Under the pieces are notes generated by a model. That model saw only the letters and a list, made by a program, of their open reading frames with translations. It did not search any database and was not told where the DNA came from. Both the position numbers and the translations under genes were made by a program. A DNA stretch of 64,000 bases from Octopus vulgaris (lineage: Eukaryota): NCBI GenBank assembly GCA_951406725.2, contig OX597815.1, positions 153,202,001 through 153,266,000 on the forward strand. The letters run 5' to 3'. Shown here piece after piece: positions 1 through 64,000 of this stretch (position 1 is the stretch's first letter; every line of letters begins with the position of its first letter).

Positions 1-259
1 ATATACATACATACGCACGTACGTACATACATACATAAATACATACACATCTATCTACTTACCTAACCCTCTATGTATGCGTACATGCATGTATCTATGT
101 GTGCATGTATGTATATGTGTGCGTATGTATGTATGTATACATGCATGCATGCGTGCATGCTTGCATGTATGTTTGTATGTATGTATGTATGAATGTGTGT
201 TTGCATGTATGCATATTTCTGTCTTTCTATCTATCTACTTACGGACACACATATACACA

Positions 260-296
<37 letters not shown>

Positions 297-410
297 GTAC
301 AAACATGCATACACATATATATGTGTGTATGTGTGTGTGTGTTTGTGTGTATATTTGTGCATGAGTGTGTGTATGCGTGTGCGTGTGCGTGTGTGTGTGT
401 GTGTGTGTAG
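1..410. repeat. Compound (TACA)n/(TA)n/(TG)n microsatellite
   Basis: Read directly; explains the YIYI/CVCV pseudo-ORFs. Confidence 0.95.
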
Positions 411-583
411 GACAGTGATACGTTGAAGATTTAGAGTTTCTTTGAACAATTTTCTGGAACACTTTGTAGTTTAGATAATCAAATCAATAGCTTCACGTAC
501 TTGAAGAATTGCAATATTTTTAGGGCGTTAAATTTCGAAATTTATTCTCTTGAAAGAAAGACAGCAAGAAAGAACATATATAA

Positions 584-690
<107 letters not shown>

Positions 691-958
691 GAGAGAGAGA
701 AAGAGAGAAAGAGAAGCAGAGAAAGAGCGAGAGACAGAAAAAGACTGATACACTTTTTGCGATAGGCTGAACAAAGCTGAAGAGAACTCAAACCTTTGGT
801 AGAATAAGATATCCAATACATAGAGCTTTGGTTCCAACATATAATTTTGCATTACTTCAAGATTCATCTTCTTGTTGGATAGTTATTGTGAAACAGATAC
901 ATCATGCACTCGCTTTCACTTTTTCAACATTACCACACCACACTACACCACACTCATC

Positions 959-999
<41 letters not shown>

Positions 1000-1032
1000 T
1001 GATCAAAATAAAAACATGATGCCAAGGATTCA

Positions 1033-1110
1033 GCGGTACATATGTTTCGGGCCTTTATTAGACAGATTTATAACAATGCATAATGTATGTCTGTGGCCTT
1101 CTTCAGCCGC
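1033..1110 (-). ncRNA. Type I hammerhead ribozyme motif (left arm)
   Basis: Minus strand: GCGG-CUGAAGA-aGGCC...GGCCc-GAAA-CAUAUG-UA^CCGC. Stem I GCGG/CCGC, palindromic stem III CAUAUG, GUA triplet; A-C mismatch at the base of stem II. Confidence 0.75.
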
Positions 1111-2740
1111 GCACAACAACTTCCACAAGGACATGTGTTACATCAAAAATTCTTGGTTGGGGATGCAAATCCTCTCATTCGCGTACGACATAATGCGGCA
1201 ACAGCATAGAATTGAAGCGTCCATCTCGTTCTTCTCTCAATGTAGAATGAGGAAATTTGGATGTTGAAGTAATGTAAATAAATTAATAAATAAATACATA
1301 TATCTAGACGTGAAGGGACCTGGTAATAAGAGTAAATAAGGGTAAAGATGGAGGGGCGAGAATTCAGGACGAAGGATAAAAAATATATAAAAAGTGTAAG
1401 TATAGAAAAATATAAAAGTGAAGAGTATAAAGATATTAAGAGATATAAGGAGATATAAAGGGGATATAAAGAATATTAAAAAATATAAATGAATATAAAG
1501 GTATAAAGTTATAAAGTAAAAATAGAAATAGAAATAAAAGTAAAAATAGAAATAAAAATAAAAATAAAAATAGGAATAAAAATAATAAAAAATGTAAAAG
1601 AATATGTGTGTCCGTGTGTGCGTGTACGTGTAGACGTGAGTGCGTGATTCTTTACATGCGTTCTTATATACATCTCCTAATATCTTATATCTAAACCTGT
1701 ATGTGTGGGCATCTGTGTATGTGCATGTAAGGATGGACGTACGTATGTATAAATAGGTGTGTGTATATGCGTATGTATGTATATGTATACATGTGCATAT
1801 ATGTATGCATATGTGTATGTGTATATGTATATGTGTATGTGCGTGTGTGTGTATATATGTATATATGTATATGTACACGTATAATGTCCGTGTATATATA
1901 CGCATATTCTGTTGTATGTATGTATATATGCGCATGTGTGTGGGTGTATATGTGTTTCTGTATATGTTTACACGTGAGTACGTATGTATGCTTATATGCT
2001 TGGAGCTGTGTATGCGTGCGTATATGTGCGCGTGTATATGGGTGTATATATCCATGCTGGTATGTATGTACAAGATGACCACTTAATTCAAGGAACTAGA
2101 TTAGCTGCTCAACAGCTCTGATTTACAATACACTAAGTCCCCAGACGCCCCTGTTGATTTATTGACACCCAAAACTTCTACAACTAAATTTTGTCATTTT
2201 CCTGACCACCATGTTTGGTCCGTAACCACTATACATCCCTTATCCTTATATTCTTTTACATTTTTTGTTATTTTTATTCCTATTTTTATTTTTATTTTTA
2301 TTTCTATTTTTACTTTTATTTCTATTTCTATTTTTACTTTATAACTTTATACCTTTATATTCATTTATATTTTTTTATATTCTTTATATCCCCTTTATAT
2401 CTCCTTATATCTCTTTATATCTTTATACTCTACACTTTTATATTTTTCTATACTTACACTTTTTATATATTTTTTATCCTTCGTCCTGAATTCTCGCCCC
2501 TCCATCTTTACCCCTATTTACTCTTATTACCAGGTCCCTTCACGTCTATATATGTATTTATTTATTAATTTATTTACATTACTTCAACATCCAAATTTCC
2601 TCATTCTACATTGAGAGAAGAACGAGATGGACGCTTCAATTCTATGCTGTTGCCGCATTATGTCGTACGCGAATGAGAGGATTTGCATCCCCAACCAAGA
2701 ATTTTTGATGTAACACATGTCCTTGTGGAAGTTGTTGTGC

Positions 2741-2818
2741 GCGGCTGAAGAAAGCCACAGACATACATTATGCATTGTTATAAATCTGTCTAATAAAGGC
2801 CCGAAACATATGTACCGC
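2741..2818 (+). ncRNA. Type I hammerhead ribozyme motif (right arm)
   Basis: GCGG(2741) CTGAAGA(2745-2751) AAGCC...GGCCC GAAA(2803) CATATG TA^(2814) CCGC; one extra mismatch in stem II compared with the left copy. Confidence 0.7.
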
Positions 2819-2949
2819 TGAATCCTTGGCATCATGTTTTTATTTTGATCAATTTACTCCACCACCTACACCACCAAACGGTATATACAGGTGCTTACAA
2901 TTATCAAGTACTCACCCCGAATTTCTATATATATATATATATATATATA

Positions 2950-3357
2950 CTCTATTTTACTTGCTTCAGTCATTTGACTATGGCCATGCTGGAGCACCGC
3001 CTTTAATTGAGCAAATCGACCCCAGGACGTATTCTTTGTAAGCCTAGTACTTATTTTATCGGTCTCTTTTGCCGAACCGCTAAGTCACGGGGACGTCAAC
3101 ATACCAACATCGGTTGTCAAGCGATGTTGGGGGTACAAACACAGACACACAGACATATACACACACACATACATATATACATCCATATACATATATACGA
3201 CGGGCTTCTTTCAGTTTCCGTCTACAAAATACACTCCCAAGTCTTTGGTCGGCCCGAGGCTATAGTAGAAGACACTTGCTCAAGGTACCACGTAGTGGGA
3301 CTGAACCCGAACCATGTGGTTAGTAAGCAAGCTACTTACCACACAGCCACTCCTACG

Positions 3358-3360
<3 letters not shown>
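2950..3360 (-). mobile_element. tRNA-derived SINE, family A (octopus-type), in (TA)n
   Basis: Minus-strand head AGGCGTAGGAGTGGCTGTGTGG (A box) ... GGTTCAGTCCC (B box), then CCTTGAGCAAGTGTCTT core and tail ...ATGACTGAAGCAAGTAAAA; many copies in the window. Confidence 0.9.
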
Positions 3361-3397
<37 letters not shown>

Positions 3398-3434
3398 TGT
3401 TTGTTTTTATGTTCAGTTATAGCAGGGTACAAAT

Positions 3435-3960
3435 TATATTATTCCTCATATAAGAAGGTTATTAATAGTAACTTTGAAGCTTCGGCCAGCTAAGCTATCA
3501 TCAGAGTTAGAATCATCTTTTGGATGTGTGTTTGAGTGGGGGTCATAAATGAGTTTTCATGGAAAGGTATTAAGGGCTTAAATACTAGACTTTGTACTTT
3601 GATCTTCATATTGTCAAAGCAAAAGGATTGAAACCACTAATACCAAAAGCAAAAAAGTTACTGACTGTCACACCTTCTACCAACCTGACAAAACAGAAAC
3701 ACCTAGAGGCTTGTTTACAGGAATAAATTCTCAACAATAACATAAACCCAAATTTAATCAATAAAAATGTTTCAAAAACGTCTTCCCATAAAAATCCAAT
3801 TACCATTCACTTAAACCCACACATCCACCGATGATTTTAACTCAGCAGAAACTATATTAAAGTTAAAACTAATTCCAACGCATCGCAGTCCGATGATGGC
3901 TAAGCTGGGTAAAGCTTCGAAGTCACTGTCAACAACATTCTTGTGTGAGAATAATATATA
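3435..3960. mobile_element. Degraded Penelope-like 3' end with diverged inverted duplication (3435-3565 vs 3785-3960), two degenerate hammerheads
   Basis: Plus frame CLQE*ILNNNINPNLINK resembles the PLE C-terminus. CAGT-CCGATGA...AAAG-CTTCGAA-GTC-ACTG at 3886-3928(+); CTGATGA...GAAG-CTTCAAAGTT at ~3469-3508(-). Confidence 0.55.
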
Positions 3961-4312
3961 TATATATGTTTGCATGTATGCATATTTATGTCTTTCTATC
4001 TATCTACTTATGGACACACATATACACATGCATATATATATATATATATTTATATGTACAAACATGCACACACATATATATGTGTGTATGTGTGTGTGTG
4101 TGTTTGTGTGTATATGTGTGCATGAATAATATATATATATATATATATATGTACATATATATATATATAACAGTTGCTGTGTGGAAGGTGTTTATAAGCC
4201 ATTTAAGAAACACAAAACTGTTAGATTCACTTCAACATTTAAATTTAATTTGCCAAAATATTTTCTTCGCTTTGAGACCGCGATCTGTTCACTGAAAAAA
4301 ATCCGTGCTGCA

Positions 4313-4352
<40 letters not shown>

Positions 4353-4402
4353 ATATATATATATATATATCTTACTAGTGAATGCGTGTTTATAATGTTA
4401 CA

Positions 4403-4561
4403 CTGGGTTTCTCGCCGTAAAGAGTATCTTTATGGCGTATCATCAGACCCTAAGACTTGTTGGATTCCATACTTTAAAGATGCCATAGGCCGACAAGTCT
4501 TAGGGTCTGATGATACGAAAATAAAGATACTCTTTAAGGCGAGAAACCCAGGGCTACCCTA
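4403..4561. ncRNA. Hairpin of two inverted hammerhead-like motifs (arms 4403-4463 and 4490-4551)
   Basis: Plus copy TAGGGT-CTGATGA-...-GAAA-CCCAGGG-CT-ACCCTA has a 6-bp stem I but a GCU triplet; the minus copy keeps GUA and a long stem II. Confidence 0.6.
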
Positions 4562-4669
4562 TAAACAGGCCTTCACCAGTAATAAGTGTAGACTGCTCTA
4601 CTTCTTAGACTGTGCTTCTCCGTTTTTATGGTTTTCTACAAAAAATAAACGGTATATATATATATAATG

Positions 4670-5097
4670 AGAATTTACAAAGAAACAAAAGACGTAGGCG
4701 GTGTGTAAACAACAAACATATGTATTAGTTTAACGCTCGGGAAGTGAGAAAGTCTTTTACGTTTCGAGTCTACGCTCTTCGACAGAAATGAAGGTGGCGA
4801 ACTGGCAGAAACGTTAGCACACCGGGAGAAATGCCTAGTGGTATTTCGTCTGTCTTTACGTTCTGAGTTCAAATTCCGCCGAGGTCGACTTTGCCTTTCA
4901 TCCTTTCGTTGTCGATAAATTAAGTACCAGTTACGCACTGGAGTCGATGTAATCGACTTAATGCCTATGTCTATCCTTGTTTGCCTCCTCTACGTTTAGC
5001 CCCTTGTGGGCAATAAAGAAATAAAAAAGGAACACAGAAATAAACGGGGAGAGAAAATAGAAAAAGGTTTAGTGGCAAGCGATCTATCAAGGCGAAT
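4670..5097 (-). mobile_element. Penelope-like pLTR-type repeat with a minimal hammerhead-like motif (4753-4788), interrupted by a SINE
   Basis: Minus strand TCGAAGA-GCGTAGACTC-GAAAC-GTA-AAAGA; a related degenerate copy lies at ~42645-42855. Confidence 0.45.
4790..5027 (+). mobile_element. tRNA-derived SINE with Nin/Deu-like central domain (family C)
   Basis: GGCGAACTGGCAGAA (A box), GAGTTCAAATTCC (B box), GGTCGACTTTGCCTTTCATCCTTTCG..GTCGATAAATTAAGTACCAG central domain, A-rich tail. Confidence 0.8.
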
Positions 5098-6247
5098 ATA
5101 TATATATATATATATATAGGAGAATTTGTTTTTGAAAATGTACTTGAATTTGAAAAACTTGTAGATGTTTTTAAATGGATTTATTTACATATTTACCAAA
5201 CTAGTTTCAACAATACACATACATATTCATATATTGCAGATATCCTAGGTTTCCTGTTAGCAGGGCTAGCCTGTAAATATACGTTTAGTCGGTGATATAT
5301 CTGACTCTATTTTGACTGTAAGACGAAGGGATGCCGAGACACAACATAGATCAAAGAGCGAATTTGATTATATGGAGCCTACTAGATCTTGGAGACTTAG
5401 ATGTTAGAAAATCACCTTTCAGTATGAATATGTCTACTAATATAGTTGCTTCTTAATGTTTTGCATTTTATCCTCCCAGAGTCGCTAAAGGTTTTTTTCT
5501 TTTTCTTCTCCAAACGGCTGCAAACGAGATGCGTTTTGTAACGCACCGCCATGGCACTCTTGCTCTTTGTTAGCACTTTAATTTCATGTTGTGTAACTGC
5601 CAAATAACATCAATGTTATTGTTATCTATTAAAATACAGAAGCCTCCAAAATATAATATCCTGTATGCCCATATGTAGTACGATAAACATGACTAGCAAA
5701 GCATACACTGCACTGGGTAACTATAGTACATGTAGTGGAGGTGGAGGACGTGTTTGTAAATCTCTTTATAGATCTTATGCGCATGTCAAGAAATGTTTCC
5801 AGCTCAGATGGGCAGCCTGATGTACGTACCACCAAGGCGATCAACGTTGTTGTCGTTGGTGGTGGTGGTGGTGGTGGTGTCGTCATCATCATCATCATTA
5901 CCATCACCATCATCATTGTCATCATCAACATCACTATTTTTATTATGGCAAACTGTAAAGTTGTTCTGGAGTTAGCTACACAGAGAATTTATGATATGAG
6001 ACGGAGAAGTGATAAACATTGACAAGAGCAAAATATTGTATAAATTAAACACGTAACTAGTAAACGAGTAAGCAACAGATAAACATTACAAGTTATCCAA
6101 TTTCACAGTATTATAACAATAAAATTACCTTCAGATAATTCCATCATTAATACTCATATTTACATACCTACAAGCACATATACATATACATATACATATA
6201 CATACATATGTGTGTGTACAGGTAAATATGTGCATATATTTGTTTAA

Positions 6248-6348
<101 letters not shown>

Positions 6349-6589
6349 CATACATACACGCACACATACACACATACAGATCTTTTTTTTTATGTTTGTG
6401 TTTTCCTAACTTCAATGCTATCGAGTTCGACTATAAACTTAACTTATTATAACTCGTTCAACGATATAAACATTTTCTAACAAAAATAAAAACCAAATGA
6501 AACATAAAACTCGTCCCAAGCCTCGGATTCTATGAAGCAAAAAAATGTTTATTATGGAATAGACGAAAAAGTTACAGAAACTAATATAT

Positions 6590-6838
6590 ACCTACCTACC
6601 TGCATACATACATACATACATACATATTAATACATATGTACATATTAATACACATACATATTAATACATACATGCATGCATACATACATGTTGATACATT
6701 CATACATATATGCATGTATAAGTACATATATACTTGCCTGCATATCTTCATACATACATACTAATACATTCATACATATATACATACATTAATACCTATA
6801 TACATACATACCAATACATACATACATACATACATACA

Positions 6839-6869
<31 letters not shown>

Positions 6870-6948
6870 GTACGTACATACATACATACATACATACATA
6901 CATACATACATACATACATACATACATACATACATACATACATACATA
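6590..6948. repeat. (TACA)n microsatellite
   Basis: Read directly. Confidence 0.95.
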
Positions 6949-6949
6949 G

Positions 6950-7085
6950 TTATATACAGCTAAAAATGAGCCAAAAGGAAAATACCTACGCTGATCTATT
7001 GAGGAATCTACAGCTATTCTATCGAGATTACAAGTCCAGGTTTATACCTGTAATTATTGGAGCACTGGGATATGTAACATTACTG
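6950..7085 (+). mobile_element. Fragment of REL-endonuclease non-LTR retrotransposon ((TACA)n-associated family)
   Basis: KENTYADLLRNLQLFYRDYKSRFIPVIIGALGYV; homologous to 29412-29720 and 30030-30330. Confidence 0.75.
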
Positions 7086-7089
7086 ATCT

Positions 7090-7600
7090 CTATATCTCAC
7101 TCCAAGAAAACGAGCATTGGAGTATCAACACGCTGTACGTTAACGAACAGCCGCAAGAGAGGTAAGCCCTGTTTATTGTGCAACAACATGAGTGAAGTGA
7201 ATTCCATCAGTAATCATAACAGAATTGTTATGATTTATACAGAAGGTGGAACATGCAAGGATTTCCATTTGGTGTACGCTGCAGAATGCACGAAACACAA
7301 CTTAATTTATGTTGGTTGTTCAACAGAACAATTAAACAAAACGTTTAATGGGCACAGATTCGACGTCAGGCACAATAACAGTAGTTCGACAGAATTTGCC
7401 GAACATTTCGTTTCAAGCGGCTGCAATTTTGAAGAAGACTTGAAAGTGCATATTCTCAGAATATATTCTGAATCTGCTTCACTTTCACCTTTCAGAATGC
7501 ATGAGGAGTAATATGTTTGCGAGTTATTAACATCACGCCCTGGAGGAATGAATAAGATGACAGGAGAATATCATCAAATTTATACAAAACTGTTTGATTA
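7090..7600 (+). mobile_element. Penelope-like element GIY-YIG endonuclease remnant
   Basis: CLLC...TC..HLVYAAEC...IYVG...LNKTFNGHR...EFAEHF...E*...RPGGMNK: zinc-finger linker plus GIY-YIG motifs, one stop codon. Confidence 0.85.
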
Positions 7601-7689
7601 AATATTCTTCTTTCTCTCTTTTTCTTTCCTTTTTTTCTGTTTTTTTCTGTCGCTTTCTTTTCGCCTGTTATAAAATTGTAACTTAAAAA

Positions 7690-7815
7690 CTGATGATGTC
7701 ATTCCATCAGCGTGTGGACGCTGGTTGCTCTCGTTCATACTTTACGTTTAAATTTCTGTAATTTTGAATTTTTATCACTTTTTATTTTGAACTTGACAAA
7801 AACAGACGTACTGTT
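7690..7815 (+). ncRNA. Degenerate hammerhead-like motif in the PLE 3' UTR
   Basis: CTGATGA-TGTCA...TGACA-AAAAC(for GAAAC)-AGAC-GTA; position just downstream of the GIY-YIG ORF supports the call. Confidence 0.4.
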
Positions 7816-7885
7816 CAAATATCGTTCAACTAATAAAATATTTTACAATCGAATGGCGCTCTTCGTCTTCACTATTATTATTATA

Positions 7886-7967
<82 letters not shown>

Positions 7968-8720
7968 TGATTCTCGCTGTTTTGTTTGCGGTTGGCCTTT
8001 ACTTGAAAGCAAGCAATAACAAATCACCAAATGTTTCAAGTAGTGCCTTCTCCCGTGACTCAAAGAGACAATACTCTCCTTAGAATGCCAGCTGTACCCA
8101 ACAATGCTGTCTTCTGGATCACTTCGAGCATGACAGCTGATCCTATATTCTTAATATGTTTTTCAAAGCCCTTGGAAACTGCTCGTAATGCTCCAATTAC
8201 CACCGGTATCACAATTACGTTCCTTCCTCATGCCCTATAACTTTCCTATCTCGTCCCGCATTGGCTGGTATTTCTCACTCTTTTCTGTTTCCTTACATTT
8301 CATCCTCGAATCGCCTGCTATAATAACATCCATTATCTTTTTTTTTTCCTCTTTATGGATGATCACGATATCTGGCCGTCTCGCCGCTATGATTTGATCG
8401 CACTGTATTTTGTAATGTTCGTTTTCCATTACTCCTTCTGGCTTGTGTTCATACTATTGTTCGGCTCTCTCGGGGTTTGCTTTACCACACAACAGCCAGT
8501 GGACATATCTGGCCATATTGTCATGTCGCCTTTTGTATTCACGTTGTGCCAGCTTACAGCACTCACTAACAATATGGCTTATACTTTCTCCCTTCTCAGA
8601 GTACATCCTGTACCGTGGCAAGTCAGCACTTTTATCGATGTTATATTTAGAGTAGTTTGTTCTGAGAGCTTGTTCTTGAGCGCTACACACTAATGCCTCA
8701 GAGGGCCCTTTTAAGCCCCC
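7968..8720 (-). mobile_element. 5'-truncated R4/Dong-like LINE 3' end
   Basis: AQEQALRTN, HIVSECCKLAQREYKRRHD, RRPDIV...D...EKSEKY; 3' end followed by the (CAA)n/(TAA)n run at 7872-7965. Confidence 0.85.
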
Positions 8721-8872
8721 TCCTCCTCCTCCTCCTTCTTCTTCTTCTTCTTCTTCTTCTTCTTCTTCTTTTTCTTCTTCTTCTTCTTTTTCTTCTTCTT
8801 CTTCTTTTTCTTCTTCTTCTTCTTCTTCTTCGTTTTCTTCTTCTTTTTCTTCTTCTTCTTCTTCTTCTTCTC

Positions 8873-8928
<56 letters not shown>

Positions 8929-9368
8929 GAGTGAGCGAGCAGAGCATGCCATCAAAGTGACACTGGGGTAAAATATACGAAGCCCAGTATACCCATCATG
9001 ACTACCCGTCTGATAAGGGTACACCAGGCACATGCATCACAACCATATGTGCGCAACATGGTGATCTCATATCAAGATAAACAGCACATGACCTTGCAGG
9101 TGGAGCCCAGTTAGAATTTTCTTCAGATCGAGTAACCCATCCCGCTCAAAAGGTCCCTGAATAAGGGTTGTTTAAGGACGTTGAACGAAACACCCATGTT
9201 TCCAGAGGTGAATTATTCAAACCCCAAAGAATCCTTCTCAACACATGGCTATGATGCTCCCCCACTACTTCTGCTCGTGATCAGAGATGCACATTTCGTC
9301 AGCCACTAAGGGACATGCTCAACTGGTTATGGTCAAACAACTGACAAGCAAATCTGTGGTATTGAGCA
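8929..9368 (-). mobile_element. 5'-truncated copy of the ~550-bp non-coding (TAA)n-inserted element
   Basis: Reverse complement of 51040-51484; flanked by (TTA)n on both sides. Confidence 0.85.
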
Positions 9369-9389
9369 ATTATTATTATTATTATTATC

Positions 9390-10010
9390 CATGGTGAGCA
9401 CGAAAGTTTTACATTCAGAATCAATGTTCTTGTTACCGGGTCACACCCAGTTTCCTTAGATATCGAAGATCTTTCTTACAATACTTGCTATACCCAACAG
9501 AGCAGGTTTCGGAATTCATGCGACCCTGGTAGTTACACCAATGTCAATAAGGGAGCTGTCAAGTCTGTTGGTGACAGTATCTAGGGCACCTAGAACAACT
9601 GACATTACCTTTGTAGAAACCCTCCATCGCCGTTGTATTTCCCGAGCCGAAACCTGATATTTTCCTCTTTTTCTTCTAAGCCAAGAATCTTCCTAAGTAT
9701 TCTAGCTGTCCTTAAAAACATTGTCTGTTGGAGCTGCACTAAACTAGATTTCATGCGCGTTTCTTCTATCCATCTATTCAAATCTGTAGGAATAGTTCCC
9801 AATACACCTATAACTACAGGGATACATTTACTCGCACTTTCCATAGTCTCTGTAATTCAATGGCTAGCTCTGGTACTTTGCTATTTTCTCAATACCTGTC
9901 ATATTCACTTTATCACCATTTGGGACTCTAAAGTCAATTAACTGGCATCTTCTTTTCTCTTTGTCAGGCCTCCTAGCTTCTATTATTCTGTCAGTCTGAC
10001 TTATTAATTT
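9390..10010 (-). mobile_element. Two adjacent degraded R4/Dong-like REL C-terminal fragments (9390-9606, 9640-10010)
   Basis: VVLGAL...ALLG.A.IVRK and ARRPD...LIDF...EKIAKY / IPVVIGVLG...ARILRKIL. Confidence 0.7.
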
Positions 10011-10036
10011 TATCGTCATCATCATCATCATCATCA

Positions 10037-10104
<68 letters not shown>

Positions 10105-10169
10105 GTCGTCGTCGTCGTCGTCGTCATCATCATCATCATCATCATAATCTTCTTCTTCTTCTTCAATAG

Positions 10170-11140
10170 TATCATTTTTATCACGTGCTTCACTGCACTA
10201 CCGAGCGAAGCCCTGTGTGCCTTGAGTATGTGCTGTAGTTTGTTGTGGTGCTCTCATTTTCACAGTTTTGAATGTGCTTTACGTAGGACGTGTGCAGTGC
10301 CTAGCATGGCTATTTTCTGTATGTTATAGATATTCGTAAATCCTGGTGTTTTGGTATATATTTGTTAAAAGGCATCTTTTTCTTGATTAATAACTAATAA
10401 CTACACCCAATCTATTAGCCTTGATTTCTCTATCTATATGTATTCGCATATCCCAGAACATGATTGCTTTCTCCTTTTCTGAATTTTTTTCTGGCGTGTG
10501 CCTATGCCATCTATTTTTCTGTTGTCGTTCCATAGCGTTGGCATAGATCCAGTGTATATAGGTCCCAACTCTGTCATATCTGTGAATACATTCTTTCTTA
10601 GCCAAGCCTGGGCAACCAGAGCCAATATGATTTATTGTTGCTTCCTCGTCACCACATATTCTGCAGTTACTTATATATTTTTTCATAGTGTGCTCTTGGT
10701 GATTTCTGCTGGGAAGGCTTTGATCTTATTCTACAATTAAAAATCCTTTAGTCTCTGCTTTGAGTCCCGAGCTTCTCAGCCATTGTTCTGATTTTACTTT
10801 GTCTATTTCTTTTCTGTTTAGTTTATCCCATTATTTACCATGTAAGGGCTTTTCTTGCCATCGTTTTATCATGATACTTTGTTGTTCCATTTTAGTTTGG
10901 ATATCAGTTTTACAGCTTTTGTTGATTCTTCCTATTTTTTCATAGCTGTCAGGTATTATGATTTCTTTCTTGTATTTTTCAGCTTCCTTAAAGACAGAAA
11001 ACAGTTTTCTTTTTGTTTTGCTCATGTTCTGTGGTTACTTGTACCAGTTTTCCTTGTTTCTGAATTAGGATTAGGTATTTCTGTAATCCTATAGTGGCTA
11101 TTAATTTTCTAGCTAAATAAGGCCTCTACCACCTTCAATA
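10170..11140 (-). mobile_element. R4/Dong-like LINE 3' part, degraded
   Basis: IKRWQEKPLHGK, CRICGDEEATINH, HRYDRVGTYIHW; same family and 3' UTR as 46452-48303. Confidence 0.9.
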
Positions 11141-11329
11141 TATTGTATATATAATCTTTCCAGCTAACAAATAAAATAAACTCTCTTGTAACAAGAGTAT
11201 TTCAGAAATTTCAGCAGTCCTTACGTTGTTTCACATTAAGCCAACATTTGTTATTTCTATGACAGAACTTTTGGTGCATCCAAAATCTGACATATATATA
11301 CAACGTACTGAATGTGTTATTGTTGTTGT

Positions 11330-11505
11330 AAAGGCGGTGAGGTTGCAGAATTGTTACTGCGTCTGACAACATTTCGACCGTCCTTACATTATGAATTCAA
11401 GTTCATTCTCGTTCGATAAAATATCTACCAATCAAGCACTAGGGTCGATGTAATCGACTATCCTCCTCTCTTGAATTTAATGGTTTTGTGCCAAAATTTG
11501 AAATC
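11330..11505 (+). mobile_element. Degraded SINE family C
   Basis: AAGGCGGTGAGGTTGCAGAA head and GGGTCGATGTAATCGACTA motif. Confidence 0.6.
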
Positions 11506-11534
11506 ATCATTATCATTATTAGTGTTGTCATTGT

Positions 11535-11721
11535 TCTTCTTCTTCTTCTTCTTCTTCTTCTTCTTCTTCTTCTTCTTCTTCTTCTTCTTCTTCTTCTTCT
11601 TCTTCTTCTTCTTCTTCTTCTTCTTCTTCTTCTTCTTCTTCTTCTTCTTTTTCTTCTTCTTCTTCTTCTTCTTCTTCTTCTTCTTCTTCTTCTTCTTCTT
11701 CTTCTTCTTCTTCTTCTTCTT
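11535..11721. repeat. (TTC)n microsatellite, probable (GAA)n tail of the adjacent SINE
   Basis: Read directly. Confidence 0.95.
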
Positions 11722-12152
11722 CCATCAGGACTCACGCCATTAGCCACAGAGAATAATCTCTAATTCGAGCCTACTCTAAGCTGCTAAGAATGCGTGTGGC
11801 AACTGGAAGATCCAACCACCACACGCGATAAACTGGGTGTTGCACGGGCGCGAAAGCTATGTTGTTATCCTCATTCCGTAAACGGTGGCTTTTACCCCAT
11901 CCTGGGGTACAGAGGATTCGCAATCTAGACTAGAGTCTGAAAGTTTACCACACCATATTGGGTTACACCATGGTTCCTCTGCTTTGTGGTAGAAGTAGGA
12001 AAGAAAATTGTGGTGAAAGAGTACAACGGATTTTAATTCCAACCCCCGCAGCCTCGTGGAGCTCAGGCGTTTTTGCTCAATAAACACTCACAATGCCCGG
12101 CCTGGGAAACGAAACCGCGTTCTTACGACCTAACCTATGGGCCATTGCACCT
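11722..12152 (-). mobile_element. Probable tRNA-derived SINE with (GAA)n tail
   Basis: Minus head AGGTGCAATGGCCCATAGGTTAGG..TCGTAAG..GCGGTTTCGTTTCCC (A/B-box-like) followed by GTGTTTATTGAGCAAAAAC. Confidence 0.55.
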
Positions 12153-14339
12153 CTACTGCTGCTGTTGTTGTCATTGATGTTGTTGTTTCTAGTTTTCACA
12201 GAACCCCGATGTGAAAAAATTCTTTTTTTTTTTTTTGCTTTACTAACAAAGAAATCCTGACCATTCATTCATTATCTTAAGAAAAAGGAAATGAAGATAA
12301 TTCGTCTTGGGATATTTATTTTGCTGTATAATGATATTTTTTAAACCTCCATATAGTTCAATATCACTACGTTATGGGTTCTCATTGTTGTTATTTAACC
12401 CCCTGCCAGATTTGATCGAAAGTATTTCATCCACCTTGTCTTTTCTTATGTTTAGCAAACACAGAACCATATCCAATATGTCTTGCGTCAGACTATGAGG
12501 CGTGATATGGAAGAAACCCGGCAGTTATTTGTCGCATGTCGGGCGCTCAAGTTGAGGAAGTGTGAGCCACAAAAGTGTTAGCAACGATTATGGCCCCAAA
12601 ATATTCGAAAACAAAAAAGCAACAAATTTTAAAATGAAATGCAAAAGATAATGGCAATTATATAAACGTGGTTGAATATTGTAAATATGAGTATATCTGG
12701 GGTAAGTATCCACTTTCCTTTGTAACTTCAGTGGTCCGATACATACTTCGTTTAACTACTGATATTGAAGTACCTTACCCGCCGTTTTCATTAAATCTAT
12801 GGAAGCCAAATCTACGGCTTAATTTTCATGCTTCCTTTCATCACTGGATGCGATGATACATAAGATGTTTTTTTTTCCCCGTTTTTGGTTTTCAACTCTT
12901 TAATTAGTTTCACCTTTTGATTGTCACGTTCTTGATTACACTTTTAGAAATTCCTATTCTTAAAGCTTCTCATTCTTCTTTATCTATATATTTTTTCTTT
13001 TGTTTCGGTTTTTGTTGGCCAGTCTACTGTAAATATTCCAAGGTTCCGTTTTCTTGTGTTTATTTTCTTTATTTTGCACATGTCCCGTTTACATTAATAA
13101 TTTAAGTTCTTACTTTATTTTTTTATTTTCTGTTTGCATTATATTCATTATTTGTATTTTCTTGTTTTTTTTTGTTTTGTTTTCAGTACTTTATTTCAAT
13201 TTCTAGTGTTCTTTTTACAACACTTTAAAACTTGGACCAAATCATACAGTCTGTAGTTGTATTGTTTGTTCAGTTTTGGACGAAAGCAGTTGTCTGGTGA
13301 TGATATGAACTGCATTCTATTAGCATTTTTTTCTTACATGCGGAGTCAGATCTCGGCTACTATAGACATTAGTAATGCATTAATTACAAGAAAGAAAGAT
13401 CAATGAATTTAGTACGTCTTATTACGTCTGTTTAACAGATGTCCTTCAATATTTTCGGATACTTTTCAGAGGAGTCGATGCATTTTCCAAATGTACACAA
13501 ATAACTATGAAAACATTACATAACTATGAAAACATTATAGAATATTCACTAGATTAGTAGATCAAAAGAGCGTAGGGCATCTGCATTACTCCAGTAATTG
13601 GTTATATAGACGGCAAGTGCCCAATCTGTACGGACAAGTTAAACCATGAAAATAGGGACCCTTTTACTGGAAGCGAATCTTTTCCAAAACAGTAGTCTAT
13701 GTCAAGCAGATCACTTGTTGCTGAGCCTCAGGCCTTCTTTGATCAAGTAGACATATGCTTAAGAGCGTTCGAGTTAAAAGCATATTGCATTCTTGCGGGT
13801 TTCTACCGATATATCACTCAATGTGTCTTTCTCTTTTCAAGACGGTAAAGTTTGAGTTAAGAGAAATTTCACTACTGTTTCAGCAATTCAGGTGACTGTG
13901 TCAGATTAGTGGGGCAATTAAATGAAATTGATATGAGATATACAGGAATAGGGTTAAATAGCAAACTGAAATTTCGTTGCTTTAGTGAGAGAAAATTCCT
14001 TGACTATAGAGGGAGTTTATATATAAGACGAAAAAATGCATCGCTGCTGATGGATTGCCAGCAAGATTGATTATAGACATTGTTTTTTAAGTAAAATTTT
14101 GTGTTTAAGATGTGTGTTCTCGATCAGGTAGAGAATATGTGGTTCGGCATCATTCTTTACTTTCACCTCTTCGTCAACCTACTTCATCCCTTCCTTCTCC
14201 TCTCCTCCCCTCCTCTTTGTCTTCCTTAACACCAACGGCAACGAAATCAAAATCAACCAGAAGAGAAGAAAAGCGATGGAACATCAACAGCAAAAGCAAC
14301 AGTAATAACAAGGATAGCAAAATCAACAACGAACGACAA

Positions 14340-14359
14340 GAAGAAAAAAGGCAACAACA

Positions 14360-14429
<70 letters not shown>

Positions 14430-14550
14430 AAGAAGAGCAACAACAACAACAACAACAAAGACAATAATAATAACGACAAGCTCAACAATGATCACAAAGA
14501 CGAAACAACAACAACAACAACATCAACAACAGTTATTACAACAACAATGG
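14340..14550. repeat. Compound (AAT)n/(AAG)n/(AAC)n microsatellite
   Basis: Read directly. Confidence 0.9.
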
Positions 14551-15572
14551 CAACGAAAACAAACAAGCGAGCAAGCAAAGAATGTTTAACTGGAACAGAA
14601 AGAGTTTCAACGAAATGACAATATGGCCGCCAAATCGATTAATTATTTAGGTTAAGAGCATAATTCCCCTTGTGAAAACATCTTTGTTTTGTTTCATTGG
14701 TTGAGGAAAGTGTTATAACGATATCTCCTTTGGAAAGCTAGTTTTAGTGAAGATGACAAACTATTGCAATAAAATAAGATCTGATTTCTATCTTTTTATT
14801 ATTCTTTTTTTTTTAGTTTTGATAACAACAGATATTGTTAACCATAAAATTGCTTCATTTATAATTTTCTATACTTGAAGCATATCATGACACCGTGACG
14901 TTTATGAGCAGGGGAGAGAATATTACACATCGACACACACTCACACACAATTACACGAACACACATTGAGTGTAACTGCGTGTATTTATGATCAAGCAAG
15001 AAAACACACACAGAAATCCGTAGGTCTTATATATTTTACTCAAACGCATACACACACATACATACATTTATGCATACATACATGCTTACATCCATTGACA
15101 GATGCACATATAAACACCGCAGAAAACATTAATATAGAGATGGGTCCGATCGCAGTCATATATGCAAACACATAAAGAATACAACGCTAACACAAGCGCA
15201 GTCCCACATGCCTGTATATGTACAAACAATTATATACATATACATAATAACAGGCAGACACACAGGCATACACAGATATTTTAGCAAGCATTCGAAAGCA
15301 TAAATGCATGTAAAGACACCTATAATTATATATAGAGCATAGATACAAACACTGTGTATAAGCCTATACACTGTGTATAAGCCTCTCTCACATACAGACA
15401 TAAACATTTAGTTTTCTTTAAGAAAACGTGTACAAATATTCACAGAGGGGCATGCAACGCACATGCACATATATATTATAAAAATGTACATAGACATATA
15501 CTATATTTGCACACAGGTCAGTCACATATATGACTTATATAGCATTCATAAGTATTTGCTTCTGTTTGTATT

Positions 15573-15630
<58 letters not shown>

Positions 15631-15917
15631 AAACTTGTGGCGTGCATACACAAACTTACGTTCAGAGTATTGACTAGTGTTTACGTAGATTTTATTACAA
15701 TATAGTACATCTGTATAGCACATACATCACAGGCATATATAAGTGAGTGTGCGTGTGCGTGTGTCTTTGTGTGTGTGTGTGTGTTTGCGTGTAAGTGTGT
15801 GCGTGTGAGTGTGCGTATTCTGTGTATGTGTCTGCGTATATTCAAGCATGCAGACATATATGCATTAAAGCCCTCATGTATAATATATGTATATGTGTGT
15901 GTGAGAGAGATTGTGTA

Positions 15918-15948
<31 letters not shown>

Positions 15949-16100
15949 ATGATTTCTTTTAATTTAATATTTATACGTATGCGTTGTATTATAAACATAA
16001 TAAATACATATTTAAATACATGTGTGTGTACGTGTTTGAATGAATGTGTGTATAAAAGTTTGCAGGTATGTATATATGTATATATGTGTCTGTGTGTATG

Positions 16101-16154
<54 letters not shown>

Positions 16155-16423
16155 TTTAAGTATGTATCTATTTATAAATGCTTATTATGGAATATTTTGA
16201 GCCTTTGCCCTTCAGATTCGGTCACTTGTAGGTTTTAATGTTCAGACGCCCCTAGGAAAGTTTTGAATGTTTCTGAACTATTCTTACCTCCGAAACTGAT
16301 GAATCAATGGTTTTCTTTTACAATGAGTTTAACGATGCAAAAGGAATTGATACGCTGCAAGTGTACCGATCGAATCCGGTAGCCGAACCGTCTTCTACGT
16401 CACTTACCCTGCCACACGTATAT

Positions 16424-16475
<52 letters not shown>

Positions 16476-16599
16476 TTATATATAGGTATTATGTAGTAAA
16501 GAACATATAATGCAAAAGCAGAAAGAGCATCACAGAAGAACAAAATTCGACAAATATGGCATTAGCTTAACGCTTGACAAGGTTAAGTGAATACGGGGG

Positions 16600-17090
16600 T
16601 TAAACATGTTTGGATGCAGAAGAGAACAGAAAATGGCGAAAATAGAAATATTAAAAAATGGAATGGAAATATAAAAATAAGAGATAAAAGAGGAAAGAAA
16701 GGAAAATAAGGGTAAAGAAACGAAGAGAGAAAGCGAAAGTAGGAGAGAGTGATAGCGAGGCAAGGAGAGAGTAACGGAGAGAGAGAGGGGAAGTTAGAGG
16801 GAGAGGGAGATAGTAAGAGATAGGGAGAGAGTAAGAGAGAGGGAAAGAGTAAAAGAGAGAGAAATAGAGTGAGGGAGGGAGTAAGAGGGAGAGGGAGAGA
16901 GTAAGAGAGAGAATAAGAGAGAGAAGGAGGAAGAGTTAGAGAAAGAGAGAAGGAGAAAGTAAGAGAGAGCGTAAGAGAGAGAGAGAGAGAGAAAGAGGAG
17001 AGGGAGGGAGAGTGTAATAGAGAGAAGGACAAGGTAAAAGAGAGCAGGGAAGGGATGAAAGAGGAAAAAAAAAGGCCAAAGGAAAAATCC
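16600..17090. repeat. GA-rich polypurine low-complexity tract
   Basis: Almost pure A/G on the + strand for ~450 bp. Confidence 0.85.
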
Positions 17091-17404
17091 TGGATGTTCA
17101 TGGGAGATATATATATATATATATATCAAAAAGGCAGAAAAAAGATGGCCAACGTAATCTAGGTAGAAATCCATGGTAGAGTTACGAGGTGAAGATCGAA
17201 GTTGGAGTACCAAGGTCGAATCTAGATGAAATACGAGTAAGCGTTAAACATTCAATGTAAAGTAGTAAAAATATTGTAAATCAGAAAGAACAACAAAGAA
17301 TGCAGGAATACAGGTTAAGTATTGAGAAGTTCACACGAATTTGCAGATTAGACATCTTTCGAGGGCGAAAGAAAAATATAAGTGAACTCTCTCTTTTTTT
17401 TTTA

Positions 17405-17548
17405 TCGTTTTACTTGATTCACTAATTGGACTGTGGCCACACTGGGGCACTGCCTTGAAAGGTTTTACTTGAACAAATCAAGCAAGTATTCATTTTTTAA
17501 AGTTTGATACTTACTCGTATGCTATCGGTCTCTATTGCCGAACCACTA
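17405..17548 (-). mobile_element. Degraded 3' fragment of SINE family A
   Basis: GACTGTGGCCACACTGGGGCAC...CTATCGGTCTCTATTGCCGAACC. Confidence 0.6.
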
Positions 17549-17559
17549 GAATTTATAGT

Positions 17560-17812
17560 GCAGTTCAAAAGCCAAGGAAAATAATCAACAAATTTTCGTC
17601 CTTGCCGACCTGGCCCCTCGGAAAGGAAGCTTCGCTGTTTGAAGAGAATTATGGAAAACGAACCCCGTTCGAAGGCTTCTGACATTGCGAAACAGCTAGA
17701 AGTTAGTCCAAGAATGTGAATGTGTGTTACATAACTGCATAAGCTTGGGTATTATGGACGAGCAACGAGAAGGAAAACTCTCCTTCAACTAATTAATATG
17801 AAATAAAACATT
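17560..17812 (+). mobile_element. Tc1-like transposase HTH-region fragment
   Basis: RPGPSERKLRCLKRIMENEPRSKASDIAKQLEVS...LHKLGYYGRATRRKTLL matches the Tc1 RLH.GL.GR.ARKKPLL pattern. Confidence 0.7.
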
Positions 17813-18099
17813 TTGAAAATTAAACGTGTCTATCTATTTCCTGCATGTCTATATATATATATACATACGTAGAAGGATACATACACATATTATATTAGTA
17901 AATTATTTTATACTTTGCATCACGCAGTTTGAATTAACTATGAAGTAATGAATGAAAATAAGTTTTTGGGGTTGATCGAGTCGCTGGAATCCTCAACTAT
18001 AAAAAAATTTCGAAAACTAAATTTTCATTAAAATATATTAAAATAGAAATTTATAGAAATTTCATAGACAGTGTGGACTTTAATAACTGTTTTCTTTTA

Positions 18100-18400
18100 G
18101 CAATAGTTACTTACTGCAAACTAATTAAGAAGCAACTTTCTTTATTACAGTATTGATGTGAGTGAGCTTTCTCACAGATTTGGATTATGTTCGTCGTTAG
18201 AAGTTGGTTGTGTGTTTTTATACAATTTCGTAAAGACGTTGGTTTTATCAGCAAGTAAAAACAAAATGTTCTGCGGATTTCTTAATGTTCTTAATACCCA
18301 AAGATAATTTTGATATGGACGGTGTTAGTGTATTTAACAAATCTAATGTTGCAGATCTGATCTCCGAAGACAGATTTGAATGATTTCATGATAAGAAATC
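18100..18400 (-). mobile_element. Penelope-like RT N-terminal remnant
   Basis: Frameshifted IKNIKKS...LADKTNVF...NQLLTTNI, similar to the PLE ADKT motif. Confidence 0.45.
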
Positions 18401-18489
18401 TAGCGTTGTTACAGTGAAAGATAGGTATTATATTTTGATGTCGATGATGTGGAAGAAAGTATTATGTATACATATAGCGTTGAGCCAAA

Positions 18490-18720
18490 AGTTAAGCAAT
18501 ATTTTGGTAACTTACTTACTTTATTCGTCAAATTGCAACAAAGGCAACCAAGTATTCAAAGTAGAGACCATCGTGTTGTCCGAATCCACCTTTCCGCCAG
18601 TTCTTTGATTCCACACTGATACTAGCTCTTGTCTATCCTTCGAGACGAAGAAGTCCTTCACTGGAGCTTCCATCTCCTCTTAGTTGATGAAACTTTGCAA
18701 GCGCAGGAATTGTTCACGTT
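18490..18720 (-). mobile_element. Mariner-like transposase C-terminal fragment
   Basis: VKDFFVSKD...YQCGIKELAERW...HDGLYFE matches the mariner FF.SK...Y..GI..L..RW...DG.YF pattern. Confidence 0.75.
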
Positions 18721-18853
18721 GGCGGACCGGGTTGGTGTCAATTGATGATTTTCTCCTAAGATGAAACTGGTCGGTCACTGCGAGAAATTACACCTTCACT
18801 GTGTGTGTGTGGTGGCGGAGGGACCAGCACACACACACGCATACACACATTTA

Positions 18854-18885
<32 letters not shown>

Positions 18886-18915
18886 GTCTGTGTGTATAAA
18901 TGTATGTATATATTT

Positions 18916-19087
18916 AGGCGTAGGAGTGACTGTGTGGTAAGTAGCTTGCTTATGAACCACATGGTTCCGGGTTCAGTCCCACTGCGTGGCACCTTGGGCA
19001 AGTATCTTCTACTATAGCCCCGGGTCGACCAAAGCCTTCTGAGTGGAACTTGTAGACGGAAACTGAAGGAAGCTCGTCGTATATATG

Positions 19088-19118
<31 letters not shown>

Positions 19119-19325
19119 TTTTGTGTGTATGTGTTTGTGTCTGTATTTGTTCCTCCAACATCGTTTGACAACCGATGCTGGTGTGTTTACGTCTTCATAA
19201 CTTAGCGGTTCGGCAAAAGAGACAGATAGAATAAGTAGTAGGCTTAAAAAGATTAAGTCCTGGGGTCGATTTGCTCGACTAAAGGTAGTGCGCCAGCATG
19301 GCCACGGTCACATGACTGAAAGAAT
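18916..19325 (+). mobile_element. SINE family A, full length
   Basis: AGGCGTAGGAGTGACTGTGTGG...GGTTCAGTCCC head; internal (TA)/(TG) tract. Confidence 0.9.
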
Positions 19326-19384
19326 ATATGTGTATGTATGAGCGTATGTATATCTATCTATCTATCCGTCTGTCTATCTTTCTG

Positions 19385-19433
<49 letters not shown>

Positions 19434-19439
19434 ATATAT

Positions 19440-19498
<59 letters not shown>

Positions 19499-19503
<5 letters not shown>

Positions 19504-19960
19504 TTAGATAAAACTTAGATATGTTTCGACCAGAGATTGGTCCAGGCCATGTCTAACTTAATAGCACCACCTGATAGGATTATTCGAATCCTGTTTAAGT
19601 CAAGTTTTGTTCAAGTAGTGAGTTCTTGTTGGGTGAGTTGTATCCAGTTTTGTTCAAGTAGTGAGTTCTTGTTGGGTGAGTTGTATCCAATTATGGGTGG
19701 CTTGTCTGGTATTCTTTGAAGGAATCTATCCAGACTCTGTTTGAAGTTGATGGGATCCTTTTCCTCTTTGATCTCCCTCGGGACAATGTTAAATAGGGCA
19801 GGGCCTGTTGAGGAAAAGAAATTATGTTGCAGTGTACATGTATGTTGTGATCTTGAATTTGGCAGGGGACGTATAGCCCGTGGTCCAAGTCTCGGATGAA
19901 CCTTGAAGCTAATGTTTAGGTCGTTTGGGCAAAGTTGGCGGTATATTTTCCACATCGTAT
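19499..19960 (-). mobile_element. 3' end of a CR1/L2-group LINE
   Basis: MWKIY...GPALFNIVP...FKQSLDRFLQRIPDKP...NSLLE; short tandem tail (ATCTAAGTTTT)2 and a ~42-bp internal tandem duplication at ~19606-19689. Confidence 0.75.
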
Positions 19961-20459
19961 AAGTTGTATATACATATGTTGTATATAGATATACATACAC
20001 ACACAGATTCACACGCACACATACACACACACTCATATACACACGCGCACACATACACACACACATATCGTTAGTTTAGTCCCATGGTCTATACATATAC
20101 ATAGCCATTAAGCACTATACTAACACCAAGATTACTTGTCCCACACTATCACCCATTTGAAACAAACCTTGATCATGTAGTTCGTAACGTTCATTTATAA
20201 CAAACATGTTATTGCTATAGCCAATCGTAGCATTATTCTAAATGATTCAAAGCTGTTGGCGACAGTATAAAATGATAGTAAAGACCTTCAGGAATTGCCA
20301 TAATTTCAACCTTTAAACATTAGTAAATCGGTGGAGTCCGCAGAAAAGGTCAAAACAATACTTATCATAAAAGATTGGGCGGAACATTTAATGGCTCCTA
20401 CCAGAATTTATATTTATTATTTATATGAATTCCCTTTATGGCTTATGTTTATACACACG

Positions 20460-20531
<72 letters not shown>

Positions 20532-20679
20532 ACACATACACACACTCACACTTGGTGGCATACACATGCATTTATATATGTGTATGTATATATGAATGTA
20601 TGTAAGTATCTGCATATGCGCGCACGTGTGTGGGTGCGTATATATATATATACATACATATTCTTTCATTCTTTTACCT

Positions 20680-20840
20680 GGTACTGGTGTATTTACGTCC
20701 CCGTAACTTAGCGGTTCGGCAAAAGAGACCGATAGAGTTAGCACAATGGCTTACAAAGAACAATCCCAGGGGTCGAGTTCTTGAACTAAAAGTCTGTGCT
20801 CCAGCATGGGCAGAGTAAAATGACTGAACAAGTAAAAGAA
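20680..20840 (+). mobile_element. 3' half of SINE family A
   Basis: CTGGTGTATTTACGTCCCCGTAACTTAGCGGTTCGGCAAAAGAGACCGATAG. Confidence 0.8.
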
Positions 20841-20898
20841 TATATGTATATATATATATATACATACATACCCCACCACACACACAGGAGCAGCACTG

Positions 20899-21170
20899 GT
20901 GAAGGCACATCGCGTGGCTTAGCGGCTAGGGTATTCAATTCGCGATGTGTGGTCTGAGTTCGACTCTTTGTAGCGCGTTGTCACCGGACAAAAACGAGTT
21001 GTAGCCGTATAATTCAAAGGGGTAGCCTTGCTACATTCTGTGTCGCGCTGGATATCCTTGAGAGTTACGTTAAGGGTATGCGTGTTTTAAGGAGTTTTCA
21101 ACCATTTGCACGTTAATTTCACGAGCTGAGTGTTCCGCTAATCGGATTACCTAGATCAAACCTCGTCGTA
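20899..21170 (+). mobile_element. tRNA-derived SINE family B, degraded
   Basis: GTGGCTTAGCGG (A box), GAGTTCGACTC (B box), TTAATTTCACGAG core, CCTCGTCGTAA tail. Confidence 0.75.
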
Positions 21171-21320
21171 ATTCACAGAATTTGTCTCTCATCGTTTAAA
21201 TACCGTTGTTGACTTGTTACGTTCCCCGTAACCGAGCAGTCCGTCGAAAAATGGCACGATACCAGACGATAAATAAGTACTGATATCAATTTGGTCCAGT
21301 AAAACCTTTTACAGGAACAT

Positions 21321-21380
<60 letters not shown>

Positions 21381-21869
21381 ACACTTACATATATGTCCTA
21401 AATATGACTTCAAACCGCGCATCCAATAGTAGTGTCCTGTGTCCTGGTTCGGAAGTTCCAGAGTTTGGAGGAATGTGGAACCACCTCTGAGACACTATTT
21501 GTTTCCAGGTTTTCTCTGACCCAGAGTAGTAACATCTGCCAGGGTCCTAGATATGGGTTTACTCGTATATTGACAACTGGAAATGAAGGACCCTTCGATC
21601 TCGTTCGAAATTCTTTCTAGGAGACAGTTAACTAGTATAGAAAAGCTGAAGAGTAGATAGTTTTCGGTCGTTTCAACCTCTGTTGGTATGGTTCTGGTCC
21701 TATCGCTGTTTGCGTTAAAAAGGCGGGCTCATGACTGTGCAATACTTTACCCGTTCAAAATAAATTCACACAGAGGAACTTCTTGGACTCTTGATTCTAA
21801 AATGTAGTCACAAGATGACTTTCACTACATACATGCATACATACATACATACATACATACATACATACA

Positions 21870-21901
<32 letters not shown>

Positions 21902-22586
21902 AATACGCACACACTTGCATAATACACACTCACCCTCAAACACACACTCACACACACACACGCACGCACACACATGCACGCACACACACACACACACATA
22001 TACATGAAAAATTCTGAATAAAACAAGTACGTTTCACCATTGTTTTTATTTTCATCATATGCAACGATCGTTCAAAGTTCAGTTGGATGCTGAACCTCAA
22101 CAGATCCGGGGAACACTTTATTGCATTATATTACATAAATTAAATGACTCAGTTCATGTCTGTTAGATAATACAATAAAGTGTCCTCGTGATAGTCTATT
22201 ACGGTTCAGCGTCCGGTTGCACTCGGAACACCCAATATAGAAGTTGCAAATAACCACAGCAATAAAAAGTACGTAGGGACAAATGATATAAACTTGTGTT
22301 TAAAATATTTTCTCCTACATTTGCTCTGTACATGAAAACCAATAATGCTACTAAGTACAGTAGTAACCAAACCACTATACTAGAAACAGATTGGATGATG
22401 ATAACCTACGTGGAGCTTCAAATTCAACTGTAGCAGTCGTACATCTAAATGTACTCACAAGATACACTATATGTTTGCGTGTGTAGTTGCGTGCGTATAC
22501 ACACTCATATTTTCAAGTATGTCTGTATGTATGTATGTATGTATGTATGTATGTATGTATGTATGTATGTATGTATGTATATATAT

Positions 22587-22980
22587 AGGCGCAGGAGTGG
22601 CTGTGTGGTAAGTAGCTTGCTAACCAACCGCATGGTTCCGGTTTCAGTCCCACTGCGTGGCATCTTGGGCAAGTGTCTTCTGCTATAGCCCCGGGCCGAC
22701 CAATGCCTTGTGAGTGGATTTGGTAGACGGAAACTGAAAGAAGCCCGTCGTATATATGTATATAGGTGTGTGTGTTTGTGTGTCTGTGTTTGTCTCCCTA
22801 GCATTGCTTGACAACCGATGCTGGTGTGTTTACGTCCCCGTCACTTAGCGGTTCGGCAAAAGAGACCGATAGAATAAGTACTGGGCTTACAAAGAATAAG
22901 TCCCCGGGTCGATTTGCTCGACTAAAGGCGGTGCTCCAGCATGGCCGCAGTCAAATGACTGAAACAAGTAAAAGAGAGAA
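22587..22980 (+). mobile_element. SINE family A, full length
   Basis: Same head, core and tail as 18916-19325. Confidence 0.9.
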
Positions 22981-22993
22981 AGATATATATATA

Positions 22994-23510
22994 TCTATAT
23001 ATATAAAACTGTAGTTGTGTGAGTGTCTGTCTCCTACGATTTAGATTCCTAACTCCTCCCACATTTTGCGGTGCAGTTTAACCAAAACCGGGTATCTTAT
23101 AGTCGTGATTAATATCGAGCCCTTCTGGGTATTAGCGCGCGTCTACGATGAGTCTACGATTTTAAAAATAATTTAACATCATTTTTTATTCCATTTTAAT
23201 GCATAATTTTTCGTGTTTCGATGGCGGCGGAGTTGGCGTCCACGCTCAAACACCTGCACCTGTGTTTGCTTCTCCCCCTTCTTCCCTCCCTCGTGAAGCT
23301 GTGGGGAAGGGAGTTTAAGGAAATAAACGTCGTAAAGCGTTGTCAAGGAGACCAGCGTTCTTTTAGAACAACGACTTCATGGCTTGAAGACACCAAAACA
23401 GAAATGGCTAAGAAAGCCCGAATTGGCATCTATAATGGAAGTAACTCTCTAAAAATGCTTATATAGTTATTTCCCTTACAAACCCGAGCAACGCCGGGCG
23501 ATACTGCTAG
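22994..23510 (+). mobile_element. Non-autonomous Helitron
   Basis: A|TCTATATATATAAAA 5' end; subterminal hairpin CCCGagcaacgcCGGG (23483-23498); CTAG|T 3' end; no TSD. Confidence 0.85.
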
Positions 23511-24225
23511 TATATATATAATACTTAAACATATCAAAGGGAAATGGAATATTAATTAAAATGTTCACCTCCATTGGCCTAACGTGTAAAAATTTAGTCC
23601 CAAAAGACTATGAATTAGTCATAATATATAGTGTACATTTAAACACATAAGGAATCCACTCGTAGAACCCAACACGCTAGAAAGAACAGCTAGGTTCTAT
23701 AGCCACAAAAATTAGGGATTAAATTCGACCGGCATTTTTTTTATTGCCAGCGAAGAGCTGCGTCTACGCAGTAGATTTTGAAAACATTATGATATATAAA
23801 CGGGGGGCATATAGTTTGATTGCTTCGTTGTTTATATATTTAACCTGTTTTACCTGTTGAGAACGATTTCACCACGTGAGCAAATATTATTTGATGGGCA
23901 CTTTATTATGACAAACTATTAATTAGTACTATTAACACAATTTTAAGAACTATTATGATTACTTCAAAACGTTATAGCACTCTCACTCACTCTTTTTCTA
24001 GACCTATTGGCGTATCCCGTTATGCAATTTTTGTTTTTACTTTTTTATTACTTATACAGTCTGTTACCCCCATAGAAAAATTAAGCCACCAATTAATATT
24101 TTAAGTCTAGTCATTTATTCAGCATTCTGAAGCGACACATATGCAAAATTGTATGATTTAAATATATCAAGCCTTTCATCTTCTCGAGGCTCTTCTCCTT
24201 TTCTTTTCTTTTATATATTTTTCTT

Positions 24226-24343
24226 CACTCTGATGAAGCTCCATGTTCCAGATCGGATGTGTTACCAAACATGATGAATATTATTTTCAGAATTTTCAAT
24301 GTCAATGCCGTAGGACATTGTAAGCAGAAACAGCTGTTAGATG
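24226..24343 (+). ncRNA. Hammerhead-like motif with long stem II insert (PLE pLTR-type)
   Basis: CTGATGA(24230)-aGCT...AGCa-GAAA-CAGCTG-TT; palindromic stem III, weak stem I. Confidence 0.5.
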
Positions 24344-24487
24344 GGATACAGTCTCTTTGTATTAAAAAGTAATAACTGATGTTAGTCAATTGTTGTTGAT
24401 CAATATTTCTCCATTTTTCTGTTTACTTTATATATATATATATACATACTTGTCTGTGTGTGTATATATGTATGTGTGTATATATGA

Positions 24488-24532
<45 letters not shown>

Positions 24533-24724
24533 CATACATACATACATACATACATACATACATACATACATACATACAAGCTTACATATATATATATATC
24601 ATGCATGCATGCGTGAGTCCGTAGATAGATACATAGATAGATGGATGGGGAGAGAGAAATAGATAATGTATAGTCTGTCTAAAAAGAGTGACAATGTTTA
24701 TTTCAGTAAATAAACTAACTGACA

Positions 24725-25031
24725 TTCCATTGGTTTGGATGATAAAAGTTCCAGTGAATCCGATCAATGGAACAGCCTGCTCGTGAAATTAACTTGCATG
24801 TGTCTGTGCATTTTACAGACACGTGCACTCTTAACATAGTTCTCAGGGAGATTCAGCGTAACAAGGCTGGTTCCTTTGAAATACAGGTACTATTCATTTT
24901 TGCCAGCTGAGTGATTGGAGCGACGTGAACTAAAGTGTCTTGCTCAAGGATACAAACGGGCCACCGAGAATCGACCTTATGACCTTACGATTGTAAACCA
25001 AATACCCTAACCACTTAGCCACGCGCCTTCA
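24725..25031 (-). mobile_element. SINE family B
   Basis: Minus head GAAGGCGCGTGGCTAAGTGGTTAGGG; GCCTGCTCGTGAAATTAA core. Confidence 0.85.
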
Positions 25032-25284
25032 CTTTAAAATTTATAATCATTTTTAATCAATAATTCCTTGAAGACAATATTTCTTTGTGAAGACGTTTGA
25101 TTCTATGATTTAAAATAATAAATAAAATAAGTTTCCTTGTTGTGAGTGTGGAAAGATAGGCAACGAGGTAGATGACTCTGGGCAATAGGAACGTTCAATA
25201 GCTTGACTGAACGGAAAACCATTAATCGATTAAATAAGTTCGGAGATTCTTTTATAGATATGTATGGTATTCTTTATTTTTTAT

Positions 25285-25480
25285 CGTTTACTTATTTCTG
25301 TCATTGGATTGTGACCATACTGGGACACCATCTTAAAGAGTCTAGTCGAATAAATCGGCCCCAGAATTTATTTATTCTGGTAGTCCTTTTTGCCGAGCCA
25401 CTATTGTTACAGGAACGTAAGCAAACCAACGCCAGTTGTCTGGCTGTGCGGGGTAGAAACCAGCACAAACACAACGGCAC
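25285..25480 (-). mobile_element. Degraded SINE family A 3' half
   Basis: GTCATTGGATTGTGACCATACTGGGACACC...TTTTGCCGAGCCACTA. Confidence 0.6.
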
Positions 25481-25631
25481 ACACATACATATGTATGCTT
25501 ACACACACACACACACACACACGCACATACACACCCATCTTAATGACAGTTTCTCTTTCTCTCTGGTTTTCACTTGTAATTCAGTGGTTCAGTCTTATTT
25601 TATTGTGTTACACTGATTCACCTCAACAATT

Positions 25632-25985
25632 GTGGTGGCGCATGGCTTAATGGTTGGAATATTGGCCTCATGATCGTAAGATTGGGGTTTCGATAGACCG
25701 GGCGATGCGTTGTGTTCTTGAGCAGAATACTTCCTTTTACGTTGTTCTAGTCCATTCAACAAGCAAAAATCAATTCTCCTGCAACGGACCGGCGTCCCGT
25801 CCAGGTGAGGAATTTATACGCCTCAAAACCGGGAAACCAGCCCTTATGAGTCGGTATGATTCGAGATGGCAACTTTACTTTTCCTTTTAACCGCAACAAT
25901 TGCATGAAATGTATTTGTGTCTCTGGGATAAACGTCCTTTTATACGTTAATTTCACGAGTGAAAATTCACTTGGTTTAAACAACT
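25632..25985 (+). mobile_element. tRNA-derived SINE related to family B
   Basis: GGCGCATGGCTTAATGGTT (A box)...GGTTTCGAT, TGTTCTTGAGCAGAATACTT core, later TTAATTTCACGAG. Confidence 0.6.
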
Positions 25986-28059
25986 GACCGCTCATTCTCA
26001 ATACAGATGAGAATTCATTGGATGTGGAAAAGTGCAATATCATCCTCAGCTGCACGGAGTGTAACTGGAGAGGTGAATCTGTGACCTCGTCTTTCGATTG
26101 ACTATTTGCATGCATCAGGATTCTCGAATATTGTTGCTCTAGGGTTAAATAACAACAACAACAATAGCAACTAGTTTCATCATAAAATTCCATGTTACTT
26201 TATCCTGAAAATCAGACTCCTGTTAGTCAATATATACATCTCAGCGGTCTTGCGGGAGAGAAACCGTTTCCTCAGTTTAATATTCACTGAGTTATATTGT
26301 AATAATATTTTTTATGATCTTGAGAATGGGTGGGAATATACGCTGTGATGTTTCTAACAACATTTATGGTGATACATAAATGAATTTTTATTTCCAATAC
26401 TTTCAAAAGCTTGTGCAGGCTTTTTAAAAATTCATAAATTAATACTGTATAACCCAAAATATTAAACATTAAATAGCTTAAGCATTTTTAGTATGAAGCC
26501 TATTAATATAACAAACTGAAATTGTGTCAATACGATTAAGTAGAGAATTCCGGAGAAAGAAATTGACCTCAAGAATAAATTTTATTACCGCAATAAAGTA
26601 GTAATGAATAACGCGATAAAGAAATCCAATGTGAACCGTTCTTATTTATTCATGCTCGCTGATTGGTTGATCGAAATTAAGTCGGTCTCATTATCAACAT
26701 ATGATTCGTTTCACTTTTATAAGCTTATGCCTAATAGAGTAGTTCATCTTTATTTATCATATCCATAAAGTTACAAAAGCTTACAATGGGAGGGCAATTA
26801 TAGTCGGACATGCAAGATAAGTTTTGAATCTGCCGAGAATAAAGACTCGATTGATATGACTTCTCTAGTGAGATATAGAAGACAAAAGTGTATTAAAAGA
26901 ATCCATTTTTGTTTGTGAAAAATGTTCATAGATGTTGTCTGATGGTTATTCATTGATTTATTTGACGGAGAAATATGCTGTAAATTTGATTTTCCGATCA
27001 AGCCATTGTCACTTTATTGCTCTACGTTTGCATCCTTTTGTAACGATCGTTCGTATCTTCAACATCGCTGACATTACCGATACTACGTATAACCACCATC
27101 ACTGCCACCATTGCTAATGCAATCATTACTGCTTCTACTATTAGCTCGAATTACTACTTCCAGTTGTATGACAGCCAAAACTTTGTATAACAATTGAAAG
27201 AAAAATACTATTGGTACTCCATTTTACTGATGTCACTTAGATCCATTTGGTCAGTGATGGAACAGAGGCAACCGAAGGCAATCCAGCCATGATTGTCCAA
27301 TCAGTCTTTTTTGGGGGGGAGATACGCTGAGTTCAGCGTATCCAATGCGTCATTCGATTCTTTATTAATAAATGGTAGGAATGTTGGCTTCTATTTCTAG
27401 CAGCCAGAGCAACTACATAGACACCCGCGTTGTCTCATCTATTATTTATATCAATTAGATGATAATTGAAAACTCCATATATATTCTACAACTCAATTTA
27501 GAAATATAAAATGATGATAAAAGAGGATGTAATGGTAATAGACATCTTTAGTGTATATACAGTCGAATGATACACTAGAATAAGTACCTGGCGTTACCTG
27601 GATATCAGATATACTGAAAACCTTTTGTGCTAAATTTAAATGATCTGAACTACCGTGAGTTTTAATGATGAGCTTGTAGCGCACAATTTGAATATATTTC
27701 ATTTTGTATTTCAGATAAATGCTTAAAATTGAATTCAACCCCACCACCACTCCGGTTTCTGTGATATGTGAAACATTTTGACTGAATTTGTTGAATTTTA
27801 ATTTTGTGACTTACGAAAATAATATCTTTGTGATATATTTTAAATATTTTTTGTTGTTGTTATTCTAAATTGATGTGTAACACACAAAACAAACATTTCC
27901 AAGTGTCTTGGGGATTGACAGTATTTGTTGATACTGCAATTTGGTGTTGACATTACTTTTGGTTTTGCGATTTCTGATGAAAAAATAATTTGGTTGGACC
28001 AACACGTGAGCATGCAACTCAGAGCTCAGCATAGGAGAAATATGGACATGTTAATTCAA

Positions 28060-29240
28060 CCCCAGCAAATTTGAGGGACTGTCTTGGAATTTCTTCATGA
28101 ACCTCTTTCCTTACATGATTTCGCAAATGACTCTTCCTACCAGCTTCCGACTTTGCCATACATGTTGCACTTCAAACTAAACCACGCTTGCTGCATATTA
28201 TAACGCCCTCTCGTGTAATCATGAAGCTGGCAACAGAAAGACAGAGTCTTCTACATATTTTTCATTGACTTCTTTTGTCCGCACCTTTTGATGCTTCTGC
28301 TTGCTTCCTCTTCCGAACTGCACTTTTGAATGGCGCAAGCTGAATTCTTTCCCTCTCAAATAATGCTGAACCATCAAAGATTACTTTTCTCTACTTTGCT
28401 CTACCAGCAGCTTATTCTTCTCAGTTCTCTATAGAAATCTTTGTGCCACTTACCTCTTTCTTTGTTTCAATTTCCCATAAAATAGTTGCTTTGAATTTAT
28501 AGTATTACGCATTCGAATAAGACGTGCACTCCACCTTAAAAGACTCCGAACAATGATGGCTTCAACGCTAGTCATTTGAACTTTATTTAGAATTTCGGTA
28601 TTCGGGGCGTGTTTGGTTCACTTCACATTGAGTATATGTTTCAAACAGCACTGGTGACACCGTCTGAGCATCTTAACTTGGTGTTTGTAAGTCATCCAAG
28701 TTTCATAGCTCTACAGTAGAACTGAGAGTGCACAAGGGCACGCTAGTTTTGTAGATGGATATCTTTGTGTTTAACCTGATTCCGTGCTATGACAAAGCCA
28801 TCTTTCCGTATTCCCAAAAATTGTCGATGCCTTCTTCACTCTGTATAAGATCTCCTTCTCTAAACTTGCATCATAAACAGTATACTCCGAGATAAATAAA
28901 AGGCTTCACCACTTTTAATTCTTTATGTCTATTATCTTTGGTTTAACATATGTTATTCCAGATGTAACCTGCAACATAGGTTCTGTCTTCAAATTCACTT
29001 TTAGACTAAGAGCTTTACATGTTGCATTAAATATTGTAATCAGATCCTGCAGTTCCTGTTCTGTCTGAGATACTAAATCACAACCACCAGTATACAATAG
29101 TTGCCGAGCAAAAGATTCAAATATCCTAAAATCAGCGGCAAATCTGATGTTGAACAGTCTTTTCATGGTCTAAATCTAATCTAGATTCTCTTTCTACCAT
29201 GAATATTGCTGTAAAGTAGAGAGCAAATAACATTTATGCA
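28060..29240 (-). mobile_element. RTE(BovB-like) LINE 3' half, degraded
   Basis: LFNIR...LLYTGGCDLVSQTEQELQDL...LKVNLKTE (degenerate YADD region); terminal C2H2-like KCNMYGK..SEAGRKSHLRNH. Confidence 0.8.
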
Positions 29241-29411
29241 AGAATGCCTCCTTAATTTACTACGTCTTCAACAGGAGAAGTCTCAGATAGATTACCATTA
29301 TATTTTTCATGTCATGCAAAACTTTGAAAGATGCATGCATGTATACATACATACATACATACATACATACATACATACATACATACATACATACATACAT
29401 ACATACATACA

Positions 29412-29900
29412 TAGACCTTACATAGTGATCTGGGATAGAGAAGATAAACTGTGTATAGTAGTAGAAATCAGCTGCCCAGCAGATGTTAACATAAAGCTAA
29501 AGATCAACGAGAAAGAAAATATGCTGAACTATTGAGAAATCTACAGTTCCTCAACCCATATTACAAGTTCAGATTTATATCTATAATTATTGGGGTATTG
29601 TATATGTAGCACATTCCCTAAATACTAATCTTGAAAAATTAGGCTAATTAAAACCAGAAAGGAGAAAGCTGATTCGAAGGCTGCAGATCTAAACCAAAAC
29701 TTTCGAAAGGTTACCACTTAAGTATATATGCGCATGTCTAGACATGCAACTATATGCATGGGGACATATACATAAAACAAAACATAGAAACCAGCGCATG
29801 CACTAACTCCAAATACTGTACATATTTACTTGCATACATGCAAAAATACCCTGTTGATGTTAAAATTCCAATGAATCTAGGTTAGAAACGGGCTCTTTCT
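29412..29900 (+). mobile_element. 5'-truncated REL non-LTR element in (TACA)n
   Basis: HRPYIVIWDREDKLCIVVEISCPADVNIKLKINEKEN (PD-(D/E)xK type) directly after (TACA)n. Confidence 0.8.
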
Positions 29901-29959
29901 CTGTTGGCAACAAATCTTGGAATAAAACTGGATAATGACATACATAAACTTCAATACAA

Positions 29960-30435
29960 GGAATACTGGTGGAACATTCCCATCAAAACATCTGTCAAGT
30001 GTAAACATAACATACCGGATATTTTTGTTTGAGACAGACAAGAAAATTATGTACCCTGCTGATGTAAAGATCTCTTTAGAAATCAAAGAGAAAGGGAATA
30101 ACTAAGGGCAAGTGCTTTGAAACCTCCAGTTTCTATATCCAGTTTATAAATTCACATTTATAACTAATAATAATTGGTGCTCTTAGTTTTGTGAGTAAAT
30201 ACCTAAATGACAACCTGGATTAGCTAGGGTATTCAGAAAAAGAAATCAGTCAAGTCAACTAATTCGCATATTACAAATACAACCTGTAACTGGAACAATA
30301 AAAATATGCAAGGCTTTTCTCAAGTTTAAAATGTGACTTTGTTTTTGCTATGTACATTCCATAGATGGAGCTTTGCATCTTTGTTAGAAACCAGCGCCTT
30401 CTGCAAAGGAAGAATTCAAATAATTAAAAACAGAA
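29960..30435 (+). mobile_element. Second, more degraded copy of the same REL family
   Basis: HNIPDI...PADVKISLEIKEK...LQFLYPVYKF...IIGAL. Confidence 0.65.
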
Positions 30436-30764
30436 GAGAACACACATACATATGCGCACACACATACACACAAACACATACACACATATACATGTATATA
30501 TATTATTATTATTATTAAAGTAGAAAGGAGCAATTTAAAATCAAAAGGCACAAGCACTTTCATTACTAAAGTGACTAAGGGCGCATGTGTGTGCGTGTGT
30601 ATGTGTGTGTGTATACGTACATATATTAAATACGATCCAAAATAAATATTTCTTATACTAACCGTGTGATGCCTTGCAAATGTACAGTTGTATCAATGAG
30701 CCTAGCCTTTGAAGAAATACAAAGATTTATTGAAGCAACTGTACAGATGAAGGGATTATATGTC

Positions 30765-31090
30765 TAGGAGCACTCGGTCGGTTACGACGACGAGGGTCCC
30801 AGTTGATATGATCAACGAAACATCCTGCTCGTGAAATTAACGAGAAAGTGGTTGAGCATTCCACAGACATGTGTACCCTTAACGCAGTTCTCAGGAGATT
30901 CAGCGTGACATAGAGTGTGACAAGTTTGGGCCTTTGAAATACAGGTACAACTCATTTTTGCCAGCTGAGTGGACTGAAGCAACGTGAAAATAAAGTGTCT
31001 TGCTCAAGGGTACAACACGTCGCCGGGAATTGAACTCACGACCTTACGATCGTGAGCCGAATATCTCAACCACGAAGCCACGCATCTTCA
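30765..31090 (-). mobile_element. SINE family B
   Basis: Minus head GAAGATGCGTGGCTTCGTGGTT...GAGTTCAATTCC; tail CCCTCGTCGTCGTAACCGAC. Confidence 0.85.
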
Positions 31091-31137
31091 CACACACGTA
31101 TGTATGTATGTATGTATGAATGTGTGTGTATATATAC

Positions 31138-31168
<31 letters not shown>

Positions 31169-31169
31169 C

Positions 31170-31301
<132 letters not shown>

Positions 31302-31533
31302 TGTATTTGGTGATTTAGTTAGACGATTTACATCTAAAAATGTCAAAACGTTTCAAGATTGTTGCCTGACAACTTTTTGGTAGCCGCACAAAATCTCTTC
31401 ATATACTTTCCCTCTTTTTACCTCTTTATTAATGTATTGAAAATATCTCCATTATGTTTTCTTCCCATCTTTTGCTACCTATCTATCTATCAATTCATCC
31501 ATCATTGCCTTTTTGTGCTTTATTTTTCTCTCT

Positions 31534-31567
<34 letters not shown>

Positions 31568-33652
31568 ATATATATCTATATCTCTTTTTCATATAAACAC
31601 GCACACACACAAATATATGTGCGTGCTTAACTATGTATGTAGTTATGTATATATCTGCGTATGTCTCGATAAATTTAAAATATGGAATTCCTTATTTTTC
31701 ATATTTGTCTTCTAAATTTTAGGAATGACGCACGGAGTTTTAATAATAAATGAAGAAATTGTATGAAATATGCAATAGATTATTTAACAACAACAATTTG
31801 AGAGCTTTACAATATGATATATTTCTGTTATTTTTACTGGCCTCGGATAACATTTTCCTAATGCAGTCCTTTCGTACGTACAGCGGAAGAACATTAAATG
31901 CATTATTAATGACAGATGTAATGGATACAGCCTTTCCCTGAAATAACAGCGCGTAAAAGACAATTTTGCAATTTTGGAATTTGCTGGTAATGTATTTATA
32001 AGAACATTTGAAGCAAAGAAAATCTCAACAATTTAAAGCAATTATGTAAATTTGCCTGAATTTTGTAAGATTATAAATTTTCTATTAACCACATCTTTAG
32101 AGATGAAGCTTTTTTTTATATCTGTTTCTGTGTACACTACATTTCGTGCTTATTGTACAAAGAACTGTAAATTTCAATGCAGCTTTGGCGTAAGTGGGCT
32201 CTTTCTCACGTTTTCCCTACACTTAAGGTTTTAGTCTTTTTTTGTTTTGTTTTTCAAACTCTTTTTCTGTTTCTTGTCTTTCTCAATGCTTTCGGTCGTC
32301 TGCCACCTCTAATCGCTTTCCATTTCTTCTATGTTGTCAAAAAACGATAAAGTGACGAAGCTGGTTATAGCTTCTTGGTCGGCTATTGAAACTGAAGACG
32401 TACTGATCCCTTTCCACGCGTATAAATCTTTGCCTGGCAGTATCGTTGGAACAAAACGCTTGTGATCTGCTCTTACTGTTTCCCTTTTAGTTTTTCCACC
32501 TCTTGAGGGCAAAAAATTCCTAAATAATCTCCAAAAGTCTAGCTGTGAAGCCTTACTTTTCGTACTCAATAGAGAGCACAACACAGGAATCGTATGGTAG
32601 TCTTGTGTGTCCTAATGCCTTGTATATCCATACAGACCCCACAAGATCAATGCCTAGCTTCAATCAACTACAAAACCAAAGCGACAGAAGATGATATCAT
32701 TAAGTACTGAGTACATAACAAGTGCAATGAAATAGTTGACTTAATCATCTTTGGCTGCTCAGTGCTTGCAAGTTTGAATATATTTATAGACATAATCGAG
32801 CCCCAAACCATGTCCCCTGGGCAATATGCAATCACCACGATATGAAAACGGACAAAAATGTTATAAAAATTGGCAAAAGACTATAAATAACAAAGAAATA
32901 GTTGCAATCATCTGGGGGTATACTTATTTAATTCTGTAATTAATTGCTGTAAAACGATCGTAATTCGAACAAACGTTTATAGAAATATATCATTATTATT
33001 GATTCTAAGAACCATAACAGAACAACATCTATAAAAACACTAGTTATTTGAACAAGACATGGGCAAAAACATCAAGCACACATGTTATACAAAACAAGAG
33101 GTAATATGAAAAACTATCTTTGACCTCACTCATACTATATATTCTTATAATTGGCCACCTTTTTGCAATAAAACTGCTAAGTAATTTTGAGAAGTAATAA
33201 AATGAATTCTTAAAGGTAATTCTTTCCTTTCCATTTTTGTGTTAATGGAAGATGTTTAAAGCTACATTATTCCTACCTCCACCATTATTCTATACTGATA
33301 TTATCTTGCATTTATATTTACTTTTATTCTAATCAAGGTTGTAGTTCTTAAATGACGTCAGATGTCACAATGTCACAATTATGTTTTCAGAGGATTTTGT
33401 ATTCAATGCTTAATGCATGCAAGTCACAATACAATTCAAAGACTTTCAGCTGTGAGATGGCAGAAAATAAACATTACTTATACAACTCTAGCTCTGCCTG
33501 TTCATATATACATAAATTAGAACATATCTGCATTTTCATTTTGAATACAAGTTGTTTAGACGTAAAGTATATAGAAATACATATGAAATGTATATGCACA
33601 CACACACACACACACACATGTATGTATGTATGTATATATGTACCTATCTTTT

Positions 33653-33686
<34 letters not shown>

Positions 33687-33724
33687 CATATATATATATA
33701 TATATATGCATGTATGTATGTATG

Positions 33725-33763
33725 TATGTATATAAAAGGCAGGATGTGTGTGTGCGTTGCTCG

Positions 33764-33794
<31 letters not shown>

Positions 33795-34470
33795 TATAAA
33801 CGATAATCTCCGTTTCTCCACAACTAATTTCCAAATTAGCTGAATCCGTTGTTCTACTCATAGCAATATATAGCTGGTCGTGCGTGAACATGGGAGAGAG
33901 CAAAGCTTACCAGAGCAAAAGACCTACATGTTAACTGTAGACACGCTCCTTCGCAAACGATCAGCTATTATTTTGTAAACAATTTTTCGAAACTGTTCAT
34001 GTTTTCGAAAGGAGAGATCTGACTCTCACATCTCTGTGGGAGAAGGTAGGCCTCTCTATTCCCCTTACAAAACTTACGTCCGGGTGCCAAATTTTCATTT
34101 TGTAAACAATGTTTCGAAACTGTCCGTGTTTTCGAAAGGAAAGATCTGACTCTTTTCAACCATAGCGTCTACCAATTTTGATGTATTTTGTCCAAACTTG
34201 ATGCCAGCATTACTTAGGACTCATGGGGTCTTTGAATGCTTTAAGTTCTCCAAAAACGAAAAACAAAAAACAATTGGAAAAAATCGATAAACCGATTCCT
34301 TATGGGATTTCCCAATCAAATTCTCTGCAAAATTTCAGCCAAAAGTTAACCAATTTCAACGGATTTCACTCAAATTTGATGTCGATGTTACATAGTTTGC
34401 TTTGAAAGAAAGAGCTTGATTAGCTTAATAATCCTAACTTGATCCCGAGCAAAGCCGAGCTATACTGCTA

Positions 34471-34471
<1 letters not shown>
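33725..34471 (+). mobile_element. Non-autonomous Helitron with an antisense Pif1-helicase fragment
   Basis: 3' CCCGAGCAAAGCCGAG..ATACTGCTAG|T matches the 23510 terminus; 5' TATATAAAAGGCAGG-like start (5' TC not clear); internal ~55-bp direct repeat 33972-34026 / 34099-34153. Confidence 0.7.
33792..33932 (-). pseudogene. Helitron RepHel / Pif1 helicase C-terminal fragment
   Basis: HVGLLL...SPMFTHDQLYIAMSRT...TEIIVY matches Pif1 motif VI VG..L..PVFSHGQLYVA.SR...T.N.VY. Confidence 0.75.
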
Positions 34472-34523
<52 letters not shown>

Positions 34524-34771
34524 TACATAGACATAGACACAAAAATCTCAAAAGTAAATAGACACCTATCATAATACCGTTTTATCTGAAAGAACACTTC
34601 TCATTAGTATGGTGACCAGGTCAGTTAAATCGTTATAAATTGTCACAAGTACGTCTACTAAATACTAGAGTCAATATTTAGATCCATCAAACGACAATAT
34701 TTTCTTTCTGTAAACAAATCTGTTAAAAACGATGGTGTCTATTTATTTTTGATATCTTTGTGAATATACAT

Positions 34772-35155
34772 TCCTTTATTCTTTTATTCTTTTATTTGTT
34801 TCAGTCGTTTGACTGCGGCCATGCTGAAGCACCACTTTTAGTCGAACAAATCGACCCCAGGACTTATTCTTTGTAAGCCTAGTACTTATTCTATCGTTCT
34901 CTTTTGTCGAACCGCTAGGTTACGAGGACGTAAACACACCGTCATCGGTTGTCAAGCGATGCTGGGAGGGGGCAAACACAGACACACAAATATATATATA
35001 CAACGGGCTTCTTTCGGTTTCCGTCTACCAAATCCACTTGCAAGGCTTTGGTCGGCCTGAGGCAATTGTAAAAGACACTTGCTCAAGGTGCCACGCAGTG
35101 GGACAGAACCCGAGACCATGTGGTTGGTAAGCAAACTACTTACCACAGAGCCTCT

Positions 35156-35158
<3 letters not shown>
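34772..35158 (-). mobile_element. SINE family A
   Basis: Homologous to 2950-3360. Confidence 0.9.
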
Positions 35159-35194
<36 letters not shown>

Positions 35195-35989
35195 GTGTGT
35201 GTGTAACTCTGTACTTTTAAGTAGAGTACATATTTATTAGCATTTGTAACGAAAGGTTGACAATGTATTCAGTGTTCCGGCTTGCACCCCTCCTCGGGTC
35301 GTAATTTACTTTGATTCTTTTCGGTTTCTTTCGTTTTCTTTTTATAGGTGAAGCAATGTAAATGAGGATTATGTGTAATCCAGGTGGTTGGAACCGAATG
35401 GTGTATCGGGTAGAGAGATAGAAAAAGAAACAGGGACGGTATGTGTTTTCAGATTAGGCGGTGACAGAAGGAAATGGCGAAGTGATATATTTTGATTTGC
35501 GCTTGAAATTTTAAAGGAGATTTTTTTAATTTTCCAAGCATGGAAGTAAAGCAGTAAACAAATATGTCAAATTCAGGTCATGACAATCCTTGTATATAAG
35601 GCTGTCGTTTCTTTCCATTTTTTTTTTTTTTTTGGGGGGGGGGGGTATTTTAGGATTCATAAACGAATGTGTATACAGTTCTTTACACAGTATAGGTCGG
35701 ATTGAAGTTTAATTCGGTGTCGTGTTATTAACCTAGTTATTTTTGGAAGATTTCAATTGAGAAGATTATGGTACTATAAATATTTATTATGGTTATCTAA
35801 TCTGTTTCTAATCAGGCTATTTATATTATATTTGTAGACAAATGCATACATGCAACTGCATGTCGTTACCAATATATCCAGAAAATAAATGGATAAGGAG
35901 AACTCATTTTTCATAGATATATGCATCGATAAGGAGATGTGGATACATACATATATATATATGTATGTATCCACATCCCCATATGTATG

Positions 35990-36023
<34 letters not shown>

Positions 36024-36299
36024 TGTATGTATGTATGCATGTATGTATGTATGTATGTAGGTATGTATGTATGTACGTTTGTGTGTAGGTATGTATGTAT
36101 GTATGTATATGTATTTAGAAATATATATATATATGCCTGTACACACATACATATAAATATGCCTACATAAACAAGCGTATATGCAAACATACACTCCCAC
36201 ATATATGTGTATATGTATATATACTCATATCCTCAAACATATATATATATATATACGTACATATATATATATATATACATACATACACACACACACATT

Positions 36300-36342
<43 letters not shown>

Positions 36343-36370
36343 ATATATACATATATAGATATATATATGC

Positions 36371-36448
<78 letters not shown>

Positions 36449-36954
36449 ATATGCGCCAGAGAAAAAATTTGTTTGCTTGTTATCAGTCGTAAGACACTTG
36501 TTGTTGTTTTCACCGTTAATGCTTCTGTATTTCATGTTTCTGTATTCCATTATTTTTTGTTTTTTTATATTCGTCCCTTTTGCTGTCCTGGTGTCCGTAT
36601 GCATTCGATCCTTCTTCCAGGAAATCTACGCTCCCAGCTTAGTTTTTCTAATGCTCGTTGCTTAGTTTTTCTTGAGGGCTGGCCGTGATCTAGTAATCTC
36701 AAGATTAATCAGCCGAAATTACTACGATGATCCGGTTCTTGACTGAAGACTGAGGGTTTCGAATGTCCTGTCCGTGTTTATTGTATCGTCTTCTCTGAGT
36801 TATACGTTCTTGTCCATGTTGTATTTTTCTACATACCTTTACATATACATATATATATATATCTTACATATGATAAAACGCAATGTGTCTCGTCGGTCAC
36901 TCTGGTAGAAGAAGGTTAAAACAACAAACGGATATATAAATGTTATATATCTTA

Positions 36955-37180
36955 CCTTTTGTCTTTTACTTGTCTCAGTCATTAGACTGTGGCCATGCTG
37001 GGGTACCACCTTAAAGAATTTTGGTCGAATGAATCGACCCCAATACTTATTTTCTAAAAGTACTGGTACTCATTATATCGGTCTCTTACGCTGAAGCGCT
37101 AAGCTATGGGAGTGTAAACACATCAACACCGGTTTGTCAAGCGATGGTCGACGGACAAGCACAGACACACACACACACAC

Positions 37181-37268
<88 letters not shown>

Positions 37269-37398
37269 ATCAAATTCACTCTCAAGGCTTTGGTCAGCCC
37301 GGGGCTATAGTAGATGACACTTGCCCAAGGTGCCACGCAGTGAGACTGAACCCGGAACCAGATGGCTGGGAAGCAAGCTTCTTATCACACATCCACGT
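36955..37398 (-). mobile_element. SINE family A with expanded internal (TA)n, abutting the RTE fragment
   Basis: Homologous to 2950-3360. Confidence 0.85.
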
Positions 37399-39080
37399 CC
37401 GTCGTTAGAAAGAATAAACTCTGCGCCAACACTTTTTGGGGGCGAAATACTTTTCAAATTGTCATACAATACTCTCAAATCGTGAGAGTTCGCAGCCTGT
37501 TCCAATTCTTGGACTTATTTTGATCACCAAGAATTTTTCATCTCACGCAGTTTTTCTATGTAGTTTTCATAGAGGTGTATAGGTATCTGTGTTTTGGTAA
37601 GTGTTTCTTTGAGATTCATGCCTTGTGCTTTTGTGCACAGTTTCTAGGAGAGGTTTGATTTGGTAATTGTTCTCATCGAACCAATCTTGTTGCTTGTGTC
37701 TGGCATATCCTTGAACTTCTTCAGCTGATGATTTGATGCTGTCACGAATATTGTGCTACAAAACTTACCTGTTTTCTCGAACTTTGAATTTAGATGCATA
37801 TCAAACTTTTTGTCGTTTCTATATTTTTTAAAGAGGAGACGTTTACCCTAAGAAGAATGCTGGATCCTAATTGCCTCTTTGTGTATGGTTTAACAAATAC
37901 CTCACTGCGAACCATTCTGTCTGGAGTTTTGTAGTTTTGTGAGTTCTGGTTAATCCGAAATCACTACAATCCTTGTACTTAGTTATAACATAGTTAAGCA
38001 TGTGTTAGTTACCAGATCGGTGATGTTTCCAGGTGACTTTCTATTTATTTGCCGACTGAAGCACTGTGATTGTTAGACCAAACTGTTGACAAAAAGACAG
38101 CTGTCGTAAACCGCTTTCATTCATTGCTCCTGCTCCATGCTTTCCTATTGCACTTGGCCGCATTGTGTGTTTGTTGCCTGTTCTGGCATTAAAATCGCCC
38201 ATCAGTATAATTTTGTCATAGTATAGGAATTTACTGATAACTGTCCGCAATTTGGAGAAGATGTGTTCTTGTTTGCATGCTGATAAAGTAGGTGCATATG
38301 CGTTGATTATGTGCATAGATAAGGAATTACCTATGGGGATACAGAATGCCATGAGACGCTCATCAATTGTTTGAGGGATGTATGGCGTATTAATGAGTCA
38401 ATTAATTGGCAAAGCCAACACCATGAATTCTCGGTTCATCTGCTGGCTTTACACTAAAGAAAAAAGTATAGCCATATCCAACTTCTAATTCTCCAGTGTC
38501 CGGATGCCTGATTTCACTTAGAGCGGCAATATCAATATTATAGGAGCCGATTTTCTTCGCAATTAGTGCTGTTTTCTAGAGTGTCCTTGCTGTCTTGTAA
38601 AGTTTTAACATTCTAACTACCAAAGATTAGCATGCTTCTTTTATTCCTCTTATCTTTATTTCAACTGCAACACACACGATGGCTAGACACCTGCAGTTAA
38701 TGCCAAGCTTATTTAAGGCAACACTTTTTAGGGTTCCTTTACTCAACCCACCTCCGATATCGGAGAAGCAGTATTACACCTAGATAGGACTGCTTGCCAT
38801 GCAAAGGAGGACACAGATCTTGCAGGTGCCTTCGGATTCTACAGAGAGACGGCCATCACCCTGTGTGCCGTCTATGTGTGGATAGGAACCTCCAGCAACA
38901 CCTTTTGCCTGTTCCCATCGCCATATCCCGTTACCATAGGACTTTCAACTCGCCTTAAAACTACCTCCACAATGAATTTGTTTTCAGTGGTACAGGCTTA
39001 TGTCACCCGTCACATTCGTCCAGATAGCCTAAACTCCGGTGCATATTATTGCCACTTGGCAAAAAGGCCGTCTGTGGGAT
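37399..39080 (-). mobile_element. RTE(BovB-like) LINE 5' part: 5' UTR, APE endonuclease, linker
   Basis: IINAYAPT...IILMGDFNARTG...IGKHG.GAMNESG...LTIT; downstream DWFDEN and ANSHDLRVLYDNLK motifs. 5' boundary approximate. Confidence 0.85.
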
Positions 39081-39212
39081 AACATATATCTAATATACTG
39101 CTAGTGAAGTACCCAACAAAGTTAATACATAAATGTTAAGAATTGCGATGCAATTAATTCATTTACTGTATTACATGGGCAAAGGTAAAATTATTTTTAC
39201 CATAAATTAATA

Positions 39213-39876
39213 ATACAAAATAAGAAAATGGAGAAATATATCTAAATCATTAATCAACTACCAGATAATACCCAATCACATACTTTATTAAACCACTACA
39301 TAAGAACATTAAGGTTAAACATAAAAATATATAACAAAACAGCGTACATGAATGAGTAATACAATAGAATAAGTACAATCATTATAAGAAGATATAAATA
39401 AATAAATATAAATATAAATATACACTATATCTTACAGCTGTTTCAGCCATGCAGATAAGTATGTCTCATTTTACCTATATTAGCCATGTATAGTATGTCA
39501 ATATGAAGTTACAAATGAGACATTTACAAAAATATCCTAAGGCCTCTTCGGAGATTCTAAGGTATAAACCAAATTACATATATGCTCATATAAGTGTGGG
39601 TACATACCCATAATAAATCATTTACATATATATATGAGTGCATATATATGAGATATAGTGTATATTTATATTTGTATCTATTTATATTTATTTATTTATA
39701 TCCTCTTATAATGATTGTACTTATTGTATTGTATTACTCATTCACGTACGCTGTTTTGTTATATATTTTTATGTTTAACCTTAATGTTCTTATGTAGTGG
39801 TTTAATAAAATATGCGATTGGGTATTATCTGGTGGTTGATTAATGATTTAGATATATTTCTTCATTTTCTTATTTT

Positions 39877-39880
<4 letters not shown>
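39213..39880. repeat. Inverted repeat, arms ~39213-39432 and 39651-~39880 (PLE pLTR-like)
   Basis: For example AAACCACTACATAAGAACATTAAGG vs CCTTAATGTTCTTATGTAGTGGTTT; right arm ends in (TA)n. Confidence 0.9.
39429..39555 (-). ncRNA. Type I hammerhead ribozyme motif
   Basis: AUCU-CCGAAGA-GGCC...GGCU-GAAA-CAGCUG-UA^AGAU. All three stems pair; U4C core variant; stem II insert holds its own hairpin (ATGTCTCATTT/AAATGAGACAT). Confidence 0.75.
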
Positions 39881-39933
<53 letters not shown>

Positions 39934-39964
39934 GTATGTATTATATATGTATGTATTATGTATG

Positions 39965-40021
<57 letters not shown>

Positions 40022-40704
40022 TACACTTGACTAAATGCAAGATGGTGTTAGAACCATCTGGTGTTACGTCACAACGTTTCATACCACGGAAAAATTTAAA
40101 TATGAATGAGAAACATCCGAGGAATATGAGCAATATCGAACACGCATACAGAGCGTATGTGTTTTGCCAGTTCTATGGTTCTTACACCATATAGTCATAC
40201 ACAGCGATTTAGCTTACATCTGGCCTTGTTTCGAGCATGCGATATTGACAAGTCACAAAAATGACGAAAGGTTGAAATCTATAGCTCCTGTAACTGGTTC
40301 TGATGTGAGTTGAGTTATGTCGTTCGTCCATGAGTCTCCAGGTGTTTTAACATCAGGAAAATTGATAAGAATATATTCTCTTACGCCTATAACTGCAGCC
40401 TGCCCACGAACTAGCAAAACACATATCTTGTGTATGTGTTTTTCATAATGCTTAAATCCCTCTGGTTGTTTCTCATTCATTTTGAATACATATATATATA
40501 TGCATATGCATGTATATATATGTATATATATATATGTGTGTGTGTGTGTTTAAAAATTATACACGAATGGAAAGCCACTAAGTGGTTTTCCAACACGTTA
40601 GAAATGGGAGTTAAATCCTAAACCACGAAAAAGCTATGCTTATTTTAGTACGTTTAATGTAGGCGGGCTGGACAATTTAAAAGACTTCAAAAAAGATTTG
40701 TCAT

Positions 40705-40791
40705 TCCCGTACTTCGAAGTTTCGCCCTTAACGTTTAAATACATTAATTAATTAATCAATGCATCAAACTGTCTATGACTCATCAGTGAGA
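40705..40791 (-). ncRNA. Type I hammerhead ribozyme motif downstream of a PLE ORF
   Basis: UCUCA-CUGAUGA-GUC...GGC-GAAA-CUUCGAAG-UA^CGGGA; intact core, palindromic stem III, one mismatch in stem I. Confidence 0.7.
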
Positions 40792-40839
40792 TTGCTAGGG
40801 ACATATAAATATAAAAACTCGAATACATAACACATCAGA

Positions 40840-41060
40840 CAAGACACACTGCATATTGAGTTTACCTCATTATATATCGAGGAATTCAATTCAAATGTCC
40901 CACATGTATAAATATTTTAATTCTGAGACTCATATAAATTCACTGGTGAATGTTAATTCACTGCTGCTTTTATTTTCGCTTTGGGCGCGCTGTTTGTGGG
41001 ACATTTGAATTGAATTCCTCGATATATAAAGGTGTAAACTCAATATGCAGTATGTCTTGT
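40840..41060. repeat. ~65-bp-arm inverted repeat at the end of the PLE ORF / 3' UTR
   Basis: ACAAGACACACTGCATATTGAG...ATGTCCCACA (40840-40903) vs TGTGGGACAT...CTCAATATGCAGTATGTCTTGT (40995-41060). Confidence 0.9.
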
Positions 41061-41444
41061 AGAAAAAGCTTCGTTTTGTTTATTTAGCAATTGCGGTGAA
41101 TTATGTATTAATATTTGGAAGGCTTCTTTTAGGCATAGTCCACAGGTGGAATGCTGGCCTTGGTATGAGACCCCGGAATCTATTATGGCCCATGCTATCT
41201 ATATGGTACCTTTCTCTTTATTAGATTGTGTATATGGCTTGATAGGGAGGTATATTTGCTATGCCCTTCATACATAAATGAGTTTATATGTGCAGAATAT
41301 CTTTGTTTAAAATTAATGTTAGACCCGATATAGTAGTTAGTAGAATTATGCGATATGTTGTGGACTGCGCATTTGTATACTACGTTAAATCTTCAGCAGT
41401 GGGCTTAAACGTGCATTTGGTCACAGATCAGCAGTTGCATCTAT
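41040..41444 (-). mobile_element. Penelope-like GIY-YIG endonuclease remnant
   Basis: RCNC...NVVYKC...YYIGSNINFKQRYSAHINSF...TSLSSHI...WAII...CGLCLKEAFQI...LLNKQNE, with frameshifts, so absent from the ORF track. Confidence 0.85.
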
Positions 41445-41683
41445 CTGTCCTACGAGTGTTATTTTATTCTATTTTATCCCTTATAAACTGTGAATTTTAT
41501 TCCTTGTAAACTAAAGTTTCCCCATCTAAAATATTCATACCTTGTCTCTGATGACGGAGTATTCAGTGCACCGGTATGCTAACCAACCACCTAAGTATCA
41601 CAGAAACACCTTACCCTAATTGAATTATTCTAAATGACTTGAGATACTCGTTCTGCCTTGGTTTTAATTTTTCCTTTAATAGA

Positions 41684-41730
<47 letters not shown>

Positions 41731-41731
41731 A

Positions 41732-41789
<58 letters not shown>

Positions 41790-41870
41790 GTATATATATA
41801 TATATGTGTATGTATATATATACGCATATATGTATATATGCATATATATAAATACATATGTATATATATA

Positions 41871-42218
41871 CTCTTTTACACTTTTACTTGTTTCAGTCAT
41901 TTGATTGCAGTCATGCTGGAGCACCACCTTTAGTCGAGCAAATTGACCCCAGGACTTATTCTTTGTAAGCCTAGTACTTATTCTATCGGTTTCTTTTGCC
42001 GAACCGCTAAGTTGCAGGGCGTAAACACAGACACGCAAACATATACACACACATACATATATTTATTCATATATATACATATATGCCAAATTCACTCACA
42101 AAGCTTTGGTCGGCCCGAAGTTATAGCAGAAGACACTTGCCATGCTGTCACGCAGTGGGAATGAACCCGAAACCATGTGGTTGGCAAGCAAGCTACTTAC
42201 CACTCAGCCACTTCTGCG

Positions 42219-42221
<3 letters not shown>
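41871..42221 (-). mobile_element. SINE family A with internal deletions
   Basis: Homologous to 2950-3360; between (TA)n arrays. Confidence 0.85.
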
Positions 42222-42291
<70 letters not shown>

Positions 42292-42549
42292 ATATATATA
42301 TTAAAATGTTGTGGTTTGCTTGAAGCATTATATATATGTGATGTTATTAGAGTTAGAAGGCTAAACATTGAAAAACGGACCTTTATTGTTGTTACTGTTG
42401 GTCTTTTATGTGTCCAATATTTCGGGACCTAAAAGTCCTGTTATCAGGGTTTGCATTTTTGGGCCTTGTAATTCTTTCAGTGTCATACATATGTATACAT
42501 ACGTACATATATATACTTACATATATACATACACACGCACACACACACA

Positions 42550-42629
<80 letters not shown>

Positions 42630-45600
42630 TATACATATACATTGGAGAACGAAAACAAACTCAAAGGCCAAATGGCCGTACACAGTACATGTATTAGTTT
42701 GACGTTTGGTGAAAGTTTCAGATGGAAAATTACAAGTAAAAATATGACGGCTCGAGTATGAATCTTCGTCTGATAGTGGAAGAAAATCCAAAGGAGAGGA
42801 GAAGAAGGAAGGAACTGATGGTCAGGAGAAAAGAGCTTGTGTCGCTACATTCTAAAAAAAATAATAGAGCATATTTGATTTAAATGTGTCCGATTATCAT
42901 ATATACCGGATGTTCGGGCCAATATTTGTCAATTTGCATTAAAAATAATGAGAACAATATCCCATCCAAAAATAAGATGGAGCTCCAGAATGGCTGCAGT
43001 CCAATGACTAGAACAAATAAAGGACGTACGATAATGTATAGAACAAGGAGGTTGGGAGCTTGTGATGCGCATGCCATGAAAATGTTCTATTAATTCATAA
43101 TTGGTGGATGATGGCTTCTCTATCATCCGGAACTTAATATTACAGACCACTACATTTTCTACTATACAATATTACAAAGAGAATCAAAGGGATTCATTAA
43201 ATTGCCGCTCCATTTGTTTGAAGTAGCAGTCAAATCTCACTGAAATCACATTATACTGTCTAAAAATAGAAAGAAATTAAACAAAGTAGTTCTTGACAAA
43301 AAAAAAAGGAAAAACAAACAGGATGGTCCTCGCTGGAACGTCTTTGAACATAGATTATCTGATACAGAACTACAACTAGCGACAACTCCAACAGCATAAA
43401 CAATAATAACTAGCTAATAATGTTTTTGATTGAGGCAGAAAGCCTAAGATAAAGAGAAAGAGATTGCGTGAAATGATTTTTTTCCCCTAAAAGTAATAAT
43501 GATGAAAGGGAGAGTGAATTAATCAGCTTTTATTTATTCAAGAAACGTATCAGAGTCACAAATTGCAATGACTGGGAATTTACCTCTAGTCTATTGAATT
43601 ATTGACTATATTGATGATTTCGTTAGATACAATATAGGGAGAAAGAGAACAGGGTAATATAATCGACAGGATCACCTTCATATGATAATTCACGAAGAAA
43701 TGCGAGACAAGGTCGATCCAGGCAGTATTTTAGCTGAGAACTTAAAGGAACCTGACTAAATATTGTTATGTTTAGTTCATCGTTTTACTGTTTCAAGCTT
43801 GTACCAACGTGCCACTCTGATGGCGACTAGAATAACAAATAGCTTGAAGCAAAGGACTCAGAACTTGAGATTTATTGTTGATATTATTCAGAAAATTATA
43901 GATTAAGCAGAGGCCCTAAAGGTGTTGCTGAAATTCGAGACTATTCAGCGTCGGTCAAGATACTATCTTGTTAGGAGATTATATATTTTTTATTACAATA
44001 TAAAGCAAAGTTACAGTATGACGATTCAAATACCCGTAATTGAATTACTGAACTGAAAAGGAAGATAAATTTCAACACCCTTAGGCAGTAATAAAACGCA
44101 TTTAAAGCTGGCAGGAACCAATAGGTTTTACAGAAATCATACAAAGTGTTCAGAACCAAATATATTTTCACTGACAAACTGGTTAAAATACTATGTATTA
44201 TAATAAACAATCCGTACATAAGACAGGGAACCATTTTTCCCACTACAAAGAAATGAGAAAGCAAAAATCCCTTAATATAATTGATTATCTGCAAACTTTT
44301 TCTGTGATATATAAACTCTTGACAGCTATTATTAAACAATGAATTTGCCTGTGTAGGAAGAATTCCGTCATTCTAGAGAGCTACAAAAGTTGTCAAAGAG
44401 GATCACAGAGTGTTAAAAATATACTTCTGGAATTATCTTTGAAATTGTTTTATACAGCCTAGAGTGATTAACGGAAGGCATTTAGTAATAGTTTTCGTTT
44501 CTAGAATTGGAAGATTTTTCATTTATAGAAACGTTTTTTTATGTTATTACAAAATCTTCAGAAGCCAACTTGTGCTTGATTATGTTAGTCTTTCGATGAA
44601 TACATCAGAAGAGCAGTAGAATGACAAAGACGATGACAAGCTTAATATTTTTGCTAAAAATAACATTGAGCTCAATGATTTCTTTTTTTTTTTTTAATAA
44701 CAAATAAATGCTGCGATGCCAGAGACGCTCTTCAACAGAGAATGTGGAATTGTAACATGAAGAACTTACAAATGTATGTCATAAATACAGGGCCGTATTT
44801 AAACCTGGTTGGACAAGAATCACATGAAGATCGTTGATCACTATTTATGATAAATGATTAACAATGAAAAATTTAGGAAGTTCTAAAATTCAATAAAGGG
44901 TTCAATAGAAAAAAAAACACTTGTTACGTCAGTTTTCTGTGATCGATTTAATTGACGATACCCATTCGCCAAAAGAATCCCAGGTCTTTAGTGAAAGACA
45001 AACATCAATAATTAAAAGTGGGGTGTGTTAGTAAAATCGTGAGAACTACGGGAAAAAATCCTTGTGGGATTCAGTTACAGATTTTTACATTGAAAGTTCA
45101 CATTCTGCTGAAATTATCCTTGCTTTTTATCGGTCAATAAATAAAATACTAGTCAAGTGTTGGATATAAATAGTTAAAGCCTCCCTCAAAATGCGTGTTC
45201 TTGTGTTTATGCAAGAAATCAATAATTAAATATATGAAGCTCAGTGTAAATGAAGGGAAATATTCATAAAGTATTTTACTAATAAGAAAATGTTGATCCT
45301 AAAAACCAGCCGTAACTGTTTTTTTCGATTTGTTTTTTTTTTTTTTTTGCCTACAAATATTTTGGTTCTACTGTATTTTTCGGTGTCATTAAGTGATTCT
45401 TACAAGTGATATGCGGAACGTACGATAAAAATGATAAGTTATCTATCTGACTCACACTTACATCAAACATAGTCAAACAGTCGACCATTTGAATGATAGC
45501 TGCACTACCTTAGCTAAAATATATTTATGGAATTCTCGGTTATAACAATCAAAGCTCACTTAAAGCTAAATATGTTATCTTGTCATTGAATTTTCAACAG

Positions 45601-46081
45601 CACTTCGATTCAAGTTGACAGAGCGAATAAACTATATATAGCAGCAAAGAATAAAACGGACACTTAAACATACATATTAATGATAAGTACTTCGAAGAGA
45701 AATGTTTCCAGTTAAGCTTAAAGACCGGGAAATTAGAATAGCTAAATTGTAGTGGAATTAATAATATTCGTGTCATCCCTAACCACACTTCTTTTGTTTT
45801 TCGCAGTATCATTAGAGATATGATAATCCCGTGAAAAGGCATTTGCAAATCATTTACTCATGTTTATATATCTTTTAGTTGTTCCTTTAGTTGCTGTTTA
45901 GAATTGTAGTAATAGCTCCTGTTTAATTCTCTGGATGACGGCATAGATTTATAGAAGTAACATGCAAACAGACGTACATACATTCATTCATACATGAATA
46001 CGTACATACATACATATATGCATGCATGCATGCATATATACAGACAACATTAGAAACAACAACAACAACAACAACAACAGC

Positions 46082-46126
<45 letters not shown>

Positions 46127-46377
46127 AATAATAATAATAATAATAATGATAATAAAATTGATCTCATGTCCACATCCTTTGGCAACCTGAAAATATATAA
46201 TTCTCTTAAAACGTTTTCAATGCTTAAATATCACAAATTTAACAGAATCTTATTTTTCAGATTCTTGTTTCTTTTTCCTACTATATAACAGTGCTAATCA
46301 TTAATAATACCCATCATGTGTTACTTGAGTTTCCTGAATGAGATTTGGAACAACTGGTATAAAACAAAGAAGAAACA

Positions 46378-46451
<74 letters not shown>

Positions 46452-48303
46452 TCCAGGGAGACACGCTCTCTCCACTCCTTTTCTGCTTGGCACTCTCACC
46501 TCTATCTGATATGCTAAATAGAACTGGGTGCGGATATAAATGTTACGGCAAAACGATCAGCCACCTTTTATATATGGATGACCTAAAATTATACGCTGCA
46601 AATGACAAACAGCTGGAAACACTATTAAAGACAGTTCATGGATTTACCAAAGAAATAGATATGAAATTTGGATTAGAAAAATGCGCCAAAGTAACCATGA
46701 AAAGAGGAAAACTAGTTAAGAGTAGCAACATCACACTAGATAAAACCAATGAAATAAAAGAATTAGACCAAAGCCAAACTTACAAATACTTAGGAATCCA
46801 TGAACTAGATAAGACACAACACACACAAATGAAAGAGAAAATAAAAAAGAATATTATAGACGAGTTAGATCAATACTAAAAACAGAGCTCAATGCTAAAA
46901 ACAAGATAATAGGTATTAACACTTTAGCTGTCCCAGTTATAAGTTACAGCTACAATATCCTTAACTGGACTCTAAATAAACTGACCAAAATAGATAGGAA
47001 AACAAGAAAAATAATGAAAGGATCTAGGATGCATCACCCAAAATCTGACATAGAAAGACTATATATATACAACGTATAGAAGATGGTAGAGGCCTTATAC
47101 AGCTGGAAAACTACTATAAAATAACCACCATAGGACTGCAAAACTTTCTACTTCACAAGGAAGGAAAACTGATACAAATAGCGGCAAAACACGAGCAAAA
47201 CAAAAAACTGCTCTCAGTATTTAAGGAAGCTGACAAATACAAACAAGAAATCATACCACATAACAAATATGAAGAAGAAGAAGAAGAAGAAGAAGAAGAA
47301 GAAGAAGAAGAAGAAGAAGAAGAAGAAGAAGAAGAAGAAGAAGAAGAAGAAGAAGAAGAAGAAGAAGAAACAATAAAAGCTATAAAACAAATGAAATCCA
47401 AACTAAAACTAGAACAGCAAGGAACCATGATAAAACGATGGCAAGAAAAGCCTCTTCATGGTAGATACTGGACTAAACTAAATGCAAAAGAAATAGACAA
47501 AGAAAAATCCCAGCAATTGTTGAGAAGCTCAGGACTCAAAGCAGAAACAGAGGGATTTTTAATTGCAGCACAAGACCAAAGCCTCCCCACCAAAAATTAC
47601 CAAAAACATGTAATGAAAAGAAATATATCAAGTAACTGCAGAATATGTGGAGATGGACAAGAAACAATAAATAATATTATCTCTAGCTGCCCAGTCTTGG
47701 CTAAGAAGGAATATATTCACAGACATGACAGAGTTGGAACCTACATACATTGGAAGCTATGCCAACATTATGGAATAACAACAGAAAAAAGATGGTATAG
47801 GCACACACCAGAAAAGGTCACAGAAAACGAGAAAGCAACCATACTCTGGGATATGCCGATACACACAGATAGAGAAATTAAGGCCAACAGACCAGATATA
47901 GTTGTCAGAGATCATGAAGAAAAAAATGCTTTCTAATTGATGTATCAATACCGGCTGATGACAATGTGTCTCTAAAAGAAATGGAGAAACTCTCAAAATA
48001 CAAAGACCTGGAAATAGAGGTAACTAGAATGTGGAATCTGAAAACAGAAACAATTCCTATCATAGTAGGTGCATTAGGCATGATAAAAAAATATTCAGAC
48101 AAATACATAACAAAAACACCAGGACTTACAAACACATATAACATACAGAAAATTGCACTACTAGGTACTGCACACATCCTACGCAGAACACTTTCCATAC
48201 AATAACCATCAGAGCATCACAACAAATCACAGCACATACCCAAGGCAGACAGAGCTGTGCTCGGTAGTGAAGTGAAAGCACGCTATAAAAATAAAACTAC
48301 TGA
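46452..48303 (+). mobile_element. R4/Dong-like non-LTR retrotransposon, 5'-truncated within RT, in (TAA)n
   Basis: FQGDTLSP, LLYMDDLKL (RT); CRIC...SSC zinc knuckle; RHD; NRPDIV..D..EKLSKY (REL); 3' UTR then (TAA)n. Confidence 0.95.
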
Positions 48304-48343
48304 ATAATAATAATAATAATAATAACAATAACAATAATAATAA

Positions 48344-48773
48344 ATGCCCTGATGCAGTACCAGACAGTGGCTTTCATGGCTTCTTATCTTAATTGATTGG
48401 AAATGTTATCATGTACATTGTATTGTCTTGGTATAAAAGATGGGCTACAACAAATATTCTGCTCAATATCAAACATTTGCTTGCCAGTTGTTTGACCTTA
48501 ACCAGTTGAGCATGTCCCTTAGTGGCTGACGAAATTTGCATCCCTGATCACGAACAGAAGTAGTAGGGGAGCGTCATAGACACTTGTTGAAAGGAATTCG
48601 TTGGAGTTTGGATAATTCACCTCTGGAAACATGAGATCACTATGTCGCGTACATATGGTTGTGATGCACGTACCTAGTGTACCCTTATCAAACGGGTAGT
48701 TCTGATGGGTATACTGGGATTCGTATATTTGTATCCCAGTGTCACTTTGATGCCATGCACCGCTCTCTCACTC
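48344..48773 (+). mobile_element. ~550-bp (TAA)n element with an internal deletion
   Basis: ATGCCCTGATG start and CTCTCTCACTC(AAT)n end; middle deleted at ~48632. Confidence 0.85.
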
Positions 48774-48817
<44 letters not shown>

Positions 48818-48876
48818 CGATGACGATGACGATGCTGCTGCTGCTGCTGCTGATGATGATGATGATGACGACGATA

Positions 48877-48919
<43 letters not shown>

Positions 48920-48929
48920 GCCTTTAAAA

Positions 48930-50536
48930 AAAGGCGTTTCTGCCTTTCTCTGACCACGTTAACTAACTTTTTAAACGAAACCACCATGGGTTAAAGGTGC
49001 TATGGACAAAAGATAAAACATCTCCTGTACATAGATGCCCTAAAACATTATCAAAATTGTCCAGAGTTTTAGCAAGGACATCGAAATGAGCATGGAATTA
49101 GCTAATATTAAACACTGAACGCTAAAAATAAGATAATAGGGATAAACACGCTAGCCATACCAGTAATAAATTAGAGCTTTAACATAATAAACTGGTAGAT
49201 CAGTGAAATGAGAAACCTAGAGATAAAAACCAGAAAACTATTAACAGCGTACCAAAGTCATCATCCCAAAGTAGACACAGACAGAAGATATCTATCCCGC
49301 TACGAAGGAGGCCGTGACCTGATACAGATAGAGGACTACTATAAAGTAACAACAGTTGGACTAGGAAAGTGCTTAGAGACAAAGAGTGGAAGACTACTAC
49401 ATGTAGTAAAGTAACACGAGAAAAAGAAAACGCTTTTCTTTATAGACAAGGAGGCGACAAAATGCAAAACAGAAACAAACTACACCGACGCACTGACATC
49501 AGATGACAACATAACAGAAATGGTCGACGAGGCGAAAAGCTACATGAAAACAGAATTACAAAAGATACTGAAGAAAAGATGGAGAGAAAAATCACTCCAT
49601 GGCCAATACCCTGCAGGGCTTGACAGAGAGGAAGTGAGCCTAAGTAAAAACCAACACTGGCTCAAAAGCTCTAGGCTAAAAGCTGAAATGGAAGGACTGA
49701 TTCTTGCTGCACAAGACCAATGCCTGACTACAAACAATTATAAAAACAAAATAATGAAAACAAGTCTGAATATACATACAGACTCAACAGAGTAAGCAAT
49801 TATATTGTCTGGACAATATAATATTGTCCTCTGGACAATATGCCAACATTACAACATTAAAACTAACAATAGGTGGTATGAGCATGGTACACGGTACCAT
49901 ACAAGACCACAATCATCTGAGATATGCCGGTTCACACCGACAAAGAAATAAAAGCAAATTGCCCAAACATAATAATCAAGGCTTGCTTACTGACAGACGT
50001 TGCCGTCCCTTCTGATCAAAATATTGTCAAAAGAAAAGTGGAGAAATTGTCAAAGTACAAAGATCTCGAAATTGAAGTATTCAAGATGTGGGGCATAAAA
50101 GTAAAAATAATACCGATAATAACTGGAGCATTGGGCATGATAAAAAGCATATGAATAAAAACGTAGAAGCTATATCTGCAACTCAACACTACACACTGTT
50201 AAAAAATAGCCCTGCTAGGAACAACCCAGATTCTATGCATGGCACTATCAATCCAATAATACAACCTAAACAAAATAACCTACAAATACAAGACACACTC
50301 TATACAGCAATTACCTAGTGAAATAAACTCCCACAAGCAAGCTAGAAACCAATGCATTACACACTCGAACACACAATACAAACAATAACACAACAAAAGA
50401 CTGCACCACACCTCAGGAGGAAAAAAAAAACTAACATAATACAGTACCGGGAAGGTTTTACACATTCAACAGTAGAAAAAAACATACAATGTTACGCACA
50501 CCCCACCAACACGAAGGTGATGTAGTAGAAATTTGC
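48930..50536 (+). mobile_element. Degraded R4/Dong-like LINE, another subfamily
   Basis: HHPKVD.DRRYLSR.EGGR, WREKSLHGQY, LKAEMEGLILAAQDQ, DVAVPSD...EKLSKYKDL; (TAA)n tail. Confidence 0.85.
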
Positions 50537-50537
50537 C

Positions 50538-50579
<42 letters not shown>

Positions 50580-50643
50580 CAACAACAACAACAACAACAG
50601 CAACAACAACAACAACAACAACAACAACATTATTATCATTATT

Positions 50644-50780
50644 ATCACCATGTCACGCACATATGGTTGTGCTGCATGTGCCTGGTGTGCCCTTATCAGA
50701 CACGTAGTCACGATGGGTATACTGGGCTTTGTATATTTTACCCCAGTGTCACTTTGATGGCATGCACTGCTCTCTCACTC
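50644..50780 (+). mobile_element. 3' fragment of the ~550-bp (TAA)n element
   Basis: Near-identical to 51348-51484. Confidence 0.85.
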
Positions 50781-50875
50781 AATAATGATAATGATGGTGG
50801 TGGTGGTGGTGGTGGTGGTGGTGGTGGTGGTGGTGATGGTGATGGTGATGGTGATGGTGATGGTGATGATGATGG

Positions 50876-50909
<34 letters not shown>

Positions 50910-50933
50910 AATGATGATGATGATGATGATAAT

Positions 50934-51484
50934 ATGCCCTGATGCCGTACCAGACAGTGGCTCTCATGGCTTCTTATCTTTATTGATTGGAGGTGTTATC
51001 ATGTACATTGTTTTGTCTTGGTATAAAAGACGGACTACAGCAAATATTCTGCTCAATGCCACAGATTTGCTAGTCAGCTGTTTGACCTTAACTAGTTGAG
51101 CATGTCCCTTAGCGGCTGGCTATAGGTGCATCTGATCACGAGTAGAGCGGGGGAGCATCATAGCCATGTGTTGAGAGGGATTCTTTGAGGTTTAGATAAT
51201 TCACCTTCTGAAACATGGGTGTTTCGTTCAACATCTTTAAAAAATTCTTATTCAGGGGACCTTTTGAGTGGGATGGGCTACTCGAACTGAAGAGAATTCT
51301 AGCTGGGCCCCACCTGCAAGGTCATGCGCTGTTAATCCTGATATGAGATCACTATGTCACGCACATATGGTTGTGATGCATGTGCCTGGTGTGCCCTTAT
51401 CAGACACGTAGTCACGATGGGTAAACTGGGCTTTGTATATTTTACCCCAGTGCCACTTTGATGGCATGCACTGCTATCTCACTC
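50934..51484 (+). mobile_element. Full-length ~550-bp non-coding (TAA)n-inserted element
   Basis: Five copies in the window; same 3' end before (AAT)n in four; contains ATTGG (50986) and TATAAAA (51022). Confidence 0.85.
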
Positions 51485-51485
51485 A

Positions 51486-51610
<125 letters not shown>

Positions 51611-51625
51611 AATAATAATAATAAT

Positions 51626-52241
51626 GATTGAACCAAGAAACGAAAAATGTCAGTGAAATTCTGAAATACATCAAAGCAAAAAACATCACAGAAACAAAAT
51701 AATTTGATCAAGGCAGCAAGTATTGCTGTAGCAGAAAACGTGGGTGTTGATGTCAAGAAAAAGAAATATAATGGGAGTGACAAAAGAGCCATCGTAGCCT
51801 ACAGTAGCCTACAGAGAGGGTTAGACATGCTCTCAAGAGAAATCTCTGTGTTAGACCGAAAAGAGAAAGGGGAGCTTAAAAGCGAACAAAAATACAGGGC
51901 GCTGAAAAGGAAGTATAATATTGGAAGAAAGGGCCTGAAAGTAGTAATGGAGGAACTGAAACAGCGCCTCGTTGCAAAGAAAGCAAAGATGGTAAGATAC
52001 GACCAAAGAAAGAAGGGCTACCACCAGAATAGGTTATTCAGAGTAGATCAGAAGGGATTCTGTAAAGAAATAAATGGAGAATGTACAGATGAAAAGTTGA
52101 TACCAGATAACAATGAAAGCCAAAGGTTTTGGAGTGATATCTGGAGCAAAGACAAGGAGCACAAGAAGGATGCTGAATGGTTGCAAGAACTGAAACAAAC
52201 AGTAGTCTGCCCCAAACAGGCAGAACTAGTCATCGTGATGT
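51626..52241 (+). mobile_element. R4/Dong-like ORF fragment upstream of the RT domain
   Basis: ELKQRLVAKKAKMVRY...QNRLF..DQKGF...FWSDIWS...AEWL. Confidence 0.75.
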
Positions 52242-55200
52242 AAAGGAGCTAAATGTAACCGGGAAGAATATAAAGAAGTAATATACGCTTATTACTCTGC
52301 ATTAAGTAGGCCAACCCAAGAGAAACACACCGCAAACTCCTACAGAATTTGGAGGAGCCGAGATCCAGCTAGCAGACCAAACCTGGATGAAAACAGATTA
52401 GCAAATGTTAGAAGAGATATCTTCAAAAATACCAAACTCACAGATGCAGAATTAACCTCTATTAAAAAAGTGGTAAAGAATGACATAAATATAAGTCAGG
52501 AAGGAAATAACGAAGCAGAGGAGAGGAATATTGGACCGTCTGCCGAAACCACCCAAGAGCCTAAAGAAAAAGGAAAATATAATGGCCCTAGAAAAAACAG
52601 CCAGGAAAATGATGCCGAAACAGAATTTGAAGACCTCATATTTGCTGAACAACACAGAGAAATCTATCATTGAAATGAAGCAGTAAGTTCTGAATGAGCT
52701 TACAGTTGTAGGGCATACAAATATGAATGATAGGGAACCACTTCATAAACTCTCAAATGCACACCAACATAAAACACAAATAAAAATTGGCAACTGCGTT
52801 ACACACGAAATACAACTAAAATCCGATCTTAAGTTAAATGAAATTATTTAGTCTGTTGCTAAAGCAATCGAAAGACGCTGTTTAACACCCAAAAAGCCAA
52901 CAATACCAAATTCGAAAAGAAAATCAAACTGGAAGAGTAGAATTGAAACAGATTGAATCATTGCGAAGGGATATATCAATATTAACTGAGCTAATCTTTG
53001 GAAATGGTGTAAGATCAAGAAAAGGCAGGAAGATTGTGAGAAAATATGGACTCTCAACAAGAGAACTAATGTCAGTGAAAGAAACACTTAAACAAAAAGT
53101 CCAGGCAAAAGCTCAGAGAATATGCAGATTTGAGAAAAGGATCAAATGCTACAAACAAAATAAGATGTTCAAATCCAATGCCAAATCATTTTACAGGGAA
53201 ATAGGGAAAGAAAAATATAACCATTGAAAATCCACCCCTAATGGAAGAAGTTGAAAACTTTTGGAAAGAGATCTGGAGTGATGAGAAAACATACAATGAA
53301 AATGCAGACTGGATCAAATGCACCCAAGATGCCTACAAAAATCTACAACAACAGGTATGGGAAGACATCTCAATCGCCGACCTAAGGAGGGCACTAACGA
53401 AGGCTCATAAGTGGAAATCCTCTGGTATTGATAGAGTACCAAATTTCTGGCTCTCATCACTCTCGTCCGCACAGAAAATGTTAGTAATACTATTTAGTAG
53501 TATTATGAAAGACCCGGAAAAAAACTTCCCATTAGATGGCAAATGGTATTACTTACCTCCTCCCCCAAAATAACGAATCCAAAGACCCAAAAACATACCG
53601 GCCAATAACATGTTTGTCTACTACCTATAAGATTTTGACATCTATTCTAGTGGAGAAAACATATACGTTTATGGAAGAAAATAACCTCTTTCCCACTGAA
53701 CAAAAAGGGTGCAAACGAGGCTCATACGGATGCAAAGATCAGCTCCTAATTAATCGCATGATCCTTGAGAACTGCCATAACAAGCGCAGGAATCTCAGCT
53801 CTTCATGGATTGATTATAAAAAAGCCTTTGACAGCATACCACATTCGTGGATTCTGAAATCGCTGGACATTTTCAAAATTTTTCCTGTGATTTCAGATTT
53901 TAAAAAATATAATATGTCACTATGGAACACGAAGCTCCAATTATATATCATTCTAATTGAGTATTGCGCTCAAACAATATTAGCATAAACTGGCATTTTC
54001 CAAGGTGACTCACTTTCACCACTAATTTTCTGCATAGCACTATTACCACTCTTAAGTGAACTGAATAGAACAGAGTATAGCTACAAAATTGACAACAGGA
54101 AAATAAGCCATCTATTTTATATGGATGATTGAAAACTATATAGCAAAGATGATGAAGAGCTTGAAGGACTACTACATACTGTGAAAGGATTCAGTAATGA
54201 TATCGGGATGGAGTTTGGCCTTGAAAAATGTGCCAAAGCCACTATTAAGAAAGGGAAATTGGTAAAGTCAAGTTCAATCGAATTAGATTTCGAAACTATA
54301 ATAAAGGAACTTGAGCAGGAACAAAGCTATAAATACCTAGGAATAAATGAAGGCTTTTGTATTCAGCATGCAAGCATGAAAGAGAAGGTTAGGAAGGAAT
54401 GTTATAGAAGAGTTCGAGCAGTCCTGAAGTCTGAGCTGAATGCATATAATAAGGTGTTAGCTATAAATTCCTTAGCAATACCAGTTGTTCTTTATAGCTT
54501 CAATGTGCTTAACTGGAATACCAGTGAAATAATGAAAATGCATAGAAAAATCCGCAAGCTACCCAAAGGCAGACGTGGATCGTCTTTACCTTCGCAGAGC
54601 TCAGGGAGGTCGAGGCTTAATCCAGCTGTGACTGAGGGAGAAAATGTATCGACTGAGGGAGAAAATGTATCGATTCTCTGAGACTTCCCCGTACATATCG
54701 ACAAAACTATAAAAGCTAATAAACCGGATATTATTATAAAAGATCAGACAAATAAGGTGTGTTTATTAATTGACATGAGTATTCCTTGCGTTCACAATGT
54801 AGCGCCGAAAGAATTTGACAAGATCAGTAAATATAAAGACTTGCTAGTAGAAATTGAAAAAATGTGGCATCTCAGGGCAACTACAGTACCAGTGATTGTA
54901 GGATCTCTAGGAATGATAAAAGAAGGTACTGAAACCTATTTGAAAATGATACCAGGCTTACTATCCCTACAGGAAGTGCAAAAAATTGTGTTAACTGGAA
55001 CGACTCATGTACTGAGAAGAGCATTATCGCTGTGAATACAACATCCATTCATGAATTTATTTATTTATTAATCTTTTTAAATACATATCTTACCTGTGAA
55101 TTTGCGTGTGTAATCTGGGAATTGCTTACAATGAGCTTCTCTGCCCTAAGTGTACGGAAAACACTCGGCGAGAAATGGAAGAAAATTCGAAGGAAGAAGA
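52242..55200 (+). mobile_element. Long R4/Dong-like LINE, frameshifted, with an internal deletion near 54630
   Basis: FWKEIWS, KSSGID, YRPITCL, EQKGC, WIDYKKAFDSIPH, GIFQGDSLSP, YMDD, KPDI...D...KISKY; (TAA) after the 3' UTR. Confidence 0.92.
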
Positions 55201-55214
55201 AAAAAATAATATTA

Positions 55215-55435
55215 ATAATCCTTTCTACTATTGACACAAGGCCTCAAATTTTGTGGGAGGGGACTAGTCGATTACATCGACCCAAGTGATCCACTGGTAC
55301 TTAAATTTATTGATCTCGAAAGGATAAAATGCAAAGTCGACCCCGGTGGAATTTGAACTCAAAATTTAAAAACGGACGAAATGCCGCTAAGCATTTTGCC
55401 CGGTGTGCTAACGATTCTGCCAGTTCACCGCTATA
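55215..55435 (-). mobile_element. SINE family C (Nin-like domain)
   Basis: Reverse complement of the GCGGTGAACTGGCAGAATCGTTAGCACACC head and GGGTCGACTTTGCATTTTATCCTTTCG domain; another fragment at 55812-55930. Confidence 0.8.
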
Positions 55436-55449
55436 ACAATGATAATAAT

Positions 55450-55812
55450 TCTTGGTATAAAAGATGGGCTACATCAAATATTCTACTCAATACCACAGAT
55501 TTACTCGTCAGTTGCTTGACCTTAACCATTTAAGTAAGCTCCTTAGTAGCTGACGATATGTGCATCTCTGATCACGAGCAGTAGCTGAGGGTGGGGGTCA
55601 TCATAGGCATGCGTTGAGAGGGATTCTTTGGGGGTTGAGTAAATCACCTCTGGAAACATGGGTGTTTCGTTCGTCATCCTTAAACAAGCTTTATTCAGCG
55701 ACCTTTTGAGAGGGTTGAGCTCCTCGATCTGAAGAAAATACTAACTGCTCCCCACCAGCAAGGTCATGCACTGTTTATCTCAAATGACATCACCACGTCG
55801 TGCACATATAAG
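55450..55812 (+). mobile_element. Internal part of the ~550-bp (TAA)n element
   Basis: CTTGGTATAAAAGATGGGCTAC...CACCTCTGGAAACATGGGTGTTTCG. Confidence 0.8.
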
Positions 55813-55930
55813 TATTTTATCGACCCCGAAAGGATTAAAAGCGAAATCAACATCGGCAAAATCAGAACTTAGCAGGTAAAGCCGCTAAGCATTTTGTCTG
55901 GTGTGCTAACGATTCAGCCAGTTCGCCGCT

Positions 55931-57228
<1,298 letters not shown>

Positions 57229-57248
57229 TGATAATAATAATAATGATG

Positions 57249-57307
<59 letters not shown>

Positions 57308-58439
57308 CCCTACACTGCACCCACTTCCATATTAAGATCTAATATTCCAAAGTTTACCCTCAAATACGTCAACTCCTAGTGGTAACTTCTTTATTCCTGC
57401 TTTTGAGAATGTCATACATCATTTCAGTATACTTTTTCTATTCCTTTTTTCTTGATTCGGATATAAATGGACGCACTGCATAACTACAAGTCACAATTTC
57501 TTATCAACGATCAACATATCCAACTTGTACTTTGTAATCCATTCATCCTTTTCATGAACTTTCATTTCTGCTCTCAAAAAATTGTCGTGGAAACCGAATC
57601 TGTTGCAAAGATTCTAGTGAATTATTGCAATATTTTAATCATATCTATACTGTTCAAACTCGTTTCGAACTGTTAGTATACTGATATAATGTAAGTTATA
57701 GTAATATTTGTTTCGTTGCACATTCTATGTTTAAGTGAATATTCCTGCTAACCTATCATTATCTTGAACCAATTTACAAGAAAATGCTGCTAGAATCATT
57801 TCCTCTATCTTTTTCTTCAATATTTTCTTAACCAAATTCAATTGTTCTTCTCATTCCTTGTTGCTTTTTTCTCTTTACTGGGCTTAAAAAAAGAAAAGCA
57901 CAAAAAATACAAAAGAGTAAAAAAGGAATAGAAATTCATTCCTTCAAAAGTTAACTTTTTTTTCCCATTAGGTCTCTATCTACTCTGAAAGTACCATTCC
58001 TTAAGAACAAAATTTCTCCTACCACCTCATCAAAAAAAAACTTCCTCATCTGAATAAAATCGTTGACTTGTTTCCTCAAATTTTACAACTTCTTCAACAC
58101 TCATTATACTTGTTCTTTTCCAATAAAATATCATACCATGTAGATATCAGGTCCTAATCAAACAAGCTAGAAATAATTATTGAGAAAATAAGACCTTAGA
58201 TCAAACGATGTACACACAAAAGAAAAAATTAAATCCTGTGGAAGCGCAAGAATGGAAATGATAATGGAAGTCATGAAAATGAAAGGCAATTAGGAATTAG
58301 CTGGAATAAGCAAAAATCAAATTTTTTGGATAACGCACTTACATATTTTAGCCTAAACATGACTAAATACTTTAATTATATAACATTGTTCTCTTCCAAA
58401 ATTACAGAGAGGCTGACGAAAAGAGAAACAATCGTACTA

Positions 58440-58790
58440 TCAAAAGTAAGAGATGGAGGATTGTGAAAACAACAGGCCAATTTAGTTACTTTACTTATGG
58501 ACACAAGAACTTAACAACGACACCAAATAAGAAGACATATCAACACAGAAATAATTCTCCTAGATGAAGAACAGAAGAGTTGCAAAAGGGATTCACATAG
58601 ATGTGCAGACGAGCTATTGAAAAGATAATAATTCAAAGACTGCAGGTCGAAACGGAAAGGAGAAAAATAATAAAGCGTATTAACTAAACAGGCAATATAA
58701 AAGCATATGATAGTGTACTTTATTCAGGGATACTTAACTCAATCGGCCCAAATACAGTATCCAGAGTTCCTGTATGCTTCTTAAAAAGTC
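58440..58790 (+). mobile_element. Highly degraded Dong-like RT fragment
   Basis: NNRPI...EEQKSCKRDSHRCADELL...KAYDSV. Confidence 0.5.
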
Positions 58791-58877
58791 AACAGCGATG
58801 ATGACAACAACGACAACAATTATGAAATGTATGCTGTTGGTGCTGCAGTATTATCATCATCATCATCATCATCATCA

Positions 58878-58944
<67 letters not shown>

Positions 58945-58946
<2 letters not shown>

Positions 58947-59750
58947 TATGTTTGACTTTTGCTTTACATTTGTACAAGTCGACTCTAAGTCTCACCCAGA
59001 GATCTCAAGAGACAACAAATTGGAAGTTCATGCTGGTGTTATGCCTAGGGTGTCTTATATTTGGTTTTGCACATAATATTATTCTAGAGAATGTTAAATA
59101 AATTATAAGAAAATTATAAGTTTGCTTTGAAATTTGAGATTACATAGACAGCCTTTTCCGTAGGATATGGGCAGTTCCCATGAGCACTATCTTTTAAATT
59201 TCTGCCATTTTGAGGTTTCCTGGTATATGAGCTAGGTAGCAATCTGCCGCTTTTGCTATCATTCCCAGGGCACCTATGACAACAGGTATTGTTTTAGTCT
59301 TGAGGTTCCACATTTTGCCAATTTCAATTTCAAGATCGTTATACTTGCTTAGTTTTTGGTAGGTCTTGACAGTTGTATTTATGTTGATTGGGACAGTCAT
59401 ATCAATGAGGAGGCATGATGTTTGTCTGACGTCTTTCAATATAATGTCTGGCCTATTCGCTTCTGTCTTTCTGTCAGTTTCAACGGTAAAATTCCAGAGG
59501 AGTGAGATGTGATCATTTTCAAGCTCTGGAAGTGGTTTATGTTCTCACCATTTTTTATCATAGGGCAGGTCCAGGTTTTTGCAAGTTGTACATCATCGAG
59601 TAATTTCTTGAGAGGTATTAAGGCTAGACAAAAGAGGATTGGTGATAGAGAGTCACCCTGGAAAATGCCACATGAAATTCTTACATCTTTGACATTAAGA
59701 AATTCATTGTCACTGTTCAAAGTCAGTGTGGCTCTCCATGATCTCATACT
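58945..59750 (-). mobile_element. R4/Dong-like LINE with RT joined to REL by a large internal deletion
   Basis: GIFQGDSLSPILFCLALIP followed within ~100 bp by LIDMTVP...QKLSKY; same 3' UTR as 61541-62840. Confidence 0.8.
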
Positions 59751-59854
59751 TACAGACAAGAAGTCTCGCAGAGTAGGCGCTGGTTTATATATTATTGTTG
59801 TTGTTATTATCATCATCATCATCACCATCATTATCGTTATCATCATCATCATCA

Positions 59855-59981
<127 letters not shown>

Positions 59982-59989
59982 CATTTTAA

Positions 59990-61540
59990 AATAAAATATG
60001 GTCCGTTGCCTTCTGCTAAACCGGAATCATCCCTTGACCCTAGGGTCACAGCAGGTCCTCATCTCATGGGGAGTACACGGCGTAAAATGTGTACGGAACC
60101 TAGCAACACTATTTTCTGAAGTTCTCCCACGTTAACACTGCAAGGGAGTTTGTTGAGCTGCTTATCAACGCCCTTTTTAATTAGCCCTAATGCTCCAATT
60201 ACCACTGGTGCTGTGCTACTTTTCATTCCCCACATCTTGGTCACTTCTATTTCTAGGTCTTTGTACTTAAATAACTTCTCAACTTCTTTAATGGACACAT
60301 GTCCCTCTGATAGTACTGTCACATCTATCATTAAGCATTTCTTATTTTTTCTATCTTTGATGATTATGTCTAGCCTGTTTGCCTTGATTTCTTTATCGGT
60401 GTTGATTGGCATGTCCCAGAGTACTGTTACATCATCGTTTCCGGTCACAGTTTCAGGTTTATGCTGGTACCATCTTTCTGAAGTTGGAAGCTGGTAGTGT
60501 TTACATATCTTCCAATGGATATATTGCGCTACTCTATCGTGTCTATGAATATATTCGGTTTTTGCAAGCGCTGTGCATCCTGTTAAGATGTGGTCCACTG
60601 TTTCATCCTGCTCATGACACATTCTGCATTTCGGGTTAGTGCCATCGTTCATTATTTTGTTGTGGTAAGCCCTGGTTGCCAAGATTTGATCTTGTGCTGC
60701 TTTGATAAAACCTTCGGTTTCAGCCTTCAGTAGTGGGCTCTTCATCCATCTATGAGTGTCTCGTTATTCTACGTCTGGTTTGTACACTCTACCTGGGTAT
60801 CGGCCATGCATCGGTTTTTCTAGCCATTCTTTGCTTTTCTTCTGGGCTTGTTTTTTCATCTCTTCCTTAACTCTTTTAGCAAACTAGGTTACTTTCTCAC
60901 TCTTCTTCATCCTAGGTTACCCCGTCAATAGTTGTCTCTTAAACTGTACAGATTCTTTGTATACCGAGTATAGCTTCTTTACTTTATCATGCTTGTGCAC
61001 AAGCTTCATTAGAAGATCTTTTGACAGCTCAAGATATGTATTTAATCCTACAGTGGTGGTTTTGTAAGATAATTCTAATTGAGTTAGTCCTCTTCCTCCC
61101 ATGCTTGGTAAATAAATCCTGTTCACGTCCGCGTTTGGGTGGTTCATTCGAGCCATGGTTAGAAGTTTTCTGGTTTGGAGTCTAGCTTCTTTATTTTGCT
61201 CATTTGCCAGTTGATTATGTTGAAACTGTAAGCTACGATTGGTACTGCAAGAATGTTAATGGCTTCTATTTTGTTTGCAGCGTTGAGTTCAGTGTTTGTT
61301 ACTAACCGTACTCTCCTGTAGTACTCTTTTCTAAGCTTCTCTTTCATTGCTGAATGTTTTATGCCGTTACTTTCGTCTATGCCACGGTATTTATATTCTT
61401 CTTCCTGGTCCAGTGCTCGGATTCTTGCTTCTGTATCTACGTGGATATCCGCAGAACATGCAAGTTTGCCTCTTATGAAAGTGGCTTTCGCGCATTTCTC
61501 CATTCCAAACTGCATTCTGATATCATCACTGAACTTTTTA
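59990..61540 (-). mobile_element. R4/Dong-like LINE 3' half
   Basis: FGMEKCAK, HPNADVNRIYLP..GGRGL, LKAETEG, CRMC..ETVDHILTGC, RHD, RLDII..D..EKLFKY; (TAA)n tail at 59858-59980. Confidence 0.92.
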
Positions 61541-62840
61541 ACCCAAAGAACTCAAGAGACAACAAGTTAGAAGTTCAAGTTAGAAATTATGCCTACGGTG
61601 TCATATATTTGGTTTTGGACATAGTATTGTTCTAGAGAATTTTAAGGTCACATAAGAGAATTATGAGTTTGTTTTAAAATTTGAGATTACATAGACAGTA
61701 TTTTGCGTAGGATAAAGGCAGCTCCGATGAGCACTATCTTTTGAATTTCTGCCATTTTGGAGTTTCCTGATATCTGAGCTAGGTAAGAATCAGTGCCTTT
61801 TGCTATCATTCCTAGGGCACCTATGACAACAGGTATTGTTTTAGCCTTGAGGTTCCACATTTTGTCAATTTCTATTTCATTGCCTTTTTACTTGCTCAGT
61901 TTTTGTTAGGTCTTGACAGATACGTTTATATCGATTGGGACAGTCATATCAATGAGGAGGCATGATTTTTGTTTGAAGTCTTTCAATATAACGTCTGACC
62001 TATTCGCATCTATCTTTCTGTAAGTTTGAATGGTGAAGTTCCAGAGGAGTGAGATGTGATCATTTTCAAGCACTGGAAGTGGTTTGTGTACCCACCAGTT
62101 TTTATCATGGGGCAGGTCCAGGTTTTTTCAAATTACCCAGTGAATATATAGTGCTGCTCTATCATGCCTGTTGAGATACTCTGTAGGCGCAAGAGGACTG
62201 CACATGGAGACAACATGATCAGTGGTTTCATTTTGTTGTTGACATACACGACATGTTGTGCCAGGTAGCTCCTTGTAGCTCTTGGGCTGCTATGTAAACC
62301 CTTCTGTTTCTGAATTTGAGTAAGGGCTTTGTCAACATCGGCACTATTAGCTCTCTTTCGGTATTTGCCATTGAGAGGCTTTTCTTGCCATTTATCAGTA
62401 AGAATATCTAAGGCAGTAGTTTTAGCAAGGGTTTTCATACGCTTTGCTTTTTCTGTGCTTGTTTCCAGTACCTCTAATTCTGGAATTTGTTGTATGTGGA
62501 ATTCACTCAGATATTCCTTTGCCTATTTTGTTCCTAAGTATGATGTGTTCTTGTTTTGATGCTTTGAGACAAGTTTTATCATCTCGTTGTCAGAGTTTTT
62601 CACGTAGGTGTCTAGGCCAATTGTGGCCATCTTAATTGTTAATTCAAGTTATAAAAGTCCACAGCCACCCTCTTTTCTTGGCAGGTAAAGTCGTTCTATA
62701 TCTGCCTTAGGGTGTTGCATTCTATGCATTTTCGTATTTTTCTGTCAAAATTACATATTTCAGTAATTAACAAGTTAATGATATTGAAACTGTAAGTCAC
62801 GATCGGTTTGGCTAAAGTATTGATCGTTTCGATCCTGTTT
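61541..62840 (-). mobile_element. R4/Dong-like LINE 3' half, degraded; end of 3' UTR lost at the junction
   Basis: HPKADIERLYLPRKEGG, KWQEKPLNGKY, LIDMTVP. Confidence 0.85.
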
Positions 62841-63817
62841 GGCAGAGGTGGGGCGAATCTGTAAAGACAGGGACAGAGATAGTATTGAATGAGTCGATTT
62901 CAGTCTCAGTATATGACTGGTATTGAAATTATCGATTCCAGTAGAGTTTCGGTTAAGATACAGAATCCTTGTTAACTAAATAATGATTTTAGTTCTCTAC
63001 TGTTTTAGTTTGAGCTTTTCCTTTACAAATGGTTTCAGAAATGTATTATATATTCAAGCTATTTGTATCATTATTCTGAGCATATGTTTTGTAAAATGAA
63101 AATTCAGTTGAAGTGTTAAAATGGGAAGATTAGTCTATTTTCTTTAAATTTTCTACTGAAGACTTTAAAAGTTTTCTCGAGGTTGTAATTTATAAACCAT
63201 GATAATTGAAATGTAACTTAATTATAAATGTACAATTTATAATTAAAATTAAAATTCCGACTTCCGAAACAGGTCTTCTCATACTTTAGAAATCACTAAA
63301 TAATCAAAGATGTCAAATTTATAATCAGCGCTTAATTTTGACCGTTCCGGCTTTTTCGTATAAGAATGTTTTACAAACTATTTTGTTAGGAATTTTCAAA
63401 AATGAATGATGAGATATTTCAGTGTTGTAATAAAAAAGAAGCTGGATTTATTTAGACTGTTTGAACATGTTCTATATCTCTAAATGATTCCTATTCTATT
63501 TGTTTCTAAGTTACATCACCTAGACTTCAAAAATTCAAATAACCATAATGTCATTTCTGAAACTAATTGTCAGACTTTAGTATGAGTGAAATTCAAAATG
63601 ATGGGCAGTAATTGGATATCTCTGTTCATGGAAATATTGTATCAGGTATATTTAACAAAACAAATAATGTTATAGTTACTACGCGGAGGTTTTGTTTTCT
63701 CAAAACCATTGCTAATATGGAAGAAACGAAAGGAGAGATATATTAAGATTACTATTGGTTTCTTTCAGAATTAGAAAATAATGTTTTAACCATAATTGGA
63801 AGTTAAAGCTGTCCAAA

Positions 63818-64000
63818 TCAATAGGACGTCGGACAACTGGCCGAAGTATCGATGATTGTGTCCATAGCTAAGACAATTAACGTCAGTGATGGAGTACGAA
63901 CTGTAGAATCTTTGGCACCAATCGATTTGGACGACTGCAACTCTCGAGATAAATCAAGCGTATTACCAAATATACTTTCGCGCCATTGCATTTTCAACAA
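63818..64000 (-). CDS. Possible terminal coding exon running in from beyond the window (unidentified)
   Basis: Stop-free for all 60 visible codons, non-repetitive, more GC-rich than the flank; no recognised motif. Confidence 0.2.
   Translation of the reverse strand: MLKMQWRESIFGNTLDLSRELQSSKSIGAKDSTVRTPSLTLIVLAMDTIIDTSASCPTSY

Follow-up and report, generated by a model that had tools for sequence, protein, structure and literature searches.

The closest described relatives of the element studied here are the Hydra-clade Penelope-like elements (PLEs) with a C-terminal endonuclease (PMC8557442, section 11). In the accessible part of that paper, these carry the motifs RW[K/R] and DKT, an RT YRDD, a CxCX5C linker and, at the C-terminus, a GIY-YIG domain with CxxC and CxH around E and N; they have (TA)n targets and a hammerhead in the terminal repeat, and the same set was found here. 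The clade is described as smaller than 3 kb, a typical size and no strict rule (PMC8557442), whereas the unit here is approximately 5.6 kb, with an ORF of 2.9 kb (~950 aa, with Asn-rich insertions) and a 3' region of ~2.4 kb. One octopus Hydra family, Hydra-1_Obim, is present in the supplement of PMC8557442; the likeness drawn here is to the clade description. The standard insertion form of EN+ PLEs (PMC8557442, Fig. 2 legend; PMC11167929) has head-to-head arms, a tail at one end and an AT-rich target, as does the locus analyzed here. PLEs are described as having (TA)n targets, and partners that are inverted and truncated at the 5' end, together with tails, are usual for them (PMC8557442); the tail has been linked to two internal RT start sites (PMC11167929). 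As far as these two texts were available, tails are described as 30 to 40 bp, whereas the tail here is 138 nt and is longer in other copies.

Minimal type I metazoan PLE hammerheads (PMC4209133) share with the present motif a short helix I, G10.1-C11.1, a location in the pLTR and a small palindromic helix III suited to dimers. Their helix II is given as 7 to 8 bp in the accessible text, whereas 85 to 100 nt with two extra conserved helices lie between A9 and G12 here, and the focal lineage, unlike them, has a family-wide U4C core. PLE hammerheads show weak activity as dimers and have been proposed to process PLE precursor RNA (PMC4209133). In vitro, hammerhead cleavage was dispensable for PLE insertion (PMC11167929). 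The idea that a ribozyme cut marks genomic 5' junctions is the same as that for the HDV-like ribozyme of R2 (PMC3774820, available in part); there the cut defines full-length ends, whereas at least 97% of the arms sampled here cross the site. Literature searches, whose coverage excluded most subscription papers, turned up no publication dealing with PLE 5' breakpoints located at the cut sites of hammerheads.

The window analyzed was a 64,000-nt stretch of Octopus vulgaris DNA (contig OX597815.1, positions 153,202,001 to 153,266,000). Bases of the element are numbered from +1, the first base 3' of the predicted cut (39433^39432, minus strand). The locus consists of the following parts.

39075 to 39212, minus strand: 138-nt 'tail' (order in full-length units: pseudo-LTR, tail, ORF)
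39213 to 39646, minus strand: left (long) arm, the element's 3'-terminal repeat, with its 5' truncation at -214 from the cut site
39647 to 39650, plus strand: 4-nt insert between the arms, TATG, probably templated
39651 to 39881, plus strand: right (short) inverted arm, from +1 (ambiguous, +1 to +3) to the 3' end of the repeat, without the tail
39882 to 40020, plus strand: (TA)n/(TATG)n run adjoining the tail-less arm, the usual target of the focal family

By its sequence, the locus is a short remnant of a Penelope-like retrotransposon of the Hydra clade, with two arms placed head to head. The initial annotation had recognized a Penelope-like element with an inverted structure, in agreement with the RT/GIY-YIG features and head-to-head arms found here, and had correctly positioned, by sequence, a minus-strand hammerhead at 39555-39429 with a predicted cut at 39433/39432. 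Its observation that the right arm begins at 39651 after a mismatched base was confirmed: the arm opens with AGATATAGTG, the +1 sequence, and the preceding base is G. Its further claim that the duplication starts exactly at the cut was not confirmed, as TATG lies between the arms and ATATATGAG is present twice, at 39630-39638 and at 39644-39652, forming a local duplication at the junction. TATGAG is also the focal-family sense sequence immediately upstream of the left-arm start, and the TATG insert is probably a duplicate either of 39630-39638 or of this family sequence. The junction can thus be read as a 4-nt insert plus 2-nt microhomology (AG at +1/+2); since the AG may itself belong to the templated insert, the break of the right arm is placed only to +1 to +3.

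The two arms were found to be 92% alike, and 10 nt are deleted from the left one. Both carry one allele that is missing from 29 of 29 other arms, and the seven substitutions and the deletion by which they differ are each confined to one of the two, indicating that they came from one source and then decayed. The start of the left arm lies in a patch of AT repeats within which other copies have their starts as well. The tail is 98% identical to that of another focal-family copy, is common to several copies, and is 83% identical to the stretch between the upstream pLTR and the ORF in a full-length sister copy. Elsewhere in the window, broken ORF pieces at 37305-38397 (minus strand), resembling a LINE endonuclease and RT region, lie such that the Penelope tail ends ~700 bp to their right. 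A repeat of ~450 bp, presumably an octopus SINE, occurs in three copies that are 77 to 86% alike (34764-35157, 36932-37399 and 41856-42214).

Genome-wide, a 31-mer from the 3' end of the repeat gave 2,610 matches at two or fewer mismatches and 0 in the control. Longer focal copies extend upstream through the 3' region to the GIY-YIG ORF, fragments of which lie 2.4 kb upstream of the repeat and are continuous with it. In a sister family, whose endonuclease is 80% identical, intact RT plus endonuclease ORFs of 955 to 960 aa were found (L320, 4774-7653, minus strand; L321, 1914-4778, plus strand), with long Asn-rich insertions between the two domains; intact ORFs were seen only there. Read by eye, the sister ORFs contain RWR, DKT, YRDD, CxCX5C, CxxC and CxH. 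The focal protein fragment P0001 contains the CxCX5C linker and the CxxC/CxH flanking E and N, and one focal copy has F in place of the second C; the RWR and DKT evidence for membership comes from the sister ORF and not from the N-terminus of the focal family. EN+ PLE features found comprise a single ORF upstream of the repeat with RT and C-terminal GIY-YIG, partial tandems (pLTR), an inverted 5'-truncated partner and a tail. By these motifs, by insertion into (TA)n and by the location of the hammerhead, the element classifies within the Hydra clade. The best named protein matches were from Argonauta, and a Pfam search with four PLE proteins gave no match. The many near-identical copies of the sister family suggest that it was recently active.

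The inverted 5'-truncated partner is the normal insertion form of this element. In a sample of 45 head-to-head pairs, some of which were chosen by breakpoint and none by tail, 43 had the tail on exactly one arm, one on both and one on neither. Among the 43 one-tailed pairs the tail was on the longer arm in 24, on the shorter in 15 and on arms of equal length in 4. The arm starts were scattered from -1148 to +174.

The hammerhead motif of the left arm is made up as follows.

39429 to 39555, minus strand: type I hammerhead motif, assigned by sequence, conserved in 31 arms and in the sister families
39555-39552 and 39432-39429, minus strand: helix I, AUCU/AGAU
39551-39545, minus strand: core CCGAAGA (U4C)
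39544-39541 and 39448-39445, minus strand: helix II, GGCC/GGCU
39449 to 39540, minus strand: long structured helix II extension with two further helices, showing covariation
39445, minus strand: C11.1>U change private to the window copy
39444-39441, minus strand: GAAA
39441-39434, minus strand: palindromic helix III (CAGCUG-UA), followed by the predicted cut 39433^39432 and AGAU

The focal family departs from the core CUGANGA...GAAA...UH by its U4C, whereas in the sister family CUGAAGA, which is canonical, and GUC occupy the homologous place together with the same long helix II insert. The U4C change had been read earlier as a possible later inactivation of this copy. That reading proved wrong: CCGAAGA is present in 55 of 68 distinct focal copies, so the source elements already had it and it does not represent later damage. 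The remaining copies mostly have CTG (6) or CCA (5), the two CpG-decay products of CCG in about equal number. The damage private to the window copy is instead C11.1>U, with which the probability of helix II in the predicted ensemble was 0.0, compared to 0.91, 0.48 and 0.96 in three other copies; the competent fold is predicted to lie 11 kcal/mol above the best fold.

Helices I, II and III were found around the core, and helix II and its extension are conserved, with covariation across the sister families. Across 18 sequences, 95.5% of the cells of the structure were paired compared to 25 to 45% when the alignment was slid, and 4 of 25 pairs were changed on both sides, all of them in the extension and representing few events among related families. 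Helix I has just two invariant pairs of four, and helix III has two pairs as a monomer and forms an 8-bp palindrome as a dimer. Taken together, this is a conserved type I hammerhead motif with an 85- to 100-nt helix II extension, and its cleavage is a prediction from sequence. The long covarying helix II would escape the short-spacer descriptor quoted in PMC8557442 (available in part). Among the best 150 of 234 Rfam matches to the window, none was to a hammerhead family. An intron within the extension was considered and rejected as unsupported, since the candidate 3' splice AG is not retained in the older subfamily and the sole joint seen is not GT-AG. Outside the focal family, the hammerhead 3' half GAAACAGCT(G/C)TA occurred 9,461 times genome-wide compared to 184 in the control, and several of the matches listed show short CUGA-type cores upstream, so many other hammerhead-bearing families appear to share the palindromic helix III. 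One copy (L283, C4:35.09M) carries four tandem repeats of a 13-nt unit that runs across the cut site (-8 to +5).

The start of the right arm at +1 is probably an ordinary join of truncated arms, made through a short templated insert and AG microhomology, with the RNA uncut. In the proposed course of events, the RT-GIY-YIG protein would nick the AT-rich target, cDNA would be primed at two internal RNA sites, one within the tail and one at the repeat end, both cDNA strands would stop early, and microhomology, or one cDNA folding back, would join the arm ends. In this copy the tail belongs to the longer arm; one cDNA folding back onto AG at +1/+2 would therefore fit as well, with no need for an RNA end. 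Hammerhead cleavage would supply a minor share of template ends, likely ~1% or less.

The distribution of breakpoints in the focal family agrees with arms that mostly run past the site. A sample of 141 arms from 116 loci was assembled; because it leaves out the long copies collected earlier and favors inverted pairs, read-through is understated in it. Even so, 64 of the 66 arms reaching +2 continue upstream past +1, and the two that stop at +1 belong to one locus. Arm loss per base at risk was 0.004 at -100 to -13, 0.009 at -12 to +2 and 0.009 at +3 to +40, the last being an AT-rich stretch that loses arms at the same rate as -12 to +2. Breakpoints were then counted in a census requiring the +1 anchor and rejecting intact upstream bases (36 matches, 10 in the control, plus the best 100 of 107, 37 in the control), from which matches outside the family, copies that were intact or carried internal deletions, a single complex locus and the copy in the window were excluded. 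Among the matches listed, the 34 breaks at -11 to +1 numbered 7, 1, 3, 4, 2, 0, 3, 2, 2, 4, 0 and 6, respectively; +1, with six, was not the top bin, compared to seven at -11. The probability of six or more breaks at +1 was 0.22 under the first null and 0.042, 0.082 and 0.64 with microhomology weights of 1, 2 and 4, respectively, and the best-fit excess at +1 was 0 to 10% with an upper bound of 25 to 30%. By our own reading of the flanks, three of the six +1 breaks have microhomology of 1 to 3 nt. The seven breaks at -11 gave P = 0.01 under one null, with 4 to 6 expected under the others. Of 15 matches checked for a candidate pile-up at -12/-11, which RT stalling at helix II would have caused, 3 were intact or internally deleted copies; a control window at -30 to -13 was unusable, as its 12-nt anchor is common to other families.

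In the canonical-core sister family, a search with the exact anchor gave 18 matches (0 in the control) and 14 true breaks after four copies with deletions were dropped. A one-mismatch search gave 71 more matches, of which 52 were examined, yielding four new breaks, and the other 19 were excluded by inspection of the matched letters. The 18 breaks comprised seven at +1, four at -4, four at -7, two at -8 and one at -2. Seven at +1 compares with 0.8 to 1.8 expected (P <= 0.0012, under a null without higher loss in the AT-rich stretch downstream), and the best-fit excess amounted to 22 to 32% of the breaks within the 12-nt window. By our own reading of the flanks, microhomology of 1 to 2 nt is present at four of the seven. 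Among sister head-to-head pairs in the matches listed (C1-C2), 8 of approximately 28 have their hammerheads 1,098 to 1,148 bp apart, a cluster larger than that at +1. An (ATT)n run at about -500 to -455 in this family, within which two copies start, may lie behind this spacing.

The alternative that the right arm is a run-off cDNA of the 3' cleavage product, with RNA cut at GUA^A and the end joined with four extra bases, we regard as unlikely for the window junction. On this view cleavage would truly provide template ends, though a small part of them, perhaps via RNA dimers in which both partners are cut. The +1 start with its mismatched preceding base and the sister excess of 7 in 18 nearby breaks agree with it, as do the one of the four focal nulls that gave P = 0.04 and a conserved, covarying motif with a palindromic helix III. 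U4C considerably lowers activity in vitro, yet it supports viroid infectivity in vivo (PMC3088659, available in part), and the R2 ribozyme, whose cut sets the 5' junction of R2, is a precedent (PMC3774820). In 15 of 39 pairs with unequal arms the shorter arm carries the tail, which indicates that a short arm can be a cDNA in its own right; a template produced by cleavage is thus feasible mechanically. However, the focal family has no clear excess at +1, only ~1% of sister arms stop there (5 exact-anchor starts compared to 659 exact read-through copies), and the +1 share does not differ significantly between the two families (Fisher P 0.11). Microhomology at four of seven sister and three of six focal +1 breaks (the latter among the matches listed) weighs against cleavage as well, as does an AG at the window junction that can derive from the insert. 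For an anole PLE, hammerhead mutants insert normally in vitro and no RNA-seq reads started at the cut site (PMC11167929, available in part).

These counts also bear on the peak of breakpoints at the cut that the initial annotation had proposed as a check, and on its description of the junction as a nucleotide-resolution fossil of self-cleavage. The peak appeared as a small one in the sister family (7 of 18) and not clearly in the focal family (6 of 34 among the matches listed, P 0.04 to 0.64). The fossil reading was correspondingly weakened by the read-through of 64 of 66 arms, the insert and the microhomology, and it keeps the sister excess in its favor.

Two blunt +1/+1 loci, noticed after the fact, add to the case for cleavage. 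At C2:104.07M (L096), both arms start at +1 without a spacer and a short internal repeat also starts from +1, giving three +1 junctions at one locus; at C20:24.95M (L157), both arms reach +1 with one extra base between them. No natural palindrome is present at either join, whereas the other three symmetric joins lie on natural palindromes, two on CAGCTG and one on a TA step. Perfect head-to-head joins centered on the helix III CAGCTG palindrome were seen at L050 (C2:11.24M) and L264 (C23:44.56M). A search for symmetric joins gave 29 candidate sites, of which two were already assigned to the family, and 1 of 15 and 0 of 5 of those checked belonged to the family. Two RNAs paired via helix III and both cut would, in this model, give blunt +1/+1 joins. 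That a small share of PLE insertions is copied from hammerhead-cut RNA, with helix III dimers cutting both partners to leave blunt +1/+1 palindromes, is a tentative proposal. It is probable that cleavage does set some ends, at a low rate, the canonical-core family showing this best.

That DNA-level deletion, slippage or repair set the +1 start of a right arm which had been inserted in a longer form or arose afterwards is very improbable: internal deletions and slippage are common around the hammerhead motif in other copies and the window junction has a local duplication, but the one-tail architecture agrees with 43 of 45 pairs and the left arm starts in an AT-repeat patch used by other copies, as expected at insertion.

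The ordinary join of truncated arms is thus retained as the probable origin of the window junction. Approximately 99% of canonical-core copies run through the cut site, breaks show a small excess precisely at it, and a lineage with a U4C core has still spread widely; this argues that cleavage is not the normal setter of template ends. Cleavage as a source of template ends remains a testable minor route. If insertions were copied from cut RNA or cut dimers, their genomic junctions would be in vivo evidence of cleavage by a PLE hammerhead whose helix II is extended by 90 nt, covering the canonical-core family and perhaps the U4C family.
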